The notes beneath the pieces are model-generated. The model made no database searches. It was given only the letters and a program-made list of their open reading frames with translations, and was not told where the DNA came from. Of a stretch of DNA of 64,000 bases, positions 1 to 64,000 are shown piece by piece (within the stretch, counting starts at the first letter, position 1; every line of letters begins with the position of its first letter). Location of the stretch: positions 62,001 through 126,000 of the forward strand of contig NMRA01000697.1 of the NCBI GenBank assembly GCA_002633005.1, in the 5' to 3' direction. The translations under genes and the position numbers were made by a program. Source of the DNA: Phoronis australis (lineage: Eukaryota > Animalia > Phoronida).

Positions 1-559
1 AAGATGATCTATGACGACGATACTAGTAAGTAAAACTAACATCAAACAACCCATGGCTTAATTGTTCAGATATTTAAAAAAAATTGTTGATGTGTTGCTT
101 TGTTGTTCCCATGGTGACTTGCTAAAAATAAAACAGAGCTGAATTGTGCATCAGCCTGGGAAGAATGAGACAATGTGAATGAGCACATTTCGGACCAGTA
201 TGAGTGATGTGTGAGTGAAACTACTCCTTCACAGGGTGATTCCAACATCCGGTATGAAGACCAAAAACTCGGGACCCCACCGAAAGGGTTCAGAATGAAT
301 GCATTTTGCTTGGTACATTAGATGGAACAACATAGTTGTACAGTCAACCACTACCCACTGACTCCATTGTAGTTTTTTTTGCAGAATGGAAGATCAAGTG
401 ACAAATTTTCCGCACATTTTAGAACTTGGCTATACCATAATCAGAAATTATTAATTTCTAAAATGAAGTCCACAATACATTAAGTAATGAACCAAGGCAT
501 TTTTTTATATGAAATTAACATTAATGAGAACTTCAGCAATAGTTTAGCATAACACTTAC

Positions 560-720
560 TTATAATCTTCATTAGCTACAGTGAAAATAAAAGCTTCCAT
601 AGGGTTCCAAGCCAGTGCATTTGACCTCAGTTTGAGTATGACCTTCCTGAGAGGCACGGACCCTCTCATGTCATACAGCAGAATACTCCTGTCAGAACCC
701 GTAGCACCAAGAATATGAGT
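560..720 (-). CDS. DCAF13: DCAF13/WDSOF1 (Sof1) exon 6; gene continues beyond the left edge
   Basis: AG/GT-bounded 161-nt exon translating THILGATGSDRSILLYDMRGSVPLRKVILKLRSNALAWNPMEAFIFTVANEDY, matching the WD40 region of DCAF13; in frame with exon 5. Confidence 0.93.
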
Positions 721-1940
721 CTACAAAAGAAATAGCTAACTCTCATAAAATAACCAAATAAGCTGAGATCATAGTAACTCACCTAAACTTGACCACGCCT
801 AATTAAGCTTAACAATACCTCACCTTATATGACATTCCACTCCAAACCTGACTTTCCTTGCTCCCTTACTAAGCATTGTTTGATTAGCTTGAAGAAGACC
901 ACTGACGGATAAGGTAGACTAGACTTGTAAAAAACTCATAAACAAGCTTGCTGAGTCAGCCATGTTTTTCATGATAACCACTGCTGTGCAAACCTGAATG
1001 AGATTGCAGGTCAGGAACATAATTCAAGCTGTCTTCAGCGACCACCATAGTTTTCTTACTAGTCATCAAAATTATGTCATCTCAAGACTTGTTCAAGCAT
1101 GACGTCACACTTACTCAGTGGTACGCCCAAGTGTGTTAATACAATAATGCCTGCCACATTCCTGACACTGATGTACAAGCTAAAGCTGTACCCCGACAGG
1201 CACTTAAACTACAGCACTAAATTCATCAAGATTGATTTATATTACGAATTATATTATTCAAGCTTAAAGTGTACACAATAATTCCAGCTTGGCTAACAAT
1301 ATTCAAGCTTGGACTAATATTATTCAAGATTTTTGAGTCTACCTTACTTAAGGTTCCACACTGAGCTCAAATAACCTTACCAGCAATGTGAGTGTATGGT
1401 ACGAGCCACGGGGTCACATGCCAACAGGCTATAGACTATGTTTATTTTGATCTGTAGCCGGTAATAAAATTAGTCTAGATTGGTGACAGAACTCGTTAAA
1501 GATAGTCAGCTTGATTCCTTAAGCTTGGAACTCAATGTTGAAAAAGGCAACTTGTTCAAATTTTTTTGGCAAGCCCAATTTACCTCACTCATCATCAGAC
1601 TTGTTCATCCTTAACAAGGCATGGTTAGAAAGGGAACAAGGAAATTGAAGCTTGGAGAGAAATATCAAATAAGCTGACGTGTCATTAAACTTGAGCAAGT
1701 TGTTCTGGAACAAGACAATCAGATGAAAGTGACCATGTGAACTAAAGTAAAAAAGCTAGCACAACTACACACATGTGTGACAACTCCCACTTTAGCTGTC
1801 TGAGTAGACAAAAAGCTGGAGCAAAGATGAAGTAATGAGTTAAGTGTATGGACAGCTGAATCTATGGAGTTAGGAAGCCAGCTGGCCCATTCAAGAAGTC
1901 CTTTACATTGTCTAAGATGCCATTTACAGCATGTGTCTAC

Positions 1941-2096
1941 CTCAACAGGATTAAATTTGACAGAGTTTATACTGTCTAAGCCCCATGTGAATGAGCGGAC
2001 AGCCTCTGTTCGTTCCTCGTCCCAAATGTCCACCTGTTGTCCACATGTGGCATAGATGTTCTCACGCCAATGATGGTCAATAGAGTAGAACAGGGT
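1941..2096 (-). CDS. DCAF13: DCAF13 exon 5
   Basis: 156-nt exon TLFYSIDHHWRENIYATCGQQVDIWDEERTEAVRSFTWGLDSINSVKFNPVE with canonical splice sites. Confidence 0.94.
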
Positions 2097-2523
2097 CTAT
2101 AAAAGAAAGAACAATAAACAAATTTTGACCAAAACAAGTGGTTTTCAAATTCAATCACACAGTGTGGTGCAAGTGAAAACTATGCGTGCATCTAAGAGCC
2201 AAGGCTAGAAAAGGCCCGTGTACAGAGTATGGTATTTTAACAAAACTTCAGCTGTTGTATTAGACTTATTGAATGCCTGCAGGCATTGGCGTTCCAAATC
2301 AACTATTTGACTTGAAAAGTTACAAGAAATAACCAGTTATGGTATTCCTAGCTAAAACAAACTGATTAATAATGACTGGCATAGGGCCAAAAATAAAATG
2401 GCCGTAACACTCCACTGCCAACAAATTCAAAAAAAATAATTTCAAGGAAGACTATGAATCTGTTTAGAGTGGAACTGTATCCTCAATGAAATGACATAAA
2501 AATAGAAATCAACTGAAACTAAC

Positions 2524-2595
2524 CTTTCCTACTATTGTATTGATAGGTTCATCAGAGTCCAAGCTCCACTGCTTTATCAATTTGTCATCTCCACA
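2524..2595 (-). CDS. DCAF13: DCAF13 exon 4
   Basis: 72-nt exon CGDDKLIKQWSLDSDEPINTIVGK; acceptor ctcttttcag, donor gttagt. Confidence 0.9.
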
Positions 2596-3304
2596 CTGAA
2601 AAGAGTAAGTACAAGCAATCAGTCATAAAAATGCCTAACACAACATGCTGAACAACAGCAATGCAGAGCGTTGATATGCCCTCACCACGTACATTGCATA
2701 CATCCCAGATACAAGGGATGATCAGTATCTTAACATTCCCATTAAAGGAAACAATACTACTTACAATAACCTCTAGGAGGCAAAATGCTCTCCTCAATAT
2801 GAACATATCTGAAGCCTTCCATCATGATGCTTCAGGTAGTATGGTGGATAGAGAGGCGGAAAACAAAGAACAGAACAAAAATAATAAAAAAAACACAAAA
2901 GGTCAAACCATCTGAATACATCGATAAACTATCAAAATAAATGCAAAGAAAACCAAAATTGGCACTAGGGACAGTAAACAGATTTGTCCCAAAATCCAGG
3001 TCAGTTGTACTCTTCTAAATTGAAACAAACATCAAATATTACGAAGATCCATTAAGGAACTTGGTATAAGCCAGAAGCAAAAAAAACAAAACCACCTCTA
3101 GGAGGCGCCACAGAATTCAGATTCATCAGCAGCCATGCTCTTATCAGTAGAAGCACATAAAATTATGCCAATTTTCACCATGATCCTTTGAATGATTTGG
3201 CTGACAATAAAAAACAGGCTTGAAAAGGATAAAAATGTCCTCCAGGTGGCGTACAATACATCACGTCATCCGACAATTGGAAAGCGTCTTTGCCTCCTCC
3301 TGAA

Positions 3305-3790
3305 GGCCCTTTCATATTGACTTAACTCCGGTAGGTGTGGAGCGTCGACGTAAACACTGCAGTTCACTGGACTGTTCATACTGGCTTCAGTAGTTAGTGA
3401 CCATCGAAGTAAAGAGTTGGTGACGCTGACGTCATCGAAGTTAACTCAAGGTACCACTGCACGCTACGATTTTTTTCAATGTGACAATTTGGGAACATTT
3501 AAATGTGCTAAATGACATTAAACGCATTTTTAAATCGATTGGTTATCATTATAGCAAAAAATAAGTAGTTATTTGTGATGGCACTACTCTGTAACTGTTG
3601 ACGATAACAGTGGCACCTGGCGATAACTTCGATTGGACCGGAGTTAAGTGTTCATACTGCGGTCTTAAATCCACTTGTTAACAGCGATGTTAACTGGAGC
3701 TGTTTTCTGCGATCCAGGACCGGAGTTATGCGTTCATACTGACCGCAACTCTCCAAACCATTGACGTGTTGACGTTAGTATGAAAGGCCC
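3305..3790. mobile_element. MITE-like non-autonomous DNA transposon (possibly Harbinger-type)
   Basis: Imperfect terminal inverted repeats ggccctttcata / tatgaaaggccc, repeated internal ttcatactg motifs, no ORF; TSD unclear. Confidence 0.55.
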
Positions 3791-4460
3791 TATAGAAGCC
3801 TAGTTATCAGATTTTATGAACTTACGACGAGGAACTGCCAAGTTACAGAGGAGAATCTATCTGAAAGTTGCCATCATCTGTTGTTGCCAAAGTACACTAA
3901 GTTCATGCAAGGGGCTAAGGAGATCCAACTCCCAAACACCAGACAGATGTTGTATAGAAATGACAGCAATATGTCACCACATATACGAATGAGGATGCAC
4001 AAACATGGCACAATTACCAAATACTTTGCCACTTAAGATGAAGCATAAAATGACATAACACAGTTTAACGCAACAATAAGTTAGACCAGAACACCTAAGC
4101 AAAGAAACCAACTTCCTACTAGTTAACAATTTGGCATAATTTTTAGTGAAAACTATTGGGAAATCAGGATTTCACAAATCTTCTAAGACAAGAGAAATGT
4201 TGTTCAACTACCTTCTGTTTAAGGAATTTTTTTCCTCCGCAAATCAACTGACACTCACATTGCTGCACGTCACAAAGAAGCACTTAAGAATTAACGTAAA
4301 CATCAAAAGCCTAGTGTTCAAATAAATTGTATTTTCTAATGAAACACAAGTGCACTGCACACACAGAACATTTTACCATATCATGAGATGCACTTCTTCA
4401 GTAGTAGACATGCACTTAATTTAATGACCACTCAACGGTGAAATTGCAAGAGTAACTTAC

Positions 4461-4568
4461 ACTATAAAAGAACTGCCCATCGGAATTTGTGCACACTCCC
4501 CGAACAAAGCCCTCGTGAGCACTCCAACTACGGACACAGCTTCTTTCCGCAAGATTCCACAGTTTCAC
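4461..4568 (-). CDS. DCAF13: DCAF13 exon 3
   Basis: 108-nt exon VKLWNLAERSCVRSWSAHEGFVRGVCTNSDGQFFYS with canonical splice sites. Confidence 0.93.
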
Positions 4569-5976
4569 CTGAAAACAAATATAGCTCATTCTCACCTACT
4601 TCAATCAATCCAGAGATCAAAAACAGCAAACAACAACTTACTTTTGAGCAAATCAAGGGAACCCATTTGTAGCTTGTACTTCTGGCAAATTTTCATATTG
4701 TTATTACAGAAGTGAACAATGTATTCAATCTGAAGTTATATTAAGAGTAACTTCAGTCTTACATAATACAATATTTTAGTTTGACATTTCTGGTTATTTT
4801 GAGGTTAATGAGTAATAGGTCAAGTGACATTGATTTTTGAGACATTGAACTAGCAAGTTTCAGAAAATAATACGACACCATTTGCCAACCTGGGACTTTC
4901 ACTGACCTGCATTTGATGAGTTGGCATTAAAGGCTAACGACCACTGAATTCACTGATTCAGAAATATTTTGGACAAGAATGAAATAACTATGGAGTTTGA
5001 GTTGTTTCATATGAATGACACAAAAGATTTTTTCAAATCTGTACAAATTTGAAATGTAGCAACGAAGTTTGGTATATGTATATGGACAAGGATCAATTAT
5101 AAATCTTGGAATTCCTCACCAAAACAAGCTCACATACTTTTGTTGAACCACTGATAAGAGACACACTTATCAAGGCTTGTCCAGAAATCAAACATATTCC
5201 ATTAAATAAAGACAGTCTATCAGACACTCTAAAAACAAAAGACCAAGTGGCTTTGAGAATACCCAATCAAATTTTATCGTTTCTGTTTGTTCGAACTTTC
5301 CAAGGAGTGTGCCTGTGCTTATAATCCAGAATTCTCGGATATCGAGGTAGCTTGTTGGTGGACATAAAATTGAATTTAATGGCCATCACTAATGATAGCC
5401 CAAGCAAGCTATTTTACTGGCAGTGCACTTATAGAACTGGCAATAGTAAGTGAATACCAGTGAAGCAATGTTTTCCATTTATGCACTTTAATTGTAAGTA
5501 TTTACAAACTTTATTAGTTGCCTCATTTGGTAATTGATTAACGGAGTATTTCAAGCATCATCAATTTTCCTTACATGGAAGCCAAGATTTTGTTTCATGC
5601 ATAAGGCATTTGTCCATGACACAACTTTTCATCGGTACAACATAAGTGCCCAATACAAGTATCACCCTGTATCTGCAAACACATTTTGGATTCTGAAAAC
5701 ATGTTTGGGAGACACGAGGTGATAATGGATAAATTTAATCATTTCTCCGAGTCGTTTAAGGAGTAACAACATGAGTCTACAGGTCAACACCAAACCCACT
5801 GCAACTCTAACGAGAAGGTTCTGAACACAAATGTTAGTAAAGACAGATTCTCAAAATTCAGCAAGAAGTCCCAACCTAGCTTAATTGACTGTTTCCATCG
5901 ACTGTGCAGCAAAAGTTTGAGAACTACAGACATGCGGAGCGGCTTAAAGACATGGTTTTGGGGCTGGTACCCTTAC

Positions 5977-6176
5977 CTCACCATCACAAGCACCGGATAT
6001 GACTGTGGACAGGCTTTTAGGGTGTTTACACAGACAGTGGACGCCATCACGGTGACCCTCCAGGGAGCCAAGGAAAGGCTTGGCAAACACACGTTCCAAC
6101 TTGACAGCATTCAAAGCCCTGACGTATTCCCGAGGGGCTTCAAAAGGATTGAGGACTGGGTCATAGTTCCTTGGCA
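5977..6176 (-). CDS. DCAF13: DCAF13 exon 2
   Basis: 200-nt exon (V)PRNYDPVLNPFEAPREYVRALNAVKLERVFAKPFLGSLEGHRDGVHCLCKHPKSLSTVISGACDGE, the diagnostic Sof1/DCAF13 N-terminus. Confidence 0.96.
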
Positions 6177-8171
6177 CTGAAATTAATAAATTTACAAACA
6201 CATGAACACAGCAATTAGGAAATACCAGACCTGAAGACAAATAGTGGAACTGGCTCATTCCTGTAAAGACAGGGGCACTTTCAAGGAAAACTTAGTGCTT
6301 TGCTACGAGGATGTTGCGACTTAATTACCATTTGACACTCATTTACAAACAGGACAAAAATTACATGGTCGGAGTAAGTAAAACTACTTATGAGAAATCT
6401 AATACACACGCTCATTATCAAAATGACTTGTCACCAATTTAGTATCTTGCTTTCGCCAAAAAATAAGCTTTTTACACATATATCCTATTGACTTGATTGA
6501 TCCAAAGATAGTCATCCAAGAAAATTTGGAGAAGGGGAACAATCACAAGACTGGTCACTGATGGGGCAACATATGAAAGAAACATTTGAAAGTGACCAAT
6601 AGATCGAAAGTTTCTGCTTGATGACACATTTCATTTTTACATGACGAGGTTTCTAATCACCTTGGTGAAATACCAGTGGTATGACTTCCAACTTACCAAC
6701 AAACCGTATCTCTGAGTAAGCTTTGCTTTGGTAAAGCTGTAATCGTCTCCTGAAGGATGTCAAAAAAAATTTGCAAATGGGGCCCGTGCATGTCACAAGC
6801 ACACTGTTTTCAAATAGATGACAGAAACGGGCCAGCTTCTGATTTCAGTAACAGAACAAAGGACTGTTTAGAAAGAAATGTTGATTGCAAGAGTAGGTGT
6901 TCAATTTGGAAGAAATTAAAGATATCAATTGCCTCCCAAGGAAACCCTCTATGCTCAAAAGGTACTTATAGGACTGTGAGTTTATGGTTTAGTCAGTGTG
7001 ATGCATAATTTTCCTAAAAGCTTCCATACATTAGAATGAGTCGCCACCAAATAATGGTTATCAGGTAGTATTTGGTCAGTTTTAGCCATATCGGTGAGTT
7101 AAAAAACCTCCAACACTGAGACTAAAACCAGGAGGTCCTGCCAAGGAGCCAAAAATCCAAACTGCTCAGCCATGAGGCAATTGCTGCCTGGCAAACAATT
7201 TAGAGAGGCTTTATACGACTCCATGTCACACCAGAAGTCACTTGTCACAACTCTCCGTTCTACAGATCAAGCATGCTACCTGCCCCAACCAGGACAGCCA
7301 CGTTTCTAGTAAAGGTTACTACTAGGTTGTTGGAGCATGGCTCTGGAGTGTTGACATCTCGTCTAGTCATGGATTCTACTGCTGTTGGGCAACAAGGTTG
7401 AAAAATCTGCCAACGTCAAGACTTGAACTGGGACTTCCTTCATGAGAGCAGAGAGTCCAAACCATTCATATATAGAGGCTTTATATGACTCCACGTGACA
7501 GTCGAAATTCACGTGCCACAACAGGTGCACGGCAATATTTTTATCACCTGTAGCTTTGCCCCAAGGTTACCAGGCGATGTGAAATTTCGAGGTTCCCAGG
7601 TATATTTTAATGTCAGTCTTCATACAACTAAACAACTAGCAGCCACACTATTCATAGGCATGTAAGCTGTCTGTGCTGCCACCTCTTGGCATCACTGGCA
7701 GAACAACAACAGGGTAGACCTCGATAACGCTAAGACCTTGCTAGAAAAGCAAGACTTTGCGGGATAATGCCATGTATTTCAAATGAGAGCATGTGATTTT
7801 GGCTAGATTTTTGTAACCGTGAAACAGCTACTGACCTCTACCCAGATTACACTATACTCTACACAGTACACATCCACAATGAGCACTGATAATGACAACC
7901 TTGACTACGTGAAGAGAAAGTTTGACAACGGGAGTATTTATTCGACTCGGCCGTGTGCATGGTTCCGGTGGGTGAGTGAGCAGGTGAGTTGAGACGCAGC
8001 GGCCCTAAACTTATCAGTCATGTTGTGAAATGATGCGATCTTGACATGGATTGGATAAATGTATCATGGTTGATAATTCATCAATGTTCACAAGCCAGGG
8101 GATATCATGTCATACCAACTGCCGCTCACAGCATTAAAAACGATGAGTTTCCGATTTTGGGAACTAAAGCC

Positions 8172-8952
8172 ATCGCTAAAGATTGCTCCACAACTTAAGC
8201 AGCAGAATAACGGTAGAATGCCATTTTTTCCAACATCGTTAAATAATTTAGTTTACTCAAGGAAGACTGTAGTTTTTAATGACACTAACTTTGTGTCAGA
8301 TTTTATCTTACCACTTTTTACCCACATCGACGCAAAGCTGTTTTTTTAGTATACAGCTTTGTACCAAGGTTAGTTGAACCCGTTTTGTGCAAATTTATAG
8401 TTCTGTGTTTGACATGGATGGCTGAAGTAAAGCACCCATGTAATATCTAATCTCGAAAGTCATACCTTATGGTATATATACAACATTGGGGACAGTCAGA
8501 AGCTGAGGGCCCCTATGATTTTGACACAGTCAATCTTCATGCTGGCTGGTAATAACTTAGCCTTGGTACAAAGCTGTATACTAAAAATACAGCTTTGCAC
8601 CGATGTGGGTAAAAAAGTAGTAAGATAAAATCTGACACAAAATTAGTGTCATTAAAAGCTACAGTCTTCCTTGAGTAAACTAAATTATTTAACGGTGTTG
8701 GAAAAAATGGCTTTCTACCGTTATTCTGCTGCTAAAGTTGTGGAGTGATCCATTATATAGCGACGGCTTTTGGCGCCATGAAATATTGCATCACCTATTG
8801 GCCAGCATCTTTTTTCGCTGATTCTTCAATCAACCGTTGTTCTTTCACGAGATTGCGTACATGTCGCAACATATTATCATAACTGGTTTCACTTCATTAT
8901 AGGTTTTTAGAATTTTGAAACCGAAAAACGAATTTCAGAGGAAATTTTGCTG
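8172..8952. repeat. Two partial, oppositely oriented copies of the TAGCC..GGCTA hairpin-ended repeat family
   Basis: 8172-8372 is the near reverse complement of 8558-8765; 8558-8952 matches 9296-9690. Confidence 0.85.
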
Positions 8953-9295
8953 GGCACTAGTCGGATATAATGGACCCTAACTTATTCCAAATAAATCCAC
9001 TAAATGTGGGTCTAAATGAATGATTTTGATATCGTTGCATTCCTCAGACATCTGGCTATCCGTACATATCCACCTTACAACCCTCAATTACTCCGTTCTA
9101 TAACTACGCTATTCCGAACTCGGTCCACTTTAGCCACGCGCATTGTAAAATCNGTTGTAGATTTCACGAAAAGGTGAGAGTGGAGTGGCGCGCGTGATCC
9201 ATGAGAGTGGGCAATTGTATATTACGACACTTCATTTTATTTTTTAAGTATTCCAGACAGAATTTGAAATGGGACCAATTTATCCGACTATTACC

Positions 9296-10097
9296 TAGCC
9301 TTGGTACAAAGCTGTATACTAAAAATACAGCTTTGCACCGATGTGGGTAAAAAAGTAGTAAGATAAAATCTGCCACAAAATTAATGTCATTAAAAGCTAC
9401 AGTCTTCCTTGAGTAAACTAAATTATTTAACGGTGTTGGAAAAAATGGTGTTCTACCGTCATTCTGCTGCTAAAGTTGTGGAGTGATCCATATAGCGACG
9501 GCTTTTGGCGCCGTGAAATACCAATGCGTCACCTACTGGCCAGTTTCTTTTTTCGCTGATTCTTCAATCAACTGTTGTTCTTTCACGAGCTTGCGTACAC
9601 ATCACAACATATTATTGTAACTGGTTTCACTTCATTATACTAGGTTTTTAGAATTTTGAAACCGAAAAACCGAATTTCAGAGGAAATTTTGCTGCTGCCA
9701 AGCTATCATCATTAGCCGAAAGATGTCGCATAAATTTAGATAATGGCGCATGCACGTGACACGAGCGTACTGTTTTTGAAACAACGACATACTTTTCATT
9801 GGTAGAAAAGGCAAAGAGTTACACAATAAAATGACGTTTATTGCACTGTTTTTCACTTTATGGCTGTAACAGTGTAACAGTGTAACAGGAATGGTGAGTG
9901 TTGGTTGATTGCCAGATTTTTCATGCACCCCGTCCGGTCTTTAGCTCTACATGTTGATACAAGTTTCACAGCAAGGTGACGAGCAGAACTACCCTGGCTG
10001 TGTACAATTTCGGGGTCTACGGTAGAAATACACACAGTGGTACCTAGCTGTGTTTTGACGATAGTCTTCAAACACTGACTCAGTGACTGGCTGGCTA
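9296..10097 (-). mobile_element. Apparently full-length (about 800 bp) non-autonomous element with TAGCC..GGCTA ends and subterminal hairpins
   Basis: Starts tagccttggtacaaagctgtat and ends gactggctggcta; homologous to the reverse complement of 57266-58327. Confidence 0.75.
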
Positions 10098-10171
10098 GGA
10101 ATAATTGAACAGTCAAGAATTGAACGTCACTCGTCCCTGACTCATACAGAGTCAGAAACAACAAATTTTAC

Positions 10172-10241
10172 CTTTGTGTATATCTCTCTTCGTTTCTCTC
10201 CGATATTCGTCGGGATGTCTACATAACACTTTGACTTTCAT
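10172..10241 (-). CDS. DCAF13: DCAF13 exon 1 (start codon at 10241)
   Basis: MKVKVLCRHPDEYRRETKRDIHK followed by a phase-1 GT donor; joins exon 2 in frame. Confidence 0.94.
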
Positions 10242-10601
10242 TTTGAATTAAACAACATTGGAATCACTGAAGATAAAATCGTAAAATCCACATGTTTAGT
10301 TGTAACGGTCACCAGATGTCGCTCACTGTTGACCTAAATACTCTGCGCATGCTCAATTCATTGCAAATTATAGGTCAAGGCGCGCGAAAAGAGAACCTGT
10401 AGAAATCAAAACAAAATAAGTGAGAATTCCTTGTTTTCATGGTTATTCTTGAAATTTTTAATCAACATCACACCCTCGTGCTCTTGATGCTATCAGATAT
10501 CGTTGTAGGAGCCGTGAAATTCTACCTGGAAACCTTGTGAAGCCCACGTGATCACCTCGGACAATTCAGGGGCAACGATTGTGCCGACTGCACGCCGCGC
10601 G
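10242..10601. promoter_or_regulatory. Bidirectional promoter and 5' UTRs between DCAF13 and the UBTF-like gene
   Basis: 360 bp between divergent start codons; locally CpG-richer; contains tgcgcatgc (NRF1-like, about 10345) and cacgtg (E-box, about 10544). Confidence 0.7.
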
Positions 10602-10710
10602 ATGGCTTCGTCTTTCCTCGGCCGCGAGCAGCTCTTGCCGACCAGTATTAAGCAACTGAAGAAACAACGACAACAGTCAAAAGTGGTTGGATCTTCATCA
10701 GAGAATGAAA
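10602..10710 (+). CDS. UBTF: UBTF-like exon 1 (predicted start)
   Basis: MASSFLGREQLLPTSIKQLKKQRQQSKVVGSSSENE followed by phase-1 donor gtgagt; phase fits the downstream micro-exons. Confidence 0.7.
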
Positions 10711-11137
10711 GTGAGTTATGGGTGTAAATTTCCTATTCTAGAGCAGTCCAGATTTGGTTTCGGTTATGTGGCTTTCTTTTGTCGTGCCTGGGTAGGCCAG
10801 TGACAGTGTTGGGCTGGTTAAGCAATTTATTACATAGGATGTCGCAGGCTTACAGCGGCGACAGTACATCCCCACAAAAAGTTACGAATTTCAAAATACT
10901 GCAAATAAAATCAAATGAATGCATATATGCAATTTGGTTTTGCCTAAGCACAGAACTTCGTTTTATTGTCTAAAGTCCTTCTTTATTCAGGCCATTCAAC
11001 AGTGGAACAACTTGCCAAATAGTTAAAGGAATAAAGGAGGCTCACTGTTACGATGATTTCAGACACCAACTTATTAGTTACCTGTGGTTGTCATAACTTT
11101 CCCTCCTTTTTGTCGCTCCAATGTATATACCATATAC

Positions 11138-11767
11138 ACATAGCTTACCCAATTATCGGATGGAACCTAAATATCGGACATTTCATAAAATCTTACCTGA
11201 AGCATAATCTGAGAATTAACTGAGACCAATTTTTATTCCGTTGTAATGCATTCGATGTCCGGCACCGTCTCGTTTTTTACAGCGTTGCTTTGATTTCACG
11301 GAGAGAGGGTGCAATTTAGATCCCCAAGTCGGCCTAAAATGGACGATCGCATAAATCGGTTATAAAAGTTGAAAACATAATCTTTTTCCGCAATGAAGCC
11401 ATCTCATTAAACTGACAATATGTCACTTTTCCATTTTTTCATTTGTTTTTAAACTCAAGTCAAACGCACGTGCGGGTGTCATATCAAGAAGCCAGAGTGA
11501 ACCTAAAAACTGCAGTGAGCTTGCACGTGCTTTAGTCGTCTGCACTAATTCATCTAAACGACTTGGTGCCGTCATCAGATTTCATTTTATGGATAATTTT
11601 GTTGCGAATAGACCTGTGTTCTAGCAGCATATATGTCAAAACACTGGAGCTGAAACTTAGCTACAAGGTGCCCGCGGCCATTACGTGGTTAGTCAGTTTT
11701 CCGCGGTGTGGCGTATGGGGAAACATGGTGTACGATATTTAGGTTCTCCGAAGGTTTGCTAGTTGTG
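11138..11767. mobile_element. CAC..GTG-ended non-autonomous DNA element; second partial copy at 57381-57581
   Basis: Imperfect inverted ends (gaacctaaatatcg / cgatatttaggttc); first 200 bp recur at 57381-57581. Confidence 0.6.
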
Positions 11768-14003
11768 TTTTTTAAAGATCAGTCGGAACATAAATGTGGC
11801 TTTCAGTGACAAGATATAGTAACAGAACAATTCCATGAAGGTAAGTCTTTATTTCAGCAAAGAATTTACAACAATCCGTAGTATTTTCAATTAAATATTA
11901 TGCAAAATGTGCCAAAACGTCCAATAATTATGTCACTTGACTGTAAAAGTTTTTATTTATTTATTTATTTTTTTTTAATTCAGTCTGTAAATCCAATTTG
12001 GAAATACTGTTAAATTAAATAAATAAACATACATAAATAAATAAATTAAATTAAGTTGCATTAAATTAATTTTTTGCTACAGAGGACCATGCTGTATATA
12101 AGCCTTTGGCTAAAGCATGTTTTATATCTATTGTATTTTATCCTCTATCAATAAAGTTTTTATTATTATTATTATTATTAATTTAATTAACACATATGAT
12201 AAGTTTGGAGACGATTCAGTCAAGATAATTTGAAGAAAACGATAAAAATTTGTAGCGGTTGCTCGATTTTCTTTTACCGAGTGCCATTTTGAGAAAGTTA
12301 CGTAAAATCACGTATGTTGACGAATAAAAAGTACAAGGGACACAAATCTTACAAATTTCAACTGATAGTGATACCTTCCCATGCTATTTTGCAAGTGTCA
12401 CGCGCTAGCAACACACGCTTCGCTCAGTCTCGCGCTAACTTTGCCTAGGCAATTACATCGCCCTGGATGCCGCAGGCGTACAGGGGCGATAGTACATCCC
12501 CACAAATTGTTACGAATTTCAAAATACAGCAAAGAAAATCAAACGAAACATGCATATATGCATGTGGAGTTATAATTAACACTTACCATAAGTGCGGAGA
12601 CGATTCAGTCAAGATAATGTCAACAAATCGATGAAAATATGTTGCAGTTTGCTCGAGTACGTTCTTACTGGGTGCCATTTTGAGGAAGTCGTGAAATCAC
12701 GCTTGCTGACGAGTAAAAAGTCCAAGGGACACAAATCTTACAAATTTCACCAGATACCTTTATGCTACTTTGCAAGTGTCAAGCGCCAGTGTCCCACGCG
12801 TCGCTCGGTCTCGTGCTAGCCTTTGCCTAACTCACGTGACTCAGTTGAAATACTTTGTGGTTATTGCACACATGGTGAAAAAGTTAACGGTGACCAAAAA
12901 AGTGGAGTTAGAATTCTTCTCCAAAGTCACCATAATTCCCGTAACTAAGCTTCATCGAAGATATGTGTAGAAGTGGAAATGACCACTGAAGGAAGTAAAT
13001 GCTTTTTTAAGTGATAGTTTTAAGTGTGGAATGTATTTTGATGAGGTGAAAACTTAATCGGTGACAGGATTTGTCCTATCGCCCTTTTTAAATACACGGG
13101 ACGAACTTCGTACAGAAAGCGATGGGAAGTATTGTAGCTTCTAACTAGCCAAGCGAGGGGCTACGTGTTGCCTAGGTTAATGTATACTCAGTGTCCTACT
13201 TCCAAGCCATTTCAGCTCCGCGTCGCATTGCAGATAATTTAATAAAACAATGGAAAATATCGAGTAATCAGTTGTTCTCTGTTCGTCGTTGCACCAATAG
13301 TGTAGCTACTAGTAACTAGAGTAGCTACCAACTGGCTGATTTGATATAACTTCTCCTAATTTTGGTAGAGTTTCTGCCTGACCAAGTCACTTGACTTTGG
13401 TGGACTGTGGAGTTCAATAAATAAACAAATGTTTAATGAGAATTTTATGTGGTGAATTTAGTAATAATTGAGAGCATTTTACACCTTCGTTGTGATTCTG
13501 AAAGAATTTGTGAGATAACACCAAGAATTTTGATGTAAATACATGCCAATGTTAACGTCTGCTGTGGCAGTTGGTGATCACTCTGACTAGTGGGCCATAA
13601 GGCAAACACAAAATGTTTGTTGTCATTATAGACTACAAAATGAAATATGAAAAAACAGTTTAGAATAATACCACTTAACCGAGTTTTAGTTCAATTTAGA
13701 ATTGCCTGAGAATGCTTAATATCAGTTACGTCAATTTTTGCAAAATAGTTTGCTCTGAACAAATTTCCATGATGAATCATCACACAAACAGCTGGCTGGT
13801 AATAATTTGGGCTGGGAACTTCACTTTTTGAGTGACCCATGTTCATTCAGTTAGAATCCTGGGGAATGTAACAGACTTAATTTATCTAGGATTATTAAAA
13901 ACTATAATTAAAGCAGAAATTACACTGAAACGGCCGTTTTCCACTTTATGATATTGCATACCAGAAATCTGTTTGCCTGAAATGCAATGTTTTGTTTTAC
14001 TAG

Positions 14004-14078
14004 GTTCTGTCTCATCTTTGAATAAACAAAAGAAGAAGAAGAAGAAACATGATAAACAACAAAGCTCTGCTGATGAAG
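14004..14078 (+). CDS. UBTF: UBTF-like Lys-rich micro-exon (duplicate copy at 16165-16239)
   Basis: 75-nt phase 1-1 exon SVSSLNKQKKKKKKHDKQQSSADE; acceptor ttttactag, donor gtaagg. Confidence 0.75.
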
Positions 14079-16164
14079 GTAAGGTTCAGTTGTGTACAAA
14101 GGTTAGATCCAAACAGGCAGTTTGTACTGCTAGCAAGTTCATTTATAGGTCAGCATAACACAAGGTCTTGCTAGTGTTTCTTGACTGTATCAGTATGTTC
14201 TCAAAGGTGGTTGTGGTTCGTAGAGTCTTAAATTAAGATCCTTGGCCTGGGAAAGTCCTTGACTTTAGTTCTGATGGGCTCTGGGGCCTGTTCTCTAATA
14301 GTGTTGGCTTCTGTCTTTCACTTTTGGGTAAAAATAACTGAACGATTGACGTAGTCTGTTTCACAAAAATCACATGACATTACATTGTTGGACTGTCTGG
14401 AGTTGGCAGGTGGGCAACTCCGGACAGTCAGAAAACCTGAAGTTTTTCATCTCGATATTGTACTTAAATGCAGCACCATTAAGATATGAGTAGCCTGAAC
14501 AATTAAGACGTTTGATTTCATTTTTCGACCTTTTCATAGATGGAAATAGTACCAGTCATAATAGTGTGTCTAGCATGTACTCCCTGAAGCCCCTAAGTTG
14601 GCTTCACAATCACAATAGCATTTAGGAGCTTAGGCTTAAGCGTCATAAAATTTGTCTACATCTCGGAAGTCAAAAGACAGAAAATTAAGTAATCTGCATG
14701 AATAGGCAGAAGACTAATTTTTTTGAGTAAGGCAAAAGAAAAAAAATCATCTTTTGTCTATTTGTAATCAGATTTCTGATTTGGCTAAAGCAGTGTTTCC
14801 CTGGATTTCAAAAGGAGGGTGGTGGTGAATGGTCACAGGGAATACGGAGCCCAGTGCTGCAATGAAGTGTCATTGTGTGATCTCTATGTTTGAAGAATTT
14901 TGTGTCATTCTAATGTATTTCAATCACCAATTAAAGTTGCGTCAATTTTCGATTGCACATCAGGGAAGCACTCCTTGCTAAAATAGAAGTTTTGACATTA
15001 AATTATGNGTGAAAAAGTTAACGGTGACCAAAAAAGTGGAGTTAGAATTCTTCCCCAAAGTCACCTTAATTCCCTTAACTAAGCTTCATCGAAGATATGT
15101 GTAGAAGTAGAAAGGACCACTGAAGAAAGTAAATGCTTTTTTAAGTGATAGTTTTAAGTGTTGAATGTATTTTGATGAGGTGAAAACTTAATCGGTGACC
15201 GGATTTGTCCTATCGCCCGATTTAAATACACGGGACGAAATTCGTACAGAAAGCGATGGGAAGTATTGTAGCCCCTAACCAGCCAAGCGAGGGGCTACGT
15301 GTTGCCTAGGTTAATGTATACTCAGTGTCCTACTTCCAAGTCATTTCAGCTCCGCTTCGCGTTGCAGATAATTTGATAAAACAATGGAAAATATCGAGGG
15401 TATAACTTAACTTATCTGACAGTCATCAGTTGTTCTCTGTTCGTCATTGCACCAATAGTGTAGCTACTAGTAACTAGAGTAGCTACCAACTGGCTGATTT
15501 GATATAACTTCTCCTAATTTTGGTAGAGTTTCTGCCTGACCAAGTCACTTGACTTTGGTAGACTGTGGAGTTCAATAAATAAGGAAATGTTCAATCAGAA
15601 TTTTATGTGGTGCATTTAGTAATAATTGAGAGCATTTTGCACCTTCTTTGTGATTCTGAAAGAATTTGTGAGATAACACCAAGAATTTTGATGTAAATAC
15701 ATGTCAACGTTAACGTCTGCCGTGGCAGTTGGGGATCACTCCGACTAGTGGGCCATAGGCAAACACAAAATGTTTGTTGTCATTATAGTACAAAATGAAA
15801 TATGAAAAAACAATTTAGAACAATACCACTTAACGAAGTTTTAGCTCAATTTAGAATTGCCCGAGAATGCTCATCGAAGACAAATAGTTAGTCAATTTTT
15901 GCAAAATAGTTTGCTCTGAACAAATTTCCATGATGAATCATCTTACAAACAGCTGGCTGGTAATAATTTGGGCTGGGAACTTCACTTTTGGAGTGACCCA
16001 TGTTCATTCAGTTAGAATCCTGGGGAATGTAACAGACTTAATTTATCTAGGATTATTAAAAACTATAATTAAAGCAGAAATTACACTGAAACGGCCATTT
16101 TCCACTTTATGATATTGCATACCAGAAATCTGTTTGCCTGAAATTCAATGTTTTGTTTTACTAG

Positions 16165-16239
16165 GTTCTGTCTCATCTTTGAATAAACAGAAGAAGAAGA
16201 AGAAGAAACATGATAAACAACAAAGTTCTGCTGATGAAG
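16165..16239 (+). CDS. UBTF: Second copy of the UBTF-like Lys-rich micro-exon, inside the duplication
   Basis: Same peptide as 14004-14078 with two synonymous differences; may be an allelic copy. Confidence 0.5.
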
Positions 16240-17642
16240 GTAAGGTTCAGTTGTGTACAAAGGTTAGATCCAAACAGGCAGTTTGTACTGCTAGCAAGTT
16301 CATTTATAGGTCAGCATAACACAAGGTCTTGCTAGTGTTTCTTGACTGTATCAGTATGTTCTCAAAGGTGGTTGTGGTTCGTAGAGTCTTAAATTAAGAT
16401 CCTTGGCCTGGGAAAGTCCTTGACTTTAGTTCTGATGGGCTCTGGGGCCTGTTCTCTAATAGTGTTGGCTTCTGTCTTTCACTTTTGGGTAAAAATAACT
16501 GAACGATTGACGTAGTCTGTTTCACAAAAATCACATGACATTACATTGTTGGACTGTCTGGAGTTGGCAGGTGGGCAACTCCGGACAGTCAGAAAACCTG
16601 AAGTTTTTCATCTCGATATTGTACTTAAATGCAGCACCATTAAGATATGAGTAGCCTGAACAATTAAGACGTTTGATTTCATTTTTCGACCTTTTCATAG
16701 ATGGAAATAGTACCAGTCATAATAGTGTGTCTAGCATGTACTCCCTGAAGCCCCTAAGTTGGCTTCACAATCACAATAGCATTTAGGAGCTTAGGCTTAA
16801 GCGTCATAAAATTTGTCTACATCTCGGAAGTCAAAAGACAGAAAATTAAGTAATCTGCATGAATAGGCAGAAGACTAATTTTTTTGAGTAAGGCAAAAGA
16901 AAAAAAATCATCTTTTGTCTATTTGTAATCAGATTTCTGATTTGGCTAAAGCAGTGTTTCCCTGGATTTCAAAAGGAGGGTGGTGGTGAATGGTCACAGG
17001 GAATACGGAGCCCAGTGCTGCAATGAAGTGTCATTGTGTGATCTCTATGTTTGAAGAATTTTGTGTCATTCTAATGTATTTCAATCACCAATTAAAGTTG
17101 CGTCAATTTTCGATTGCACATCAGGGAAGCACTCCTTGCTAAAATAGAAGTTTTGACATTAAATTATGGGAACCATGTGCAGTTGTTGGTAGTGTCTCCG
17201 TCCAGTAGTGAAGAGGGCTCTACGCTTAGCATTATGTCAACTCACCAAATGGGACCTGGCAAAATTTCCAGGTGGCCAAGTGGGATCTGAAGCCAGCAAA
17301 TCAAGCAAACCCTGTATGGGGGTTGCAAGACTAGGCTCGCGCTAGCCGCTTGCCAGCTCGCCATTGACAAATTCTGGCGATGGTAGAGCTAAGTCTATTC
17401 GCCAACTTAGCGAATGCTTTTGCAACTTGACAATAAAAATTAATTTCAGGAAGCCTACTCGCATTTCGACTCAGTCAGCTTGAATGAAGTCTCGCCACAA
17501 ACGACATTCTTTCTTGGATTCCTATACAGTGACCAACGTCTCTAGTTAAACTACAGACGGTGGAGCTCCCATACGTGCTTTATACGCCGGAAGCTTTTTT
17601 GGTGCATTATGCCTCACACTGTTTAAAAAATCCAAGTCACGT

Positions 17643-18200
17643 TGTTATAAATACCTTTTGCGCATAGAATGTCACCTTAGGAGGCCGTCGATGTATTTAA
17701 TTCCTTCCAACTTGATGGAATACTCTCGTTATCAAACTTTTTGTTTGAGCAGTCCCTCGTTTAGTTCCCAAAATCAGTAACTCGCCATTTTAACACTGTG
17801 TGCAGCAGGTGGTATAACGTCATATCCCCAAGTTGTAATGTATCTGTATCATACTTTAAATGATAAATAATGACGTGATCATCCTACATAAAATCTCCCC
17901 GTAACACAATCCCCCCCTTTATGGATGAACATGGGAATTTATATTCCAACTACACATCATAATACTAAATATAGCGACTGAGGAAACCTGCCCCAACATA
18001 GCTCTCACCTTTAATGTATTCCACTCTGAAGCAACATGGTTTCAGGGACATGGCCCACCTCATAAATCCCTCGGGGATTTTTGCCAGGTTGCCAAGCCAA
18101 ATCTGAGGCCACATTAGCTGACTCAAGCTCTGAATTAAGAATTTTTCTTTGCCGCTCAAACCACATTGTCCTCTGACTCAACTACGGGTATTCTTGCCAT
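17643..18200 (-). mobile_element. Gypsy-type LTR retrotransposon 3' fragment (RNase H end, PPT, LTR)
   Basis: Degenerate RWAMSLKPCCFRVEYIKGESYVGAGFLSR-stop (RNase H C-terminus), then polypurine aaaggggggg, then TGTTA...TAACA LTR at about 17643-17906. Confidence 0.7.
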
Positions 18201-18904
18201 GTGAATACCTGATATAAAATGTGAAACAGACGGGAGAACATTAACGCTGCAATTAGTTAGTGCAATACATGTTGCGATTATGATTCACTACTTTTTAAAG
18301 TAATTAGTCACAAGTTTGTCAATTCTTTCTCAGAGATTTTCCCAGTTGTGAAAGGGAGTGGTGAGTTATTCATGTCCAGAACATTTTACTGAAATTGCCT
18401 CGAATTTGCATTGAATAAGCCTTGAACTACTTACATTAGTCCTAGACTTGAGAAGTCAGAAATTTTTGTATGAATGGTGATGGCCATATTTAGTCAAAGT
18501 GACTAGATGACTATCAGGATGTGAAATTGGAAGTTTACATTAAGCCAATATAAATACCCAGAATATTTAATAGTTTTCATTTCACGTGTCAATGTTTCTA
18601 ACTACAATTGTCTATGTAGTACTATACTGTACTCGATGCTGTACAGAAGTTAGTAAAAGTTAGCTTGTGTGAAAATATTGTAACAACATTACTCTTTTGA
18701 TGTCAATGTACAGTTGGACATCAAGTTATACCACTGCTAGAAATTCTGGCATTCTGCCATGTTTTACCGTTTGCTCTGTTTCTACTCATTGATGTATGTT
18801 TTACCGTTTGCTCTGTTTCTACTCATTGATGTAGGACCAATCTGAGAACATGTGTTACTAGTATAGCATAGTTTTGAGGTTGGTTTTCCGTTACATATTT
18901 CTAG

Positions 18905-18976
18905 GCTCTATATCTTCTCCAACTGTAAAGGAGGAAATGAAAAAGAAAAAGAAACATCACAGTTCTGCTGAGGCAG
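18905..18976 (+). CDS. UBTF: UBTF-like Lys-rich micro-exon
   Basis: 72-nt phase 1-1 exon GSISSPTVKEEMKKKKKHHSSAEA, similar to the 14004 exon. Confidence 0.75.
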
Positions 18977-19421
18977 GTAAATATGAATTTTGCGTATAAC
19001 TTTATTTCATATTTTTGTTATGTTTTTGAAAAACAGCCTGGTTGTATCACAGTTTTCAATAAGGTATTGCATGACCTCAAGACACCCGTTCACAAATGTG
19101 TCCTGTCAACTGTCTTACTATTACGTATCATAAGATTGATGTACAGAATTGCTCATTTGTGGTCACCATGGGGGAACAGAACCTAACTACCACGTTTAGA
19201 AGGTTTTAATGTTATGAATACACATCTACTATCATATTTGAAGTCAAGTAATAGATCAGAGTTGTGACTAGTATGCATTCGTGCATTGATTTAGGCAGTG
19301 GGTCAGACATTGATTTGCCTTCTTATTGGACAGCATGTGAACACAGTATGAGAACATTTTTCACCCTAGCTGAGTACCAGTGTTATACTTTACATCATCA
19401 GTTTATTTGGTCTTATTGCAG

Positions 19422-19487
19422 ACACGTCTGAATCGATCTCCTCTCCCCCCAAAAAGCGTGCCATTACAACAGAGTCTAGTGTAGAAG
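19422..19487 (+). CDS. UBTF: UBTF-like micro-exon
   Basis: 66-nt phase 1-1 exon DTSESISSPPKKRAITTESSVE. Confidence 0.72.
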
Positions 19488-19844
19488 GTTGGTATCCACA
19501 TGAGAATATGTTTACTGTTGCTGCGACTTTGTTTTCCTCTTAATTGCTAAAGTAGGAGTGCAGACCTTGCTCCTTTTTATTCATAGTTTGTGTCATAGGT
19601 TTTGTATGAGAATATTCTTTATTTATTGTTTGATTTTTAATGCTGAAAGTGGGAAAGAGAAATCTCAACTTGCAATTTTCTTTATAAACAATAGAGGAAT
19701 TGTTGTTGTTGTAGTTAGTTACAAATCATCTTTGTTGCATGCTTGTGGGCCATTATAAAATTTGAGTTATGTCTTCCTCCTCAAGATCACTGGTCACGTT
19801 GATTTTTAGGACGGGTCCGACTATTATTACAAATTGGTTTTTGT

Positions 19845-20959
19845 CAAGGCTTGGAATTCTCTGCAGAAACACGAATTTACGCTTTTTTGTTGTTCTGTAC
19901 GTGCATTTTTTATGTTTACCTGGAAAAAAAATCAGATTTGCAGCAAAATTTCTGCGGCAGATTTGTGTCTAACTGTGGCATTGCCGACAACATTCAGCTT
20001 GAAAAGCGGAAACTGCTCTTTATCTTTCGGAGAAATGTAAATCGTCATTGCTGGGGCATCTGGGATAGCGTGCTGTTCATCAATGGCGTCTTCATGTGGT
20101 ATTAAATCGCAGTGACAAATAGAGCGATTTTGTGTACAAAAATGTGTGGAGCTTGGAGTAGACAGAATATTTCGTGGAAGATGTGGATGAAAGAATTGGC
20201 CGTTATGTTCGCAAACAACAAAAGTCAGGGTTTGCGCTCTACAAATTTTGGCAAAGGGACGATTCCTGCGTGTGTTGCCGAATCGCCTTGGAGGACCACC
20301 AGAAAACGGTGAAACACAAGACAGAAAACGTTATATTTTCAAGTTTGATTTTGGAAAATGTCTTTTATTCTGACTGACTCTAGTTTTGCAGTTCAAGAGA
20401 GAAGTAATCACATGACAGGTTCTGAATAATCTGCTTAGTCTAATCCATTGTTTACAAATTCTGCCAGCCTATTTTCAGGGTTCTGGTAGTTATTTCTTGT
20501 GTAAAATGAGACACATTGTTGGTTGTACATCAGCGTGGCCTATGAACAATTAACACCTGCACTCACTGTTTCGAAACTGAAAAGTTTAGCCAACTTAGGC
20601 TTATGATTTTTTCCATGTTAACAGTTGGGGTATGAGCCACTGGTTTTCATTTTGGCTTTTTCCATGTTGTGAAGTTTTGGGGTTTTATAAGTGAAAAAAA
20701 GCTTTGTCAGTGATAGTTGAAAGAATATTATCAGTTGTTGTATTGTTGTATAAGATGTGATTTTATAGACATCTAATGAATAATAAATGTTCACATTGAG
20801 ATCTACACCTNTTAGTGGGTTTTGCCAATACAACAAAATTACAGGGCATCTTGCTCTAAAAGTGTTTATTTTCGATCTGTTGAGGTATGCTTGTTTAGAT
20901 TGCAATGTGTATTTGGGGGCAGTGAAAAATCTTTTTGTGATGGGTCATTCCAAGCCCTG
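19845..20959 (+). mobile_element. Non-autonomous hAT-like element, copy 1
   Basis: TIR caaggcttggaat / attccaagccctg; near 6-bp TSD ttttgt / gtttgt; homologous to 41410-42978. Confidence 0.75.
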
Positions 20960-22063
20960 GTTTGTCTCTGCTTCAATATTGACCAAATTCCTCGATGGGT
21001 CTTGACGAAATAGTGTGTACGGGTCCTATGTATGAGAGCACAACTGACGTTTTGGTCCACTTATAAATAATTATGTTATACATAAATATGTTGCTTCTCA
21101 TATACCATTTGGACCAATGTTCCATTACTCTGTGAAAACATCTCCATCAAAAAACTACAAGCAATATACACAGATTATCCGAGACATTTGTCATCACTGA
21201 GGGCATAAATTTTCTTCAAAATGCTCTTACACTCCCTTGTGTCATATCTTGAAACTTTGCTGTAAAAACATTATTGAAAACTGTCTTTCCTGAGAAATTC
21301 TCCAAATGACAAGTTTTTCTACTGAATAGTTGACAATTGAATGAAAGGGTTGATTACACACTGCTCTCTACCACAAAAGGTTGACAGCTGTATGGTCACT
21401 CCTCCCTTGTTGCAATTTTAGTGTTTTTTCATCTGCCCCAGTATCTACCAAGTTCTTTGACGGATCTTTTCCTATTGAGGCTTAGCTGGTGTTAATTTTT
21501 GGGCTGGTCCGACAACACTACTGCCTTCTAGTGGCACACTGGCATTCCATCCAACTTTTCTACATTCTATGATCGTCTCTGATTTGACCCATGTGTTTTG
21601 AAGAGAGCACAGCTGATGTTCATTTTCAGATGGATCTGAGTGCCGTAGAAATGTTTGAAAAAATGAGCACCCCTTATTTATCTGTCATGATGCACATGGT
21701 GGGCGCTTATCAGCACTCTGCACTTCTTTTAGTGTGTGATGTTGTCCGATGTTTCTTATTTTGTTATCAACACAATTGGTATTATTGCCCTAAGTCACAA
21801 TAATTGCTAATCGTAACAAATTTTTGTATGCATTTTGTCAGTCGATTTTTTTTGTGTGTAATAAATTGTCCAAGTAATTTACCCCAGTCTCCACAGTCGT
21901 CTAGTGGCAATGCTGTGTACTTTTTGTTTACGAATTAGACTGGTATTTGTTCTGACTAATTGCAGCATACAGCTCCAGGTAACTGTAGTCCTTGGCAAAT
22001 ATCTCATTATGTGTGTTTTTGCAAACAATTAAAAGGACCCACATGTTTGTATTTTCACTGCAG

Positions 22064-22120
22064 AAAACAGTGGGTCTTCACCTCCAACTAAGAAGCAGAA
22101 AACGAAATCGAATGCTAATG
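22064..22120 (+). CDS. UBTF: UBTF-like micro-exon
   Basis: 57-nt phase 1-1 exon ENSGSSPPTKKQKTKSNAN; ctgcag acceptor, gtgagt donor. Confidence 0.75.
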
Positions 22121-22467
22121 GTGAGTATTATTTATGTATGTGTTAGTCACTAATAGTTAAGAAGCAATACCTCACATTCTATACACCTGTATCTGGACTT
22201 ATATGCTTACTTGGGAGATCCTCAAGCAAAATTTCAAAATAGCATGTGAGTGAAACTTGGAACTGTCTGTAACAAAACTATTGATGTTGATGTGTAGTCA
22301 CCTTAATGTTAATAAGTGTTGCAAATAAACTTTGATTATTTAAATAAAAAGTACTAAAAGTGAGCAAAAGACTGAAAAACACCATGGTATTGCGGAGTGC
22401 ATTTAAATGTGATGCCTACACATATGCGCCTATATGTGAAATGTTTTGGCAATTTTGTTTAAGTGCA

Positions 22468-22880
22468 TTATGTAGGACATAGTCATACAGCTCATGTATA
22501 TGTAGAACATAGATATACAGCACATGTATATGTAGGACATAGACATACAGTTCATGTATATGTAGGACATAGACATACAGCTCATGTATATGTAGGACAT
22601 AGACATACAGCACATGTATATGTAGGACATAGACATACATCACATGTATATGTAGGACATAGACATACAGTTCATGTATATGTAGGACATAGACATACAG
22701 CTCATGTATATGTAGGACATAGACATACAGCACATGTATATGTAGGACATAGACATACAGCACATGTATATGTAGGACATAGACATACAGCACATGTATA
22801 TGTAGGACATAGACGTACAGCTCATGTATATGTAGGACATAGACATACAGCACATGTATGTGTAGGACATAGACATACAG
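22468..22880. repeat. 30-bp minisatellite, about 13-14 copies
   Basis: Unit catgtatatgtaggacatagacatacagNN, varying mainly at two positions. Confidence 0.97.
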
Positions 22881-23021
22881 CGTTAAATACATGTTTATGT
22901 AGCATATGCTGTTTGCAATTTCTAGTATTTGTGTTTTGTCTCTTAATTGTTTATTGATTGGCTGTGATTAATGTTAGACATCCAAAATTCACCTTTGTGT
23001 GTTTTGTTTTGACCTCACCAG

Positions 23022-23230
23022 CTGAAGGGGCGTCCACCAATAATCTTGATTCAGTAACATGGGGTGCAGAGGACGCTGACACATTATTGTCACGAATCAA
23101 AGAGGTGCTACCTGCACATGATGAGTTAAAGTTTTCTACTCGTGAGCAAAGATTAGATTGGAAAGCCGTCGCTTTCGGACCTTACTCACCTGAAGATTGC
23201 AGGAATAAATGGTTGAAATTGTCATCCAAG
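23022..23230 (+). CDS. UBTF: UBTF-like exon, N-terminal dimerisation (SANT-like) domain
   Basis: WGAEDADTLLSRIKEVLPAHDELKFSTREQRLDWKAVAFGPYSPEDCRNKWLKLSSK parallels the UBF motif W..ED..TLL...K..LP..D..KF.T.E...DW..VAF..S...C..KW. Confidence 0.92.
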
Positions 23231-23295
23231 GTATTTGAATTGGCAAATTGCCCTGTTTTAGGATTTCCAACCACCATAGGCTATGTGTTAATTAA

Positions 23296-23726
23296 TGTCT
23301 GGACCATCGCCACACAAATAAAAAAAGTTCATGTTCAATTCAATGTGTCGTCTTATCATTAGACATCATCAGGATCATATTTACAACAATTTAGGACAAC
23401 AAGTGCCAACATACAGCTCAGGTAGCATCCATAAAGTGAAATGAGAGTTACAGGGAATATAGTCAGTAGCTGGTCATCACCATAGTTGCAGAGTCACAGA
23501 GCTCTGCATGTTATTCAGAGAATCAGTGGCATGCTGGTTCTGAATGGCCAATGACTCTTTAATGTACAGTAACTCCTTATTAGGTTCTCTGCAGATAATA
23601 CTAACAGAGTTGGCTTGGTGATTTTTGCTAACACAATGTAAATATGATCCTGATGATATCTAATGAAAAGATGAAACGTTGAAGTGAACATGAACTTTAT
23701 AATTTGTGCGGCAATCGTCCGGTTTT
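23296..23726. mobile_element. MITE with about 90-bp imperfect TIRs, flanked by TTAA (Kolobok/piggyBac-type target)
   Basis: aaagttcatgttca..catcaggatcatatttaca is mirrored by tgtaaatatgatcctgatg..tgaacatgaacttt. Confidence 0.65.
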
Positions 23727-24135
23727 TAATCTTATTGTGGCCAAAAACTGATTTAATTAATGTCTCCTTGTTGCAGAGGGGTCATTCTATGGGCATACGA
23801 GTGTTTGGACCGAATTCTTACGAGATAGAGGCTAGCACTGCTGTATCTTCTTAAATCATTTTATTTTCACCATAAAACACTCCCTAGATTTTCAGAAGTG
23901 TTTGGATAAAACTTCTGAAGCTGGTTAATGTCTTTACTTGCTGTTTTAGATGGTGGTGGTACTTGACTTAAAAGGCGGCTTGCATATTTATTTGCACTGG
24001 ACCATCCAGTGCCAAGTAAAGGCTTAAGAAATAGTTTCCTTTCAAGTCTACTTATTATTGAGTGCTGTGAGGCCACAATTGCAGCCAGGTAATGCTGGAC
24101 ACAATGTGTTCTTCATCATTGGTCGTCCATTTCAG

Positions 24136-24201
24136 GTGCGGCATTATCGTACTCTGACTGAGATATTTTTGGACGTGGTGAAGCTTGACAAGAAGGAGCT
24201 G
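24136..24201 (+). CDS. UBTF: UBTF-like exon
   Basis: VRHYRTLTEIFLDVVKLDKKEL matches the UBF VRKFRTLTELILD motif. Confidence 0.92.
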
Positions 24202-24720
24202 GTAAGTTCAGCTAATGTATGACTGATGTTACGTTTTTACTTTTAGCAGATAGGAAATGAAGCTTCTATGTCCTTCGGTCTTTTTGTGAAGTTTCAGTAA
24301 TTTGTTAGAATGCAAGGTGTCAAGTTTCCTATTTTTTCTTACTTTCTGTGAACTTCCTATTTTTTCCTATTTTTCACTCATGGTGAGTCCAAATAAAGAC
24401 GAACAATAAACCGTTGTTTCTCATAGCTGACATTAACTCAAAACATTGTGCTTAAAGGCGAAGGCAACCTTTTTCTATGTCATTTTGAGCTAAAATAAGG
24501 TTGGTTGGTTATCCTGGACATATTTTCCACTTAATTACAGCTTTTCGTAATTTTATTAATTACTCGTCCACTACTGCGGAAGTGACGTTTTAGGAGGCAA
24601 GCATTTCGCGCCAATTTCTTTTCATATAGTCCGACTGTGAGAGCTGCCGAGTCAGTCATTGTTCTACCTCGGTTGTGTTAAGTTCCGTCGTTGTTCGCTT
24701 TCATTTACTAGTCAGTCAAC

Positions 24721-25126
24721 ATGCCACACTGTTGCTGCGTACCGGAATGTACTAATTATCGGCTCACGCGCGCTTTGGGAGTACCTTTGCATCGCTTTCC
24801 GATGGATGACACACTTCGCCGTACTTGGCTCGTTCGTGTGAAGAACGCAGCGTTACCCGTCCACGCAACGTACAAATCAGTGGAGAATTACCGTGTGTGT
24901 GGCAAGCACTTTCTGCCCTCCGGTTACGAAAGGGATTTGTACGCTGAACTGATGAAGGTCCCTGCGAAACAACGCCTGAAGAAGGATGCCATTCCGTCTG
25001 TGTTGATTCCCGGCAGTGCCCCGTCGCCACCCCCCCCGAGAAGTGTGTTTTTGAAGCGAGAAGCCTCGCGAGCTGTGGCCAGTGCAGTGACTGGAGCCAG
25101 TGGAGGCACTTCATCTACTGTCACCC
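24721..25126 (+). CDS. THAP-domain N-terminus of the Kolobok transposase (truncated at the N)
   Basis: MPHCCCVPEC..LHRFP...RRTW....RVCGKHF......RLKKDAIPSV is a complete C2CH THAP signature with AVPT-like box. Confidence 0.85.
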
Positions 25127-25151
25127 NATGTAAGCAGTTTGGGTGCTCAGG

Positions 25152-25559
25152 TCACCATCCAGTGGGAGTGTGTCGCGGGACACTCTGGCAAGTGGGACAG
25201 TTGTTCCTCTGTCGTGGTATGCCGGAGGTCCACTTAACCATGTCCAGTAGTGGCTTGGCCTCGTCGAAATCTGAACAGCACAAGCATTCCATTGAGGCAG
25301 TCATAACAACGCACACAGTGCATTTGCACCAAGATGTGTCACCACGTCTGTCCTCAGTAGCTGCCTCGTTTCTCTCAACAGCTGCCTGTGTCTGTGCGTA
25401 CTCTGCCTCGTTATACTCGGGCTCAAACATGTACCCACCCACTGAATGTCCGTGAAAAAATTCCTCGTCACCACTGCTGTGAACAAGGTCTCCATCATTC
25501 ACACTACTGTCACTGTGATACGGGTCACCGACACCAGCCATTTTCTGCTTACAACACAC
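25152..25559 (-). CDS. P2X7 cytoplasmic-tail-like (KolX/nanor-like) Cys-rich protein, N-terminal part
   Basis: YMFEPEY...RRGDTSWCKCTVCVVMTASMECLCC motif typical of P2X7-like/nanor Zn-binding proteins; convergent to the THAP ORF. Confidence 0.78.
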   Translation of the reverse strand: MCCKQKMAGVGDPYHSDSSVNDGDLVHSSGDEEFFHGHSVGGYMFEPEYNEAEYAQTQAAVERNEAATEDRRGDTSWCKCTVCVVMTASMECLCCSDFDEAKPLLDMVKWTSGIPRQRNNCPTCQSVPRHTPTGW

Positions 25560-27593
25560 TAAACAATCCCTAAATCCAACGTAGTTGAGTTCTCTACTAA
25601 CCTATCTTGCCGCAGAATACTCGTCGATGGAAAGTGGTGGCCACAATTGTTGAAAAACAGCACAAAATAAAAGTAGAATAGAACAGATTCGCACGGTAAA
25701 GTCAAGGCAAAACCAAGTGGCGGGAGCCGCTTGCCTCCTAAAACGTCACTTCCGGAGTAGCGGACGAGTAATTAATAAAATTACGAAAAGCTGTAATTAA
25801 GTGGAAAATATGTCTATGATAACCAACCCACCTTATTTTAGCTCAAAATGACATGGAAAAAGGTTGCCTTCGCCTTTAAAATAATAGATGCTACTGGGTT
25901 AGGTGAACCTCCTTTGACCTTCAAACACATAACAACTGGGGATATAGTTGTGTTTGTGTTCTTTTGAAAATTGGAGGTACAAGAGCAATTACCTATACGA
26001 CTATGCCCCTCCCCTCCTTATGCAAATTGCTTTACATGTGCAGACAGCACTTCATGTTGGTGAAACTACCTGGAATAATTGTGTTTTAGTAACAGTGGGA
26101 CTTAAGATAATTCAAGGGAGAAGCAGACAAGGAACTGGTCATTGGTGAGAGTACGTGAAGGAGAAACTACTGAAGCGTAAGCCTGAGATGTAGATGTCAA
26201 TCCTGTATGCGCTTTTTCTTCACTGTTTCCATACCGTACCTCCGGAGTCGCTTGCCGCTTCACAACACACTGCTGAATCCTCTGTGGCGGCTATCCAAGG
26301 TCAGTGGGAAGGAAAGTGCAACCAACTACTGATATGTCTCGGGTGGTTGATGAATGGAAAATGTATCAGTGTGTTAGAAATGTGCCACCGTTTGATTCCA
26401 GTGCTGCAGTTGAAAGAGTTCTGGAATGGCGTTTTTTCACTGAGTGGGGTGAACGGAAAAATTAGGTATGAAGTGCTCTCATCAATATTGAAAGATGACC
26501 TTGTTCTTGCTCAACTATTGCAGAGTCGGAAAGAAATCTGTCCATTAATTCTCACATGCTTTCTGGTTAAAGCAGTCACGATAGACTTCCACATTTTGAG
26601 GGAAGCTGTTTGGTTTTGTGATCTTGTGGATAGCAAGCCTTAGACAATTCCATTGATGGAGGGACTCAGACTGGCCGGCAAACCTCCACATTCATATTAT
26701 CAAGCATGACTGGAAGAAGAGAGACTAGAGCAGGAGCAATTACAGCAGGAAACACAAACAAGAAAACTTGAAAGGAAGATGGCTCACAAACAGCAGGAAA
26801 AGTTGAAACTTGTGAAAAAACACCTTTTTAGTTAGAAAATATTCTCTCTGAAGAAAAAGAAAATGTCTTTGGAGAGTTGAAGGCTGTGGATGAGCTCATG
26901 TCAGAGGTTAATGCGAAACTCCGAGAAACATTGTCTAGTTCATCAACTAGTTCGTCAACTAGTTCATCAAGCTGTCAGTGACCATTGCATCCATTATGCT
27001 TGACTCTGCAACAGCAGAGTGTGATGAACTGAATAAATGCATTGACGAAATCTGTAGAAAACGAAAGCATCTTGAAAACAAAACACATGAGCTCCTTTAA
27101 AATGCTATGCAAAGAAATTCAAGAAAGCGTAGTTTATGTGCCCAGTATCGTTGAGAACCTCGATTTGTTGAGTGTAACTTACAAACTGTCTAAGTGTTCC
27201 GTATGTGTATTTAGAATATAGTTTTTACTGAAAATTTCCCATTTTCCTATTTTTTCAAGGCGTTGTGTTACTTGACACCATGAGAGTTGATGTTGATATG
27301 TTTTCAACAATAAGTAAACAATTGTTAGGAAGTATTAATGAACCCTCATGAATAGAATTTCAAGTGTCAAAGTTTCACTGGTCACCTTGTGTAATATTGA
27401 TCCTTTAGACTCTCACTCTAGCAAGTTAGCCTGCTTTCCTTATTGTAATCGTTAAAAATTGAAATTGAAAAAAAAAATCTTCACTTTTCGGCTCATGCGT
27501 TCAGTTTGAATCTGAATAATATAGCTGATTCTCAAGAATGTTTGTGTGTTGGGCTGTGATGATTTGGTTTTACTTGATGTTACTTTATTTCAG

Positions 27594-27752
27594 GTATCAT
27601 ATCCTGACATTCCGAAAAAGCCTGTCAGCCCATATATAATGTTTTATCAAAAGTACAGAAAATCTGTTTGTGATGAGAATCCGGACTTGACCGCCATAGA
27701 ATGTACAAAGCTTATTGGCAAGAAATTCAATGAACTGGCACCTAAGAAAAGG
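27594..27752 (+). CDS. UBTF: UBTF-like exon, HMG box 1
   Basis: YPDIPKKPVSPYIMFYQKYRKSVCDENPDLTAIECTKLIGKKFNELAPKKR, HMG-box consensus. Confidence 0.93.
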
Positions 27753-29124
27753 GTACGTGTCACATGACTGAAGTAGAATAATTCCACTGACGTACACATC
27801 CATCAGGTACTTTTGTGGCCTTAGTTTTTGCGCTGCCTGTGACCCATGTATTGCGGATTGTGGTGGACAAACAAAATTTTATTTATTCAGTCTTTTCTAC
27901 GAAAGCGGCAAAGTGAGGCCATTACTACTGGCAGGTGATATGTTGAAAAGTTAATCATCCATAACATTGTTGAAATTTCTGGAAAAATTATGAATGCATT
28001 TTTGGGAATTATTTTGCAGTGTGTACTCGATTTTAAATGAAAAAAATCATATACACATTCTTGTAACGATGCAAAAGTGTCCCATCTCTATAACAATAAT
28101 GGGTGGCGCTGTTGACCCAATAAGTTTCCGTTATTGTTTACTGTGATTATTGTTGAGGAGCCGTTTGTCGTAGTAACTGGCATAAAATGTGTTGTGTGTG
28201 CTATTTGTGTTATTAGGTTGATATTTATATAATATTTGTTAGTTTTTGTTTGTGAAGATCAGCCAATAAGAGTAGTTTTTTATTTTCCTTTTTGAAAATT
28301 TAATTTCTCATTGCTTGATTACATGCATCAATTTAGTAGTATCTAGAAAATGGTCATGTGAAACTCACAAATGCCGTAAGAAATCATGCCATTCCTCATA
28401 AAAACTATCACAATTTAGTTTATGGTGCACTCTGCAGGAACCCAATCCTCTGAGATGTTTTTGAATACTTCATATGATATGGCTGGTATTTCTCAGTGTT
28501 GACTATGCATGAAACAAGAGCAGTGTAATGTAGTCTGCTCAGCATTGGGTGGGCATTTTATTTACACTGCATTCACTTCCAATGAGCAAACCCTGAGATG
28601 GACACAGACCCAATAGTCCGTGGTGAGCCGGTTAGGAGGAGCTTGAGATTTCTGTTTGTGCGCCAGACCATTAATGACATATTGCATGCATCGCAAATCA
28701 TTACCTGAGGAACAGTAATTAACCCTCGTCTGAAAATGTCTCCAAGCTAAGGTCCTGGGTTTTAGACTTTTAACAAAGGTAACACTTAGTCTCATACAGT
28801 GCCTTCTTTGAAAACCATTAGCCATTAGTTCATGTTATGGACTATACCTTTTCTTTTGTTTTGTTAACACGGCAAATTTGGATTCCTAGTTAAAACATGG
28901 TAAAACCATTAGCCAAAATTGAGTTCACTGATTGATTTACCTGAAAAATTCACTGCTGTTTACTTTATTTGCACCAGATTGAAGTTTTGATTGTAGCTTT
29001 ACCTAATTAGCATTGTGTGGATTTTTAGACTCTTCCGTTCACATTCATATTTTCAGGTGCAAATTATTGAAATATTCGTGTTTTTTTCTTTGGTGCTAAT
29101 TCTATTCACTTTTACTAAAATTAG

Positions 29125-29349
29125 AAAAAGTATGAGGATAAGTACAAGGAGGCGATGGAAGAATACAGACAAAGTTATGAAGAATTTTTAGACCGGCATC
29201 CGGAGTGTCGGAATCTGGACAAGAAAAGGGTCAAGGTGAAGGCTAGCCCAGGTAATAGGACCAAGATCACGCTTCCAGCCAGACCTTCGACTGCAATGCA
29301 GATATATGTCAAATACAAGATTGAGGAGCACTTAACAAGGTCCCCGAAT
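29125..29349 (+). CDS. UBTF: UBTF-like exon, end of HMG box 1 and start of box 2
   Basis: KKYEDKYKEAMEEYRQSYEEFLDRHPE...LPARPSTAMQIYVKYKIEEHLTRSPN; phase 0-0. Confidence 0.9.
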
Positions 29350-31291
29350 GTGAGTTTTCAATGTTACAGTTGGAGTCACGTTAGTGTCGTGGTTCAGGTA
29401 ATATATACTAATCGCTTGTTATCAACGTTAGGAAGCAACCACCAACTTCTTAGGGACAAATGGTCTGGCGTCCGTCTGTCTTCCGTTCATTGGTGGGGCA
29501 TTTTCAATTGCTTTGAAATACTTTTGTATCTGCCAAATCCCTTGACGAATCTTCACAAAACTTGGTAGAAGTGTTTGTATCAAGAAAGTGGCGTCGCCCG
29601 ACAATTTTTAGACGCCTGTATTATATCATGTGTCCTTTTATGTCAATTTTTTTACCCTTTTTTGGCATTCCTCTCAATCTGTCAAACAGTTTGAAAAATC
29701 TTCGTGAAGTGGAAATGATTTGTTTTTATTCATGTGGACGTGACTTATGTGGACGTGGCTCACGTCGATTACTTTGAATGTTCATCTTGTAATTTGTGAG
29801 GTATGTTTCTCATGAAGAGCGCATGGCAGGCGTTCATACTTTTGTCAACGAATCTGGGTATTGTTTTTCCCTCTGGTTGCAGTTTAATTATTTATTTATT
29901 TATTTTGCATTTACTTCCAATAGCTGCAATGTTCATGAATCGTCATGGAATTTAGAAAGTGTGTTCATGTTAATGAGAACTCAGCTGATGTTGTCTTACA
30001 GATTGATCTGACTTCTGCTGTGCAGTCATATATTTTGCTGCTGCTTCTGGAACTCCCAAATTCCTTGGGCACATTTCAATGCTCTGCATGTAGTTTGTTG
30101 TTCACTTGTGTTTTTTACCTTTCTATCCAACAAATTTTTTGAAGGATCACCAGGAAATTTTTGAAATGCGCTTCTATTGACTGAAAACTGACTTATGTTG
30201 GCTCTTAGCATTTACCTCGATATCTATCAAATTTGATGAGGGTTCTTGATGATGAGATAAGATTTTATATAGGATAGAACAACTTGGTTCACCCACAGTG
30301 TGAAGACAGAACAGCAGAGTTAAAACTGTTTAACTGACATCAAATATGTCACAGAGTAGAGAAGTACCAGTCAAGAACTTCAATGTGGAAACAAACCAAA
30401 AAAACACCATAACTACAAGAAATAATAATCCCTGCATGATATAGTAAATAAACCATGTCCTGAGTTAAAGTAATATCCAAAAACTGTCAAGTAAACCTGA
30501 AGTACAACTCATGAACTCACATAGCAAAGTTACAAACCCGCTAATGTGCACATGGTGAGGGGAATTGAACATATTGTCATGGGAGTCAACTGGTGGAAGA
30601 AATGCAAACTACAGAACTGAAAACACATGTCTCTGAAGCGAGAACCTTCACTGTTGAAGAATACCCCTATTTTAAACACAAGTCAAGCTATAAGTTACAG
30701 TATATACTACTAAACCAGTAAAAACTTTTCTTGAACGCTGTGACAGACATTTAAACATGGAAACTGAGACAAAACAGGAATGCATCCAACCTCTACAGGA
30801 AGCAAGGTAATAACAGGACCAGGTAACAGTAAAATGTGTCATGGCTTAGACACAGGTTTCAACAAAACAATAAATGTGACATAGCAATACTGAAACATCA
30901 AATATCCAACAGATAGGGCAGAACCAATGACTCAAAATAATGTTAACTCAACGAACCACAACACTTGTGCATTTTTGGATTGTTTTGTTATCCTACCTGC
31001 CAGTGTCATTGATCAGAAAAATTAACCAGGCAGATAAGTTTTATTGAGCATGAGTAGCATCAATGATTGGATGGATTTGACGATTGCCGTGCCACCTAGT
31101 GGTGATTTTAATGTTCTTTGCAGCAATCTGTAAATCTTCCAGTGTTGCATTCTAAAATTTTCGGGTAACTAACACGACATCAAGTTGGCTAAATTTTAAG
31201 TTCACCGATATTACTCACTTTAGTGTGTGGAAATGTTTGAGCAAACTTCCATTTGTGATGCACTACAACGGTTGGCATTGCCGTTATTTAA

Positions 31292-34200
31292 GAGTGACTC
31301 CATATAAAAACCAACAGGTAGAGTCTATACCCAAAATCACCGATTTTTTTGAAACTTAGCACAAAAGTTTGATTTGTTGAGAAGTAGAAAAACCTCACTT
31401 TTTAAGAATTTTCATTCATTATTTTTCTTTTTATGACCTGTACCTCCATTTTGCAACAAAATTGGGCGTCGAAGTAGGCATGTTTGAATGCATTTTACTA
31501 GCATGTATGATACGGTCAAAACAAATGAATAATACGAATTGAAAGGGCAATGGCTGAATAATGTAATGGCATAACTTTCAAAATCCATTTTTAAATTTAT
31601 ACGTTTTGAATTTGTGAGGCAAAAACGGTTATTTTTCAGGTTTTCACTGAAGCCATTTTCGGCCACATTTGACACTCTGTAGCAGCCATAACGCACCTTT
31701 CCTGAAATTGACTTTATAATAATTTGTTAGGTCATTCCTAACCTGTTTATAATCTAAAATAAAAAATCTTGCCTCTAATGTAGTTTTTGCGTACGAAGCA
31801 TTACACGAACTGCACTTCGTCCTTTTTGCATGTTCTCAGTTGCCTCTGCTGCCAATAGGGGGCTCTTGGAACATATAATAAGCTTGCGAAACACGAAATA
31901 AAAACTTTGTATTTTGGAGAAAAGGCAGACAGCATTATTAATTACCATTCTATGAAAACGGCATTGATGATTACTACTTATTACAAAAATGTGTACGTAA
32001 ATCAACTGGCATGCGTGCTTCTAAATGATAGATGGCGCTGCTTTTGTTTACGTGGAGACTGAAGACGCATCTAGAATAAGAGCAGTAACACGAGGACCTT
32101 GCTATAATTCAAGACTTCGCGAGATGTTGCCGTGTATTTTAAATGAGAACACGTGGTTTTGGATAAATTTTAGAGAGGTTCTAGTGTTACTGAACTCACC
32201 CCTGCCTTGTTTTCTATCTGCCTTGTTCGTGCCACAGGCAAAGGAAGGCACCCAAGGTGGATATGCCCCGGCCCCTAGTGTTCAGTGCAAAAAATCCTTC
32301 AACTTGTCAATAGTCATTGTAACTTTGGGTTCATATTGTAATGTCCCTGCTGGTTGCTACAAATTTTAGTCGCCACCAGTCGCCAGAAATCTGGTGTTCC
32401 CCCCACACACACCGGGCACCCTAACGCTGAATATTTCTGCCAGTGTGATCATCAGTGGTATAAAAAGGTACACATTCACAGTTAATAGAAAATAATTCGC
32501 GAAAGACAATTTTATTAATGACTACTTCATGACAGACATGAAGTAAACAGAAGTAACGGTCTCGACTTCATATATCACACATCTTTGACTGGTATGCTAC
32601 AAAACTAGGCTAAACGTTGAGCTCATTTATCACTTCATTCAGTAAACATAACAGCATCTTCAGCAGAAATAGCATCGTCATAAACATTGCTGCAGACAAC
32701 CTCGAAAAAATCCACCAATCTGCGATTCACTTAACATCACAGGTAAATTTACACTTTCACAGTGGGTTCTCGGCGTAATGTTTTCTCCCGGCATTTTGGC
32801 ACTTCCGAGGGTGAAAGTTTTTACCTGACTTTCTCCTTCATCGAATATGTTCGTCAGAAAGTTCTTAACCTTTGATGAAAATCTTGTTGACCTTTTACCT
32901 TTTTTCAATGCCTAACCTATTGCTTCAGCATTCGTCTCATCCACATTGTACTCTGAGGCTGCCTCAAATGACGCTCCGGGTTCTTGCATCTAAAAGCATT
33001 TCTGACGACTGTCGTGCGATGTGGTCATACACTGTACGTGTTCAGTGTGGTTACCCACATCCAAATGCCGACCTAGTTCTGCGTCTGTAGCAAAAAATTT
33101 CGAGTAACCTTGCTGGGTACAAGGGAACTTTTGTTGAGGCTCTTCACTAGATACAATTCCAACCTTAAGTCTTGGTGTTGAAAATCCGCCATGTCTAGAG
33201 ATGTTAGTGTAATTTAGAGAAATAGGTTTCCCATTTTCTCAGTATTTGTAAGAACTTACCGTCATCTACATGGAATGATTTCCACACGTGAATTCCTTGG
33301 ATGGAATAGTGGGAATTTGGGAATGTCCTTATACCAGGAACTGAGTATTTTGGAAAAGACTTTGTTGCATTGACTGAAAATGCATACACATAACATCCCT
33401 TCACACGGCCACTGGAAAGTAGTGCTTCTTTCAAATCCAGAAAGTTTATGATATTATTACTTTCGGCTACAAAGTACTTTGCATGTTGTTTGAGTGGAGC
33501 GATCTTGCGATCACAGAGATCCTTTCCATTCTGACTTTCACTAAAGTCATATCTCGAAACAGAAATGCCGGTAGAATTTGACAAGGGTGCTACGTTCAGG
33601 AGGAGAGGAGCAGAGTGGTAACATCCAGCATTACCTGACTCTTCCATGACTGGTCCTGTTCAGTCAGAAATTCACCGACTCTGGGTAGTACGAGTCCGTA
33701 CTCTGGAACAGGCCTTGCTTTGTGAAGTAGTTTCTTGTATCTCAAATGTTCAGTGGTGTCTTTGACATGACTCACTAAAGCACACAGCTTTTGTGATTTT
33801 TTGAAGAATAAACTCTAAAGGAACATGAAGGCCCATCGACATCGTCCGCCATTTTGTCTTTTTAAAATGCACTTGCTTCTCTCAAAACCAGACATTACAA
33901 ATATCAATTCTTACTCGTTTAATCTTAAAGGCATTTATTTCCATTCAAAAGTTGTACAGAGTGTTTAAATTAACCTGATTATGTAAAAGAAATGAAAGAA
34001 TACGAGAGGATTACACGTACATTTTTTATAAATCCTCAAGCTTTAAACCTCAACTGACTTCCTCAGTGGGCAAAGGTCATCGGGTTCAGTTTTGATACTA
34101 GCCGCGTAATAAACCCAGAAAACATCTTGTTTTCATTTGAAAGACTTTAGACTTGGTTTCTATAACTATTTAAAGCAGACTTCTTGCCTAAAAGTTTGTT

Positions 34201-34778
34201 CAAATGGTTTGTAAACTCTGCTCGTCATTTCCAAACTATGAAAATAGACAGTTTTGCAAGACAATTTTCACTAAAGTGCAAAGTTGAGGCAAGATTTTTT
34301 ATTGCTCAGTCATCAAGACTAACTCTTTAACTGTATGTTCAAAACGTCACATAAGGCTACAAGGTGTTTTATGGCAGTAAGAAGGTCACAAAAATGGCCA
34401 CTAAAATTAGCCCCAAAAAGTGGTCTGTGGATTATCTCCCCTGTCTAGCATAAAACTGTTAGATTTTAATAAATGGCACAGAATTATGCACAGTATACGT
34501 TGGTTATTTCAGCCACCAAAATATAGCTTTTGATCTATTTTGTATGTTACTCATTTTTGTTGCTGAAAACATGCGATTTTTGAGACGGCTAATATGCCCA
34601 ATTGTGCCAATTTGTGTTATCATGCTCCAGCGGCGAAATTAGGGGTCATTGAGTGCGCAAAATTTGGCATTTGGGTTTTTGTAAGGATACCTACCCATGT
34701 ACAAAAAATGAAGTTGTTTTAAATTTTGACGTATAGACTGATTTTTGAAAATCTACTGGTTTTTATATGGACTGCCTC
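31292..34778 (-). mobile_element. Decayed Sola3-like DNA transposon
   Basis: TTAA flanks, GAG..CTC termini, imperfect TIR (tccatataaaaacca); transposase relics NAGCYH..DFSESQNGKDLCDRK (33204-33647) and KKGKRSTRFS..IGGFFR (32678-32908). Confidence 0.7.
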
Positions 34779-35096
34779 TTAATAAGTGGTCAACAACTTT
34801 TCAATTTGAGCAGACTTGTAAATTTAGATTTATTAAGTGTTTTAATATTAACGATTATTACACCCAACTGCTGTCATGTATGGAGTCATGACAAAATGGG
34901 CTTCGACTACTAAAGAATAAGGGTTAAAGGTTAAGAATTACTTAAACATTTGCCCACGTCTTGTATAACAAATTGACCTACTTAAGGGCATCCAACCTTG
35001 TGTTACTCATCTGCCATTGTACTTATCAAACTCGTCATTAGGACAAGGGTCACCTATTCCCATTTCTGTAATGAGGTGAAATGTTGGTTCTTTTAG

Positions 35097-35207
35097 GATA
35101 ACAAGAAGGAGCTGGTTAAACAATACCAGCAAAAGTTCAGAGATCTGAAAGACAATAAAAAGCTCAAGTTCATCAACAAGGCTCTAGCTGAGTATTCCAT
35201 CTACCAG
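35097..35207 (+). CDS. UBTF: UBTF-like exon, HMG box 2
   Basis: DNKKELVKQYQQKFRDLKDNKKLKFINKALAEYSIYQ resembles UBF box 2 (L.D.K.LKWI.KALE). Confidence 0.9.
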
Positions 35208-36351
35208 GTATGTGGTGTGTTTTGTTTTAAACATCCAAAAGAACATGCGTTTCAGTCAGCTTAAGCTGCTGCAACCCATCTTCTCTTTGTAAAAATAACT
35301 TAATTTAGACTGGCTTCAGCTGGCTCAGTATTCAGATTTGTGGCCATTTCTGGAGTTGGGAAGGCCTGACAGTTTGTTATTGCTTGTTGAAAATAGGGTC
35401 AAAAGTGGACTTGACCCTGCTGGCCATTTTTTCCACCGAGGGTGGTTTCAACCAATAATGCATTATGTGTTTACCAAGCCCTGGAATCACTGTTTATCGT
35501 AATAATGAACGAGTTAAGATCAATATTACTATATGGTAAGTGGTCTAAAGTTGAAAGTTTGTTGTAACTGATTTTGTTTCCAAGAGTCACATTTTTACAA
35601 TTTATTTTTAGGTTTTAGAAAGGTTGATATTGCTTATTTGAAACATAGAACTTTATATATAGAGGTCAGTTAAGAGGAACTATATGCCAGCTAGTTGTGG
35701 TTGACTGTCTTCATAAATTGGACTTGGGTTTGCGTTGTAAAGTGGCCAGGTTGTAGTCAATGTACGCTAGCAACATGGTCTTGTGTATCTTGCTGGAGCT
35801 TTGTTTTTCTTCACTTTTGATTGGTTTTATTTTTTTGGAATTTAAACTAGACAAGAATTCACAGTAGTTTCCCATTAACATTTTAACAATATTTCACATA
35901 TGTCTAGTAAAATATCTTAGCTTTATTCTCGGGGGAACTCTGGTCTAGCTACTTTAACACGGGGTAAAGGCTATCCTTTGGTAATGAAGGTAGGTGGTAG
36001 GCAAATACTGTACCACTGGGCCACACCACCTTTTTGTTTGCTGAAATTTAATTAGAAGCCTTGTTGCGACTGTGACATTCCTGCTTGTTTTGTTGATAAT
36101 CATCATTGCGTTTACGTATGCCTCTGCTAAGTTTTCCTGGGCCAATTAAATTTTTAGGAAACATAAAAACTAGAGTGGAATTAGTGCACCTCTGAATGGT
36201 TAGTGAAGAAGTAGAATTGATTTTTGATTGATACACATACATCATTTGACTATTAAAAGTCAGATCTGGAGGTGAGGTCACGTCCCACCAACAATTTTTG
36301 CCTTCCTATGGTTATGCAACACAACCACTACCATAGACATCTTAATACTAT

Positions 36352-39300
36352 AGACCTGGCGCACGTGCTACTGAAGCTGACAACTGGACGCCATATTGGA
36401 GAGTGCTACTAGTTACGTGACACAGCTAATTGCCGTGTAAACAAACGGGGCAAATTGTCCTTTTCAAAGCACGACATCTACCAAATAAAAAGGCTGGAGA
36501 GTGTGATTTTTTCCAGAAACATGCAAAGACATGTGATGTAGCAATTACATGCGTTTTTTAAGAGTTAATTAGTTGACAGGGAAAATATCAAACTATTAGA
36601 AGATCGCAACCAATGGCAGATTCTCGAGTGGCTTGTGCAGCTGCACGCCTGTCAATGCACTGCGAGCATTTTATTTTTGCGTTTTTTTTTTCAAGAGAAA
36701 CCACTAAGATCGCGCAATTTTATCATTTAATTCGTGCAAGTACATTATATCCAGGAGACGCTCACTCGGGACATACTTTCGTGGTGTCCCAATAAGCCTT
36801 TTCACTGAGTGTTGAACAATGACCCCGGGTAACTTTGTAAAATTAAAATATGACATGGGTCTCTTTTAATGGGGTATAAATTTAAAGTGAACTACTGTGA
36901 AAAATGGCCTCATTGAGTTCATATATATAAATGACAGGTTTTTAATGTTCATCAGTACATTGGTTGTGAGCACGTGAAAACATCTAGCTCCTTTGTTAAC
37001 TGCCGAGCATAGTCTTTTGTCTGGTAGGGCAACATGCAGATAAATTATCTACCAGGCTTATAACAGATCACATGTGTACACAGTCAAACCCAGTACGTTG
37101 GTACGTTCGGACAGAATAGATTGTCTTAACTCTGATTGTAGTTGGGCGATTTTGGTGATTCAAAAACTATAACCTGGATCAGTATTTGATGGGCAACTCA
37201 GAAATGTCATTGGTTTATGTTCAAACATTTTATAACTTATCTTATTGTTAACACCATAGCCCAGTGAGGATATAAGATACGATCTTATCGGAGATAAGAG
37301 CAATTATCGAACAAAAGAACTGACCCTCCAACCCTAATTGCCAGAATGGACTTAATCAGTCGTCATTGTAAGATATTGGCTACAGCTGTCATCCGCATAA
37401 CTTGTTGTGATATACAACTTAACAAGTTAGACTCAATGGGAGAACGCCATTATGTAAAAAGCAAAGAACACAGACTCAGTTCCTTTCCTGTGCATCGCTC
37501 GGAATTGCCAACATACAAATATTCTTCTCTCACTCACGGTATTCCTCTCTCATGCATCTGAAGTCCCCCCGATCGAGCACCAGGCACTTTTTGGCATTTT
37601 GCAGTATCCCCACACCGTGTAATTGTGTGCTCACAAAGAGATCAGCTCTGCTCCCACACATTATTTTGGACCGTTCCTTTCCATTTCCGCCCTTAATCTG
37701 ATATATGTTCTGCGCGACCCTCAGTCGAGAAATTTAAAATAAATTTTTCTCTCAAGCACCCTGTCTGCTTATCACAACCCCCTGTTGCGGGGTAACCGTT
37801 GAATAATGACAGAACAGGTTTTCATGGACGTGGGGTCAATTTTGATGGGCTGAAAATTCTTCACATTAAATTTAGACCCTTTGTAAAAACTGACCGGAGT
37901 CATTTCTCCCGGGGTCATAAATTGTGCTACATTGGCTCGGTTGGATATAATTCCATTCGGTTTTGAGTGGGAAGTTCTGTGTTTTGGGTAAAAGTTGGAT
38001 GCGCAATTCAATCGTACAGGTTTGATATTTTGGTTACTTTGTACTTTACTTTTTGCGCAAGTTTCGTCACAAACAAGCAAGCAGTGCAAATCTACAAAAT
38101 TTCCAATATCAACTTCGACATAAGTTCAGATTTTGCAGGGATTTGTTTGTTTTGATACAACAGAAAACATCTGATTTTGGAATATATATTAAGAAATGAG
38201 GTTTTAAAGCAGTATATATTTCACTAGAGAATATACTATTCACTTAGATGTACTGATTTCGATGGCATGCGAGTAAGTTCGGGGATGTTATTATTCAGTA
38301 CAAGTAAAAATACATGTCACTGTCATTAATACCAAATATTTACTTGAATATACTTAGGGCTGTTCCAGCAAAATCTGTATGGGAGGGGGGGGAAGGCACT
38401 TTTATTTCGTACCCACCGCCCATATTTTTCATTTATTTCTCCAACCCACGACCCATAATTTTTTAATTATTTTTAATAGGTTAAAATATAAAATCCAACA
38501 CTTGCAAACAAACTGCCTCCAGGAGGACCTGTTAAGAACTTAGATGATTGACAGACAGGAACTAGTTGTCTTGTCCAATATTGTCAAAAACTTAAGTAGC
38601 CTGTGAGCTATACTTTTGGCAGCCACCAGGTGTCTCTGTTCACCATGTGTCTATAATTTCAATGAACATTTTTTCAATTATAAGGATCTATGAATCTCAA
38701 ACTGTCTCCACGATATCTTTTATACTTCTATGTTAAGTGAATATTGGAACTTGTTTATCTTACTCCTCATAATTTTTATTTAAAAATCATCAATTTTCTT
38801 ATATGTGTTAACACCAGTTTAGTGTTGCATAACTTTTCAATTCAATAGGACTGCAGACAAACAGTTGGCTCAAATCAAGTTGCCCATGACTTGATTAATG
38901 GCTTAGTGAACATATTGCACTCTGTTCACTAGCAATATGGGCTTTTTTGTATTGGCTTGTTTTGAGTTTTGAGGGCTGAAGTAACCAACCTGTCAACATT
39001 AACAGGACAAAAAATACCACCCATTTTTAATGCATCACTTCTTACAGGAACGACCACCCATAATTTGTGTTTTTTTCTGAAGACCACCACCCATGAATTT
39101 TTATTTCTACTGCCGTCCCCCCCCTCCCACACGGATTTTACTTAACAGCATCATCATTGGATAACAGCATATGCTGGTCAATAATTATCTTTTTAATTGA
39201 TCTTATAGGGTCTCAATCACCAAGACTGGTGTGGAAACAACGCATGTAGTCGTTCCGCTTAAATTGTGGTGGCGGAACACAAAAACCTAGTTGCAGCACC

Positions 39301-39493
39301 ACTAAACTCCATGGCTGAACCAAAAAACTTAACTCTTTGGCTACAGGCATAACACTGTGAGCCCCCGCATTTCCTGACTGATGCCGTAAGGCTCCCATTG
39401 TTTTCCGCCTTTTTTGTCCTATGTAGCACTCTCCAATATGGTGTCATGTTTACAATGCGAGCTGCATGTATCTGAGTGGCGCGCGCCTGGTCT
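36352..39493. mobile_element. Non-autonomous element with AGACC..GGTCT ends and AT flanks (ISL2EU-like), with nested inserts
   Basis: at|agacctggcgcacg versus gcgcgcctggtct|at; subterminal ccatattggagagtgctac present inverted at both ends. Confidence 0.6.
38357..39150. mobile_element. MITE nested in the 36352-39493 element
   Basis: Imperfect TIR gctgtt..aaaatctgtatgggaggggggg / ccccccctcccacacggatttt..aacagc. Confidence 0.6.
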
Positions 39494-39612
39494 ATGTGAT
39501 GTCTATGACCACTACATTCACAGTTCATCAGTCTACACTGTGTGTTAGCCTTTTTATCTTGTCAAATAGGGACTGTGGTTTAAACAGTACTAACAAGATT
39601 GTTTCTATCTAG

Positions 39613-39737
39613 GAGTCTGTTAAGACTTTTCGCCAAGAACACCCAGATGTGGAATTAAAACCAGTGGACCACATTTTAACTAAGTCGGAGATAAAAATCA
39701 AAGACACTATTTTAGGACGCCCAGAGAAGCCTGCCCC
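39613..39737 (+). CDS. UBTF: UBTF-like exon, linker to HMG box 3
   Basis: ESVKTFRQEHPD...LTKSEIKIKDTILGRPEKPAP matches the UBF LTKAE..LKDK.DGRP.KPP motif. Confidence 0.92.
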
Positions 39738-40276
39738 GTAAGTGCACTGTTAAAGGGACATTTGAGATTGTTGTTGGATTGTTTATATTTCTACTGAACT
39801 ATAAACATTAAAATCCATGTGTTGTTATATCTTTTTGCAACTAGCCTATTCTCTACTCTGACATTAACTGAAGTCAAGGCCAGAGATTTTATCAGACAAA
39901 TACGCTTAAATTACTCTGCTATTTCTTGTGTGGAATTAAGCTCCATCAGCAAAGCATTTGACTGGACTGTGAAGGTCTCGCTTTCAAACCTGCAGTCGGG
40001 CTGATATCAGAAAAAAAACACTTTTCTCACCAATTATTTTGAAAATTCAGCAATCGTCGGAAGTTTATCAGTTCCTTTATCGTAGCAAAACAATTTTTAA
40101 ATTAAAGTACTTTTTTGTAGTTTGATATGTGGTATCTACTAGTGACTTGAACATATTACAATCCTTCAGACATTTTTATGTAATGTAACTCTGTTACCGC
40201 TGCAACAAAGTGCAATTGTCTTATTTTATGTTTCATAAGGTTCATAATAGGTCCATGTATTTCCTGGTTCTTTCAG

Positions 40277-40418
40277 CAATGTCTATGCGCACTTCACCCG
40301 TCTTATGTTGCGAGAACCAGAATTGGCCACTGTGAACGATAAATTGGTAAAGATATCTTCAAAATGGAACACGTTATCAGATGCTGAAAAGAAAACGTAT
40401 AGCGACGAACTTAGTTCT
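40277..40418 (+). CDS. UBTF: UBTF-like exon, HMG box 3
   Basis: NVYAHFTRLMLREPELATVNDKLVKISSKWNTLSDAEKKTYSDELSS; phase 2-0 fits both neighbours. Confidence 0.9.
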
Positions 40419-41409
40419 GTAAGTTGGATCCTTGTTTCCAAACAAAGATTTTTGTACCTGTTTACAGCTGTACCATGAAGTCAGAATCTTTCTTTGAGTA
40501 AACTATTTTTGAGTCATTGGTCTTCAAGACCATTTGTTCTAGCAGTTTTTCAGGGTTAAAACTTAATCTTAGGACCTTGTTTGCTTTGAGTTATGAAAGT
40601 TGAATCATAACCAAGAGTGATAAAGCTTCATTGCAGATTTAAAGTATACTTAAAGCGAATAACTTGAAGTGCATGTGATCTTCTCATTTCTAGTTATACT
40701 AGCAAGATTTGTAAAATCATTGGTATTTTACCTCGGCCTAGAATCGCCAAACTTTACTCAGCAATTGGTGGAAAGTTAAAAAAATACTCAAGACTGAATA
40801 ATTTCAAAACTTATTCAACCAAAGTACTTAAGTATTTCCAATTTGTCCAAGTGTTCAGGAAAGAGTGACCAGAAGTAATTCTTGAGTGAAATCTTGAATA
40901 ACTGGGAAAATTACTGGAAAATTAAAAGACCACTAGGTGGCATTGTTGAAAAAGTATTGAACTCAGTGCATAGTGCAATTTATGTAAAAACTTAAATTTA
41001 TACTTTGTGATTACATTTACTAAAATTTCAGTGAATAGGCAAATTTCCAGTTACAAAGTACATTCAATGCACTTGTTTAACTGAACAATCTGCAGACAAT
41101 TGGAATCTTTTTCAATTCTCTTTCACTGAAAAACTTCCAACTTAGTTTCTGGGCTGTAGAGGTCATTAGGTTTTAAAATGCTCCAGACTTCCATACCAAC
41201 TCAAGAATTATTCTCGATCCTTAAAGTGCCTTAATATTAAAATTTGATGGTCACCATTTTGTTATTGCAAGACTAATTAATGACAAGGGCTCAAGTAAAA
41301 TTGCTTTTCTACTCCCATTTGAATATTTCGGAAATGCTATATTAAAGTATACCTCAATCAAATTTTGTTAACCACAATAAAGTTTACATGAAATTGTTAA
41401 AATATTTTT

Positions 41410-42978
41410 CAAGGCTTGGAATTGTCTGTGTTTTATTCGATCCGCGTATTTTTGTTATATTTCCGCTGAAAAATCGAATTTGCCATTAAATTATCTCGGT
41501 AAATTGGTTTCTCACCGTGGCGTTGCTGACGACTCGAAAAGCGGAAACTGCTCTTTATGTTTCGGAGGAACGAGAATTGTAATTGCGGATCACAGGCACT
41601 CGAATTTTCCGATGACTCATGACCATATATAAGAAACATGTTTTCTTAGTAATGAGTGGCGTCAATGGCAATCGAGAAACAGATAAATTCAAGTGCCTGT
41701 GCCTGGGATAGCGTGGTTTTATCAATGGCGTCTGCATTTGGTATAAAATCGCGGTGACAAATAGTGCAATTCTGCGGTTAAAAATGCGTGGAGCGTGGAA
41801 TAGACTGAATGTTTCTTTGAAAAAGTGGATTAAAGAAACAGTCGGTGTCTTAAATCAAGGTTTGTGCTCTGTAAACTTAGAGAGAGGAACAATTACGGAG
41901 TGCATGGCCGAGTCGCCTTGGACTAAGTTGGAGTCAGAGGATCGACTGAAAACGATGAAACACTAGAAATAACAACGCTTCCTGAAAGGAAATTCAAAAG
42001 TAACCAGCTATTCGTTGGATTGGAATCATGGGATGTGAGTGATGTATGAAATTCTTTTGTTTGATCCCGCGTGCACGCCCGTTGCCGTTAGCTGCTAGGC
42101 CTGACCGCCTGAGTGCGATTTTTTACGTGCCTCCGAAACGAGATACACAGTGTTATTTTCATTACTGCAAATGTGTTTTAAATTGCTTTTTATGTATTTT
42201 GACATTTTTGGTGTTCTATTTTGTGACTCGAGTTTTGCAGTTCGAGAGAAGTGATCACGTGACAGATTCTGAATGATCTGATTGGTGCAAGCCATTGTTT
42301 ATAAATTCTGCCAGCCTATTTTCAGTGTCCTGGTAGTTATTTCTTGTCACATAGTTTCTTCTACACCAGCGTGGCGTATGAACAATTAACTCCTGTAATT
42401 ATTGTTTTAAACTAAAAAATTTGGCCAACTTAGTATTGTTATTGATGCATTCTATAGTTTAAAGTATGTTATTTTTGACTTTCATTTTTCCATGCTAACA
42501 GTTGGGGTATGAGCCACAGGTTTTCGTCTTTACTTTTTTCCATTTGCGTTAAAATTAAATTGTTTGCCGGAATTAAATGTGTATGTATTTCAGGCTTTCT
42601 AGATAATCTATGGATCGATTTTCAATTTTTTTGGTAATTTTGTATTGTAATTATAAGAATTGAAAATAATTTTATAGGTCTCCCTGCATCAAATCAAGAA
42701 TAAGCTCCTGCAACTCACATTGAAAATTTTTCATCATCATCTTTATTATTTTGATTTTAAAAAATATCTTTTGTTGCATCTAATTGCCTTCATTGTTGTT
42801 GCTGAAATAGATGTCAGGTACTGTTAAGATGAGTGTGTTTTGCCAACACGACATAGTAACAGGGCATCTTGTGACACTAATGTTTACTTTCGATCTGTTG
42901 AGGTATGGTTTAGATTGAAATGTGTATTTAGGGCCCTAAAAATTTCCTCTTTTTTGTCATGGGTAATTCCAAGCCCTG
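41410..42978 (+). mobile_element. Non-autonomous hAT-like element, copy 2
   Basis: TIR caaggcttggaatt / aattccaagccctg; 6-bp TSD attttt; colinear with 19845-20959. Confidence 0.78.
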
Positions 42979-43069
42979 ATTTTTATCAGTTAAATCGCAA
43001 TCCGTTTTTTCAACCTCAATCTCAGTTTCCTTGAAACTGTTTGTTCAACTTTAAGTGTTTGTTTTTTAG

Positions 43070-43363
43070 CTGAAAAGTAATTACGAAAATGATTACAATG
43101 TATGGAAGTCCTGTTTGGGCCCTGAAGATTTGGAGAGAGTAGAAACTGAGGAGAGGCTCGAGGCTGAAAAACAGGCCAAGCTTGCTGCCAAGAGCGCTAT
43201 GGCAAAAAAGACATGCGCAGCACCCAAGAAACCATCTTCTGGGATGTTTGTCTTCATAACTGAGAAGTCACAAGAGTACCAAAAGAAGTTTCCTGATAAA
43301 CCTCAGACGGAAATAACCCGAATGCTGTCTAGGGCGTTCCAGGATCTGCCTGAGAGCAAGAAG
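43070..43363 (+). CDS. UBTF: UBTF-like exon, end of box 3 and HMG box 4
   Basis: LKSNYENDYNVWKSCLGPED...APKKPSSGMFVFITEKSQEYQKKFPDKPQTEITRMLSRAFQDLPESKK. Confidence 0.92.
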
Positions 43364-43542
43364 GTACTGTTTGGACAGGCAAATTTGTCCGCCACTGCAG
43401 TTAATGAGTTTCCATTAGTTCATACCGTTATTATGTAAAACCCCGTTTTATAAAACTCGGAAATGTATCTTAGAAGAAAAACAACATTTTGTAATTGTGC
43501 TGCATGTAGCTTTTATTTGATATTGCATGGTTTAATTTCCAG

Positions 43543-43598
43543 GTCAAGTATGCTCAGAAGGCAAGGCAAGGAACACATTCCAAGTCTACTGACAATTC
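43543..43598 (+). CDS. UBTF: UBTF-like exon, end of HMG box 4
   Basis: VKYAQKARQGTHSKSTDN; phase 0-2; canonical splice sites. Confidence 0.85.
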
Positions 43599-43649
43599 GT
43601 AAGCGTTTTTTATTTTAGTTGTTTATTTTGCCTGGTTTACCCAGGCTGC

Positions 43650-43875
43650 ATTCCATAGATCCCAGACATAGATTGTCTGTTCTACTCGGGCTGTGTTCCA
43701 TAGATCCCACAAATAGATTGCCTGGTCTCCCTGATATTCCATAGAACCCACCCATAGATTACCTGGTCTGTAGATCCCAGACATAGATTGCTTCGTCTAC
43801 ATGCACTACAGTCCATAAATCCCGGACAATGATTGCCTGGTCTACCCACGTTGTGTTCCATAGTTCCCTGACATT
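43650..43875. repeat. Degenerate minisatellite (about 30-45 bp unit)
   Basis: Recurring ccatagatcccagacatagattgcctggtct. Confidence 0.8.
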
Positions 43876-44717
43876 TGTGAAGCACTCATGGCAAGACATC
43901 TATACCAAAACGTTGAATTCTATCCAACATTTCGACTTCCCAACTTTGCTGGCCAATCACCAGTGCAGTGTAGGCTAATGTATGCTTGTGAGGTCAGGAG
44001 AATACTTGCAAGACACTCCCTGTTTATTTGTGTAAGCTTTCTTGTTTGTAAGTTTCTTGCATCTGTAGAACACACCTCGTTCCAAAGGTGGAAGCGCCAA
44101 TTCGGAGTCTAATCTGGGGTGCATTTCGTAGAGCAAAATGTTCAAAATACAGTGAGAAATCTGGCAGAATGGAAGCAGTGAATTTGCCTTTCACTTGCAT
44201 TATCTTGTCAAGATCACTACAAAACTCTGCAGGAGGTGCCCTTGTTTTGGGCTGAAACAATACGTATTAATACTGTTTTTGTTAATGATCGCGGTTTTCC
44301 ATTTTTAATGTAGTGAAGTTAAAACCAAACACTTAAGCATTGACCTAACTGTTAATGTCAATTAACAGGTTTGGTAAGTACAGTCGTGTTTTAAGACCCA
44401 TTGCTTTAATTTTCCTGTTACTGAGAGTCCATGTGTTTTGTTGAAGGTATTGTATGTATAAGAAGTGTTTGACCATTCTTGAATGCTTGGACGTCATAAC
44501 TGTAAAGTTCCTGCTATATCATCTTTTAACTGTGATAACATCATAAAGACGTAACATTTTTCCGCACATTACCAATCAAATTTTCATAAATGAGTTCAAC
44601 ATTTCTTAACTTTCTTTGGAATCAATTGCCCAAAATTAGATACAATTAACTTAATGTGCTTGAAATTCAATTGACATTTTTTTAATTATTGTCTCTTACA
44701 CCTCTTCTCGATCTCAG

Positions 44718-44814
44718 TGGTTCAGACAACAGCAACAGCAGTGGGGAGTCAGATTCAGACTCGGACTCTGAGAGTAGTTCCAGTTCGGACAGCGAGAGAA
44801 CGAACCAGAACAAG
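44718..44814 (+). CDS. UBTF: UBTF-like exon, Ser/Asp/Glu acidic tail
   Basis: GSDNSNSSGESDSDSDSESSSSSDSERTNQNK; phase 2-0. Confidence 0.85.
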
Positions 44815-46683
44815 GTAATTGTTGGCCCGACTGTCTCTTTACCATAGATAATAATAATGGTTTGGGGAAAAGCACAAAAATTTCAATGTAACTCTGTGAC
44901 AGGGGGATAGATAACATCCATTTAATTGCTGATTTGTGGCCTTGAAATCTATTGAAAGGTCTTAATTGACCTTTTGCCAAGATTTTGAGTGACAGCTTAA
45001 TTGACCAATAAGAATGCAGCATTCTTGACACACCTTCATTTCCAAGCCGCTATTTTACCCGACAAACAACACTTTGTCGGGTAAAATGCACTGTTTGTTG
45101 TTGACTATTCAAAAGGGGGCAGAGCTTGCGATCGGCCAATTGCTTGACGTCTAGCTCTATATGCATGTCTTGTCTGGTCATTTTATTCAGCAAATATATT
45201 GCCATTTTATTCACCAAATGTGCTATATTTTTTTCACAAGCCCAGAAACTACTTCTTTCCTAGTAAGGAAGAGATTGATGTCAGATTTTTATCAATAATA
45301 GTGAGTCTTTTTTACACGTGTAGGTAGTTTAATTTGTAGTTTCACATTTCTTTTTTAAAAATCCTTGAAATTACTTATCGCATTTCCAGCCCGTCACAGT
45401 CAAGAGTGTTGGGGGAGTCTACACGTCGAGTGGTTCTGAAAGTGAGTAGAACCAAAAGAAGAGTCATACAGTTTACTTTGTAGCTTAATCTTTGAAATGG
45501 TCTTGTTACATAATAAGAGTTTTTAAACTGTTTTAAGTAAGATTCATTTTTTAAATTTCTAGGTGTCATTTTTGGAAACTAATTAACACAGGTAATCATG
45601 TTTTGCAAAAGAAGAAAGTTGATGTCAGTGGTGATATTTGTTGTGACTTTTGCAAGAGGCATGTGTTATTGTACTACTAAAGAATCTACTGACAACACTG
45701 GTATATTTTCTTTAGGCTGGTTATGTATATTTGAAACCTAGGGAAACCTGTTGCTTTAGACACTGGAAAAATCTTCTTTGTTCTAGTCTCAGTCGTAATT
45801 TTGACTTTTGTGAGTACGCATGCATTGTGTGGTCTCCGGTTGAAGCAATCGTCAATTTTCTTTTTTGCAAATGCAATGTTTTCGCCATGTTTACTAAAAT
45901 ATGGTCGTCGGCTATCTTAAAAACTTATTTAAGATTATTTAATAAACTCTGGAAGAACATTAGTCTTGTTCTTTAGGATATGTGGTGAGATGAATCTGGG
46001 CTTTCTATTGGCAGAAACGTTTGAACTGGGAAATTTGACACTTGAAGGCTTTGATTGACTGCTTATAGACTGGTTGATGAATATTTATGAGTAGTATGAA
46101 GTAATTGGCTACAGTATCCATGTTTATTGGTCATTCAGACTTAAAATTACATTTTAATTGTTATGGCACACATTGAGTCACCTCACGTTTCAGGAATTTT
46201 GTAATTATTTTTTTACTTTAAGTGACCAATATTTGCATTTGTGTCAGATTTATGGGTATTGATGGTTTGCAAGTAAGATTTTCTATATCTCCAATTTATT
46301 ATTAGTAAAAATCCGCTAGAACTCTGCTTTCTTTAACTTCTGTTCTTAGAAAATTTCAAACTTTTGATGATTGATGTTAGATGTAGGGACTGACAGAGGC
46401 TTGGGGGAGGGATTGTTGCAATTATGTGAAAACCATTTGATACTGTCTGGTTGCCTCTGATGACTGATTTGGGTATGTTGGGTTCAAAATAAAAAATGAA
46501 ACCACGATTTCATTGTTTTTTATGCAGCAGTCAAAACTGATAGCAACATGGTATGTTGCCCTTGGATGTGGAAGGCACGGTCGCTCCTTCAACATAATGG
46601 GATAACTTAGACCATAGCTCTGGGTCTATTGTTTTTTCTCAAATGGAACTCAAAAATGTACTTGTTAATTTTCTTTCTTGTAG

Positions 46684-46698
46684 AGGAAGTCCAGATAG
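46684..46698 (+). CDS. UBTF: Candidate last coding exon of the UBTF-like gene (RKSR-stop)
   Basis: Strong acceptor ttctttcttgtag, in-frame stop, aataaa at about 47221; alternative acceptors exist. Confidence 0.45.
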   Translation, partial: RKSR

Positions 46699-47499
46699 TT
46701 ATCTAATGTTCTCTGCTTGAGTATATTACAGATAATGCAAATGATTGCATAGTTTGCACTTGTTCCATAGATTGAGCTACAAACTCAATGAAAACTTAAA
46801 ATTTATATCTGTAATGTTAGGTTCATCAAGTGCAAAACAGACTTGACAGCCATGCATGTTAATCTTGATATACTTGGCACAGAATAATAGACACTTATCT
46901 TGAGTTCATACTAAAATGGAATGGAAATGTTAGAAATAATTTTGATTTCAAGGAAAAGGATTATACATTGGGCCCTAGTCAAATTGGTATGCTCTGAGAT
47001 CTTAAAATAGATAGTAAGGGTTTTACCAATAATCACATTTGCAATGTATCAGATGTGTCCAAATAGTCACCTTTTGACAAGTAATTTCTTAGCGTTAGAA
47101 AAGCCGAATTTTTTCAAATTTCTTACAGATGAACCTTAGGACATCATCAACAAATGTGCAAAATAGAGATTTGTGTACAAATGTGCAAGTACTGTCAAAT
47201 TAAAAACTTCGTGTTAAAAAAATAAAATACTCAAAGGGAAGCTCCCTTATTTCATTCTATGCTCAATGTGGCCTCCATCTTCCTTTTCAACAAAAGGGAA
47301 CTGTTTCTTCCAACTTTTCCGTATTTGTTCCATCGAGATTTCCTCCCATGGCATAAATATCCTGTCTTTTAACTAGTCCTGCTCAGTCAGTTTGTCTCTA
47401 AAAAACAATTGCAGGCGGTCTGATACACGTTGTACCTGACGTGCACAGGCCTCATATGTGGGCCTATTGCACTGATCACCTGGAACTATTTTTATGCTT

Positions 47500-47613
47500 T
47501 ATTAATATATGGTTAAAACCGAGCTGAGGAGCTAGCAACCTGGCTCAAGGGTTTAGCAGTGTGACCTGACGGGACTCGAACCCATGACCTCGAGTAAAGA
47601 AAGCGGGCACTTG
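47500..47613 (-). mobile_element. tRNA-derived SINE head cut by the hAT terminus
   Basis: Minus strand reads gaggtcatgggttcgagtccc (Pol III B box); the A-box side is missing at the hAT junction. Confidence 0.6.
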
Positions 47614-47940
47614 CAGGTCCGTAGGAAGGTAAAAATTATTGGGGGGGCACCGACCCTGGTCGATACGTAACTTCTAATTTCGAAACCACTGCGTTGCACT
47701 GGGGTGTATATATCAACGCTGTAAAATGAACTACTGCAACCACTAGGTACGTTTTGAATTATATGAAAAAAATGTCTACTAATAAATAATGTGTGTAACA
47801 GATGCTGTACTTTTAGAGTTAATTTTTTGTTAAGATTGACTGGAAATTTTTGGAGCAACATACATGCCGCTCATACGATTACTCTTGCTGAACAGTAAGA
47901 ATGAAGGTGTGAAATAATTATAAATGTTTTTATTTACTCT

Positions 47941-50900
47941 TCAACATAAATCAGTGGACGTTGCCCTGCTGCACACAGGAACTCGGGCTGCAGCTAAGTC
48001 TAACGTGGTAAAAACCCCGATTTGTGCCTTTCGCATTTCACTTCCTCGTACAAAATCGTTTGCCACATCCACCAAATTTAGCTTATCGCACATGTCTTTG
48101 TGAACATGGAGCAACATTAAATGGTTCAACCTCCCCTGTCCCATTGTGGAACGTAAATATGACTTAACACGCCTAAGAGCACTAAATGCTCGTTCGCTAC
48201 TGGCATTTGTTGCAGGCATCACTAACAGCAAGTTTGCTAGTTTAATTACATTTTCGATCAAGTGTTTTTGACCGGCTGATAATTTCTGCAAATGATCCAC
48301 AACACGAGACAATGTTACCTCTTGACTACCATCCTGTGCATAATTGGCCCCAAACGTAGCCAGGTGACAGCGCAGTGTTGAATCAAAATCATCTTCATAA
48401 AAACTGATAACATCTTGGTATTCATTTTCAAAGTTTTCCCCTTTTGCCGCCTTGAGTATCAGCTCCTCACACTGCATATAAATTTTGTAATCTTCTTGAT
48501 CAAACCTGTCCCGTATTGATGCAATGATATTGTCAAGAGCTTCAAAATAAATTCTTCTATAATAATCTTCTGGACTCGAAGAAAACTCCGGAGGCGCATT
48601 TCCTGTTTCGTATCTAGCGGGTTTTCTATTGCGTCTAGGGAGACCAGGATCTTTGACGTGATGATCCTTTGCACAAGCTAGGACTTCATCCCAGAAGTTT
48701 TTAAATTCTCTGTCGTTTCTCATCCGTTCTAATGTAGTAAGGGTCATTTTGGCAATCTTTTGAGCCTCAGCCGCGGACATCTGAACGCTTTGTAAAGTTG
48801 TACTCAGATTGTCAGCATGCACCAACAGGCGCTCTGAAAGTACTAAACCGTAAAAGAAACTAAACTGTGTCATGTGAGACTGAATTCCACGTATCCGCGG
48901 TTTCATTTCTGAATCATTGCAATTTTGGACTCCCCAGGACCAGAGTTCCTGTAAACAATCATAGTTACCTATCACACGATTCAGAGCGTCAGCCTTCACG
49001 GTCCATCTCGTTGGACACAGTTGCCGAATATTACCCACTTCTCTGTCGTCAAGCAACGCATCTCGTATTTTATTCAACTGTGCGTCACGTTTGGGAGATT
49101 TTTTTATCAGTTTGGTAATTTCGTACGTGGTGTCTAAAGCATCTGCCATCAGCTTGCATCGTTTGATACTATCTGAGCAGGCAAGATTCAACGCGTGGCC
49201 ATAACAATGTGTGTACAGGGCGCGATGTTCTTCCTGTTTAATGTTGACAACGACTCCATTTTTGGACCCACTCATTGTGCTGCAACCATCATAGCATTGA
49301 CCACGACATCTGCTTAAAGACAAGTTCATCCGCAACAGTGTGTCTTTTAGAAGTGACGTAATTGTTTGGGCATCCATCAATTCCAAGCGGCGAAATCCGA
49401 TGAAATCTTCATGGGGTTGTAATGATTCGTCTACCCATCGGATACAAACGACGAGTTGTTCGCTATTAGACACGTCAGTAGTTTCGTCTGCCAGTATACT
49501 AAAATAAGGACTGCCGCGAATGCACGACGCTATTTCTCGGAGAACTTTTAAAGCCATCAGTTTGATCGCTTCATTTTGAATATCTGGAGACGTATATTTA
49601 TTTGTTTTCTGCGACAACCATGATTTCAAAATATCTGTCTCTGTTTCTTTTAGATGGAGTAGTTGAATAAAATTGGAATCTTGTTCATCTCCGTCACCCC
49701 TAAACGGTATACCTTGTCTTGCCAAAAAACGTATGTTTGTTAATATTTTCAGGAACATTCTGCGGTTTTTCGCTTTTTGCTCTCCGTGGGCTGTTGACAG
49801 TTGTTCCGCAACATCTTTGACAGACAACTTCACTATCAGTGTGCGTTCCATTGCTTCTTTATGGCACTCAGATTTCTCATGCTTCGTAAAGCCAGACGTC
49901 TTGTCAGTAGCCTTTTTCCAGTTGGTATAACCGGTAACAACAAATGATAGCTCTTGTTTTGCTGAAGACAGCAGACCCATGTGGTAAGCTTTTGCACATA
50001 TGTGACACAACACCTTATCTTCCCCCTCAATATAATGCAGCCACGGCCATGAGATAAACCACTGTTTTTGAAATTGACGATTTTTCTTGCCAAAAGGTCG
50101 TTTTGGAAAGACGTGATTTGAAGGTTGGTGTGGATGCTCGGGAATGTCGTGTAAACCACGTTTTTCTTGCATGGTGTGAGCCGACTGAGAAGAACTGTTT
50201 TGGTGAGTGTGGGAGTTTTCACTTGGTGCTGAAGAGCTACAATAAAGCTCCTGTGACTGGCTCGATGGTTCTAAATTCGTAGTACCAGATTTGTGAGTCC
50301 CAGCGTTCACCACAAGTGGCTCTGTGTGCAATGTGGCTTCTTCAGAAGTGCTGTTTGCTAACTGCGTAGGACAGCTACTGTGGGACTCCAGGACGTCCGA
50401 TAGTTCTGTGTTTGACGTTTCAGAGTTACTTTTTATATTCCAAGCTGAAGCACCTCCAGGTTTAGTGCGTGATGCGCCGCCTATTAAGTGAGTTTCGAGC
50501 GTGAGTGAGTTACTGGTTACAGGTAGGGATTTTACCTTAAAGAAGGCACCTATTTTTCTTTGGTGACTGGAAGCGTGCTGCTTCTTTGCTCTTGAACATT
50601 CCTGGGAATCGTCGCAAAATCTTTTTTTATTCATTTGACACTCAGGTACAGGGCGTGTGTTTTTTATTCTAACTGCTACGACATGATTTGGTTCAAAAAT
50701 CGCGCCGGGTCGGTTGTCAAGATTTCCATCTCTAGACCACAAGAAAATCGCATATTTGTTGCATGAAGCATTTCCTAATACACGTGGTAAGATCTCCCCA
50801 TGAAGGGAATGAACACTTTTTCCTACGTCGGGATATACACTTGTTACTGGCATTTTCAATACAGACGACAGACCCATGACAGCCATGAGACCACTCCAAT

Positions 50901-51143
50901 TCCCATCGTGGCACAGATGCTTTGCCTCTCTTACAATGGCTGCTTCATTATCATCGTTTACAGTGTCTCCAAGACCGTCCTCCTGAGACATTACCACAGT
51001 GAATAATGTTTGAAAATCCGAAGATATAGAGTTTTCTTTCTGAGTAGCAGCAATAACGTGTGGGTGCCTTGCATAAAAGTCAGAGTGAATGAAGAGCTCG
51101 GCTGCAGTCAGCAGCCTTAATGTCACGTGGAGGGATTCGTCAC
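47941..51143 (-). CDS. hAT transposase (TTF zinc finger, DUF4371/ZMYM1-like, DDE core, hATC) carrying the C-terminal half of a vertnin-type OTU domain; main exon
   Basis: Uninterrupted 1061-aa ORF with FQKQWF..WPWL..CHIC, ARQGIPFRG, DETTD, CYDG, HCYGHALNL, TRW, SERAFSALRRVKSYLRSTMGQGRL; acceptor tttatag at 51144. Confidence 0.93.
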
Positions 51144-53064
51144 CTATAAACAGAAATTAAGCAACTGCAAGGTTGTATCAAGAGATTACTTGCCTTTATA
51201 AAATAAGGCCATGCGATACTTTAGATAGGTTTTGAAATTCTGTGTAATGACAAGAAATTCGTAAATGGGCCTTATTCCAGGAATGAGTTTATAGACATAA
51301 TTTCGACTTTCCGAAATGGCACTTTTAGTGAATGCCAATGGATTTTTTCCCATTTCACGTCCCCAACTTCATGGCAAATGCCCAAAATGCGCTCATACAC
51401 AGAACAAAGTACGGGATGATAGTTGTTTCAAAGGGACAAGCCACATACATGTAACCGCCGTCGCGAACCTAACATTACTATTTGCACAATTTCAGGTTAG
51501 TTTTCTGCTAGGAAACCGGAAACTTGTCGCAATTTTTTATAATCTAAGTTTTGCATTTTGTGCTTTTAAAGTTATGTAGAACCTAATAAGAGTTCCAATT
51601 TTTTCCAAATTCAAAAATGTATTGAATTTGCATCGAACTTTCAAATTCCGATACACTGTTCTCGAACACGCTGTTAGGAATTTTTCTTAAAATGTTCGAC
51701 TTTTGCATGAGGGCTAATCAAAATAGTGCTTCAGATTTTTATGAAAACGTTTTAAAGTTGCATAAAACGAAAACGAAACGATATTTTAGAAAATTGTAAC
51801 AGCGTTTTTGAGATTTTATCTTAAACAATTATACTACACGAAATTTGCGCATGCTATTGACGCCGTTGTTTTGTTTGATTAACAGAATGTACCTTATTAA
51901 TTTGCTAAATTTTCCTATAAGTTAATGTCAAGCAACCTATTTAGTTGCGGACTGGTATGAAATCAAAAATCAAATTCTACGGAATTACTACTTTCCAAAA
52001 ATATACTTTTGCTGGGCTAAGTTGTATACAATTTAGTATATATGTATTTGGCTAAATATACAGGCATGACGAGAAGGTGCTACATAACCTTAGTAAGGCG
52101 CGATGTGTTAATGTAAAAACTAATTTTGTATTTTTAGGCTGTTGTGATAATTTGCATAGGCTATTTACTTCGTAGTTTCTGTTAAACACGCACTCCGCTA
52201 ATGGGCGTCATTTTGCTTCTCCAAATTGAACTTTGGTTCATTTGACATTTAGTAGTACAGCAAAGCCTATAACATATTTTTTAACGTACATGTATTTCTT
52301 TTACTTTTTGGGTATGAAAGAAGGAATTCTGTGTTTCATATTCTTATGTTTCACTGAGCTACTACTCGCGTTTCATAAGAAAGTGAAATACGTTTCTGAT
52401 TTCCCCGTTATAATGCGACACTATGGGACTTACTAAAGTAGTTCACAAATTCTATTTTGTCATTGTACTACAGCCACTGTTGAATGCTATCCGGAAATAT
52501 GGTGAACAAACAAAATTTGAGACCAAAATGCAAAAGGTGCACGTGTATTATCACCGTGGTCAAATCAATAACTGCTTCCTGTGCAAACGATCAAATCTAC
52601 GGTCTTCCAGCATAGGAGTTGAGTGAACGTAGTTAATGTTAAATGCATGCACTTTATGCATGAATACCACAGTTGGAGAAAGTAGTCTGCACTATAGATA
52701 AACTGTGGGTCGTTGACCCCTTTTTTCAATTTTTCACTCCCAGTTCTTTGGAAATTTCATTGAAAATATTTAAACTCTTTAATTTTAGAGAATGAGCGTT
52801 AATACTATAAGTTTTTCGTCATTATACACGTCATTGTCACACAAGTTAAGATATATCTCTATTCATCACCATTTAAAACAGGGTACACGTTTGAATTAGC
52901 CGATACCTCAAAACCCAGGCATTTTCTACCATAATAGCCAATGACTTCTATTTTAGCAACGGGTAATTCATTACATTTCTAGACAGACCGTGTGATTTGT
53001 CGTTTACATTCAGCAAAAACACGATCAGAAAACAAACACTATGAGCCAAAATCGGTTCTTAATA

Positions 53065-53201
53065 CATGGGCGGCGCACTATAGGGGGCTGAGAGGCTATC
53101 ACCCCCCTTAATTCAGTGGTGCACCGTCCGCGGGCGTAGGCTGCGCACCTGATAGGGGGCTGAGGGAATATAGCTCCCCACTAAATGCTGCGCCGCCCAT
53201 G
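53065..53201. mobile_element. 137-bp hAT-type MITE with 5-bp TSD
   Basis: Perfect 13-bp TIR catgggcggcgca / tgcgccgcccatg; TAATA on both sides. Confidence 0.85.
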
Positions 53202-53256
53202 TAATATCGACTGAAGAAAAAGTCAAAAATCTATTACGAAAAATATAATGTTATAC

Positions 53257-53533
53257 CAGTTATGCAAAGAGAAGCGGCTCGAAATAAACAGTTGCCGTCC
53301 CCAGATGTGCGAATGGGTTCGTGTGTTGACTGGTGAGATTCGGGAATTATGCATTTTGCGAACTCGTCGATCAGAGCATTTTCCAACAAACTACTTGTAG
53401 AAAGAGGGGATTCAACAGCTTGAGTTACAAGATTACTGTATGTGTCGTATAGACTTTCAGCTTTCTGCGAGTCGTATCCAATCGACGCCACGAGTTCTCC
53501 AAGGCCCTGTAAAATACAGAATTTGTGACCACT
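53257..53533 (-). CDS. Upstream exon of the OTU-hAT fusion (OTU Cys box); 5' end lost in the gap
   Basis: ..IPESHQSTHEPIRTSGDGNCLFRAASLCITG followed by a phase-1 GT donor that splices in frame to 51143. Confidence 0.8.
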
Positions 53534-53846
53534 NNNNNNNNNNNNNNNNNNNNNNNNNNNNNNNNNNNNNNNNNNNNNNNNNNNNNNNNNNNNNNNNNNN
53601 NNNNNNNNNNNNNNNNNNNNNNNNNNNNNNNNNNNNNNNNNNNNNNNNNNNNNNNNNNNNNNNNNNNNNNNNNNNNNNNNNNNNNNNNNNNNNNNNNNNN
53701 NNNNNNNNNNNNNNNNNNNNNNNNNNNNNNNNNNNNNNNNNNNNNNNNNNNNNNNNNNNNNNNNNNNNNNNNNNNNNNNNNNNNNNNNNNNNNNNNNNNN
53801 NNNNNNNNNNNNNNNNNNNNNNNNNNNNNNNNNNNNNNNNNNNNNN

Positions 53847-54870
53847 TCTTCTGACATGTCCGAAAAGTGGAAGGCATTGAACTGGCTAATGAACACACAG
53901 TAATTAAGCGGGTTCCCGTCAAACGCGGCAACTTTAAACTCGGGGAGTAGTATACTCTAATTTTCATAAGTGAGGTACACGAGGCCGCTTGTTGTGGCGG
54001 GACAGTAGATGCTGATTGTAGCGGGGTAGTCGTCTTGCATGTAGGTACACTCGGTTTTTTATCCTCAGTCGAGCAAGCCGAGCGGGTTTTGAAACCTCGT
54101 TCAGACACATTTTCACGACACGCAAGGATTTGCTTTTCCGCTTCACCCTACGCAACTTTGCTTGCAGTTCTAATTCGCGCTCAATGTAGCGTCTCTTGGT
54201 CTCGAGGGCGGCCCTTTTGGCCCGGGCTTTGACAAGTGCACTAGAAATTCTTGAAGTTGAAGAACACCTACTGCTTACTTGTGAGACACTGTCAGGAAGC
54301 TGTTCTTCATCGCCATCAGCGCCCTTGCGCACAGTCACAAATCTGTCATCCATCATGGCTTAGACAATAAACGCAAGTTTTGTATCATGTTGCCGTGTGA
54401 ATATACGAAAGAATGTAATGGTATTGCAATCTTTATTTTTGTTCCGTGGCCTAAATGTGGCTCATGAACAAAGCAAAAATAAAGTCTGCACACCACTGAA
54501 TACCATACAAAACTTGTTTGAATCTTGTCTTTAAAGAACAAGGAACTCAAAATTAACAAAATGGCTGACAAGGGCCGTGGCCAACACAAGACACACAGAA
54601 AAAACAGATCATGGAAACAAATTGTACACAAAAATTACAGCAAATTGAATATAATAGTATCTACACAAATATACAAACTAAGAGAAATTAAAATGTACAA
54701 ACTGCCTCCAAAACAAAGCAAATGATACAGATAAAGAAAGAAAATACTGACCAGACACACGACAACAGCTAACGGCTTGACGCTTCAGATGATTGGGGCA
54801 GAGTGAAATAGCGAACCAGTGAAACAATAGGCTAGAAAACTAATACGAAGTAAAACAAAAGAACCTCACA
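53847..54870 (-). mobile_element. BEL/Pao LTR retrotransposon 5' fragment (frameshifted gag and putative LTR)
   Basis: PDSVSQVSS..SS..KARAKRAALE and FDGNPLNYCVFISQF motifs of BEL/Pao gag; candidate TG..CA LTR at about 54440-54870. Confidence 0.7.
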
Positions 54871-55836
54871 TACAAAATACACAATGAACAAAATAACCTG
54901 CAAATTATCCGCAACAATAATAATCAAAAATGTGTTCCAAGGGCTCTTGTTTACGAAAGGAATGATTTTGTTTCTAAATTTCTATGGAAAGTCCTCCACT
55001 GCAACCAATGTAATAAGCTATCCACAGTACAAAGCTACATAAAAGATGTTTGCCTATTTTTATCTATCTGAAAACCTTTATCTGAAAATTTCGTATGTTG
55101 AGCAATTAGTTCATCACATTTTTGATGTCACTGCAGCATGAATTTTTACTAAAGAATGTACTTTTATCAAACGGCACAAAAGGTCCAACAAATATATGAC
55201 AGAGCTCAAAATCTGTGAGAAAGAAAATTTCGACAAGAAAAAATGCCAAGATTCAAATTCATCTGAGCTAAATTAGTCGTTTTGTATATAAAATACAGAG
55301 CATTCCGCATGGTAATCTGCAGAAAATACAGTCGCATAAAAGCAAAGCTGTAAAATCATTGAAAGTCACTGTATAGACGGCTATATACCCACTTTCCATC
55401 AAACAAAAACATTGAGATTACTTACTGTTTTGGAACTGGTCCCAATTAATGGTTCTTCAGTCAAATCGGCGGTGATTTCAGTACTTCGAAAGGTCCGTCT
55501 GAAAGCTTGTTATTTGTTCAGACCAAGATCACAAAATTTCAGGACACGCCGTGACCTGAAATTTTATGTGCAGAGGCCGCTCCTATACTGATTAGACCAA
55601 CTTTGTAACGGCAAATTGTCTCAATCAAATTTTTATTTTTTATTAGAAAAGTTTTAATGCCGCTTCAAATATACAGTGCATTTGGATATAGGCCGACAGT
55701 CTATATGTACTTTTACCACAACACGTGATGGCTTGCTAGAGCACGCAGTTCTAAACTTGCTTCGTGACAAGTACATGAATTACCCTTCAATGACGCGTTC
55801 CACAGTCAAGAATCGATTGCGTTGCAGTCAAGTTAA

Positions 55837-56133
55837 AGGGGAAGGCAACTTTTTTCATGGCATTTTTAGTAAAAATAGGACTCGTTGATTATGCCAGACA
55901 TATGTTTCAGTTAATCACGGGTCCCCGTAATTTTATTAATTAGTCGTTCACTACTCCGGAAGTGACATTAAGAATTCCCCGCCGTTTTGTTTCTAGTGCA
56001 TTCGGTTTACTGTGAGGATTTGTTCTACTGTTGTTTTTGTGCTGGTTTCCTAAAGTTGTCACCACCACTTCCCATCGACGAGTATTCTACGACAATTTAT
56101 GTTGTTAGAGAACTCAGTTACGTTGGATTTAGG
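55837..56133 (-). mobile_element. Solo terminus of a related Kolobok family
   Basis: ttaa|aggggaaggcaac; aligns with the reverse complement of 25570-25875 with many substitutions. Confidence 0.8.
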
Positions 56134-56770
56134 AATCTTTTAGTTTGCAGTAACTTGCCTGGGAATTCAACAATCAGTGGCGTGTCTTCCATTCCCTCTC
56201 ACGCCTCTTTCATTTAGATTGTCATGTTTTATAGGGATCTCTGTACAAAGTTTGTCAAAATATACTAATCTTTTCACATCCAGACGCAACCATACTTTAA
56301 ACTAAAGGCAAAATCAAGCAGAAAAGCTTGTCCGAAAAAATGTGAGAATTGTACATCAGCACCAAATGCACCGTTGAACAAAACATGGATGCCCATGGAA
56401 ATTAGTATTTACTTATCAAATTATCGATTCAGACTTTGGCGAGTGTAATATTGTACTTTGTTTTCAAGCGCTTGACAATTGAATAATGAATGGAATTAAT
56501 TAACATTAACCACTCAGGATTCAATGCGTCAATTAATTTTAATAATACCCGGGTTGTTGATCAGCTTTTAGGACTTTGAATAATTTACAAGACCGTTTAC
56601 AAAACAGCGGGCACGTAGGTTAATGACATGTGAAATCACAGACAAATGCACTGCACAACAGATCATCAACTTAGTCGTAACTTTTATTGCACAATAGGTT
56701 CATTTCTCCATAAAGGGGGTTGGCTGTTGAAAGCTGAAAAACGCGAAATCTACCACCTCTCAGAAGAACG

Positions 56771-56834
56771 ATGCTGCTCTCTGGGTTTAATTTGTGCATT
56801 TTGGTAACACCTATATCACTGCTTTCTGCTGTTG
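56771..56834 (+). CDS. Predicted signal-peptide exon of the kringle protein gene
   Basis: MLLSGFNLCILVTPISLLSAV with phase-1 donor gtaggt, compatible with the phase-1 kringle exon. Confidence 0.55.
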
Positions 56835-57265
56835 GTAGGTACCGTTAAGGGGTCAGCACAGCCGAAGGGCTATGCGCTCCGAATGCCAATGAGCTTAGCT
56901 CATAGCATACGTCTGCGGCGAAATAAACCGTGAGGATTTTCCCTCTCAAGGCGTTGATGCCAATGTTGAATTTTATTTACCTGGGGAGTGTAAATCGTCA
57001 TGATATGCAGGAGAGGCGAGCGTATTATTTAGCCGAATACTTTTGATAGGAAAAGAAGGTACGAATTCTTTTCGAAGTGGTTTCAGGGTTTGGAAAAATG
57101 TGACGTTATTACTTGGGACCTGGGTTAGGGCCTAAATCCAAACTCAAACACAGATATTTTATGAAATTTTGTTGTTTCCAATTTGATTAATGATGACTTT
57201 AATACTCGTGATTCATCTTTGCACGGTGGGGTCACTGAAAATGACTTTTAAGTCGGCCTACCTAG

Positions 57266-58327
57266 TAGCCAGCCAGCTGTATGAAGAAAATCGTCAAAAA
57301 CAGCTAGGTACCACTTAGCCAACCAGCTAGCTGTATGAAGACTGTCGTCAAAATACAGCTAGGTACCACTGTGTGTATTACACATAGTTTACCTAATTAT
57401 CGGACGGAACCTAAGTATCGGACATTTCAAAAAATCTTACTTGAAGCATAATCTGAGAATTAAATGACACCAATTGTTGTTCCGTTGTAATGCATTCAAT
57501 GTCCGGCACCGTCTCGTTTTTTACAGCGTTGCCTCGTTTTGATTTCACCGAGAGAGGGTGCAATTTAGACCCCCAAGTCGGNNNNNNNNNNNNNNNNNNN
57601 NNTACCAAGGCTAGGTATCACTGTGTGTTTTTTTTCCATAGACCCCGAAATTGCACACAGGCAGCCAAGCCAGGGTAGTTCTGGTCGTCAACTCGCCGTG
57701 AAACCTGTATCAACCTGTAGAGCTAAAGACCGTACGGGGTGCATGCAAAACTTGGGAATCAAACGACACTCACCTTGCCCGTTACAGCCGTTTAAGTGGA
57801 AAACTTTCTTGCGTAATCCTCCACCTTTTCTAACAAAGAAAAGTTATTTCGTCTTTTTGAAAACAGTACACTCGTGACACGCGCACGCTCCATTTCCTAA
57901 TTTTTTGCGAGATCTCTTGGGAGATGATGATAGATTGGCAGAAGCAAAATTTCTTCTGAAATTCGGTTCTTCGGTATACAAATTCTAAAAGCTTATAATG
58001 AAGTGAAACCAGTTCCGATAATTTGTTGTGACGTGTACGCAATTTCGTGAAAGAACAACAGGTGATTGAAGAATCTGCAAAAAAAGAAACTGGCCAATAG
58101 GTGACGCAATATTTTATGGTGCCGAAAGCTGACGCAGATCGCTCTACAACTTCAGCAGCAGAACAACGGTAGAACTCCAATTTTTCAAAAACCAGAATAT
58201 AATTTCATTTACTCAAATAAGTGTGTAGTTTTTAATAACACTAATTTTGTGTCATATTTCATCTGGTCATTTTTTACCCACATCGGCGCAAAGCTGTATA
58301 CTAGTATACAGCTTTGTACCAAGGCTA
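57266..58327 (+). mobile_element. Tandem and nested copies of the TAGCC..GGCTA hairpin-ended family
   Basis: Duplicated left end at 57266-57378, insertion of the CAC-ended element, gap, then a near-complete copy ending caaagctgtatactagtatacagctttgtaccaaggcta. Confidence 0.75.
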
Positions 58328-58414
58328 CCTACCTACACGCTTGATCAATCCCAATAAGTTGAGTCAATTGGGAAGATGGAAACCGCTGGTATAGCTCACT
58401 TACAGAACTTACTA

Positions 58415-58425
58415 AACACACACAA

Positions 58426-58457
<32 letters not shown>

Positions 58458-58603
58458 GTATATGGAAATATGTGTAGATATGTATATGTGAATAATGTGG
58501 ATATGCGTATGTGTGTGTGTGTGTGTTTGTGTGTGTGTTTGTGTGTGTGTGTGTATGTATATAAATGTATGTATTATACATATGTATATGTATATATATA
58601 TAT
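58415..58603. repeat. Compound (CA)n/(TA)n/(TG)n microsatellite
   Basis: Seen directly. Confidence 0.95.
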
Positions 58604-58609
58604 TGTTGC

Positions 58610-58740
58610 CATGATGATTTATAATACTTTTATTTTACCCCAGTTTAACTATGCAGATATTGTGTATAATAACGCAAATTTAACTTTACTATGTAACCTT
58701 GAAAGACTTCAGTATCAAGCTTTTCTTTCTGTATCAGCAG
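58610..58740 (+). mobile_element. LINE (CR1/L2-like) ORF2 fragment
   Basis: IYNTFILPQFNYADIVYNN....LERLQYQA resembles the conserved post-RT region. Confidence 0.6.
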
Positions 58741-59104
58741 CTGACACGAATTCGATGACAATTACAGACTGAGGAATTCATAATTGGACCCTCCTTGTTG
58801 AGGAAACCACACTTGATTATTCATTTATCATCTTAGCTACCATTAAATGTGATACATTTCCTATTGGTATACAGCTGAAAAACTACTGAATATATAGTTA
58901 CCCGGTATTATCCTCAATCAATTAGAAAAACTCCATTTTTTGCCGGTTCGCTTTTGTGGAATATTTTTTACCGCTGTAAATAAAAGTAGCCCAACCACTG
59001 TCATCATTAAAAATTGTGTTCAATTATTTCTCCATAAAGACACTCTTGTTAATCATTTTAGATGGGGTTATACCTCAATTCACAATAATTTCATAACGAA
59101 TTTA

Positions 59105-62100
59105 TAGCGGGGGGGAAAATGTGCAGATTTGCAAAAATTGGGCACTTTGTGACAAGTTTTTGCAATTTGGGACAATGTTAGGTATAAGCAAAAGAAATTC
59201 AAAAAACACCGTCCGCAAACAAAGTGTACTGACCCCCTGGTGGTCGCGCAAAATCCATATGGCCGCCGCCGAAAATGGAAATTGGCATATGTCGGCTATT
59301 ATTATCACTAGAACAAATTCTGGTAACATCTTTTCAATATTTTTGGGGGTGAGGAGTTCATTTCTCGTGTTAGTTTTATGTTTTGAGGTTAATTCCAATG
59401 CAAAATATTACATTCACAAATAACTCAAATTTATGTTTGTCCTCATAGAAATTACTTTGTTTAATTAATGGGTATATCGATGTGATTGGCCGCACAAAAT
59501 TCTAAAATTACCATTTTCCAAAACCATATTTGCACAAAATAGGACTTGTCCAGCTGACAATGACAATACTTCTAGACTGACATATGTACAAACATAGATA
59601 CTTTATTAGCAACTGAATGAACAGAACTTTCTACCAAATACAGCAGGTTGCTAGTTTGTATCATGTACTTATAAAGCAACTAGATATTGAGAAAGATGAA
59701 ATGTCAGGTTTTAGAGTCGTTGCTGGTGCAGGCACCTTCACATTCGCACAATGTGGTACACTAGAGACGAGTCCAGATCTATGGCACTTACAATTGCTTT
59801 TGAAGGCAACAACACAGCTGCAATGGAGAAGTAGGGAACACGCCTGGCTTGCATCTTCCAGATATGTCCAGTATGGCACCCATTTTGTAGCTCTAGCATT
59901 CTATTCCCAACCACGTAGACCTGGGTTTGGCATCTGGAGTTTTTTGGCTGTTTCCAAACAAAAGCTGCAGCGAGCACGGCACGCTTAGCATGTTAGAATA
60001 TAGCAGGCTGTGTTGGTGGTAGTGATTCCAAAGTCTTGAGACCATGGGTGAACAGAAGCTTTCTTGCTTCTTCCACGGAATGTGTACAACAGTTCTTACT
60101 GTACATTAATACTGTTCAGCGTTCAAGGTGTCGCATATGAAGTGAGTCAACGGTAAGGATAGTAGGGTCATGAGTGATGGCAATAAAAGTATCTACGACC
60201 ACTGGAAAAGCAGCCCAAGCATTCCATGCATTTCTTTTTACAATCCCGGACATTGCTGAAACGACATCACAACATGACAGTGGATGGAAGAGTGGGAGTG
60301 CTTTACATTTCTGGGGTCCAAGGTATTGCGAGATTTGGTGGATAGGAACATCCTTATAATTTTCCCGAAATAACGAAATAGCATTGTACAGATCAAGATG
60401 CGGTCTTTTCCTCAATTCATACAAGTTTTGGCACAACTTTAGTAATGTTTCTCCAAACTGTAAATGTGGTGACCATCAATCTTATCCTCATGTTTTCTTC
60501 AAATGTACCCTCATCGAATACCTGAGAGGCTCACTCTTTCGTTCACTCAATGAAAACCAATCAATTGTTAAAGCTCTCAAATCTTGTAATATTATCCCTA
60601 CTAAAGTTTCATTATTATTGAATGGTAGTCCTAACCTTGACCATGTTTTCAATGAATTCCTCCTAAGCAGCGTTAGCAAATTTTTATGTACCGTTTATAA
60701 ATATTGTCGCTCCTGATTTTCATACATGAATCTGTACATGTTTTTGTTTTATATGTTCGTAATAGCATATCTAAACATTGGAATACTTATATTAGATACT
60801 AATTAAATATATATACCTCTATGTATATTAGTTTCATTTATGAATTGTCTATAACCCAGATATAATGCTTCGTGATTTCTGGGTTTGTCATTATTTCTTT
60901 GTATGTTCTGTGTATTCTTCAATAAACAAATATCACTTTAAAAAATTCAGTCCACAACTCTGAGAGGCCTACTCGTGAAAGAAGCTGACTGCTAGAACCA
61001 CCACATCACTGACAACTGTTCTAAGGTAAGCCTTGGTGTGACCTTGAACAGCTGCATGTTGCAAATGCAGCATCATCCTCGTGTCAGGTTCTTCCTGTAG
61101 GCATGGAGACAATGCTGATACGTCTGTTGGTTTGATGCTGAGTATTAGGTCGGAATCAGCTACGTTACTCAGAAGGTCCTGGCTGATGAACTGGAAGAGC
61201 TCGTCCTTGTTTTGACAGTCTTTGAGGAATGTCTGCCACTGAGTTCCCCTGAGCAGTGGTATGTTAGCCGAGACCCGTGTTCGTCGCATTTCAGTCTCAC
61301 CACGCTTCACACAAGTCTAGGACTTCGAACTATCCTCTTTGTATGTGTCCCAGACTGCACCCACTCTTCTTGTGCGCTCTATGATCCGGCTTTGGACGAA
61401 TGGCAGTAATTGCTTCTGTGTATACGCCCCAAGCACTTTTGCACGCTGGGGTTTTATAATATGTATTATGGCAGCCATATCAAGAACCACCACAGAAGCT
61501 TCATTGACTGCTAGACATCGGCCAGGAACGGCCATAGCAGGCAGACATGAAAGAATATCAGATGTGGTTCCTGACCGAAGTTTACTTCTATCGCATTATG
61601 AAGGGGGATCACGCTGATTTTCGTGCTTGCAAAATCAAAGATCTCTGCTTCAGGACGTGCTTGGAGTGTCACAAACATTTTGGCGACGAGAGCCGAATTC
61701 GCTTTCCAGATCCCATCCTGTCACTACCCATCTTCAAGTCAGTGGGTGGTCTGTTGCCGAAAATAAACAAGTTGGTCCATGGGATGACGTCAAACAATGA
61801 TGTGGTAGAAGTTTCAGTTCTGGTTTTAACAAACTCTGTGAAATTGGTTTGACTAATTTTGGAGCTTCCATAAGGCAGCTGATGTTCGCAAGATCCACGA
61901 TCTCACCAGTGTCCAAAGTAATGAGGTCTGAGCCAGTCTCCTTGAATGGATTGACAACTCTACCCTCCTTCACAACGTCCCATAGAGCTTTGAGGAAGCT
62001 TGTAATGATGCCCAGCACTTGCACACGTGCCCCGCCTATAATGCTGAGTGTGAAAAGCTCTTTTGTATCCTCCAATCCAGTGATCCGATCTGGTTGCATT

Positions 62101-62135
62101 TTGACATCGTTGGTAATTGGAAGGAACGACATCAC
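59105..62135 (-). mobile_element. Decayed Academ transposon, 3' half (XPG/PIN-like nuclease and Cys-rich tail)
   Basis: TAG terminus; broken ORFs with VLDMAAII, VWDTY..S.K, EEPDTRMMLH..RTVVSDVVVL, FHPLSCCDVVSA..KRNAW and CSC..NCKC..GL. Confidence 0.78.
60370..60945 (+). mobile_element. LINE 3' end inserted into the Academ element
   Basis: SPNCKCG....HVFFKC...R..L...LLNGS..L....N..L...V.KF C-terminal motif, AT-rich 3' UTR with aataaa; splits the Academ ORF. Confidence 0.75.
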
Positions 62136-62730
62136 ATTTTATTATATTGTTACCACAATTAGGATTATAACTGTAATGTTTTATAACTACAAAACCTTAA
62201 ATAGGACTAGAACGCGAAAAACAGACTAAACTGCATAATTCAAAATGCTTCTCTGCCATTGAAACAGAATTCGTCCTACTCACCAAATATTTTTTTTGTT
62301 TTTTTCGTAAAAAAATTGAATTTCTATTGATGTCAAAGCACGTTTCTTTTAGTTTCAAATTGCTAAAGTACGATATGTCAACAAACTGCTTGTCAGTTCA
62401 TTGGTTTTTCTCCCACAAAGCAAAACACGTCTTCATATTTGGTACGGTGTCACGACATAGACGTGTTACAGGGACTTGTTATCGATGACATATGGCGTCA
62501 CAGTGATGCGTGATTTGTTACAGACTCGTTCGACAGCGTCTTTCTCTCAACAGCTTGAGTAGTGTTCTTGAAGCTCGTGGAATATCGCGAGACCCCCGTT
62601 TTGCTAGAAATGTTAATATGTTATGACAAAAATTTGGTTGGTTCCTCGTGCAGCATTGGATTTTGCAGGTTTTCGTCCACACGGTGTTGAGCAAATCAAC
62701 AACATTGGTATTTGACAAGTGTCATTTCAG

Positions 62731-62967
62731 ACGGCCGTGAATGTAAGTTCATCACGTCCGGCGAGTATTACAATGGAACCATGTCAGTAACAGTGTCGGG
62801 AAGGACGTGTCAGAGATGGGATTCACAGACTCCTCACAACCATGGAGTGGGTAATGCAGACGCACATGAAAACTACTGCAGGAACCCAGACAAGGCAAGG
62901 TCGCCATGGTGTTACACAACTGATCCTTCAGTGAGATGGGAGTTTTGTCCAGTACCATTCTGTTCCG
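62731..62967 (+). CDS. Kringle-domain exon of a plasminogen/apolipoprotein(a)-like secreted protein
   Basis: 237-nt phase 1-1 exon with six Cys: [49 protein letters not shown]. Confidence 0.93.
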
Positions 62968-63152
62968 GTAAGTGAATAATAACAAACGTTAAGGTTATCT
63001 CAAACCTTATTATTATCAGACATTATAAAAACATGCTTTATATTGATGTGACTTAATCAGTATTGCACCTTTTTGAATCAAAATGTCATCAAATCCAAAC
63101 AGCGCTCAATTTGAGAACGCTAAAAACACTTAAACATGCTTTTGAAACAGAC

Positions 63153-63405
63153 CAGGGGCCGTTCCAAGAAAATGACTTAAGTTCACTTTTGACTTAAGTT
63201 TAAGATTCGTCTTAACTTCCGAACTTTGAGACTTCCGCATTCGGTAAGTTAGTCAAAATTAAGACAAAACTTACGCCAAACACTTAAGTCAAACTTAAGA
63301 TCTCTTTCTTGAATTGGTTTTGAGACAAACTTACCTTTTATTTTAAAATTTACTAAACTTTAAGATTTGTCTTAGCTAAGTCAGTTTTGTTGGAACGGGA
63401 CACTG
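63153..63405. mobile_element. MITE rich in cttaag motifs
   Basis: Imperfect TIR caggggccgttccaa..aatgactta / taagtcagtttt..ttggaacgggacactg. Confidence 0.65.
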
Positions 63406-64000
63406 CTTCTCAGCCACAGTACTTAAAAACAAGACTCATTCATTTATCAAAATAAGCCCTTGGTAGATTTTAATGAAATCTTTTTCAAATGTAAATTTAG
63501 CAATTTACCTCAAAAACATTGTTAGGAATTTTCAATTACTCATTTAGTGTTGTGTCTAAGCCAAATTAAGTTACAAAGCGTCAGGTATTTTTGTCAAAAC
63601 ATTACACATATCTTACATTGAAAAGGAAAATCCTAAAAGTGTTTCTGACATTAATGAATAAATAATTAAATATTTGCTGGAAAGTTTCAGTGAAATTCAC
63701 CCAGTCGTTTTCGAGAACTCGAGTTCCGAGAAAAAACGGACGTTGCGAGTCTTCAAAATCTGACGGTTATCGTTAAATTGTTCGGCGAAAACTTGTTTTC
63801 GGTCAATATAACTTACATATGCTTTGATCATGTTCGTTATTTCAACAGTCATCGAATTTGTAGTGCATAATCAATATAACTATCACTAAAGCCTTTCACT
63901 TTATTGAGTTGGATCAAGCCCGAGTCAACCGTTTACTGTTCATTGTTACTCACAACACGCGCCGGGAGACGCGAAATGAATGGCACCAATCGCGTCGGTG

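What the first reader, a model, noticed from the sequence alone, without database searches (positions are those of the whole stretch)
47941..53533. hAT transposase spliced to a vertnin-type OTU protease domain with intact catalytic motifs
Seen: a GT donor at 53256 and an AG acceptor at 51144 define a 2113-bp phase-1 intron. Splicing gives ..EPIRTSGDGNCLFRAASLCITG|DESLHVTLRLLTAAELFIHSDFY..LSSVLKMPVTSVYP..ILPR..IFLWS..FEPNHVVAV, then a Ser/Thr-rich linker and a complete stop-free hAT transposase, with a hAT-like terminus at 47614. Knowledge: GDGNCLFRA is the OTU Cys box, and the intervening blocks match vertnin (VRTN) as I recall it; I recall vertebrate VRTN lacking this Cys. Transposon-borne proteases are known in Mutator, Ginger and Helitron elements, but I do not know this architecture as a described hAT type. 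Inference: a possibly active hAT carrying its own deubiquitinase, which could protect the transposase from degradation or edit chromatin ubiquitin, and which may resemble the mobile ancestor of vertnin. ORF callers miss the fusion because the intron separates the Cys box from the His box.
Basis: partly seen in the sequence, partly recalled or inferred. Interest (0 to 1): 0.85.

Follow-up and report, generated by a model that had tools for sequence, protein, structure and literature searches.

The report
hAT transposase carrying an OTU deubiquitinase
This animal cut-and-paste transposon gene is spliced so that its transposase begins with a domain predicted to remove ubiquitin tags, a pairing shared by many related invertebrate elements that likely helps the transposase escape ubiquitin-based control by the host.

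Summary
Observation confirmed. The 2113-bp GT-AG intron (53256-51144, minus strand) is real: 10 RNA-seq reads in 3 runs skip exactly it. The join gives one stop-free frame: OTU domain (Cys and His present), S/T-rich linker, hAT transposase with intact DDE. It is not a chance insertion. Of 30 long proteins with this OTU type, 17 carry hAT Pfam domains, some with no break between the Cys and His boxes. The nearest OTU-bearing relative pairs with the window on the OTU tree and sits in its 5-tip transposase clade (OTU 46%, linker 21%, transposase 56% identical). Cys (67/68) and His (145/146) are conserved family-wide, and a stand-in folds like VCPIP1/A20-type OTUs. The same domain also rides piggyBac and other transposase-like proteins. 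Corrections: the 5' end, start codon, second TIR and TSD are missing (N gap); 53533-53507 is probably intron; the vertnin link could not be confirmed; activity is untested. Transposon-borne OTUs are published for Ginger1, Helitron and one MULE group; ten searches found none for hAT. This scan noted similar hAT cases on other DNA. Verdict: new variant of a known kind.

The parts
47614..47629 (-). 3' terminus (one TIR candidate) of the hAT element; partner TIR not in the window
   Evidence: X1 contig leaves the window sequence at 47614 and a host repeat breaks off at 47612; no partner found
47941..50135 (-). hAT transposase: zinc finger (C472, C475, H514, H520), D645 (49488), D711 (49290), CxxH, W806, E1076 (48195), hATC, stop at 47941-47943 (numbers count from the first codon after the N gap)
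   Evidence: Pfam PF14291 and PF05699; each residue is the top residue in 110-120 of the nearest 120 transposases
49815..50059 (-). Minor 245-nt GT-AG intron inside the zinc finger; removing it shifts the frame and stops at codon 454, leaving OTU + linker only
   Evidence: 2 reads in X2 and 3 in X3; translation
50136..50660 (-). Ser/Thr-rich, poorly conserved linker
   Evidence: 34% S/T over codons 301-400; 21% identity to P0242
50661..51143 (-). OTU domain, His-box part; catalytic His codon at 50685-50683
   Evidence: 517 clusters at E<=0.001; His in 145 of 146 relatives
51144..53256 (-). 2113-bp phase-1 GT-AG intron splitting the OTU between its Cys box and the rest
   Evidence: sequence; 10 junction reads in 3 runs
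53065..53201 (.). Small inverted-repeat element (MITE-like) inside the intron, flanked by a 5-bp AT-rich duplication
   Evidence: inverted arms 53060-53077 / 53189-53206; flanks; divergent copies in reads
53257..53506 (-). Cys-box exon of the OTU domain; catalytic Cys codon at 53290-53288
   Evidence: translation; Peptidase_C65 E=0.008; Cys in 67 of 68 relatives; read depth about 20-27 in X2/X3
53507..53533 (-). Probable end of an upstream intron (pyrimidine tract + CAG); inferred
   Evidence: X1 contig laid only to 53504 with 60 unlaid letters; depth falls to under 1 in the next bin; sequence
53534..53846 (.). Assembly gap (313 N) where the first exon and 5' terminus are lost from view
   Evidence: no read joint from the exon to 53847-57560

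Best explanation
This is a transcribed hAT DNA-transposon gene whose spliced frame joins an OTU-fold cysteine-protease domain to the transposase, and the domain likely works as a tethered deubiquitinase that would keep the transposase from being degraded or blocked by host ubiquitin tagging. Shown: splice, single frame, catalytic Cys/His and DDE residues, recurrence in other hATs, and co-inheritance of OTU and transposase with the nearest OTU-bearing relative. Predicted: an OTU fold of the VCPIP1/A20/TRABID kind (from a stand-in). Inferred: ubiquitin as substrate, and the transposase or its bound partners as the target. The flexible linker would let the OTU reach ubiquitin chains on the transposase multimer. 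The domain is an optional passenger that several DNA-transposon lineages carry. Confidence is about 0.9 for 'real, selected OTU-hAT fusion' and about 0.5 for the self-protection role.
For: Junction reads. 8 of 14 long profile hits carry hATC, and P0154, P0155, P0156 and P0158 hold both boxes in one ORF. 17 of 30 OTU-positive proteins of 500 aa or more have hAT Pfam domains. The window and P0242 are sisters on the OTU tree (100/91) and share a 5-tip transposase clade (0.985). Identity is OTU 46%, linker 21%, transposase 56%. Cys 67/68, His 145/146. Stand-in P0010 model pLDDT 91.4; Z 13.3 to VCPIP1, 12.7 OTUD3, 12.6 TRABID, 12.4 A20. Helitron-borne VTD deubiquitinases are active and prefer K48/K63 chains, and the authors propose protection from proteasomal degradation (PMC9741609, passages).
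Against: No activity data: PMC9741609 states that transposon OTU domains had not been tested. The window copy differs from the family at 12 of 54 conserved columns, including His+1 (Val; Phe in 82%, Val in 6%). His+2 is Val family-wide, so there is no polar third residue at that place. 115 of the 120 nearest transposase records show no OTU, so it is dispensable or hidden by introns. The 5' end is missing. The window has Pro at codon 841 where reads have Ala and none of the five commonest residues in the 120 relatives is Pro. Some reads carry frameshifts (48092, 49099) and some retain the intron (12 reads at 53249 in X2).
Confidence: 0.55

Rival explanations
1. The OTU is an active deubiquitinase but acts on the DNA site, not on the transposase: it trims ubiquitin on chromatin or repair factors at the excision and insertion breaks, steering repair or lifting silencing.
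For: Fusion to a DNA-binding transposase delivers it to the break. Bao et al. proposed a repair role for Ginger1 OTU/Ulp1 domains (PMC2836005, passages). Same sequence evidence as the best explanation.
Against: No direct evidence. A minor splice form makes OTU + linker without the DNA-binding part, which fits a diffusible role at least as well.
Confidence: 0.25
2. The family is catalytic but on another substrate (a ubiquitin-like modifier, or self-cleavage that frees the transposase), or this particular copy is a weakened enzyme.
For: Structural identity to known OTUs is only 15-21%. The window copy lacks the aromatic residue after the His, and PMC9741609 refers to an aromatic gatekeeper motif in most deubiquitinases. 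Viral OTUs that also take ISG15 appear in the match list.
Against: All top structural matches are deubiquitinases. Val or Ile at His+1 occurs in 20 of 146 relatives. No conserved cleavage site was seen in the linker (21% identity).
Confidence: 0.12
3. The locus is a domesticated, single-copy host gene built from an OTU-hAT element, no longer mobile.
For: Intact long frame, expression in 3 runs, no 5' TIR or TSD found.
Against: One sharp terminus interrupts a host repeat, other copies with different flanks exist, and the reads include frameshifted and diverged copies. Relatives form many-member clusters (190, 255 and 50 sequences).
Confidence: 0.06
4. A hAT landed by chance downstream of an unrelated OTU gene and the frame is coincidental.
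For: Most close transposases lack a detected OTU (115 of 120).
Against: The His-box part and the transposase share one exon. The same fusion occurs in 17 other proteins, and both trees place the window near P0242.
Confidence: 0.02

Closest known systems
Ginger1 DNA transposons with OTU domains (Bao, Kapitonov and Jurka 2010, PMC2836005; passages read)
   Same: Cut-and-paste transposase fused to an OTU protease domain, often with introns, in aquatic invertebrates and aphids; function untested.
   Different: Ginger1 has a Gypsy-integrase-like core with the OTU at the C-terminus; here the core is hAT and the OTU is N-terminal. Whether the OTU subtypes are the same was not tested.
Helitron/Helentron VTD and OTU deubiquitinases (Erven et al. 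2022, PMC9741609; passages read)
   Same: Transposon-borne deubiquitinase domains with conserved catalytic residues; inactive domesticated derivatives exist in hosts.
   Different: Rolling-circle elements. The domains assayed there are VTD, not OTU.
MuDR-6_HM, MULE group 14 (Dupeyron et al. 2019, PMC6446971; Table 1 row seen)
   Same: DDE transposon of a cnidarian listed with an 'Ovarian Tumour Gene' motif; MULE is a sister superfamily of hAT.
   Different: Mutator, not hAT; one table entry with no analysis seen in the passages read.
VCPIP1 / TRABID / A20 / Cezanne / OTUD3 OTU deubiquitinases
   Same: Best structural matches of the stand-in model (Z 12.2-13.3, rmsd 3.3-3.8, 136-193 aligned). 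Profile matches their Cys box and helix.
   Different: Host enzymes, 15-21% identity, not fused to transposases.
Vertnin (VRTN, C14orf115)
   Same: OTU-like domain (PMC10318531) followed by helix-turn-helix domains likened to an IS3/IS911 transposase HTH (PMC3024977).
   Different: Vertnin lacks all catalytic residues and has no hAT core. Specific kinship with this family was not shown here.
XP_034322447.1, Crassostrea gigas 'zinc finger MYM-type protein 1-like' (P0170)
   Same: Member of the P0154 cluster: OTU + linker + hAT in one 1107-aa protein.
   Different: Cluster representative is 36% identical in the transposase; the annotation does not mention the OTU.

Membership tests
hAT superfamily | DDE triad, CxxH motif and conserved Trp | tested here: met
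   D645, D711, E1076, C739/H742 and W806 match the top residue in 118-120 of the nearest 120; motif roles recalled from Hermes
hAT superfamily | N-terminal zinc finger and C-terminal hATC dimerisation domain | tested here: met
   PF05699 E=1.9e-9; zinc ligands conserved
hAT superfamily | Short TIRs at both ends | tested here: inconclusive
   One terminus at 47614; partner absent from the window, which has an N gap there
hAT superfamily | 8-bp target-site duplication | tested here: inconclusive
   The 8-bp flank occurs once in the window; far end not available
OTU cysteine proteases | OTU fold | tested here: met
   On stand-in P0010 (37% identical to the exon-2 part): Foldseek E=8e-6 to A20, Z 13.3 to VCPIP1. 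The window's own exon-2 piece, folded without alignment, failed (pLDDT 34)
OTU cysteine proteases | Catalytic Cys box and His | tested here: met
   Present in the window; 67/68 and 145/146 in relatives
OTU cysteine proteases | Cys and His adjacent in the folded active site | not testable with these tools
   Model coordinates are not returned
OTU deubiquitinases | Cleaves ubiquitin conjugates | not testable with these tools
   Needs an assay
Vertnin (VRTN) family | OTU-like domain closer to vertnin than to other OTUs | tested here: inconclusive
Vertnin (VRTN) family | Loss of all catalytic residues; C-terminal HTH array | tested here: not met
   Cys and His are present and the C-terminal part is a hAT transposase; vertnin features from PMC10318531 supplement 3

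The most novel reading that the evidence does not exclude
One OTU subfamily is an active deubiquitinase cassette that has been swapped, with its intron, among hAT, piggyBac and other cut-and-paste transposons of invertebrates to counter host ubiquitin control, and vertebrate vertnin is a catalytically dead, domesticated descendant of such a transposon protein.
Probability: 0.3. Interest if true: 0.75.

Novelty: new variant of a known kind. Interest (0 to 1): 0.52.

Why it matters
Transposon-borne OTU domains have been catalogued since 2010 but, per PMC9741609 (2022), never assayed. hAT elements have simple cell-based transposition assays, so an expressed OTU-hAT fusion with intact relatives makes it directly testable whether a transposon uses deubiquitination to stay active. 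The family is large (517 clusters at 50% identity) and largely invisible to annotation: Pfam OTU scores usually fall below cut-off, an intron often splits the Cys box off, and an oyster member is labelled ZMYM1-like. If the vertnin link holds, it would give a transposon origin for a gene tied to vertebral number.

Tried and rejected
No whole genome is held, so copy number, the 5' end and TSDs could not be searched. No RNA holder was listed as such by the index; the RNA runs came by species label and were judged by laying them. The second lay (52900-57560) showed no joint to upstream sequence. Searches for the partner TIR, the 8-bp flank and the other half of the interrupted repeat found nothing usable. 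The metagenome scan gave one 1.4-kb transposase fragment with no flanks. Folding the window's exon-2 piece alone was uninformative. Variation within two close clusters did not separate OTU from linker (0.53 vs 0.61 and 1.15 vs 1.30 differences per 100 aa), so it is no evidence of selection. The OTU tree backbone is unresolved: hAT groups need 2-4 label changes, but starred branches force only one, so a single origin is not excluded. Atlas searches named only generic OTU clusters and a chance-level vertnin hit. I recalled an OTU in Dada transposons; the paper has no such term (PMC3706591). Ten paper searches and term look-ups in PMC5751038, PMC6431247 and PMC5718144 showed no hAT- or piggyBac-OTU description. 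I saw listings only for most hits, and 40 of 385 and 15 of 128 in the two broad searches. Repbase, Dfam, CDD and a Kojima review were not available, so the architecture may be catalogued there. A snoR35 match at 47223-47297 is below its gathering score and treated as chance.
Full report
Observation. On the minus strand a GT at 53256 and an AG at 51144 bound 2113 bp. Removing them joins the upstream frame in phase 1 to the 47941-51143 frame, giving 1159 codons with no internal stop. The Cys box lies before the intron (Cys codon 53290) and the His box after it (His codon 50685). Codons 301-400 are 34% Ser/Thr. The rest matches DUF4371 (E=5e-22) and hATC (E=2e-9). The DDE triad, CxxH, Trp and four zinc ligands equal the commonest residue in 110-120 of the 120 nearest transposases; the window differs at 11 of 198 columns that are at least 85% conserved.

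Expression. Three stranded RNA runs under the same species label as the one small-share holder were laid on 47300-53533, about 18-19% of each run. Ten reads skip exactly 2113 bases with CT..AC ends (5, 4 and 1), all with the first mate on +. X2 and X3 cover the coding part at roughly 10-30-fold with strong strand bias. The reads carry fixed differences from the window (for example at 48021, 48900, 53394), and some carry 1- or 2-base deletions (49099, 48092), so they come from near-identical copies or alleles, some broken; they do not prove that this locus is the one transcribed. X2 also has 12 reads just inside the intron. A second joint removes 245 bases (50059-49815, GT-AG; 2 + 3 reads) from the zinc finger and stops the frame at codon 454, which would give OTU + linker without transposase.

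Ends. The 5' end is not in view: a 313-N gap starts at 53534; no partner TIR, 8-bp duplication or far half of the interrupted repeat is found; and no read joins the exon to 53847-57560. An X1 contig is laid only to 53504 with 60 letters left over, depth collapses there, and a pyrimidine tract + CAG ends at 53507. I infer one more upstream exon holding the start codon. Relatives begin about ten residues before this point, so little coding sequence is missing.

Family. The exon-2 OTU part finds 517 clusters at 50% identity (106 at E<=1e-10; 150 listed). In many, the Cys box sits directly before the matched part and aligns with the window's upstream exon, meeting at the same Gly. A profile of 56 of them finds 14 proteins of 581-2000 aa among 7991 scored candidates: 8 with hATC, 1 with a piggyBac transposase domain (PF13843), 1 with PF28342, 4 with none. 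Of 285 fetched proteins screened, 170 match the profile and 30 are 500 aa or longer. Of these 30, 17 have PF14291 or PF05699 (one below its cut-off), 4 more look hAT-like by BLAST, zinc-finger match or eye, 2 are piggyBac (P0003, P0162), 1 has DUF7869, 5 are unassigned transposase-like proteins by eye, and 1 has three OTU copies plus LRAT. P0110 and P0167 carry the OTU at or near the C-terminus. P0154's cluster has 190 members and includes oyster records, one labelled ZMYM1-like. Conversely only 5 of the 120 nearest transposase records show the OTU and 93 have under 40 extra N-terminal residues; introns can hide upstream exons from these gene calls, so this is a floor. The nearest record, P0241, has only a possible His-box remnant, seen by eye.

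Co-inheritance. P0242 is collinear with the window's exon-2 frame from the same Gly onward: OTU 73/159 (46%), linker 38/177 (21%), transposase 401/710 (56%). It is the window's sister on the OTU tree (100/91) and lies in the same 5-tip transposase clade (0.985; FastTree on 131 rows), whose other three tips have no detected OTU. OTU-bearing hATs fall in three distant transposase groups. The OTU tree cannot tell one capture from several. By eye, 12 of the 49 records that start near that Gly without a Cys box have an unaligned lead-in of 15 residues or more that could be intron read-through, including two piggyBac records. This hints that the intron travels with the domain; it is inferred from protein ends only.

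Catalytic potential. Among 171 aligned relatives, the Cys column holds Cys in 67 of 68 that fill it and the His column holds His in 145 of 146. The window keeps both, but differs at 12 of 54 columns that are at least 60% conserved, including Val for Phe after the His (Val or Ile in 20 of 146). A stand-in, P0010, folded with the 56-row alignment at pLDDT 91.4. Its best matches are all OTU deubiquitinases: A20 by Foldseek (E=8e-6); VCPIP1 (Z 13.3, rmsd 3.3, 184 aligned), OTUD3, TRABID, A20 and Cezanne tied within about 1 Z by VIA-align. The profile also hits OTUD1, VCPIP1, A20 and OTUD5 by sequence. The Cys-His distance could not be measured, and the window's own exon-2 piece did not fold alone.

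Mechanism. Shown: one spliced frame, intact catalytic residues on both halves, and retention of the OTU over long divergence while the linker drifts. Inferred: a tethered deubiquitinase that strips ubiquitin from the transposase complex (about 0.5), or from chromatin and repair factors at the break (about 0.25), or another substrate or a weakened copy (about 0.12). The first follows the proposal made for active, K48/K63-preferring Helitron VTD domains (PMC9741609, passages); the second follows the proposal for Ginger1 (PMC2836005, passages).

Vertnin. [quoted passage not shown] PMC3024977 (passages) likens its HTH to an IS3/IS911 transposase HTH. No tool returned a vertnin sequence. The Atlas placed a vertnin cluster at rank 21, score 0.81, which shuffled proteins often reach. 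I recall a CDD model for the vertnin OTU that may cover such proteins, but that comes from no call. The ancestor claim therefore stays open.

Prior knowledge. OTU domains are in print for Ginger1, Helitron/Helentron and MuDR-6_HM. Ten searches showed none for hAT or piggyBac (listings only, two of them truncated). Repbase and Dfam were not searchable, and bioRxiv supplements were closed. Earlier notes of this scan describe a hAT with a VTD domain whose relatives have an OTU in the same slot, a defective hAT-like unit with a two-exon OTU, and MULEs with vertnin-like OTUs; these are unchecked notes, not support.

Verdict. A real, expressed OTU-hAT fusion belonging to a wide and mostly unannotated family: a new variant of a known kind, interest 0.52.

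Noticed in passing
window 49815-50059 (-): Minor GT-AG splice (5 reads in 2 runs) that removes the zinc finger and would yield OTU + linker alone, or a decay target; it could limit transposase dose, as alternative splicing does for P elements (recalled).
   Followed up: partly
window 53850-54360 (-): Broken frames just beyond the gap that resemble a BEL/Pao retrotransposon gag by eye (recalled motif; no Pfam hit); low minus-strand read cover.
   Followed up: partly
window 53065-53201: 137-bp MITE-like element in the intron with 13-bp inverted ends and a 5-bp AT-rich duplication; reads show diverged copies elsewhere.
   Followed up: partly
window 47400-47612: High-copy, transcribed repeat (depth in the hundreds) with a tRNA-like B-box by eye, interrupted by the hAT end; ARAGORN finds no tRNA.
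   Followed up: partly
window 47614-47977: Run X4 has about 145 reads that match the element's last 360 bases and then diverge at 47977: a related element or deletion derivative sharing this end is expressed more than the full gene there.
   Followed up: no
window 24712-25601: THAP domain ORF on + (E=6e-15) overlapping a P2RX7_C-like ORF on - (E=3e-5): likely another DNA-transposon remnant.
   Followed up: no
window 43070-43438 (+): HMG-box ORF (E=4e-6).
   Followed up: no
window 59750-62900 (-): Heavily broken coding remnant with a nuclease-like acidic motif, possibly an Academ-type transposon (recalled; no Pfam hit on three pieces).
   Followed up: no
proteins P0110, P0167, P0043, P0160, P0003, P0162: The same OTU type occurs at or near the C-terminus in two transposase-like proteins and N-terminally on piggyBac, DUF7869 and PF28342 proteins; Sola- and Zator-like labels for some are from recall.
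   Followed up: partly
cluster of P0154 (P0169, P0170): Records from Crassostrea gigas and Saccostrea echinata fall in one 90%-identity cluster, which may point to recent transfer between oyster genera.
   Followed up: no
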